Below are positions 1-29,701 of a DNA stretch of 29,701 nucleotides, piece after piece. The number at the start of each line of letters is the position of its first letter. Position 1 is the stretch's first letter. The position numbers and the translations under genes were made by a program. The stretch comes from a virus (lineage: Duplodnaviria > Caudoviricetes): positions 1 through 29,701 of IMG/VR virus record IMGVR_UViG_3300038974_000405. The stretch is one strand, 5' to 3'. The notes beneath the pieces are model-generated. The model saw nothing but the letters and a program-made list of their open reading frames with translations, was not told the origin of the DNA and did not search any database.

Positions 1-11
1 TTAAATTATTT

Positions 12-707
12 ATGAATGGTGAAGCTATTAGTTTTAAGCTTGGACTTATTAAAGTAAATTATAAACGATATCATGTTCCTAACTGTTATAAACTTGTTTT
101 CTTTGAAGAAGATACTAATTTTTATTACTCTTCTACTCTTTATTCTGGTGGTAAAACTGGTTTTGGCATTAACTTATACGATTATGAAGCTATTCATAAT
201 CGAGTAGATGAAGATTTTGAAATTATTACAAGAGATCCTTTTGAAGCTATTTCTCTTTATGACACACTTATGGAGAAAGCTAATGAAGAATACATGACTA
301 AGAGAAATAATGAAACAAGGAGAATTAAAGAAGAAGTTTATGATGTTCTTATTAAAGAATTTAGCAACTATAAGTTTTTTGTTGATTCTGAAGAAGCAAA
401 AACGGGATTTTTTGTTAAGTTTGGAGTAGATTATAATAATGTTTCTAAGCGTCTAGATTATTTTGTTGTTTTTGGATACGATGCTCATGGAAATGAAAAA
501 GTTTTTGGAGATGTTGATGACTATTTCACAAAGAGTGGAAACGCTAGAGTTAGTAAGATAGCTGACGAAGCTAAAATTTGTAATATTTATCCTGAAAAAG
601 AGTTTGTTAAAACTATGAAAAAAGCTAAGAAGATCGCTGAGAAGATGATATTTCATTTTAATAATAGACATAATACTCTTCTTAATGAAGTTAAGTCTAC
701 ATTTTAA
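12..707 (+). CDS. hypothetical phage protein
   Basis: 231-aa ORF followed by a clear intrinsic terminator; no motif recognised. Confidence 0.75.
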   Translation: MNGEAISFKLGLIKVNYKRYHVPNCYKLVFFEEDTNFYYSSTLYSGGKTGFGINLYDYEAIHNRVDEDFEIITRDPFEAISLYDTLMEKANEEYMTKRNNETRRIKEEVYDVLIKEFSNYKFFVDSEEAKTGFFVKFGVDYNNVSKRLDYFVVFGYDAHGNEKVFGDVDDYFTKSGNARVSKIADEAKICNIYPEKEFVKTMKKAKKIAEKMIFHFNNRHNTLLNEVKSTF

Positions 708-732
708 TTAGTTAAAATATAAAATAAATTTT

Positions 733-765
733 AAAAACTGCTCTTAAGTAAAAGAGCAGTTTTTT
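733..765 (+). terminator. Rho-independent terminator (possibly bidirectional)
   Basis: AAAAACTGCTCTT-aagtaa-AAGAGCAGTTTTT perfect inverted repeat ending in a T-tract, downstream of ORF 12..707. Confidence 0.85.
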
Positions 766-842
766 CTTTTCTTGCTTATTGTTAAAACTAAATTTAAAAA
801 AGATAGGTTTAATAAACTAGTAAGAAAAGGGGCATTTTAATT

Positions 843-1361
843 ATGTCTGTATCAACTAAATTAAATATTCTTAAATCATTTTTATCTCCTATATTTAATA
901 CTGCAAAAAATGTTATAACAACTACAGTAACAGATACTGGTAAAGTTGCTGTTATTTCTAAAGATGCTTTTGTAAATTTTACAGAAAAATACAAAGGTAT
1001 TAGAAGAATTATTTTAGTTATCGTTTTATGGATTAATATACATATATTTTTTGTGACATCTAAAATGTATCAATTACATAATCAAATTGATACACAATGG
1101 ATTATTTATGCTGGTTATTGGACAGCTATATTAGGAACATTTATAGGATTTTATACTGTTTCTAGAGTTAAAGAATTTAATTCAGAGACTGATTTAGCTC
1201 CTAAAGGTGAATGGTTAGCAGACGTAAATAAAGAACAAAAAGAAACTGATAAAATTAAAAAGGTTGCAGAAGGAATGATTGAAGAATCATTTGTTGAAGA
1301 AAGAATAGAAATAGATGGAGACTCTTTAATAGAAGGAGAAATGACTAATGGATCGCAATAA
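843..1361 (+). CDS. two-TM membrane protein, putative holin
   Basis: Two hydrophobic segments (RRIILVIVLWINIHIFFV; WIIYAGYWTAILGTFIGFYTV), charged C-terminal tail, SD AAGGGG upstream, overlaps a TM/coiled-coil gene. Holin role is inferred. Confidence 0.5.
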   Translation: MSVSTKLNILKSFLSPIFNTAKNVITTTVTDTGKVAVISKDAFVNFTEKYKGIRRIILVIVLWINIHIFFVTSKMYQLHNQIDTQWIIYAGYWTAILGTFIGFYTVSRVKEFNSETDLAPKGEWLADVNKEQKETDKIKKVAEGMIEESFVEERIEIDGDSLIEGEMTNGSQ

Positions 1362-1713
1362 AATAAAAGAATTTTTTAAAAATATTTGGGAATGGCTAGT
1401 TGTTATAGTTCTATTTATTTCAGGTTATTTTATATGGTCTCATTTTTTTAAAAAGACTGTAGCTGAAAAGAAAATTTTAAATGATATAAAACAAAACAAT
1501 GAAGAAATAAAAGAATTAGAAAAATTAGTAGACCAACATAAAGAAAAAGAAAAAGAATTAGAAAAAAAGGAAAAAGAAATAACAGAAAAAATAGTTAATA
1601 AAGAAAAAGAAATTGCTGAAAAAGAAAAAGAATTTGAAGAAAAGAAAAAGAAGGTAGAAGAAGAAAGTAATGATACTTCTTCTAATATTGATTATCTAAA
1701 TAAAAAATATTAA
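1348..1713 (+). CDS. N-terminal TM plus coiled-coil protein, i-spanin (Rz)-like architecture
   Basis: TM WEWLVVIVLFISGYFIW then a long K/E-rich coiled coil; SD AAGGAG; overlaps the putative holin. Confidence 0.5.
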   Translation: MDRNKIKEFFKNIWEWLVVIVLFISGYFIWSHFFKKTVAEKKILNDIKQNNEEIKELEKLVDQHKEKEKELEKKEKEITEKIVNKEKEIAEKEKEFEEKKKKVEEESNDTSSNIDYLNKKY

Positions 1714-1718
1714 AAAAC

Positions 1719-2168
1719 ATGACAAATTATCATTCTCAATTTAGAGGAGATTTAGCTTTTTTAAGTAATATGTATCCATGCCATTTTACTATTGACGATA
1801 TAGATTATTCTTCCGTCGAACATTATTTTCAATCAATGAAAACTAGTAATGTTGAAGAAAAAAAATCTATTATTGAAACTGAATCACCAGTTGAAGCTAA
1901 AAAACTAGGTAAAAAAGTGACGTTAAGAAAAGATTGGGAAGTAATAAAAGATATAGTTATGTTTGATGGTGTTTTTGCTAAATTTAAACAAAATGAAAAA
2001 TTAGCAAATAAATTGATTCATATAGATGATTCTCTTTTAATAGAAAAAAACAGTTGGGGAGATAGATATTGGGGTGTTGATTATAACACTGGCATTGGTT
2101 TAAATAAATTAGGTAAAATATTGAAAAAAGTAAAAATGTTATTATTACTTTCTAATCTCAAAAAATAA
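1719..2168 (+). CDS. NADAR (YbiA-like) family hydrolase
   Basis: Family motifs in order: FLSNMY, SVEHYFQ, AKKLG, LRKDWE, AKFKQN, LIE-x-NSWGDRYWG, GLNKLGKIL. Confidence 0.92.
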   Translation: MTNYHSQFRGDLAFLSNMYPCHFTIDDIDYSSVEHYFQSMKTSNVEEKKSIIETESPVEAKKLGKKVTLRKDWEVIKDIVMFDGVFAKFKQNEKLANKLIHIDDSLLIEKNSWGDRYWGVDYNTGIGLNKLGKILKKVKMLLLLSNLKK

Positions 2169-2190
2169 TTATTTATGGACGTGATAAGCT

Positions 2191-3744
2191 TTGAATTTTT
2201 TAGAAAATATAAATATTTTATTAGCTAAATTACATAAAAAAGATAAAGATTTTTATGTTCAAATTAGAAAAGAAGCAGCTAAAGAAGAATTATATAAAAA
2301 AATACAAGATGAATATGATACATTTTTTGGTAAACGTAAAACTCGTTTGTATTTAAAACTTGAAAATTTAAAAATGAATGATGTAATTGGTTTAGATAAA
2401 GATATGATAGATGTTATGAATAGAATTAATACAATATTTTATAATTATGTAAAAAATTTTAAAATAATATCTGCTGAAGATTTTATAGATAATTTAGCTA
2501 CAGGTGAATCTGGAAGAAAAATAAAAATAGGTAAACTCTTAGAAAAAATTAAAACTTCAAAAGACTTGTATGATGATGAAGCTGAAGTAAATTATTTAAT
2601 AAAAAAATTCAATCAAAGGCCATCAAAGAATGTTTTAAAAGTTATTAAAAACGTTCAATTGTATGCTGTAATTTCTAGATCTGCTGAAGATGTAGCTGGT
2701 ATGTCATCTGATAGACGTTGGACGTCTTGTATGAGATTGCCAGGTTATAAAAATACTTCTAAGTATGAGTATAAAGACGATGGCGGAGATTACTATTCAG
2801 TTTTAGAAAGTGATATTAAATACGGAACTTTAGTAGCTTATCTAATAAGAGAAGATGATAGAAATATAGAAGATCCATTAGCTAGAATTTCTATTAAACC
2901 ATATTTCAATATTGTTAAAGATGATACAAATGTTGCTAATATGTATTTATTACCAGAAAAAAAGATATATAGCGATAGTACTTTAACACAGTCAATTCTT
3001 TTAGCTTTTCATAATAAAGTAAACGAATTTTTTGAAAATGTAAATAAAAATAAAGTGGGATATTTTGAAATTCCAGTTGAATTATATCCAGATACTAATC
3101 CTACTAGAATTTCTAAAGTAGATGAATCTGTTTATAATGAAATGCAAAAAAATGGCTTTGATGTTCAACTTTTAAAAAGCTGTTTTAATGATAGAATAGA
3201 TGAATATACATTTCAAAAATACGCTAAAATAGTTTATTCTATGTTTAAAAAAGATAAAAATCATCATTTAATTAAATCAATAAAAAATGGTTGTTTTTAT
3301 AGAATTACTAAAATTGATGAATCAAACTTGTCTTGTGATAAAATAGTTGGAGAATTTGGTGATCCAAACTTTAACTTTTTTGCTAATACTGTTAAAGATT
3401 CTGTATTTAATGGCGGTTATTTAGCAACTTCTTATTTAGTTAATTCTACTATTAAAAGCGGTTCTTTAGTAGAAATTTATCAAGATAGTAAAAGTTCTAT
3501 ATTTGAACCTAATACAACATTAATACCATCTGATTCTTCTGCTGTTTTAACTAATTGGATTTATGCAGGTAATGAATGGTATGGTGGAAAATTATATTCT
3601 AAAAAATTTGAAAAATTTATTACAACTAAGAATTCTACAATACCAAATAGTTTTTCTTTGCCCGATTTTTATACTAAACAGCTTCATGCTTATACATTTG
3701 AATATTTTGTTGAAAGTTTAGGAGATAGTATTAATAATGAATAA
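2191..3744 (+). CDS. hypothetical protein, paralogue A (AGMSxDRRWxSCM family)
   Basis: 517 aa, TTG start with SD GGACGTGA; shares SRxAEDxAGMSxDRRWxSCM and GTLVAYLIRxDDxxIEDPLARIxIKP with the next gene. Confidence 0.85.
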   Translation: MNFLENINILLAKLHKKDKDFYVQIRKEAAKEELYKKIQDEYDTFFGKRKTRLYLKLENLKMNDVIGLDKDMIDVMNRINTIFYNYVKNFKIISAEDFIDNLATGESGRKIKIGKLLEKIKTSKDLYDDEAEVNYLIKKFNQRPSKNVLKVIKNVQLYAVISRSAEDVAGMSSDRRWTSCMRLPGYKNTSKYEYKDDGGDYYSVLESDIKYGTLVAYLIREDDRNIEDPLARISIKPYFNIVKDDTNVANMYLLPEKKIYSDSTLTQSILLAFHNKVNEFFENVNKNKVGYFEIPVELYPDTNPTRISKVDESVYNEMQKNGFDVQLLKSCFNDRIDEYTFQKYAKIVYSMFKKDKNHHLIKSIKNGCFYRITKIDESNLSCDKIVGEFGDPNFNFFANTVKDSVFNGGYLATSYLVNSTIKSGSLVEIYQDSKSSIFEPNTTLIPSDSSAVLTNWIYAGNEWYGGKLYSKKFEKFITTKNSTIPNSFSLPDFYTKQLHAYTFEYFVESLGDSINNE

Positions 3745-5527
3745 TTTTTTAAAACAAATTAATATTTTGTTAGCTGCATTAAAACCTGAAGATATAGAAA
3801 AATTTACTGAAATACAACTTAGCGCAGAAACCATTTTTAAAGTAAAAAGCAGATATGATCATTTATTTGGTTCTGATGATAGATATTATATTGATGTAGA
3901 TAATATAAAAATTGAAGATTATAGTTATTTATTAGAACAAAAATATAAAGAAAATTTTTTTAACATAAATGAAGAATTAAAATGGCATGGTTATAAAATA
4001 AAAAATGCTGAAATGTATTTAAAAGGTAAAGCTAACAAATTAGATAAAGAAACAAGAACTTTTAAAGAACCTAAAGATGATCCTAAGAATTTAGAATCAA
4101 TAGATAAAATTTTAACAAGTGTAATAAATAAAGAAATTGAAAGAGACTATCTTCCTCAATTAAAAATAGTAAAAGAATATATTTTTAATGAAGATATAAT
4201 AAAAATTTTAAATGATGAAAGTTTAAATGATAGTAAAAAAATAGTCTCTTTGCATAAAATTTTTAGAAATACTCGCCTTAAAGAAATATTTGAAGAAGAT
4301 TTTTTTAATACACATAGGGATGACGATATAGATCAATTTGTAAATATTTTAATAGATACTTCTAGTTTAATAAATATGAAATCTATTTATAGTTCTAGAC
4401 CCTCTTTAAAAAGTCTACAGAATGACAGAAATTTAATGATAGTTGTATCTAGAAAAGCTGAAGATATTGCAGGAATGTCTACTGATAGAAGATGGAAATC
4501 GTGCATGGAATTGCCTGGTTATGATAAAAATAAAATGTTTGGTGGATCTTTTCATTCTCGTTTATTTTATGATATAAAACTTGGTACTTTAGTAGCTTAT
4601 TTAATTAGAAAAGATGATAAAGAAATAGAAGATCCATTAGCTAGAATAGCTATTAAGCCGATGTTTAGCACAGATGATGCTATTAGTTACTCTATTATTA
4701 AAATATTAGAAAAAGAAGATTTTAAAGATATAAATAGTTTATCCGACGAAGAAAAAAGTTTAGTAGAAAAATTTAAAAATACAGAATTCGTTTTTTACTT
4801 AAGACCTGAAAAACAAGTGTATTCAGACGGTTCTTTACCAGCAAATGTATTAAATAAATTTAAAGAAGAAGTTATTAAATTTTGTCACAGCCATAATAAA
4901 AATACTGAAGGTGCTTTTGAATTAAGTGAACTTCTTTATAATGATACTGGTAATTCTATTGAATATATAGTTAAAGACGAAAAAATTAAAGAAAAATTTA
5001 AAAAATTAGCTAAAAATTTTAATAACAAATATTTAGATGAAAATGATGCGTTTGAAATTTTGTTGTCTTGGTATTTTTCTTTTGGAAAAGATATTAATAA
5101 TTGGCTGTTTAAAGCAATTGAAAATAAAAAAATAGATGTATCTATTATTATGGTAAATGGAAAACTCATTACAATAGAAGCAAATAATATGAAAGATATT
5201 ACTATCAAAAATGAAAATTTCTACGGCAATAATTTGAATATTACATTAGAAAATTATTGTGATAATTGCAATTTTGAAAATATTTCTAGAATTGTTGTTA
5301 AAAATGCATTTAATTCATCTTTTGATAATTGCACTCTTTCTGGCGGAAATTACAGAAATTGCCACATAACAAACTGCGAATTTATGAGAAATATATATGT
5401 GTATTCTAATAAATTTAAAGACTATATGTTCTGTAAAATTAATACTGATAAATTTTTAGAAATAGAACAAAAATCTGATACTAAAGAACATTTTAGAATT
5501 AATCTTTCTAAAGAGTTTAAAAAATAA
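3737..5527 (+). CDS. hypothetical protein, paralogue B with C-terminal beta-solenoid-like repeats
   Basis: 596 aa, SD AGGAG; same conserved core as 2191..3744; C-terminal roughly 5-residue periodicity (CDNCNFEN...NSSFDNCTLSGGNYRNCHITNC). Confidence 0.85.
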   Translation: MNNFLKQINILLAALKPEDIEKFTEIQLSAETIFKVKSRYDHLFGSDDRYYIDVDNIKIEDYSYLLEQKYKENFFNINEELKWHGYKIKNAEMYLKGKANKLDKETRTFKEPKDDPKNLESIDKILTSVINKEIERDYLPQLKIVKEYIFNEDIIKILNDESLNDSKKIVSLHKIFRNTRLKEIFEEDFFNTHRDDDIDQFVNILIDTSSLINMKSIYSSRPSLKSLQNDRNLMIVVSRKAEDIAGMSTDRRWKSCMELPGYDKNKMFGGSFHSRLFYDIKLGTLVAYLIRKDDKEIEDPLARIAIKPMFSTDDAISYSIIKILEKEDFKDINSLSDEEKSLVEKFKNTEFVFYLRPEKQVYSDGSLPANVLNKFKEEVIKFCHSHNKNTEGAFELSELLYNDTGNSIEYIVKDEKIKEKFKKLAKNFNNKYLDENDAFEILLSWYFSFGKDINNWLFKAIENKKIDVSIIMVNGKLITIEANNMKDITIKNENFYGNNLNITLENYCDNCNFENISRIVVKNAFNSSFDNCTLSGGNYRNCHITNCEFMRNIYVYSNKFKDYMFCKINTDKFLEIEQKSDTKEHFRINLSKEFKK

Positions 5528-5540
5528 AAAGTAAATAACT

Positions 5541-5678
5541 ATGAATAATATATTAACAAATATTAATAAAATTCTTGATTTAGCTATAATATCTAGAAGA
5601 TCACCAGAAAGAAAAGAACAATTTGCTAAATATGACATAAATAATAAACTGATAGCTAAAAGAGATCAGTTTAATTAA
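5541..5678 (+). CDS. unannotated 45-aa ORF sharing the paralogues' N-terminal leader (small protein or gene relic)
   Basis: Translated by hand: MNNILTNINKILDLAIISRRSPERKEQFAKYDINNKLIAKRDQFN*. It fills the gap between flanking genes and its N-terminus resembles MNNFLKQINILLA. No clear SD. Confidence 0.55.
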   Translation: MNNILTNINKILDLAIISRRSPERKEQFAKYDINNKLIAKRDQFN

Positions 5679-5697
5679 ATTAAGGAGAATTAATTAA

Positions 5698-6069
5698 ATG
5701 GATAATTTTGAAATGGCAAAAAAATTAGCTAAAGAAAAACAATGTATAGTTTCAGAATCTAATGAATCTTTAACAGAAGAACCTGAAAATCTAAATGTAG
5801 AAACAGAAGACATGTCTAGATTAATATCTAGTTTAATAGAAGAATTAGAAGCTGTTAATTTTTATGAACAAAGATCTATAGCTTCTGAAGATGAAAGTAT
5901 TATTAATTTAATGATTCACAATAGAGATGAAGAAATTGAACACGCTGCTATGATTATAGAAGAAATTAGAAAGAGAAATGAAGTCTGGAATAAATCTTTA
6001 AAAGAATTTCTATTTAAAGATAATTCTGAAGTAGTTGAAGTAGAAGAAGAAAAAACATTTACAGATTAA
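5698..6069 (+). CDS. encapsulated-ferritin-like protein (EncFtn/Flp family)
   Basis: SLIEELEAVNFYEQR and HNRDEEIEHAAM ferroxidase motifs plus WNKSLKEFLF, matching the EncFtn pattern; strong SD TAAGGAG. Confidence 0.9.
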   Translation: MDNFEMAKKLAKEKQCIVSESNESLTEEPENLNVETEDMSRLISSLIEELEAVNFYEQRSIASEDESIINLMIHNRDEEIEHAAMIIEEIRKRNEVWNKSLKEFLFKDNSEVVEVEEEKTFTD

Positions 6070-6086
6070 ACATTTTATGTTATAAT
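6058..6086 (+). promoter_or_regulatory. sigma70/sigmaA-type promoter with extended -10
   Basis: TTTACA (6058-6063), 17-nt spacer, TATAAT (6081-6086), preceded by TATG-n. Confidence 0.75.
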
Positions 6087-6114
6087 ATAAAAAATTATAA
6101 GAGGATTGTGATAA

Positions 6115-6873
6115 ATGATGGAAGATAATGATAGAATTGAAAATTTTATTACTGACAATATTTTAGATGACTGTGACGTTGTAGAAAATATTTTAGGAAT
6201 TAATAGTTTAAAACCATGGCAAAGAAAGTTAATTGAAGTATTTTTTAATGAAAGGTTTATTGTAGTTAATAAAACACAACATGTTAATTCTAAAAGTTTT
6301 ATTTCTAAATTAGCATTTTCTTTATTTGTAAAAGAAGAAAATTTTAAAATTTTAATACTAGTAGATAGTTTAAAGTCTTTAAGAACATTTTATGATTTAA
6401 TCTTTGAAACTTTTAGAACTTATAATTATAATATGAATTATTTTAATTCTTACGGCATAGATTATCACGATAAAAATTTCATTTTAGAAATAAAAAATAA
6501 AGATAGCAATGATACGAATGAAATTGAAGTCACAGTCGATCCTAAAAAATGTTTAAATAAAAATTACGATTTATTAATTATTGATGACGCAGCATATATA
6601 GAAGATATTAAAAATAAATATGATTATTTAGTACCTAATCATATAAATTATGATAATGTATTTAAACCGTATGGTATTGTAATTTGCAGTGAAATGAATA
6701 ATTTTTCTGATGACCTTAGAAAAGGCGTAATGGGAAATTGGTTTAGTTCATGTTGGAATGACGCTATTAATTTTTGTAATGATTTTATTCCAATTTATGT
6801 AGCTAAAGATAACGATAAAGAAATAGAAAACGAAGATTATTTTCTATTTAGGGAGGATGATTATTTAGATTGA
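6115..6873 (+). CDS. degenerate terminase large-subunit ATPase-like protein (no nuclease domain)
   Basis: Q-motif-like LKPWQRKLI, RFIVVNK leading into a corrupted Walker A (KTQHVNSKS), Walker B-like LLIIDDAAYI, coupling-motif-like IVICS; only 252 aa. Confidence 0.65.
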   Translation: MMEDNDRIENFITDNILDDCDVVENILGINSLKPWQRKLIEVFFNERFIVVNKTQHVNSKSFISKLAFSLFVKEENFKILILVDSLKSLRTFYDLIFETFRTYNYNMNYFNSYGIDYHDKNFILEIKNKDSNDTNEIEVTVDPKKCLNKNYDLLIIDDAAYIEDIKNKYDYLVPNHINYDNVFKPYGIVICSEMNNFSDDLRKGVMGNWFSSCWNDAINFCNDFIPIYVAKDNDKEIENEDYFLFREDDYLD

Positions 6874-7370
6874 AAAAAATATTAACAATAATTATAATTA
6901 GCTTTTTACTATTATTTAGTCTTGTTATTTCTGCAGATTCTAAAGAAAAACCAGCTTCTTATGATCTAAAAAATGGTTATATTGCAGTAAGAAGTGATGT
7001 ATTTAATAAATTAGTTGAAAATGATAAACTTTTAGAAATTTATAAAGAAGAAGCTAAATACTATAAAGAATCTTTATCTGAGCTAAAAGAATTGCAGTCT
7101 GAAAGGTTTACGATACAAGATCAAAGAATATTTGTTTTAAAAGAAACAGTAGCAGTAAAAGATGATATAATAGCATTAAAAGACAAAAATGCAGAAAATT
7201 ATAAATCTTTATATGATATTAAATCTGCTGAAGTTAGAACTTTAAAAAGAAAAACTTTATTAGATAAACTTCTTGTGTTAGGAATTGGCGCTTATGGTAT
7301 TTCTCAAATAGATGATACAGGTGGTCAAGTAGCAGTTGGTGCAGCTACTTTATCATTTATTTTGAAATGA
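6870..7370 (+). CDS. exported coiled-coil protein with C-terminal hydrophobic hairpin
   Basis: Signal peptide MKKILTIIIISFLLLFSLVISA, helical coiled-coil middle, Gly-rich hydrophobic C-terminus; SD GGAGG, TTG start overlapping the upstream TGA. Confidence 0.75.
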   Translation: MKKILTIIIISFLLLFSLVISADSKEKPASYDLKNGYIAVRSDVFNKLVENDKLLEIYKEEAKYYKESLSELKELQSERFTIQDQRIFVLKETVAVKDDIIALKDKNAENYKSLYDIKSAEVRTLKRKTLLDKLLVLGIGAYGISQIDDTGGQVAVGAATLSFILK

Positions 7371-7386
7371 AATTATTAAAAAAGTT

Positions 7387-7418
7387 AAAAAGATCGATAG
7401 GTTTATCGATCTTTTTTT
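7387..7418. terminator. bidirectional Rho-independent terminator
   Basis: AAAAAGATCGATA-ggtt-TATCGATCTTTTTTT between convergent genes. Confidence 0.88.
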
Positions 7419-7421
7419 AAT

Positions 7422-7625
7422 TTAAATTATTCTAATTTTTAAAGTATTATCTGTCCTATAAATTCCGCCGATTGGAACTCCTCCAGCTTCAGCTGCGGCA
7501 TCGTCGGCATATTCATTTATTACAAAAACTATAGGTGAAGTAGCAAATAACCCTCCCCATTTTTTGTCAGATCTGCCTAATGAACCTTCGCCATCTTCTC
7601 TTGGTACTATTCTTCTTGTTGCCAT
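7422..7625 (-). CDS. small putative virion protein built from fibre-type motifs
   Basis: 67 aa, non-overlapping, SD GAGGAAGGTG, higher GC than its flanks, ends at a terminator. MATRRIVPREDGEGSLG..KKW and YADDAAAEAGGVPIGGIYRT resemble motifs I recall from phage fibre proteins. Confidence 0.7.
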   Translation of the reverse strand: MATRRIVPREDGEGSLGRSDKKWGGLFATSPIVFVINEYADDAAAEAGGVPIGGIYRTDNTLKIRII

Positions 7626-7664
7626 AATTTAACACCTTCCTCTTTTTAATTAATTTATATAGTA

Positions 7665-7693
7665 TTTACTTTTTAAGTTGTTTGTGATATAAT
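7665..7693 (+). promoter_or_regulatory. sigma70/sigmaA-type promoter with extended -10
   Basis: TTTACT (7665-7670), 17 nt, TATAAT (7688-7693), preceded by TGTG-n. Confidence 0.75.
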
Positions 7694-7746
7694 TATTAAT
7701 AATAAATTTTTATTTATTGCTATTTTATTGTATGGGGGAATTATAT

Positions 7747-8712
7747 GTGTCAAAATTAAATAAAAAAATTAAAAAACCAAATTATTTTTCTGAAAAAGAT
7801 ATTGTAAATTTAGTAAGTGATTATAAAATAAATAAAAATAATATTACTTTTCAAAAAATGTCAAAACCAATAGAACAAATGATTGAAGGTATGATTAATA
7901 AAGAATTTTATTTTAACGATATTGTTAAAAATAATAAATCAGATATTAAATCAGAATGTTTTGTTGAAATATTAAAATCATTAGAAAATTACGATCCTGA
8001 AAGGGGTCGTGTATTTGCATATTTAAATAGAATAGTAAAAAATACAATATTGCGCTGTTATAATAAAAATAAAAAAATAAATAATAAAGAAATGACATAT
8101 ACTAATTTTTCAAAGAATCAAAATGAAGAAATTGACGATGATATTGTATTAAACTTAGGAAGCTATGATTATCATAATGAAGAAACATTTTCAGAACAAG
8201 AAACTATTCAATCGATTGGTTCAAAAAAGTCTTTATCTTCTCAAGAATCATATTATGTTATTTATCATTATATTAAACAATTGAAAGACAATATTATAAT
8301 TTATATTAATGATTCAGAATTAAGAGAGAAATTACTTGAAGATATTAAATCAGATGCAAATGTAGTTTTTGATTTTTCTAAATATTCTCAAACAAATTTA
8401 TTGACAGATAAATTAGTTTTTTCCAGAATACTATCATATTTAAATATAACTTTGTCTAAATTAATAAAATGGATAGAAAAAAATCATTTAAAATGTCTTT
8501 CTATAGAACCAATTTCATTTAATGCTAGGATTCAACAAAGAACTATTAATACGATTAAAAACTATGTTAATGAATTTATTTCTCATAGCAAATTAACTAG
8601 TTACTATTCTATTGAAGATATGATACAATTAATAAGATATATCATGGATAGAAATATAAAATACGACATAGTAGCGGGTGATATTGTTGTTGCAGAAGTA
8701 CAACTTGATTAA
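7747..8712 (+). CDS. phage RNA polymerase sigma factor (gp55-like, region 2)
   Basis: NYFSEKDI...DIKSECFVEILKSLENYDPERGRVFAYLNRIVKNTI matches the sigma region 2 / T4 gp55 pattern. Start reassigned from TTG 7717 to GTG 7747 because of SD GGGGGA at 7734-7739. Confidence 0.72.
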   Translation: MSKLNKKIKKPNYFSEKDIVNLVSDYKINKNNITFQKMSKPIEQMIEGMINKEFYFNDIVKNNKSDIKSECFVEILKSLENYDPERGRVFAYLNRIVKNTILRCYNKNKKINNKEMTYTNFSKNQNEEIDDDIVLNLGSYDYHNEETFSEQETIQSIGSKKSLSSQESYYVIYHYIKQLKDNIIIYINDSELREKLLEDIKSDANVVFDFSKYSQTNLLTDKLVFSRILSYLNITLSKLIKWIEKNHLKCLSIEPISFNARIQQRTINTIKNYVNEFISHSKLTSYYSIEDMIQLIRYIMDRNIKYDIVAGDIVVAEVQLD

Positions 8713-9331
8713 TAGAAATAAGACTAATATAAATATAAAAACAATTAATACTGCAATAGATATTTATAATTCGAATTTATATAAATTTACAAATAGTCCT
8801 ATAGGAAGAATACCAAAAATAAAAGAAGATTTTAATAAAATTTCTTCAAAAAAATTTATGTCATTAGAAGAATATTTAAATAGTATTCCATTATGGAATC
8901 AAATAGATAAATTTTTAAAAGATTTACCAAATGATATTAAAATATATGATTATATTAACATGTTTTTTAAAAACTGGAATGACATTGCAACTAGATTAAA
9001 TTTAACAAAATATAAAAAACCTATTGCTAGAATAATTTTTTCTAGTAAAATGATATATTTATATTCTAAATATAAAGAAAAAGATGAAAAAGTTAAAGTT
9101 TTAAATAAACACTTAAATGCTAAAAAAGATGATAATTTTTATCGATTAACACCATCATTACAAAGTAATGTTAATAGCTTATTTAAGTTAAAAAAATTAA
9201 ATCCAGATTTAAAATATAAAGAAATAATTTCATTATTTATTGGTGAATTTGAAGAAGAATTTATTGATAAAGTTAATGCTTTAAAAGAAGAAGATATTAA
9301 TATTGATATGCTTTCAGAATTATTTAGTTAA
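8678..9331 (+). CDS. hypothetical protein upstream of helicase
   Basis: 217-aa basic, helical-looking ORF; helicase-loader role is only a positional guess. Confidence 0.7.
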   Translation: MILLLQKYNLINRNKTNINIKTINTAIDIYNSNLYKFTNSPIGRIPKIKEDFNKISSKKFMSLEEYLNSIPLWNQIDKFLKDLPNDIKIYDYINMFFKNWNDIATRLNLTKYKKPIARIIFSSKMIYLYSKYKEKDEKVKVLNKHLNAKKDDNFYRLTPSLQSNVNSLFKLKKLNPDLKYKEIISLFIGEFEEEFIDKVNALKEEDINIDMLSELFS

Positions 9332-9354
9332 AAGATAGAGGAGTGTGCTTTTAA

Positions 9355-10710
9355 TTGGCTGAAACATTTGGCTGGCAGCCAGATACTTTTTCGTTTTCAC
9401 CAGAATTCCAAAAACAAATTGTTACAGCTATGATACAAGAGCCAAAAATTTTTGAAAAACTTGGTTTACTAACAGATCCAGCTTTTTTTGAAATTAGAGA
9501 TTTAAGTATTATATTTAAAGGTTTACAAAGTTTTTATGAAGAATATAGAGGAATGCCCACTAAAGAAGCATTAGGAGATTTTTTACAAAAAACATACACA
9601 AATGAAAGCATATTTGAAAACATTAATGAATTATATGAAAAAAGAAATATTGCTTCATCAACATTGCAATATATTGAAGAAAATGTAAGAAATTTCATAT
9701 CTTGTCAAGCTATTAAAAAAGCTGTTTATGAATCTTTAGATGATTTAGGTGATATTGCAAAACATCAAAACGTTAAAGATAGGATAGAAAAAGCTTTAAC
9801 AATTGGCGCTTCATTGGATGATTTAGGTATGGATGTTTATGATGATGACGAAATACTTGATAGATGGATTAAAAGAAAAGAACAAAGTGACGTTAAAAGA
9901 ATAGATTCTGGTTGGACTTGGTTTAATGAAGTTTTTGGTGGTTATGGAGAAGGTGAATTATTCACTTTCATGGGACCAGCTCATAGTGGTAAATCTATGT
10001 ATTTAGTTAATGTTGGTGCTAATTGTTTACTACAAAAACTTAATGTTCTTCACATAACATTAGAAATGTCAGAAGAAATAACTGCTCAAAGATATGATAT
10101 GAGATTACTTGGATTAAATAAAACAGATTTAAAAACTACTAAAGCAAATTCTAAACTTAAAGAATTGTTAGAACAAAGATTAGGTAGATTAATAATTAAA
10201 CGTTATCCATCTGGAGTTGCAACTGCAGCAGATATTAGCACATTTATTAGAAGGATTGAAACTACTAAAGGATTTAAACCTGATATATTAATTATTGATT
10301 ATGCTGATATTATGAGATCAACTCAAAAATATAATGATAGAAGATTTGAGTTAGATTCTATTTATCAGCAAATTAGAAATATTGGAATAGAATTTAAAAT
10401 ACCAGTTGTTACAGCCACTCAACTTAATAGATCATCATTATCTAAACTTGAGTCTGGTGGAATATTAACAGAAGAATATATAGCAGAATCGTATGGAATA
10501 GCAAGAATTGTAGATTGCGGTGTTACTATAAATGCTACGCCAGCTGAAAACGCAAATAATACAAGTGTTCTTTATGTTTTTAAAAATAGATCAGGAGAAA
10601 CTGGAGAACAACATAGAATGTTTGTTGATTTTACAAAAGCGTTGGTAAGAGAATGGACAGCAGATAGCACAACAATTAAGAAAGCTATTTCAAAAAAGAA
10701 GACAGTTTAG
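9355..10710 (+). CDS. dnaB: replicative DNA helicase (DnaB / T4 gp41-like)
   Basis: Walker A GPAHSGKS, HITLEMSE, IIDYADIM, VVTATQLNR, KNRSG. Confidence 0.95.
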   Translation: MAETFGWQPDTFSFSPEFQKQIVTAMIQEPKIFEKLGLLTDPAFFEIRDLSIIFKGLQSFYEEYRGMPTKEALGDFLQKTYTNESIFENINELYEKRNIASSTLQYIEENVRNFISCQAIKKAVYESLDDLGDIAKHQNVKDRIEKALTIGASLDDLGMDVYDDDEILDRWIKRKEQSDVKRIDSGWTWFNEVFGGYGEGELFTFMGPAHSGKSMYLVNVGANCLLQKLNVLHITLEMSEEITAQRYDMRLLGLNKTDLKTTKANSKLKELLEQRLGRLIIKRYPSGVATAADISTFIRRIETTKGFKPDILIIDYADIMRSTQKYNDRRFELDSIYQQIRNIGIEFKIPVVTATQLNRSSLSKLESGGILTEEYIAESYGIARIVDCGVTINATPAENANNTSVLYVFKNRSGETGEQHRMFVDFTKALVREWTADSTTIKKAISKKKTV

Positions 10711-10714
10711 ACAA

Positions 10715-10743
10715 TTTACAATTTCTCAATTTTGTGTTATAAT
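10715..10743 (+). promoter_or_regulatory. sigma70/sigmaA-type promoter with extended -10
   Basis: TTTACA (10715-10720), 17 nt, TATAAT (10738-10743), preceded by TGTG-n. Confidence 0.8.
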
Positions 10744-10776
10744 ATATCTATAGAATTAATCTAGGAGGTTGATTAT

Positions 10777-11265
10777 ATGTCTATTGAAAAATATGCTATG
10801 GCAGCAAAAAAGAAGAAAGAAGACAAGAAAAAGAAGAATGAGAAAGAAGCAAAAATTCTAAAAGAAAAATATTTTTCAAATAAGACAGAAGATAATTCTG
10901 AAGTTCCAACAGTGACAGCTGAAGCTAAAAAAAGAGGAAGAAAAAAGAAGACTGTAGAAGTTGAAACTGATGGAATGCACTCTCCTAGAAAAAGAGCCCC
11001 AAGAGGAAGTAAACCTAAAAAAAAGTATTTTGAAGATTACGGTTTTCAATATGTAGCTAGTAAAATTATTTTTAGAATAATGAATGAAGATGGAACATAT
11101 GAAGATGTTTATAAAGAATTTGAAATTGATGTTACATTTAATGCTTATGGTAAAGTTAATTCAGTTATGATTTTTCAAGAAAAAAAATACAAAATTACTG
11201 AAGTAATTACAACTGAAAGCTATTTAACTTTTGTCATTGAACCTTATTTTGAAAAAGTAGATTAA
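10777..11265 (+). CDS. hypothetical protein with basic, disordered N-terminus (possible DNA binder)
   Basis: SD AGGAGGT; K-rich N-half containing KKRGRKKK and RKRAPRGSKPK; compact beta-rich C-domain. Confidence 0.75.
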   Translation: MSIEKYAMAAKKKKEDKKKKNEKEAKILKEKYFSNKTEDNSEVPTVTAEAKKRGRKKKTVEVETDGMHSPRKRAPRGSKPKKKYFEDYGFQYVASKIIFRIMNEDGTYEDVYKEFEIDVTFNAYGKVNSVMIFQEKKYKITEVITTESYLTFVIEPYFEKVD

Positions 11266-11288
11266 ATTTAGAAGGGAATGTTTTATGA

Positions 11289-11651
11289 GTGTTTAAATCA
11301 GGAGATATAGTATTTTTATCTAATATAGAAACGAGTCATACAATAGAAGTAATAGTAGAAGTTAAAGATTTTAAAGATAATGAAATTATTTCAGAAAAAT
11401 TTTTAACGATACATAAAATTTATCAAGGTAATGGTGAACTTGGTTATCAAGGTTTGCCAGATGGTGGTTTAATTTCTAATAAATCAGTTCTATCTAATGC
11501 ATCTATAGGAGAAATTCATTTTAATTTGAATAGATTTGATATGTATGGATTAGTAAAGAATACTGAAATTCTAGATCAATTTAAAAAGACAACATCTTCA
11601 ATTATTCAGCCTAATGGCATTAATCCACCAAAGAAAGGTCTTATAGCGTGA
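11289..11651 (+). CDS. hypothetical protein (possible small beta-barrel)
   Basis: 120 aa, GTG start, fills the operon and overlaps the next gene by 4 nt. Confidence 0.7.
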   Translation: MFKSGDIVFLSNIETSHTIEVIVEVKDFKDNEIISEKFLTIHKIYQGNGELGYQGLPDGGLISNKSVLSNASIGEIHFNLNRFDMYGLVKNTEILDQFKKTTSSIIQPNGINPPKKGLIA

Positions 11652-12160
11652 TTTTAACACGATTAAAACATGAAAAAGGGGAATTTATAGAAATACCATA
11701 TAATTCAACAGCAAAAGAGAAAAAATGGTGTGAAATATATTTAGAATGCGCTAAAGTTATATCTATGGGAAGTCATTGCGTTTCTAAAAAAGTTGCAGCT
11801 TTAATAGTAAAAAATAACAGAATTATTTCAACTGGCATTAATGGAACTGCAGTAGGTCTACAAAATTGTGACGAAGTTTTTGATGAAAATCATTTTGAAA
11901 GAGAAAAACATCATGAGTGGTCTAGAATAAATGAATTACACGCTGAAGCAAATGCAATTGCTTCAGCTGCATCAGAAGGAATTAATGTTAAAGACGGAGT
12001 AATGTATGTAACACTTTCACCATGCACTGATTGTTGTAAATTAATTTCTGCAGCTAAATTATCTGCTATTTGTTTTGAAGAATTATATGATTTAGACACT
12101 GATGGTTTAAAAGCATTAATAAATGCAGGTATAGAAATTATTAAAGTAAAAAGGAGATAA
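11648..12160 (+). CDS. dCMP deaminase
   Basis: SHCVSKKVAALIV, IISTGING, HAEANAI and TLSPCTDC zinc-deaminase motifs. Confidence 0.95.
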   Translation: MILTRLKHEKGEFIEIPYNSTAKEKKWCEIYLECAKVISMGSHCVSKKVAALIVKNNRIISTGINGTAVGLQNCDEVFDENHFEREKHHEWSRINELHAEANAIASAASEGINVKDGVMYVTLSPCTDCCKLISAAKLSAICFEELYDLDTDGLKALINAGIEIIKVKRR

Positions 12161-12169
12161 AAATAAAAT

Positions 12170-12985
12170 ATGCCAAAAAAAGAATTAGATTTGTCATTTT
12201 TAATTCAACCTGTAGAAGAATTTGAATTGCCTTCTAGAGGTTTGCATTATGAAGATTCTATATTAAAGAAAGGTAAACTTCATTGTAGACCTTGGGTATC
12301 AACAGATGAAAAGCTAATTGATAAGTTTAATAGAGGAAATTTCTATGATATTCTTAAAAGATTAGTTAAAAATGTTTTAGAAGAAAAAATAGATGTTGAT
12401 GAATTAACTACTGGAGATTTTTTCTATTTGCTTAATATGATTAGATCTATTAGTTATGGATCTGTTTATATGATTAAAAGAACATGTCCATCATGTGATT
12501 CTAATATTACAGTTCCTGTAGATCTTTATGATTTTCCTATTAAATTTCTAGAAGATGAATCAAAAGAACCATTTGAAGTTACATTACCAAAAAGTGGAAT
12601 TATTATTAAATATAGATTACCTAGACTTAGAGATTCAATTGAAGCTACTGAGAAATCTCAATTTGAAGCTAAAAGATTAGGAGTATCAATAAGTCCTGAT
12701 TCTTACAAGATGGTTAGATGCATCGAAGAAATGACTCTACCTAATAAAGAAAATACTATTTTAACACAAAAAGACGATTTTGCAGTAATGCTTCATAAAA
12801 TTTGGCCTATTATTCAAGGTATTGATATTCTAAAATTCAGAAGCGAAATTGATAAGCATGATCATGGAGTAGTTGAGAATATTGAAATAAAATGCCCTGA
12901 ATGCGAATCTAAATTTGAACAAGGACCGGTTCTAACTTACGAATTTTTTCGACCTAGCAGTGGAGGATCCGAACTTAATAGTTAA
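12170..12985 (+). CDS. baseplate hub assembly / tail chaperone (T4 gp26-like)
   Basis: FELPSRGLHY, GDFFYLL..IR..SYG, two CxxC (CPSC, CPEC), TLPKSG, C-terminal FFRP. Confidence 0.82.
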   Translation: MPKKELDLSFLIQPVEEFELPSRGLHYEDSILKKGKLHCRPWVSTDEKLIDKFNRGNFYDILKRLVKNVLEEKIDVDELTTGDFFYLLNMIRSISYGSVYMIKRTCPSCDSNITVPVDLYDFPIKFLEDESKEPFEVTLPKSGIIIKYRLPRLRDSIEATEKSQFEAKRLGVSISPDSYKMVRCIEEMTLPNKENTILTQKDDFAVMLHKIWPIIQGIDILKFRSEIDKHDHGVVENIEIKCPECESKFEQGPVLTYEFFRPSSGGSELNS

Positions 12986-13178
12986 TATGTTGTCAGTGTA
13001 TAACAAAATAACTGAATGCATTGAACAAGAAATATTTGATATTTGTTATTATACTAAAGTAGGATTTTTAGATGCTTCATTAATGTCATTTTTGAATAGA
13101 AGATTTTGGTTAAAATCAATAAATAAAAAATTAGAAGTAAATAAACCAGATAATATTATTAATTCTGCGGACTTTTAA
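12960..13178 (+). CDS. small gp51-like chaperone partner (alternative ATG at 12987, or frameshift extension)
   Basis: EQEIFDICYY..GF.D..LM....RRFWL pattern; sits between the gp26-like gene and the tape measure. Confidence 0.65.
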   Translation: MEDPNLIVNMLSVYNKITECIEQEIFDICYYTKVGFLDASLMSFLNRRFWLKSINKKLEVNKPDNIINSADF

Positions 13179-13196
13179 AAGTCCGCATTTTTTTTT
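13166..13196 (+). terminator. Rho-independent terminator
   Basis: Perfect 22-bp palindrome TGCGGACTTTTAAAAGTCCGCA followed by T9; overlaps the stop codon of the upstream ORF. Confidence 0.88.
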
Positions 13197-13253
13197 AAAA
13201 TTAAACTTAAATTATAACGTTATACAATTGTATTTTTAGGAGCTGATTAAAAA

Positions 13254-16070
13254 TTGGCTGAAACAAATTTAATTGCAGCAATAGAAAAATTACTTAATAA
13301 AAAATTTAGCGATAAGAAAGTCTCAGCTACAGACATTATAAAAAAATATGAAAATTTAACTGGAAATAAATTTGAACTAGATGATGTGAAAGAAGAAATT
13401 TTAGATTTTGTTATTTATGCTAAAGAAAAAATAATAGAATTTACAGATAAAACTGTATATTCCGCTGAAAAATTAGAAGATTCTTTTAAAAAAATAAGTA
13501 ATGTAAATTTAGATAAGTCTTTGCAAATGACATCTAATTCTTCAATTGAATTGTTAAGAACTAGTTTTAGTAAAATAAATAATATAGTTGTTTCATCTAC
13601 TAAAAGTATGTTTACTTATGGAACTAATATTATAAAAGGTTTTTTTAGCGACATTTCTAAAAAAACAGATTCAATGCTATCAAATATATTTACGCCTTTA
13701 AAAAATATGTTAGCTACTGTTTTAGTACCTTTTAAAATGATAGGAACTTTTTTCTCTGGTATGAAAACATTATTTTCTACTGGCATAAAAGGATTATTTG
13801 GTGGAGATTTATTTACTAGTGAAAAAGATGAAAAAGATAATGATAGAGCTGGAATAACTAAAAAAGTTTTAGGTGAAAATTTAATTTTAAAACGAACTTC
13901 TGTTGGTATTGCAATTGCATGGTTATGGAAACAAATGAATAAAAACGGTAGTGGAGGTTTAGGAGGAGCAAATTCTAGCGATGGTATATTAGAAACTGCT
14001 AAAGATATTGCATTATTAACATCAGCTGGAGGAATAAAAGGTTTTCTAAAAAAAATTGGTTTATTTACTTTTAAAGCTGCTGGGGCTGCAGGTTTAGCTT
14101 ATAGTTTATTTAATGTTGGATCTAATGTTTATGATTATTTTAATGAAACTAATCCCGAAAAAAAGCAAACTGCAGGTGAAAAAACGTTAGGTAGCGGTGC
14201 TGTGACAGCTGCTTCAATGTCATTAGCTTTAATACCTGGAGTTGGTTTACCTGCTGCTATGATAGTTTCAGGTATAGCCAACGCTTTAATGACTCCTGAA
14301 ATGGAAGAAAAAATAGGAGAATCTATTCTTTATGTTTATAATGGTGCTATTGATTTAGCTAAAAGAGCTTGGGAAGCTATACCAACATGGGAAGAATTTA
14401 AAACTTCTATTTATGAAGGTTATGATAAATATATTGGTAAACCATTAGGAGATTTAGGAACTAATATATCTAACTGGTTATCAGGTATAAGAAATAAAAT
14501 AAGCACTTGGTGGGATGGCGCTGTTAAATGGTGGGATAGTTTATGGGAAGAATTTAAAACTTCTATTTATGAAGGTTATGATAAATATATTGGTAAACCA
14601 TTAGGAGATTTAGGAACTAATATATCTAACTGGTTATCAGGTATAAGAAATAAAATAAGCACTTGGTGGGATGGCGCTGTTAAATGGTGGGATAGTTTAT
14701 GGGAAGATTCTAAAACTATAGAGCAAAAAAAGAATGATCATTTAGAAGATTTAGAAACTGCTTTTGATCCTTATAATTTGAGCAAAAACAATCAAAAAAT
14801 TTCTGAAGAAATTGCATTAAAAGAAAAAAACGCATTAGAATTAGGAAATGCTGTATTAAAAAAAGAACTTGAAATAACAAAACAAACAGCTTCTAATATG
14901 GAAGAAAAAAATCAAATAGATAAGAATATTAATGAATCTGTAGTTAAATTTTCAGAAACTGCAGAAAATTTAAATAAACCATTAAAAGATTTTACTGAAG
15001 AAATTAAAAGAAATACTGAATTATCAGCTACTAGTAGTTTTTTTAATAATGTTTCAAAAGCTTTATCGGGTTCTGGTGGAAGAGTTGGCAGCTCAGGTAG
15101 CGGAGGAACATATACTGGTAGCTATTCTACTCCATTAATATCGGCTACTGGTAGTATTATGTTTACGCAAGGAAGATTAAAAGGTAAAAAATTTGATAAT
15201 TTTGAAGATGCATTAGCTACTTTAATTTCAAGAAGCGAAGGCGGATTTTCATCTGTTAATAGAAATGATTCTGATTCTGGAGTATCTTTAGGTTTTGGAC
15301 AATGGAATAGTGAAAGAGCTAGAGATTTATTATTAAGAATGCAAAAACAAGATCCTAATAGTTTTAATTCTATGATGGGTGAAAGACTTGTTAAAGCATT
15401 GGAAGATCCTTCTAGATGGGCAACTGGTAAGGGAACACATAAATACGCGTTTTCTATAGATGAACAGCGCGCTTTTGCAAAATTAGCTTCTAGAGGAGAT
15501 ATGCAACAAGTACAAGTTGAAAAAATGAGACAAGATATGAAAACATATTTTGCAGAAACTGATAAACTAAAAATTACTGATATGAGAGCTAAAATGTTTT
15601 TTGCAGATTTAAGACATCAATATGGTTTAGGAGGAGCTAAAAAACTTATTGGCGACTCTAGAACATTAGAAGATATGTATGAAAGAGTAAAAAATACTCA
15701 GTATAGTAAAAGAAGAGGAGAGGTATATAGAGATTTATTAAGTTTACAAGAATTAGAGAAAAAAACTAAAGAGGTCGAAGTAAAAGCGCATAAAGTAGAA
15801 CCTGTTAATATTCAAAATAAAGAAGCAGAAGAACGAGGTAAAACATATAAAACTTTAGCAGAAGCTGTTTCTAAATTACAAATTTCTTTTGATAAAAGCG
15901 CCAAAAAAGATGATGCTAATATTACAAAAATACAAACAACAGATAATTCTACCGTTATTAGCAATTCATCTCAAGATGATTCAGATAGAATACCAAATCA
16001 AATTATGAGTTATGTTTTTGGCGTTAATGCTGGTGGAAATGATACTTTAAATATATTAGGTTCTGAATAG
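13254..16070 (+). CDS. tape measure protein with lysozyme-like domain
   Basis: 938 aa, helical with periodic W/F, Gly/Ala-rich hydrophobic segments; SRSEGGFSSVNRNDSDSGVSLGFGQW muramidase-like motif; first gene of the baseplate operon; SD AGGAG. Confidence 0.8.
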   Translation: MAETNLIAAIEKLLNKKFSDKKVSATDIIKKYENLTGNKFELDDVKEEILDFVIYAKEKIIEFTDKTVYSAEKLEDSFKKISNVNLDKSLQMTSNSSIELLRTSFSKINNIVVSSTKSMFTYGTNIIKGFFSDISKKTDSMLSNIFTPLKNMLATVLVPFKMIGTFFSGMKTLFSTGIKGLFGGDLFTSEKDEKDNDRAGITKKVLGENLILKRTSVGIAIAWLWKQMNKNGSGGLGGANSSDGILETAKDIALLTSAGGIKGFLKKIGLFTFKAAGAAGLAYSLFNVGSNVYDYFNETNPEKKQTAGEKTLGSGAVTAASMSLALIPGVGLPAAMIVSGIANALMTPEMEEKIGESILYVYNGAIDLAKRAWEAIPTWEEFKTSIYEGYDKYIGKPLGDLGTNISNWLSGIRNKISTWWDGAVKWWDSLWEEFKTSIYEGYDKYIGKPLGDLGTNISNWLSGIRNKISTWWDGAVKWWDSLWEDSKTIEQKKNDHLEDLETAFDPYNLSKNNQKISEEIALKEKNALELGNAVLKKELEITKQTASNMEEKNQIDKNINESVVKFSETAENLNKPLKDFTEEIKRNTELSATSSFFNNVSKALSGSGGRVGSSGSGGTYTGSYSTPLISATGSIMFTQGRLKGKKFDNFEDALATLISRSEGGFSSVNRNDSDSGVSLGFGQWNSERARDLLLRMQKQDPNSFNSMMGERLVKALEDPSRWATGKGTHKYAFSIDEQRAFAKLASRGDMQQVQVEKMRQDMKTYFAETDKLKITDMRAKMFFADLRHQYGLGGAKKLIGDSRTLEDMYERVKNTQYSKRRGEVYRDLLSLQELEKKTKEVEVKAHKVEPVNIQNKEAEERGKTYKTLAEAVSKLQISFDKSAKKDDANITKIQTTDNSTVISNSSQDDSDRIPNQIMSYVFGVNAGGNDTLNILGSE
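14387..14707 (+). repeat. perfect in-frame tandem duplication, 2 x 156 bp plus 9 bp
   Basis: Copies start at 14387 and 14543 and are identical by eye; ATGGGAAGA recurs at 14699. Confidence 0.95.
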
Positions 16071-16083
16071 GAGTTTATCTTTT

Positions 16084-18114
16084 ATGTCAAATTTTGGTTC
16101 TTCAGAAAAAAGTTTTATTTCACAAATTAATGAAGCTAAAAAAATGTCTAAGACATCTAATGCAAATGGAGTTTCTTCTGTTCGTTCAGTTGGTCCTAGT
16201 AAAGGCGCTTCATCAGATGGTTCTGGATCATTGAGTTCTATGTTGCATGGAGATGCTAGTTTTGATGCTTTCGAACTTTGTGATTTATCATTTGATTATA
16301 GTAAAGGCAGTCCTTATTTTACTCCCATATATATTGAACCTGCATCTGTTTTAAGTGAAGGATCTGAAGATAGCTTAGCAGGATTAAAAATTAAACTTCC
16401 ATTAAATCCTCAAAAAATTACAGATTCTGTTAGTGTTTCATTTAGCAGAAGAATTGATAATATTGCGGGATCTAATGTATTAATTGGTTTTATGAATAAA
16501 ACTGATGAATTTCTTAAAGGTTTTAATAGCACTAAAAATAAAACATTTTTATCAGCAGATTTACAAAATATGCTTATGTTTAATTATGATGCTAGATCAT
16601 TAAGAAAAGAAATACAAGTTCCATATATTATACCAATAAGTCATAATGTAAAAGTAAATGAAATAAGAAAAGGTTTGAATGTTTTACAAGGCTTAGTCTA
16701 TCCAAGATTTGGTGGATTAACATATCCTCCTTATGTTTCTATAACAATTGGTGGCATATATGTTAGATTAAAAGGTTTTATTTCTCAAGTTTCTGTAGAA
16801 TTTGATGAAACTATTACTAATATTAGTGGCACTCAATTTCCATTAATAATAACTGGAACTATACATTTTGTTTGCATGCAACCATTTACTTGGAGTAGTT
16901 TAAATATTGCTGGAGTAGAAATGACTAATGAGCAATTTGTTCTTATGGATAAAACTTTATTATTTGGCGCTGATCTTGAAAATGAAGCAAAATATTATCC
17001 TCCAATAAATACTAGAGCAGTTAGTAATTATTCTCCATTTAAACAAAAATTAATTAAAAATTATAAACTTACAGATTTTCAATTGTCAAATGAAAATTTA
17101 AATAATATTTCTAATAGCGTAAAATTAAACAAAATTATTAGTTTATATGATATACAACCTATAACTGATTATTTTACAAAACAAAATGATCTTATCAGCA
17201 ATTTAGACACAAGTTTTATGAATGAAGAAATATTTAGAAACACTAATTTTAATACTTTAATTGATCAATCTTCTGTAGATACTATAAAAAAATTTGTAGA
17301 TGTACAAGATAAAATAAATTATGAATTAACACAGATAGGCGCTTTAAACAGTTTAGGTATTAATTTAAATACTTCTTCATTTAAAAAATCTTTAGATAAT
17401 TTAACAAATTCGTTTAGTAGTATATCTAATCCTGCTATTTTTTCCAATGTTATGAATACAATGCAAAATAAAAATATCATTGGAAATATTAATAATTTAA
17501 CAAACGCGGTAAATACTACTATTTTAACTGATATTACAAAATCTACAAATAACATATTTAATTCTTTAAAAAATAATATTAATATTATTTCAAATATTGA
17601 TGATTTAGATCGATTAGATGTTAGCAATATATTTGAATACGCTTTAAATTATGATGGATTTACAAAGCAATTAGAAGCAATTTCTTTAGATTCTTATAAT
17701 TTAGATAAAAATTATATTATTAACGCAATTTATTCTAATTCATTATCTGATATAATTAGAATAACTAATACTTTAAGATTAATTGAAAGTTTACTTAAAA
17801 ATATTCTTATTATTTATGAAGATTCTAATAAAAATATTGCAATAGAAACAATGTGTAAAATACAAACAATAACGAATACATTGTTAATTGGAAATATTAT
17901 TAGTATTTTAACAGAAATGCAAAAAACGACAACTACAACATTTAATGAATTTTGTAATATTGAATATACTAATAATAATATAAATTATTCTATAAAAGAA
18001 CAAGCCGAATTAGCGTATAATGAATTATCAGTTTTAATGCCTTATAATATGAATAGAAGCGTTTCAGCAACACATACAGCGTTAACAAATTTATTAAGTA
18101 GAATTATTTTCTAA
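16084..18114 (+). CDS. tail tube initiator / baseplate protein (gp48/gp54-like) with long C-terminal extension
   Basis: LPLNPQKITDS..., LQGLVYP....PPYVSITIGG...KGFISQVSVEF tube-like pattern, directly after the tape measure. Confidence 0.65.
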   Translation: MSNFGSSEKSFISQINEAKKMSKTSNANGVSSVRSVGPSKGASSDGSGSLSSMLHGDASFDAFELCDLSFDYSKGSPYFTPIYIEPASVLSEGSEDSLAGLKIKLPLNPQKITDSVSVSFSRRIDNIAGSNVLIGFMNKTDEFLKGFNSTKNKTFLSADLQNMLMFNYDARSLRKEIQVPYIIPISHNVKVNEIRKGLNVLQGLVYPRFGGLTYPPYVSITIGGIYVRLKGFISQVSVEFDETITNISGTQFPLIITGTIHFVCMQPFTWSSLNIAGVEMTNEQFVLMDKTLLFGADLENEAKYYPPINTRAVSNYSPFKQKLIKNYKLTDFQLSNENLNNISNSVKLNKIISLYDIQPITDYFTKQNDLISNLDTSFMNEEIFRNTNFNTLIDQSSVDTIKKFVDVQDKINYELTQIGALNSLGINLNTSSFKKSLDNLTNSFSSISNPAIFSNVMNTMQNKNIIGNINNLTNAVNTTILTDITKSTNNIFNSLKNNINIISNIDDLDRLDVSNIFEYALNYDGFTKQLEAISLDSYNLDKNYIINAIYSNSLSDIIRITNTLRLIESLLKNILIIYEDSNKNIAIETMCKIQTITNTLLIGNIISILTEMQKTTTTTFNEFCNIEYTNNNINYSIKEQAELAYNELSVLMPYNMNRSVSATHTALTNLLSRIIF

Positions 18115-18130
18115 ATAAGAGGAATTATAA

Positions 18131-18862
18131 ATGTATACAACAGTTTCTTTAATTATTAATATTGATGGACCTTCAGATGCTAAATGGTCAATTAAATATT
18201 TTAATCAAAATAGAATTTTAATTGCTGATAATTTAGTTTCAGGTCAGCAAGTAGACGATTTAAGCGTGCATAGTTGTTATATGTTATATTTTACTGATGA
18301 AGAAAATTATAAAAATCCAGGACCTTTAATTATAGAATTAGATTCAGAAGTATTAGTTAATACGCTTACATATGTTTATGAAAAAATAACTTTAGAAAAT
18401 GACAGCAAATATAAATATTCTAGCACGTTAAAAACTAAAAAAATTGAAAAACCAGTAGTCACATTGAATCAAGTAAATCTAGATTTGACAGTTAAAACAA
18501 AAGAATATTATAAAAAATTAAAACAAACTGCTTTTTTAAGCAGGCATCATTTTGAAAGCAATTCGCAATATTATAATATAACTTCTTCTGGAAAGGTGCA
18601 TTTATTTTTAAAAAATTTTAGAGATATTAATGAAAAAATAAAATATATGAGAAATATTAATTATTATACAGTTCCAGAAAATGAAGTAAATAGATTAGAT
18701 TTAATATCATGGTATTTTTATAGAACTCCTGAATTAATGTGGGTTATTATGTCTATTAATAATATAACTGATCCTTTTAATGTTCCAGCTGGAACAGTTT
18801 TAAAAATTCTCCCAAGAGATTTTATAGAAATAGAGCTATTAAGAAAAGAAGAGGTCGTTTAA
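18131..18862 (+). CDS. baseplate wedge protein with LysM-like domain (gp53-like)
   Basis: YYTVPENEVNRLDLISWYFYRTPELMWVIMSINNITDPFNVPAGTVLKI. Confidence 0.85.
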   Translation: MYTTVSLIINIDGPSDAKWSIKYFNQNRILIADNLVSGQQVDDLSVHSCYMLYFTDEENYKNPGPLIIELDSEVLVNTLTYVYEKITLENDSKYKYSSTLKTKKIEKPVVTLNQVNLDLTVKTKEYYKKLKQTAFLSRHHFESNSQYYNITSSGKVHLFLKNFRDINEKIKYMRNINYYTVPENEVNRLDLISWYFYRTPELMWVIMSINNITDPFNVPAGTVLKILPRDFIEIELLRKEEVV

Positions 18863-20059
18863 TTGAATAAATATTTTAAAGATTATTCATTGTATACTAA
18901 ATTAAGTTGGTATACAAATGAAAATATTCAATTATTAAATTTTTCATATACTTTAAGTCAATATTTACCATCTATATACGCGACTATCGATATTGTATTA
19001 ACACCTAAAGAGTTTTTAAAATTTAAAAAAATAGATTCATTAGAAATTTCAGATAGAGAATTAGAAGTTTGGTTTATACCAGAATTAAGAATTGATTATG
19101 AAAAGACGTCTTATTTTAGCGGACCTTATAAATTAATAGCTTTAACGTATGAAGTAAATGATATAGCAAAATATTTTAAAGCTTTATCTTCAAAAGAAGT
19201 TGAAACCAATAAACATATTACATTATATTGTGTTGATAAAATATTTTATAAAATGACATTAATAAAGAAATATAAATCATTTAAAAATATGTTAGCATCA
19301 GATGTTGTTTCAAAAATAGTTTCAGAAAATGGTGGAACTGTTAAAAAACTAGATGATACAGATTATAAATTTACGTGGCTTCAAGCACAAATGACAGACT
19401 ATAAGATGATAAGATCATTATTACCATATAGTAAAACAGCAGATAATAAAACATGTTTTACATTTTATATGTTAAATAATGAAGCTTATTTTTCTTATAT
19501 AGGATCAGGTAAAAAGGAACCTCATGTATTAAGCATAGATAAACAAATGCAAAATGGAAGTGTTCATTCTAATAAAGATTATAAATTATTAATAGAGAAA
19601 TTTGGTTCTCAAGATAATTTAAAAATATCTAATCACGGTTTTACTAATTTTAAAACTTATTCTCCAGACCCGATTAGTTCATTAGCTTATGAAGGTTCTA
19701 ATAATGATTTTAAACAGCATTCTAGTGAAGGCGCTATGTATTTAATGAATTCAATAGAAGATGAACATTTAATGAAAAATTACACTACTAATTTAAGACA
19801 TAGAATACATACATTTTCTAGAACGTTAACAGTAAATTCAATTGCAGTACCAGATATTACGCCTTTAGATTATATAAAAATAGATCATACTATTAAAGAT
19901 AAAACTGGTCCATTTGAAAATATTTTTTATATAGCATCAGTTTCTTATCATTATCCTGGAACTTCTGGAAGCTTAAATGTTTTACCAACAATGAAATTAT
20001 ATTTATTATCAGAAACTGATTCATTTTCTAATAGATCACCGGAGGGAGCACCTATTTAA
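18863..20059 (+). CDS. baseplate hub protein (gp27 / gpD / VgrG-N-like)
   Basis: KSFKNMLASDVVSKI...WLQAQMTDYKMI and FYIASVSYHY patterns; lies between gp53-like and gp5-like genes. Confidence 0.7.
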   Translation: MNKYFKDYSLYTKLSWYTNENIQLLNFSYTLSQYLPSIYATIDIVLTPKEFLKFKKIDSLEISDRELEVWFIPELRIDYEKTSYFSGPYKLIALTYEVNDIAKYFKALSSKEVETNKHITLYCVDKIFYKMTLIKKYKSFKNMLASDVVSKIVSENGGTVKKLDDTDYKFTWLQAQMTDYKMIRSLLPYSKTADNKTCFTFYMLNNEAYFSYIGSGKKEPHVLSIDKQMQNGSVHSNKDYKLLIEKFGSQDNLKISNHGFTNFKTYSPDPISSLAYEGSNNDFKQHSSEGAMYLMNSIEDEHLMKNYTTNLRHRIHTFSRTLTVNSIAVPDITPLDYIKIDHTIKDKTGPFENIFYIASVSYHYPGTSGSLNVLPTMKLYLLSETDSFSNRSPEGAPI

Positions 20060-20593
20060 ATGGGATTAGGAACGTCTGGAATGTTTATAGGTATTTGTGA
20101 AGATAATAAAGATCCATTAAAATTGGGAAGAATAAAAGTTAGAGTTCCTATTATTTATGGAAATATTCCTACTGAAGATATACCATGGTGCGAACCAAGT
20201 TTTCCTTATACATTTCATGATCAAGGAATATTTTTCATTCCTGAAGTGGGAGCTTTTGTATCAATATGGTTTTTAAATGGCAGCAAATATAAACCTATTT
20301 GGGTTGGCGGAATACATAGAGAAGAAGATAATATAGTTCCTCAATTAATAAAAGAAAATTACCCTGATAGAAAAATAATAAAAACTAAAGTTGGTTATAT
20401 TGTTTTTGACGATAAAGATTCTTTTATTACAATAAAACATAAATCTGGATCAGAGCTTATTTTTAGTGATGATGGAGATATTACAATTCATGCTGCTAGA
20501 GATATAAATCTTATTTCTGATAGAAATATTCATGAAAACACAAAACAGTTTTCTGTTACACCAATACTAGTTTATAAAAAAAATGAAGAGTGA
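20060..20593 (+). CDS. baseplate spike (gp5 / gpV OB-fold)
   Basis: DNKDPLKLGRIKVRVP, IPWCEP, FFIPEVGAFVSIWFLNG...PIWVG, KHKSGS. Confidence 0.9.
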   Translation: MGLGTSGMFIGICEDNKDPLKLGRIKVRVPIIYGNIPTEDIPWCEPSFPYTFHDQGIFFIPEVGAFVSIWFLNGSKYKPIWVGGIHREEDNIVPQLIKENYPDRKIIKTKVGYIVFDDKDSFITIKHKSGSELIFSDDGDITIHAARDINLISDRNIHENTKQFSVTPILVYKKNEE

Positions 20594-20922
20594 TAATAAT
20601 GCCAGCAGCTACTAGAATAAGTGATAATACTATAGGTATATGCGATTTAGGATTAGATTGTTGTCCTCATTCAAGATCTGGTACTAATGAAACTGGTAGT
20701 CCTAATGTTTTTATTAATAATTTAAAAAGTCATAGATTAACTGATACTGGTCCAACAAATTGCCCTCATTCAGGAACATTTGAATCAGTAGAAGGAAGTC
20801 CTAATGTTTTTGTTAATGGATTACCAAAAACACGTATTACAGATACTACAGTTTGCATGGATTGCGGACAATCTGGAAATCATGTTTCTGGTTCACCTAA
20901 TGTTTTTGTTAATGGCTTTTAA
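20590..20922 (+). CDS. PAAR-repeat spike tip protein (likely start ATG 20599)
   Basis: MPAATRISD, three GSPNVF(I/V)N repeats, CPH metal-ligand candidates. Confidence 0.9.
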   Translation: MIIMPAATRISDNTIGICDLGLDCCPHSRSGTNETGSPNVFINNLKSHRLTDTGPTNCPHSGTFESVEGSPNVFVNGLPKTRITDTTVCMDCGQSGNHVSGSPNVFVNGF

Positions 20923-20942
20923 AAGGAGAATTTATAAATTAA

Positions 20943-21362
20943 ATGAGTTATCCTTATAAGTATACTTATCCCGAAAATAATGGAGCAATTGGATACGCAG
21001 GACCAATGCCAATTGAAGTTAAACAAAACACATTTGCTAATGGTTTAGTTGATGCTCCAGATGGAAAAGCTCTTATTAGATCAGCAATACAAAGATTATT
21101 ATTAACAAATAATGGTGAAAGAGTAATGCAACCAGAATTTGGAACTAAATTAAGAGCTATGTTATTTGAACCTTTAGATGAACAACTTTTATTAGATATA
21201 AAAGAAATTTTAGGTGTTAAACTTGAAAAGCATGAACCAAGAATTCGTTTATTAGATGTAGATTTTGATCCTGACTATGATAATCATACTATTACAATTT
21301 CTTTATCTTATGAATATTTACAAAATGGTGAACAAGATATTCTATCATTTCTACTAAAATGA
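20943..21362 (+). CDS. baseplate wedge protein gp25 / gpW-like
   Basis: LLLTNNGERVMQPEFGTKLRAMLFEP...HEPRI; SD AAGGAG. Confidence 0.93.
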   Translation: MSYPYKYTYPENNGAIGYAGPMPIEVKQNTFANGLVDAPDGKALIRSAIQRLLLTNNGERVMQPEFGTKLRAMLFEPLDEQLLLDIKEILGVKLEKHEPRIRLLDVDFDPDYDNHTITISLSYEYLQNGEQDILSFLLK

Positions 21363-21376
21363 TTGGAGATTAAATA

Positions 21377-23761
21377 ATGGCAATACAATTAAAAGATATT
21401 GAAAAATTACCTATAGATTTTGAAGAAATAATGGAAGTTCTTAAACAAAGAATACAAGCAAAACTTCCAAATAGATGGACAGATTTTTTGCAATCAAATT
21501 TTGGAATAGAATTATTAGAGGCGGTTGCTTATGAAGCAATGCTTTTAAATTATTATATTAATATTAATATTAATGAAGCGTTTATGCCTACTGCTAAAAC
21601 TGATTTTGCTGTTAGAAATTTAGCAAGAACTATAGGCTATAAACCTAAAAGAGCTTCTCAATCAGTTGTTCCAGTTATACTTTATCTAGATTCTCCAAGA
21701 AAATACGATGTATTTATTTCAAAGTATACAAAATTATCTACTGAAAATGGTATTAAATTTTACACAACAGAAGACAGCATGATTGTAGCAACTGAAAAAG
21801 AAATTGAAGTAAATTGTAAATCTGGAATATTAACTACAGATGTTATTGTTTCAAATGGTATAGCAAAACATCGTTATAAATTAAGAAAAAATAATGTTAT
21901 ACTTATTGAATCAGTAAAAACTGAAAATTTTGAATACGAATATAAAGATTTTATTGACACACAAAGTAAAGAACCATTTTATACAATAGAATATGATTCA
22001 GATGATAATGCATATATTATATTTGGAGATAATATTTATGGAATAAATCCTCCAGAAGGAGAAACTATTACAGTTTTATATGTTGTAAATAATAATTCTA
22101 TAGAAAATAGTAATGTTCAACCAAATACTATTACATTAGTAGATTCTGTTATATATGATAGTAATAATGAAATAGTTTCTGATATTCATGCTTATAATGA
22201 TATTGCTGCAAGCGGAGGTTCGAGCAATGAGAGTTTGGAAGAAATTAAACGTAATGCTCCTAGTATTTATAGAACACAGCAAAGAGCAGTTACTAGACAA
22301 GATTATAAAGATTTAATATTATCGCTTCCTCAAATAGAAAAAGTTTCTGTTATAGATACTTATAATATGGAAGAAGTGGGAATATTTGGTGTTAAAATTT
22401 GTCCTATACAAACTAATGGAGGATATTTAAATAGATTATTAAAAGATGAAATACAAAAATATCTTGAAGATCGAAAAATTATTTCAACAAGAATTGATAT
22501 AATAGATCCATCTTATATAACATTTGATGTTAATATCTTATTACAAGCTAGTCCAACTGCTAATATTAATATATTAAATAATAATATTAAAAAAGAAATA
22601 ACTAATTATTTATCATGGAAAAATAGAGATTTTGGTGAAGAAATTAGCAAAGCTGAAATACAAAGAAGAATTTCTTCATTGAGTGATGTATTACAGGTTT
22701 ATAGAGTAGATATGCAAGAAAATAGAAGAATTTATATTACAAAAGTTTTATTTGAAAATGGTTCAAATGAAACAAATAAAATTGTTTTTAATGATTCAAT
22801 TAACATACTAAGAGTTGGTTCAAAAATTGCTATAGCTGATATTAACGATGTTGTACAAGTAACAGCTGTAATAACTAAAATGAATGACGACGGTTCTTTT
22901 TCTTTAAATGCTAATATAACAAAAGATATGAGAATAATAAATGGATGCAGCATTTATCCTTTGCAAAAAGTTTTTACTGATCATAAATTTGGAACAAAAG
23001 AAATACAACTTCGACATGAATATGTGTATGAAGATGAACAATTTTTCTTAGAATTAAAAGAAGAATATGAGCAATTACTAAATAATATGTCACATTGCGT
23101 TATACACTTTGAAAATAGTCCAGAAGAAAGATATACTGTATTGTATAGAACAGGAGATAAAATATATTTAGATAGACCGTTATCTAAAAATGTAAATGAT
23201 AAAGAATTAGTTTATATTTTATACAAATATAATATACCATCGTTAAGTGCTGTTGCTTTAACTGGAACTAATAGATTAAAATTTAAAAATTATCCAAGAT
23301 TTGGAAGAAATACTATTTTAAGATATTACGAATTTGAACAATTTGAAAATGTATTATTTCAAATGATTAAATCTAATTCAAATTATGATTATTTAGATTT
23401 ATATTATGATACTACTGGTTTAAATTCAATTGCAAAAATTTATTTAACAGATTCTAATGTATTTATTGAAAATATAGATTATGAATTAGAAAATAATATG
23501 AAAGTAATTAAATGGACAGAAGTTGGAAAATTAAAAATAAATCCGGGAACACGTTTTTATGTAGATGCAACTAGAAAAATTATAAAACAGTCTGATCAAA
23601 CTTTTACAGTTACAAAAATTGATGGGAAATACGTTCATGTGACCCCTACAGTTGAAAAAACACTATATGAAGATAGTACATTTAATTATGAAACAGAAAC
23701 ATATAATTTAATGCCTAATGAAATTTCAGATGTAGGAAACATTACAATAAATATTGTTTAA
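21377..23761 (+). CDS. baseplate wedge protein gp6 / baseplate J-like
   Basis: DFEEI, WTDFLQSNFG.ELLE, LARTIGYKP, FGDNIYGINP, ASGGSSNESLEEIK.NAP....QQRAVTRQDY. Confidence 0.92.
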   Translation: MAIQLKDIEKLPIDFEEIMEVLKQRIQAKLPNRWTDFLQSNFGIELLEAVAYEAMLLNYYINININEAFMPTAKTDFAVRNLARTIGYKPKRASQSVVPVILYLDSPRKYDVFISKYTKLSTENGIKFYTTEDSMIVATEKEIEVNCKSGILTTDVIVSNGIAKHRYKLRKNNVILIESVKTENFEYEYKDFIDTQSKEPFYTIEYDSDDNAYIIFGDNIYGINPPEGETITVLYVVNNNSIENSNVQPNTITLVDSVIYDSNNEIVSDIHAYNDIAASGGSSNESLEEIKRNAPSIYRTQQRAVTRQDYKDLILSLPQIEKVSVIDTYNMEEVGIFGVKICPIQTNGGYLNRLLKDEIQKYLEDRKIISTRIDIIDPSYITFDVNILLQASPTANINILNNNIKKEITNYLSWKNRDFGEEISKAEIQRRISSLSDVLQVYRVDMQENRRIYITKVLFENGSNETNKIVFNDSINILRVGSKIAIADINDVVQVTAVITKMNDDGSFSLNANITKDMRIINGCSIYPLQKVFTDHKFGTKEIQLRHEYVYEDEQFFLELKEEYEQLLNNMSHCVIHFENSPEERYTVLYRTGDKIYLDRPLSKNVNDKELVYILYKYNIPSLSAVALTGTNRLKFKNYPRFGRNTILRYYEFEQFENVLFQMIKSNSNYDYLDLYYDTTGLNSIAKIYLTDSNVFIENIDYELENNMKVIKWTEVGKLKINPGTRFYVDATRKIIKQSDQTFTVTKIDGKYVHVTPTVEKTLYEDSTFNYETETYNLMPNEISDVGNITINIV

Positions 23762-25064
23762 TGGAGTTTTGAGATTAATGTCATTTTTATATAGCATACT
23801 TCCAGAATATACTAAAAATATAGACAGTTTAAAAGAATATAGTATTCATGGTGAATATCAAACATTAGAAGGTTTTACTGAAGCTATTGATGAATCTGTA
23901 TTTAGTATAATTTCTTCTTCAATAAAAGAGGTTATGTCGTTTAATGATGTTTTTAATATAAGTGAGAAATACATGCCTTATTTTTCATTTTTATTAGGTT
24001 ATAAATGGAATGATTATATAGATTCAAATATGCAAAGACATATTTTAGCTAATATATTAGAATTATATAAAAGAAAAGGTTCTAAATTTTCATTTCATTA
24101 TTCATTGTATCCTATAGATCCAAATGTAAATATGTATGAACCGTATAGAGACATTTTCTATTTAAATAAATCAAAATTAAATTCAAGAAGCTATTTACCA
24201 AGCAAAAATTATTATTCTTATGGAATAATAGTAATTTCTATGAATAATGTTATACCAGAAATTTATGAAGTAATTGAAAGCATTAGACCTGCAGGTTGGA
24301 GATTCATAATAGAAAGAAGATTACAATCTGTCACTGATATGAATTTTAAACCTAAAGAAGAACCTAGATTAAAAACTAGTTCAGTCTTATTTACTAGAGA
24401 AAATTTAGATGACGAATATCAATATCAATTAGATAATTCTATACAATATAGTAAAGAAAAAATGATTCCTATTACTATGTATGGAAATAGAACAACAATT
24501 CCAAATAATTTATTATCATTAGAACATTTAGATTTTAATAGTATAGCTTTTCCAAATGAAAATCAAGGGTATAATACATTTTTAAGATACGGTGTAGTTC
24601 CTTCTAAAAGAAGAGCTCATTGGTATGTTTGGTTAAAACATAAATTAGATGTTTTTGCGGGAACAATTTTTACTAGATATAACGAATACAATTATACAGA
24701 TCTTGTAAACTACTTTTCAAATAGAATAGAAAATGAATCAAGTTATCAAAAAATAGAATATAATAATTCAAATTTAAATGCTCATTTATTAGCAAATAGC
24801 ATACATTATAGCCAAACTCTTATAGATTCATTTAGAAAGATAGATTTTAATAAAGTTTCAACGCTTTCTAGAGAAGAATTTACATTAAACGATTTTAGTT
24901 GTGGAATGCAAAAAACTTTAAACTTTTTAAAATATTTTACAATTAATTCTGTAGCACATGTATTAGCTGAGGATATAAAACAAGATAGACAAGAAAGTTA
25001 TTTAGAAGGTTATACTCTTACTAGGTATTCAAGTCATCATTTTTCAAGAAAATTAAAAGAATAA
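23754..25064 (+). CDS. baseplate protein gp7 / P2 gpI-like (likely start ATG 23778)
   Basis: YMPYFSFLLGYKW, LYKRKGS and IRPAG motifs, immediately after gp6/J. Confidence 0.8.
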   Translation: MFNGVLRLMSFLYSILPEYTKNIDSLKEYSIHGEYQTLEGFTEAIDESVFSIISSSIKEVMSFNDVFNISEKYMPYFSFLLGYKWNDYIDSNMQRHILANILELYKRKGSKFSFHYSLYPIDPNVNMYEPYRDIFYLNKSKLNSRSYLPSKNYYSYGIIVISMNNVIPEIYEVIESIRPAGWRFIIERRLQSVTDMNFKPKEEPRLKTSSVLFTRENLDDEYQYQLDNSIQYSKEKMIPITMYGNRTTIPNNLLSLEHLDFNSIAFPNENQGYNTFLRYGVVPSKRRAHWYVWLKHKLDVFAGTIFTRYNEYNYTDLVNYFSNRIENESSYQKIEYNNSNLNAHLLANSIHYSQTLIDSFRKIDFNKVSTLSREEFTLNDFSCGMQKTLNFLKYFTINSVAHVLAEDIKQDRQESYLEGYTLTRYSSHHFSRKLKE

Positions 25065-25088
25065 AGATTTTAGGAGGCATAATATTAT

Positions 25089-25706
25089 ATGTCAATTTAT
25101 GATGAGGTATCATTTTCAGTTTCACCTTATGTAGCAAGAGTTAATAAAGCAATAGAATTTTATTCTAGAAATATAGCGAATAATTTAGATTCGGGTTTAA
25201 TGCTTTGTATATCTACTGGTCCCGATGAAGGGTGGCCAATGATATCTGGCGCTGAAGTGCCTCCACTTCCTTCATTGTCAGTTTCTCAGCTTATTAATCC
25301 TATTGGTTTTAAAAGATTTAGTACAATGAAATTTGTTATTTCTGATGATGCAGGAATATATTCTGTAGGTGGCGTTCTTTGGAGAGCAATTACTGGTGAT
25401 ACAATAGATGAATCTATTTACTATGCAAGACAATTAAAATCTAGATGGCTTTATATTGAAGCTGAATTAGAAACTGATGAACTTAATGTTGGTGATGTTT
25501 ATTACAGACAGATGGGATTGTATAGTAATCTAAAAATTAGAACAGATTTAGTTCCTGATTATGCAACTAGAAAAGTATTTTTACCAACTGAAATAGCAAG
25601 AACTGGTCCTGAATATGATGGAATCTTAGAAATTTATCAAAATGTATCTCCAATGAGAAGACCGACTGATTATAGAGAAGTTTTTAGTTGGGTTATAGAA
25701 TTTTAA
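25089..25706 (+). CDS. baseplate structural protein
   Basis: SD AGGAGG; RWLYIEAEL...YRQMGLY...FSWVIEF pattern and position in the wedge cluster. Confidence 0.65.
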   Translation: MSIYDEVSFSVSPYVARVNKAIEFYSRNIANNLDSGLMLCISTGPDEGWPMISGAEVPPLPSLSVSQLINPIGFKRFSTMKFVISDDAGIYSVGGVLWRAITGDTIDESIYYARQLKSRWLYIEAELETDELNVGDVYYRQMGLYSNLKIRTDLVPDYATRKVFLPTEIARTGPEYDGILEIYQNVSPMRRPTDYREVFSWVIEF

Positions 25707-25720
25707 GGGGTTGAATTTTA

Positions 25721-28700
25721 GTGCCTGACATTGTTCATAATTTTAATATAAGCCCGTATTATGATACAACTAAAGATGAAGTAGAAAAAGGATATTCTAG
25801 ATTTTTAGCTGTAGAAGGAAGAGCTCTTCAAAATCGCGAATTAAATATCATGCAAGGTTTAGCGCATGAAAATAATAAAAGAATAAGCGATTTAATGATA
25901 GAAGACGGCTCTGTTATTTCTGGTTGTTCTTTTACTAAAAAGAAAATTGAAAAACAGTGTTTTTTAACTTCGGGCGAAATATATTTAAATGGGGATATTA
26001 TTAGCACAGAATCTTATTTATGGGATTTTTCAGAAGTGCCTGAAGAATTAAGTATTGTTTATTTTGAAGTTTTTCCTACTGTTGTTGATGAAATAGAAGA
26101 TCCTTCTTTATATGATCCTGCAGAAGCTTATGAAAGTCATGGGCAACCTGGTGGTCATAGATTAAAATTTTTAGCGACACCAAAAATAGCTGTTGAATCG
26201 GAATATAATTCTTTAATTATAGAAAATAAAAATACAGTTCCAGTTTGTAAAATTTATGATAGAGTTTCATACGGTCCAATTAAACCAAAACCAGTTTTTG
26301 GTAAATTATATGATTATATGGCGCAAAGAACTTATGATTCAATGGGAGATTTTTTATCTCAAGGTATGGAAGTAACAACAACTACAAATGTCTCAAACGC
26401 TAAAGAATTATATGATATTAAAATTACAGCGGGAAAATCTTATATTAGAGGTTATGAATATACCTATACAAATGATACAACAGTTTCAGTAAAAAATGCT
26501 ATTGACACAAAAACAAATGCCGGAGATAGCGATATAGCGCCATTTGTTATACAATATGTATCAGGAGTTAATAAATATAGTTTAAGTGAAAATTATGTTA
26601 AACAAATAGATTCTGTAACGGCATTAGTTGAAGTTTCTTCAATATCATTGTCTTTTGACGCTATAACAAGAACAAATAATTTGCCAGCTCAATACACATC
26701 AATATATTCAATTGATGAAGTATACGATTATAGCGGTGGTGGTGGTACTAAAGTAACATATAGTTTAGTTACAGATTATTCTATAGAAAATTCAAATAGA
26801 ACAATTGTTTGGAAAACAACTGGTAGCTCACCAGCTGGAACTTTTTATGTTGATATAACAATATTAAGAAATTTAACTGAAAATGATTATTATTTAGTTC
26901 TAGAAGATTCTGCCTCATATATTCAATTTTCAACATCTGGAATTAAACCAAAGGTAAATACTCCAGTTACAATTGAATTTACTTGGTTTTTATCTAGAAT
27001 AGATTTAGTTTATTTAACAGTTGATGGATATATAAGAGTAAAATATGGAATATCAGCCGATAAATTAAATTTAAGAAAACCTTCTATACCAACGGGTTCT
27101 TTACCATTAGCTTATATTACAGTAATACCTAATACAAGTGTTGAATATTTTAATATTGAATCCTTTAATATTTATAGAGTACCGGTTACACAACTACAAG
27201 ATATGAAAAAAACAATTTCTAATTTAGAATATAATTTTGCTATGACAGAATTGGAAAATTTAGCTCAAAGTAAACATTTAGAACAAGATAATATAACTAC
27301 TTTAAGAAATATATTTTCAGATGCTATAACTACGTATTCTAAAGTCGATTTAGGAAATGTAGAATTTGATTCTACAGTTGATATTTTAAAATCTGAAGTA
27401 ACATTACCTTTAAATATAGATCATATAACAGCTGATGATATACAAGTTGTAGATAGTAATGGTAATACAGTTAATATTTCTAAACCAATTTCATTAGACG
27501 TATTAGGAACTGAAATATGTGATTATCAACCTTTTGCTACACATAGCGTTGATTTAGCTCCATTTTTATTTAGAGCGATGCAGCCTAGTATTACGTGTAC
27601 TCCTACTAATATAACACATATTACCGATACATATAGCACTACAATTCTTTGGCTACCAAATAGAATTGTATATTCAACTCAATATGTTGATAATTATATT
27701 ACTAAAAATATAACAAATACTATTACTGCGACTAGTTTTGATTCTCGTTCTAGTAGAAATAGAACAGTGACAACGTCATCAACAACAAGCAATACAGTTT
27801 TAAATACTAGCTCTAAAACTGTATCAAGCATAATAGGAGAAGAAGTAGTTGAAACAAAAAAATTAGATTTTGTTAAAATACCTCAACCTAATATTTATTC
27901 TCCAGCGTATATAAAAATATTTGGAAAAAACTTTTTACCAAACACTGAAATTTTAATTACTTTAGATGATTTAAGCGTATTAGAACCTGTATTTGCTGAT
28001 ACTACATTTCAAGACACTGAATACAATTATAAAGGAGATAGAACAGTATTAAGAGATAGAGCTACTCCTCCTTCTATTACTAATCAATTAACAGATCACA
28101 CTTGGGATGACGATGTAAATGAAGATATACCCAGACCTAATGTATGGAAATGGGAATATAATGCTAGTACTGGTTACTATTATATAAAACATCCTTCTTC
28201 AACAACAAATTGTTTAACTTATAGATATAGAAAAAGCGATAAGACGTGGCAATATTTATATACAGGTGATACTTGGCAAACGTTAGAAAAATCTCCATCA
28301 TGGCTTAAATGGGTTTTAAGATCTCCTTGGATTAATGATTCTATTAATGAAATGACAGATGAAACAAAAAAGGGTGTAATAATAGAAACTAATACTCATG
28401 AACCTGTTACAAATATTAGTTATACTTCATCATTTGTAAAAAACAAAACAACTACTATAACTGATGGATATGGCGATTTTGAAGTTTTAGTTAAATTGCC
28501 TTCAAATGTTAAAGTTGGTAGTCATGTTATAACATGCAGATGCGCAGTAGGTTTAGATTTTGATAAAACAGTAAGATTATATAGTAAAACTAGTTTTATT
28601 GGTGATACTTATATAAGACATTGGGAAACACAAATTTATAAAAGAAAAATAGAATTATTAAACACTATAATTTATAGAGATTATATTACTACTGTTACAA

Positions 28701-29617
28701 CTACAAGAAGAATAGAAAATATAATTGGTACTTGGCAAGATGTACGCACAGGAAATGATGATAGAGGAAATGGCGGAGGAACAGATCCAGTAGCTCAAAC
28801 TTTTAGATTAAAAGAAAATATGTTTTTATCTGGAATAGATTTATATTTTATTTCTAGAGCAGCTGAAACGCGTTCTAATATTTTCTTTTATATAAAAGAA
28901 ACTACTGAATCTGGAATTCCCACTGGTGATATTTTATACTATGATATAATTCCAAGAAATTCTATTAATATTGGAACTAATTATCCAGCGACGCATATAG
29001 AATTTGATTATCCAGTATATGTAGAAGCTAATAAAGAATACGCTTTTATTATAGGTTCTTCTACAAACGGTTATAGAATTCTTTATGCTAAAATAGGAAA
29101 TAAAGATCTTATTACTAATCAACAAGTTCTTTACAACGCTAATTTAACAGGCGTAATGTTAGAATCTTCAAATAGTTATACATGGTCACCAGTTCAAGAT
29201 GCTGATATAAAATATATTTTGTACAGAACTAGATTTAATACAAATGATAAAAGCTATTTTATTTTAAATGCTAATCAAAATGGAGTTTATGGCAATCAAA
29301 GCTTTGTTATGTGTAATACTACTATACCGTATATGACTTTAGATGACACAGAAGTAATAACAGAGTATAAAATAAATGGCACAAACGTTTTAACGTCTTC
29401 GGCAGCTTCATGGATACCATTAAATTTAGAAGAACAATATATTTTTGAACCATCAGTTGAATATTTAACACAAATGAATCATCATATAAAAGTTACTCTT
29501 ACTAGCGATTCAGATAAAGTCACTCCAATAGTAAATTTTGGAAATTTTGAATCATTTTATGGTAAATACAAAAATAGCGGTTCTTATATTCAAACTCCAA
29601 TTAAATTAGATGAATAG
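25721..29617 (+). CDS. large baseplate / virion structural protein (DUF4815-like)
   Basis: FNISPYYD, GRALQNRELNIMQ, AGKSYIRGYE, SRIDLVYL, ISNLEY, DPVAQTF...SGIDLYF, SSNSYTWSPVQDADIKYILYR. Confidence 0.85.
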   Translation: MPDIVHNFNISPYYDTTKDEVEKGYSRFLAVEGRALQNRELNIMQGLAHENNKRISDLMIEDGSVISGCSFTKKKIEKQCFLTSGEIYLNGDIISTESYLWDFSEVPEELSIVYFEVFPTVVDEIEDPSLYDPAEAYESHGQPGGHRLKFLATPKIAVESEYNSLIIENKNTVPVCKIYDRVSYGPIKPKPVFGKLYDYMAQRTYDSMGDFLSQGMEVTTTTNVSNAKELYDIKITAGKSYIRGYEYTYTNDTTVSVKNAIDTKTNAGDSDIAPFVIQYVSGVNKYSLSENYVKQIDSVTALVEVSSISLSFDAITRTNNLPAQYTSIYSIDEVYDYSGGGGTKVTYSLVTDYSIENSNRTIVWKTTGSSPAGTFYVDITILRNLTENDYYLVLEDSASYIQFSTSGIKPKVNTPVTIEFTWFLSRIDLVYLTVDGYIRVKYGISADKLNLRKPSIPTGSLPLAYITVIPNTSVEYFNIESFNIYRVPVTQLQDMKKTISNLEYNFAMTELENLAQSKHLEQDNITTLRNIFSDAITTYSKVDLGNVEFDSTVDILKSEVTLPLNIDHITADDIQVVDSNGNTVNISKPISLDVLGTEICDYQPFATHSVDLAPFLFRAMQPSITCTPTNITHITDTYSTTILWLPNRIVYSTQYVDNYITKNITNTITATSFDSRSSRNRTVTTSSTTSNTVLNTSSKTVSSIIGEEVVETKKLDFVKIPQPNIYSPAYIKIFGKNFLPNTEILITLDDLSVLEPVFADTTFQDTEYNYKGDRTVLRDRATPPSITNQLTDHTWDDDVNEDIPRPNVWKWEYNASTGYYYIKHPSSTTNCLTYRYRKSDKTWQYLYTGDTWQTLEKSPSWLKWVLRSPWINDSINEMTDETKKGVIIETNTHEPVTNISYTSSFVKNKTTTITDGYGDFEVLVKLPSNVKVGSHVITCRCAVGLDFDKTVRLYSKTSFIGDTYIRHWETQIYKRKIELLNTIIYRDYITTVTTTRRIENIIGTWQDVRTGNDDRGNGGGTDPVAQTFRLKENMFLSGIDLYFISRAAETRSNIFFYIKETTESGIPTGDILYYDIIPRNSINIGTNYPATHIEFDYPVYVEANKEYAFIIGSSTNGYRILYAKIGNKDLITNQQVLYNANLTGVMLESSNSYTWSPVQDADIKYILYRTRFNTNDKSYFILNANQNGVYGNQSFVMCNTTIPYMTLDDTEVITEYKINGTNVLTSSAASWIPLNLEEQYIFEPSVEYLTQMNHHIKVTLTSDSDKVTPIVNFGNFESFYGKYKNSGSYIQTPIKLDE

Positions 29618-29627
29618 GGAGTAAAAA

Positions 29628-29701
29628 ATGGCAATAAATACATATTTTAAAAAAGCGCGTTTAATTTGGGAAGAAAAAACTGCAGGTTTATCACCATTAA
29701 G
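29628..29701 (+). CDS. 5' end of next gene (truncated by window)
   Basis: SD AGGGAG, then ATG and open frame MAINTYFKKARLIWEEKTAGLSPL to the window end. Confidence 0.7.
   Translation, partial: MAINTYFKKARLIWEEKTAGLSPL

Follow-up and report, generated by a model that had tools for sequence, protein, structure and literature searches.

The gene at positions 5698–6069 of the window, the 29,701-nucleotide stretch of DNA analysed here, is, as judged from its sequence, an accessory phage gene of long residence that encodes a short EncFtn-type protein whose di-iron site is complete. Its new element appears in sequence comparison as a conserved, phage-specific N-terminal helix carried on a variable linker. 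The protein is somewhat likely to be a ferroxidase working free in the infected cell, where it would lower Fe(II). A sequence-only reading of this DNA had proposed an undescribed system, an encapsulin-cargo ferritin with neither loading tail nor shell; the free ferroxidase remains the best candidate interpretation, but the absence of tail and shell is not undescribed. Tail-less relatives (s-FLPs) and phage genes of the ferritin superfamily (Dps, Mn-catalase) are already known. A literature search covering the main text of papers, with few subscription articles among them, found no published EncFtn-type gene in a phage, and a search of the same scope found no published genome census of shell-less s-FLPs.

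The window is the whole of a 29.7-kb virus record and derives from a T4-like myovirus of low GC whose genes include those for a sigma factor, a helicase, and baseplate proteins. The features discussed below are as follows.

2191..3744, + strand: leader-bearing paralog 1; three related phages have its homolog immediately behind the major capsid gene
3737..5527, + strand: leader-bearing paralog 2, included in the leader comparison
5541..5678, + strand: 45-aa ORF with the array leader (I-N-x-I-L); its leader score of 11.9 exceeds that of every one of the 727 background N-termini
5682..5687, + strand: ribosome-binding site AAGGAG, 10 nt before the ATG of the 5698 ORF
5698..6069, + strand: EncFtn-like (PF22277) short ferritin-like gene; 123 aa, without a C-terminal targeting peptide
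5698..5739, + strand: phage-clade N-terminal helix, residues 1–14; motif F-x-x-A-x-x-[LM]-A-K; predicted helix 3–14 with pLDDT about 74
5740..5808, + strand: variable linker and start of the core, residues 15–37; 2/23 positions invariant, pLDDT below 50 at residues 15–20
5839..5865, + strand: E48-E49-x-E51 and Y56, comprising the entry site, a ferroxidase-centre Glu, and the conserved Tyr
5917..5943, + strand: H74-x3-E78-E79-x-E81-H82, the equivalents of ferroxidase-centre E62 and H65 plus outer sites; invariant in the clade
6016..6066, + strand: short acidic C-terminus; 0/17 positions invariant, low pLDDT
6058..6086, + strand: sigma-70-type promoter-like site with extended -10 (TTTACA-17-TATAAT plus TG), a consensus match only
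6115..6873, + strand: degenerate paralog of the large-terminase ATPase domain; 200 aa align with the terminase of the related phage G001 at 24% identity (E 3e-17)
7387..7416, no strand: bidirectional terminator-like hairpin that ends the + strand block

The protein matches the Pfam EncFtn-like family PF22277 at 100.3 bits (cut-off 27; E 5.1e-29), scores 90.2 bits against TIGR04535, under its cut-off of 125, reaches none of the EncB-family cut-offs, and has no match among PHROG families. Among solved structures, the closest are those of H. ochraceum EncFtn, N. europaea NE0167, and R. rubrum EncFtn (E 4e-20 to 3e-17). The sequence-only reading had described the metal sites as complete, and an ungapped alignment to R. 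rubrum EncFtn (5da5, offset 17) agrees, with all nine R. rubrum metal-site residues present. R. rubrum E31, E32, E34, and Y39 correspond to phage E48, E49, E51, and Y56, and H57, E61, E62, E64, and H65 to H74, E78, E79, E81, and H82; the ferroxidase-centre ligands E32, E62, and H65, together with Y39, are thereby matched by E49, E79, H82, and Y56. The HXXXEE62XEH65 motif and these residue names are given in the accessible text of PMC11202242, and the R. rubrum residues are also named in the corresponding text of 10.1101/063495. Phage position 38 is a Phe, where aligned EncFtn chains have Trp or Leu. Across the 32-sequence phage clade, all nine metal-site residues are invariant, and the ligands are also kept in the more distant P0121. 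This invariance, down to 58% identity, reflects purifying selection on the catalytic site.

The protein ends in EVEEEKTFTD, as had been read earlier, and the loading motif [LF]x[VI]G[ST][LI] does not occur anywhere in it. The extension of about 20 aa reported for the N-terminus also stands, as the homologous core begins at residue 20–25. A monomer model predicts helix 3–14, a disordered linker, three core helices (34–62, 66–93, and 95–105, at high pLDDT), and a disordered C-terminus. The closest known class is the s-FLP, exemplified by N. europaea NE0167 (PDB 3k6c; E 3.6e-19), which has the same two-helix half-ferritin core and ligands and no C-terminal peptide. Like s-FLPs, the phage protein exceeds the PF22277 cut-off and has two long helices, a short one, and a short C-terminus. 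It differs in length, since s-FLPs have about 95–100 aa and no N-extension, whereas the phage protein has 123 aa with an extra 20-aa N-terminus that holds the conserved helix. The FLP-TP encapsulated ferritins (R. rubrum Rru_A0973, 5da5; H. ochraceum, 5n5f/7oe2; TIGR04535) share its ferroxidase centre, entry site, and outer sites; they carry a linker, an LxIGSL peptide, and an adjacent encapsulin gene, none of which accompanies the phage gene. Residues 1–14 have a net charge of +1 and the whole protein −19, and Dps-like DNA binding through a basic N-terminal tail was rejected on these values.

As the sequence-only reading noted, the −35 element of a promoter-like site lies in the last codons of the gene. 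With 11/12 consensus matches and TG, the site at 6058–6086 recurs in 2/200 shuffles of positions 1–8000, exceeding chance, is kept in the related locus L001, and would serve the downstream genes. Sites with 9–10/12 matches are no more frequent than chance predicts (53 found, 63.7 expected), and one of them, at 5563–5590, was therefore discounted. A hairpin at 5645–5697 ahead of the ribosome-binding site, with a weak AU stem around that site (z −2.4), could be a translation gate for the gene.

The locus is phage DNA and not a chimera of host and phage. A homolog search found 277 proteins, of which the best 120 were compared; the best 32 form a clade with 58–93% identity and a common N-terminal extension, and the DNA context of this clade was followed in the window and three further members (L001, L002, and L003). 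In two of these, L001 (82%) and L002 (61%), the gene is flanked by phage genes of the kind found in the window, and L002 also has the terminase paralog downstream, in a more intact form. In the window, this paralog is a stand-alone gene with an altered Walker A and a retained Walker B motif, behind the strong promoter-like site. Contigs from other studies span 5873–7693 and 5439–6029, and the gene has a GC of 0.25 and a GC3 of 0.09, matching the phage core genes. Chimera-like records do occur in the family: L003 (25–633) is fused to a LysR substrate domain in GC-richer DNA and looks misassembled, and in P0027, on an 810-bp contig, a phage-type front runs into a tailed cellular end, with the switch at the most conserved motif. 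Both mosaics are probably assembly joins. That host DNA was joined to the phage contig by misassembly, a refutation raised in the sequence-only reading, is nevertheless a negligible prospect here, and the independent contigs led to its rejection. A joint in run X2 that skips 5536–6071 was likewise rejected as a gene-less allele, as it has only 24 nt on one side.

PF22277 is absent from all four complete related phages (G001, G002, G085, and G087), whose helicases are 62–73% identical to that of the window and which are syntenic with it from the sigma gene on; the gene is thus accessory. A tblastn search found no relative of the protein among INPHARED phages. IMG/VR scans with the single protein or with alignment A2 returned none, and alignment A4 found two, so these scans are not exhaustive. 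An independent tail-less EncFtn-like gene lies at L307:5923–6267 in the complete 363-kb jumbo phage G090, which has no PF04454 gene. This copy has non-structural gene neighbours, its own N-extension, and two outer-site changes, E34 to Ala and E64 to Asp. Sequencing runs that contain the window (20 rows, 13 studies, one a possible source of the record) come with habitat labels that include bioreactor, anaerobic digester, wastewater, sludge, landfill, and aquatic. The host is identified neither by the helicase, whose matches in cultured phages do not exceed 32% identity, nor by trees, which leave the donor unfixed.

Tail-less and shell-less relatives are common, so this combination is neither phage-specific nor undescribed. 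A GTDB scan, with loci picked by patterns from the phage alignment, confirmed 178 relatives, and the best 80 were compared after classing their tails by the number of residues that follow the EExEH motif (short, 31–42; long, 53–71). Sixty-two are short (31–42), 17 are long (53–64), and one is cut; the phage protein has 41 such residues, within the range of the tail-less cellular relatives. The targeting-peptide motif is found in 12 of the 17 long-tailed loci, with variant ends in the other five. An encapsulin gene lies within 470 bp of all 17 long-tailed loci and, as far as the available flanking DNA extends, beside none of the 62 short-tailed ones. On the scale of whole genomes, the Family 1 encapsulin PF04454 occurs in 0/62 short-tailed genomes, which are mostly MAGs, carry no completeness values, and include many close kin, versus 16/16 long-tailed genomes. 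The latter count omits L230, a second locus of the L188 genome, and becomes 15/15 without the unpublished G081; the genome of the cut locus also has PF04454. The split holds across GTDB loci L172–L251 (genomes G006–G084), where short-tailed loci have no Family 1 shell and long-tailed loci are always beside one. The Family 2 shell PF19307 was detected in 1/20 short-tailed genomes tested, and a PF00210 ferritin or Dps exceeded its cut-off in 20/30 genomes tested.

Metagenomes give the same division. Among 77 cellular metagenome loci, 65 are short and without a shell gene (at least 900 bp downstream being available for 43 of them), 11 are tailed and all have a shell gene, and one is cut. The peptide motif is also absent from 75 of the 88 non-clade proteins among the best 120 of the 277 homologs. 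Within the phage clade, 31/32 proteins lack the peptide. No shell gene lies beside the phage gene, whose neighbours on both sides are known, and the claim that the window encodes no encapsulin is upheld for the 29 ORFs of the 29.7-kb record, in which PF04454 was not found and which amount to one third of the phage (CheckV, 35% complete). What does not survive is the suggestion that loss of tail and shell is particular to the phage, since its best matches are equally tail-less.

Several EncFtn-like domain fusions were also seen (P0229, P0144, P0211, and P0142), with unknown C-terminal regions, an encapsulin-like region, or a membrane-anchor-like N-terminus in front.

Judging from sequence, s-FLPs appear largely encapsulin-independent, which suggests a widespread shell-free class of EncFtn-like proteins. 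The tail-less class was named in PMC11202242, the available part of which leaves encapsulation open, and the 62/62 s-FLP genomes without a Family 1 encapsulin bear on that question. Non-targeted Flps near archaeal encapsulin operons are described in the accessible text of 10.1101/085266. The 'encapsulated ferritin' thus seems to have a widespread shell-free form.

The phage copies form a clade with full support (100/100) on a long branch, and their sister group varies with the method. FastTree (105 rows) places the clade beside the long-tailed P0079 with a support of 0.84, IQ-TREE (37 rows) places it beside the short P0035 (91/81), and AU tests left both a long-tailed and a Caldisericota sister acceptable (p 0.40 each). 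Phylogeny had been expected to give a clue to the host, and these discordant placements provide none. The nearest cores by identity are short in 14/14 cases for the window protein and in 12/14 for P0030. From such sequence comparisons, the phage plausibly captured a gene that had no tail to begin with; the tail may also have been lost within the phage lineage itself.

The N-terminal helix distinguishes the phage clade. Its F-x-x-A-x-x-[LM]-A-K motif occurs in all 34 clade sequences, including the divergent P0121 (49% identity), in which a Gly-rich linker is about 20 aa longer, and in 0/255 other homologs and 0/758 ORFs of related phages. In 32 clade sequences, 7/13 positions of the helix are invariant, compared with 31/69 in the core and 2/23 in the linker, so the helix is as conserved as the core while the linker varies. 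This pattern indicates that the helix is under selection. The possibility that it is a tag common to other phage proteins was rejected: all three IMG/VR hits to the helix pattern are internal to other proteins, and the best other N-terminus among related phages scores 12, versus 40–45. From its sequence and placement, the helix may be a head-loading signal.

The leader-bearing genes noticed upstream in the sequence-only reading are real. A leader, I-N-x-[IL]-L, is common to the ORFs at 2191, 3737, and 5541, the last of which, directly upstream of the ferritin-like gene, is probably a remnant of an array member or a small member itself; the ferritin-like gene stands at the end of this array. 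Neither Pfam nor PHROG has a match for the 2191/3737 family, and for the leader-bearing protein the ESM Atlas yielded nothing usable; in other phages, the family bears other lineage-specific leaders. The window's leader is likewise lineage-specific and sits on tandem genes that are unrelated to one another (window 2191–5678; L252–L255; L001). In G002, G086, and G087, such genes with this leader immediately follow the one for the major capsid protein, and in G085 they form an array elsewhere. By analogy with the capsid-targeting sequences of T4, which are 10–20 aa long according to the available text of PMC5694885, the array proteins are probably internal head proteins. A T4-type prohead protease is present in relatives, and the capsid proteins of 5/5 relatives carry L-[LM]-A-D at residue 47–52, a pattern noticed after the fact, at which a T4-like propeptide would be cut. 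As a separate observation, the major capsid genes of G001, G002, G086, and G087 (e.g. L168:6976–10218) are interrupted after the N-terminal 60–90 codons by endonuclease ORFs, as for a mobile intron; the capsid gene of G085 is intact.

The proposed mechanism begins with assembly into the decamer ring of EncFtn, which homology would predict. Such a ring would oxidise Fe(II) free in the cell without a shell, and the smaller Fe(II) pool would reduce Fenton damage in the infected host, to the putative benefit of the phage. The host would be anaerobic, if run habitats only are a guide, and the gene would be expressed during infection. RNA-library contigs cover it in two studies, although X6 covers 29/30 bins and may be DNA. 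The accessible text of 10.1101/063495 reports that R. rubrum EncFtn without its tail is an active ferroxidase in the absence of a shell in vitro, and that shell-free EncFtn precipitates Fe(III), each decamer binding only about 48 Fe. A protein behaving in this way would serve to clear Fe(II), not to store iron, and, given the Fe(III) precipitation by free EncFtn, protection without a shell is putative. The available text of PMC8008677 describes Dps and Mn-catalase genes in phages of anaerobes, proposed for the same purpose. The N-helix is likely to bind a partner or to pack at the central channel of the ring, towards which the N-termini of EncFtn are directed. Left unexplained by the free-ferroxidase reading are the conserved 14-residue helix and the position of the gene, which directly follows an array-family or leader-bearing gene in 3/3 phage loci (window, L001, and L002).

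Both features bear on the main rival to the free ferroxidase, a possible but doubtful one, in which the N-helix is a capsid-targeting propeptide, the ferroxidase is loaded into the prohead, and the helix is cut off after L-A. A head-loaded enzyme would shield the packaged DNA against iron, or else be injected when the phage infects; a shell-free EncFtn would conceivably have been given its own N-terminal address, and an HK97-fold head might then carry a ferroxidase known as encapsulin cargo. The gene position fits this proposal, as do the placement of the leader array after the major capsid gene in three relatives and a helix whose 14 aa, attached to a variable linker, match T4 capsid-targeting sequences in size (PMC5694885, available text). 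The helix also ends in [LM]-A-K at residues 10–12, like the commonest leader ending, a likeness noticed after the fact; the L-A-K tripeptide occurs at residues 8–16 in 5/727 background ORFs and is all that the helix has in common with the leader. [LM]-A-K fits two of the three positions of the inferred hydrophobic-hydrophobic-Ala protease site, the protease specificity itself being putative, and the capsid L-[LM]-A-D pattern points the same way if it is indeed a cut site. Against head loading, the helix is at background when compared with the phage's own leader, scoring −9.1 where the background mean is −8.6. Sixteen left-out leader members score 8.6–31.2, a range biased upward since members were chosen by motif. 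Ungapped, all five clade N-termini tested fall within the background (14–55% of which is as high), and allowing one gap brings only P0013 of the five into the top 2%. The helix lacks the leader's I-N and first hydrophobic residues, which the adjoining 45-aa ORF has, and its restriction to this one ORF among related phages, with every IMG/VR match internal, also argues against a shared head address. Both G085 and the window have the array apart from the head operon, and the window block also includes NADAR and the terminase-derived gene. Head targeting by the leader is itself a deduction, and the phage's own capsid and protease genes lie outside the 35%-complete record. Like the T4 internal head proteins (IPI–III and Alt), the protein has a short N-terminal extension and is encoded in a T4-like phage beside leader-bearing genes; those proteins have a capsid-targeting sequence, whereas this extension does not match its phage's shared leader. 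For the head packaging suggested in the sequence-only reading, gene position and helix conservation speak in favour, and the background-level score against the phage's own leader speaks against.

Two further explanations are less probable. The gene could be a passenger in a hypervariable array, or its product a non-catalytic, metal-stabilised oligomer that presents the N-helix to a partner; its accessory distribution and its neighbours, a remnant-like 45-aa ORF and a degenerate terminase paralog, are consistent with this, but ligands that are all invariant in the clade to 58% identity and kept in P0121 make it unlikely. Co-assembly with host EncFtn, by which the protein would be carried into or disturb the host's encapsulin iron store, is very unlikely. 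Mixed rings are conceivable, with core helices about 50% identical to those of cellular EncFtn, and the phage-type front and tailed end of P0027 could reflect recombination. P0027 is nonetheless a single sequence whose switch point resembles an assembly join, and most near relatives come from genomes without encapsulin. The interference with host encapsulin proposed earlier finds no support, because the phage protein has no loading peptide and its host is not identified.

If the free-ferroxidase reading is right, an EncFtn-type ferroxidase would join the iron and oxidative-stress genes carried by phages. In the available texts, these include Dps and Mn-catalase genes of 'Gratiaviridae' and other gut phages (PMC8008677), likewise accessory and proposed for the same purpose, a Dps-like gene of Lactobacillus myoviruses (PMC6669764), and a myxophage ferritin (10.64898/2026.09.14.751636). 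Like such genes, the gene at 5698 has phage neighbours in independent assemblies and a patchy distribution. In contrast to them, it belongs to another family, PF22277, whose members form an open ring with no storage cavity, and its product would be unable to store iron itself. Should the N-helix instead load the enzyme into the head, the phage would offer a test case for the proposal, made in the accessible text of PMC13669383, that procapsids are possible hosts of cargo enzymes and biochemical compartments; the procapsid would then be an iron-handling compartment, or the enzyme would be delivered with the DNA.

Some minor observations concern the surrounding genes. In G085, homologs of three membrane-protein genes of the window (843–1713 and 6870–7370) cluster about a gene for glycoside hydrolase 108, which suggests that in the window the array was inserted into a lysis cassette. 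One of these genes, at 1348–1713, has a weak Rz-like spanin match, a hint of a two-membrane host at the level of sequence. A tape-measure-like protein encoded at 13254–16070 contains a near-exact internal repeat of ~55 residues, and an IS200 transposase lies at L001:2988–3272, just past the start of the downstream gene.
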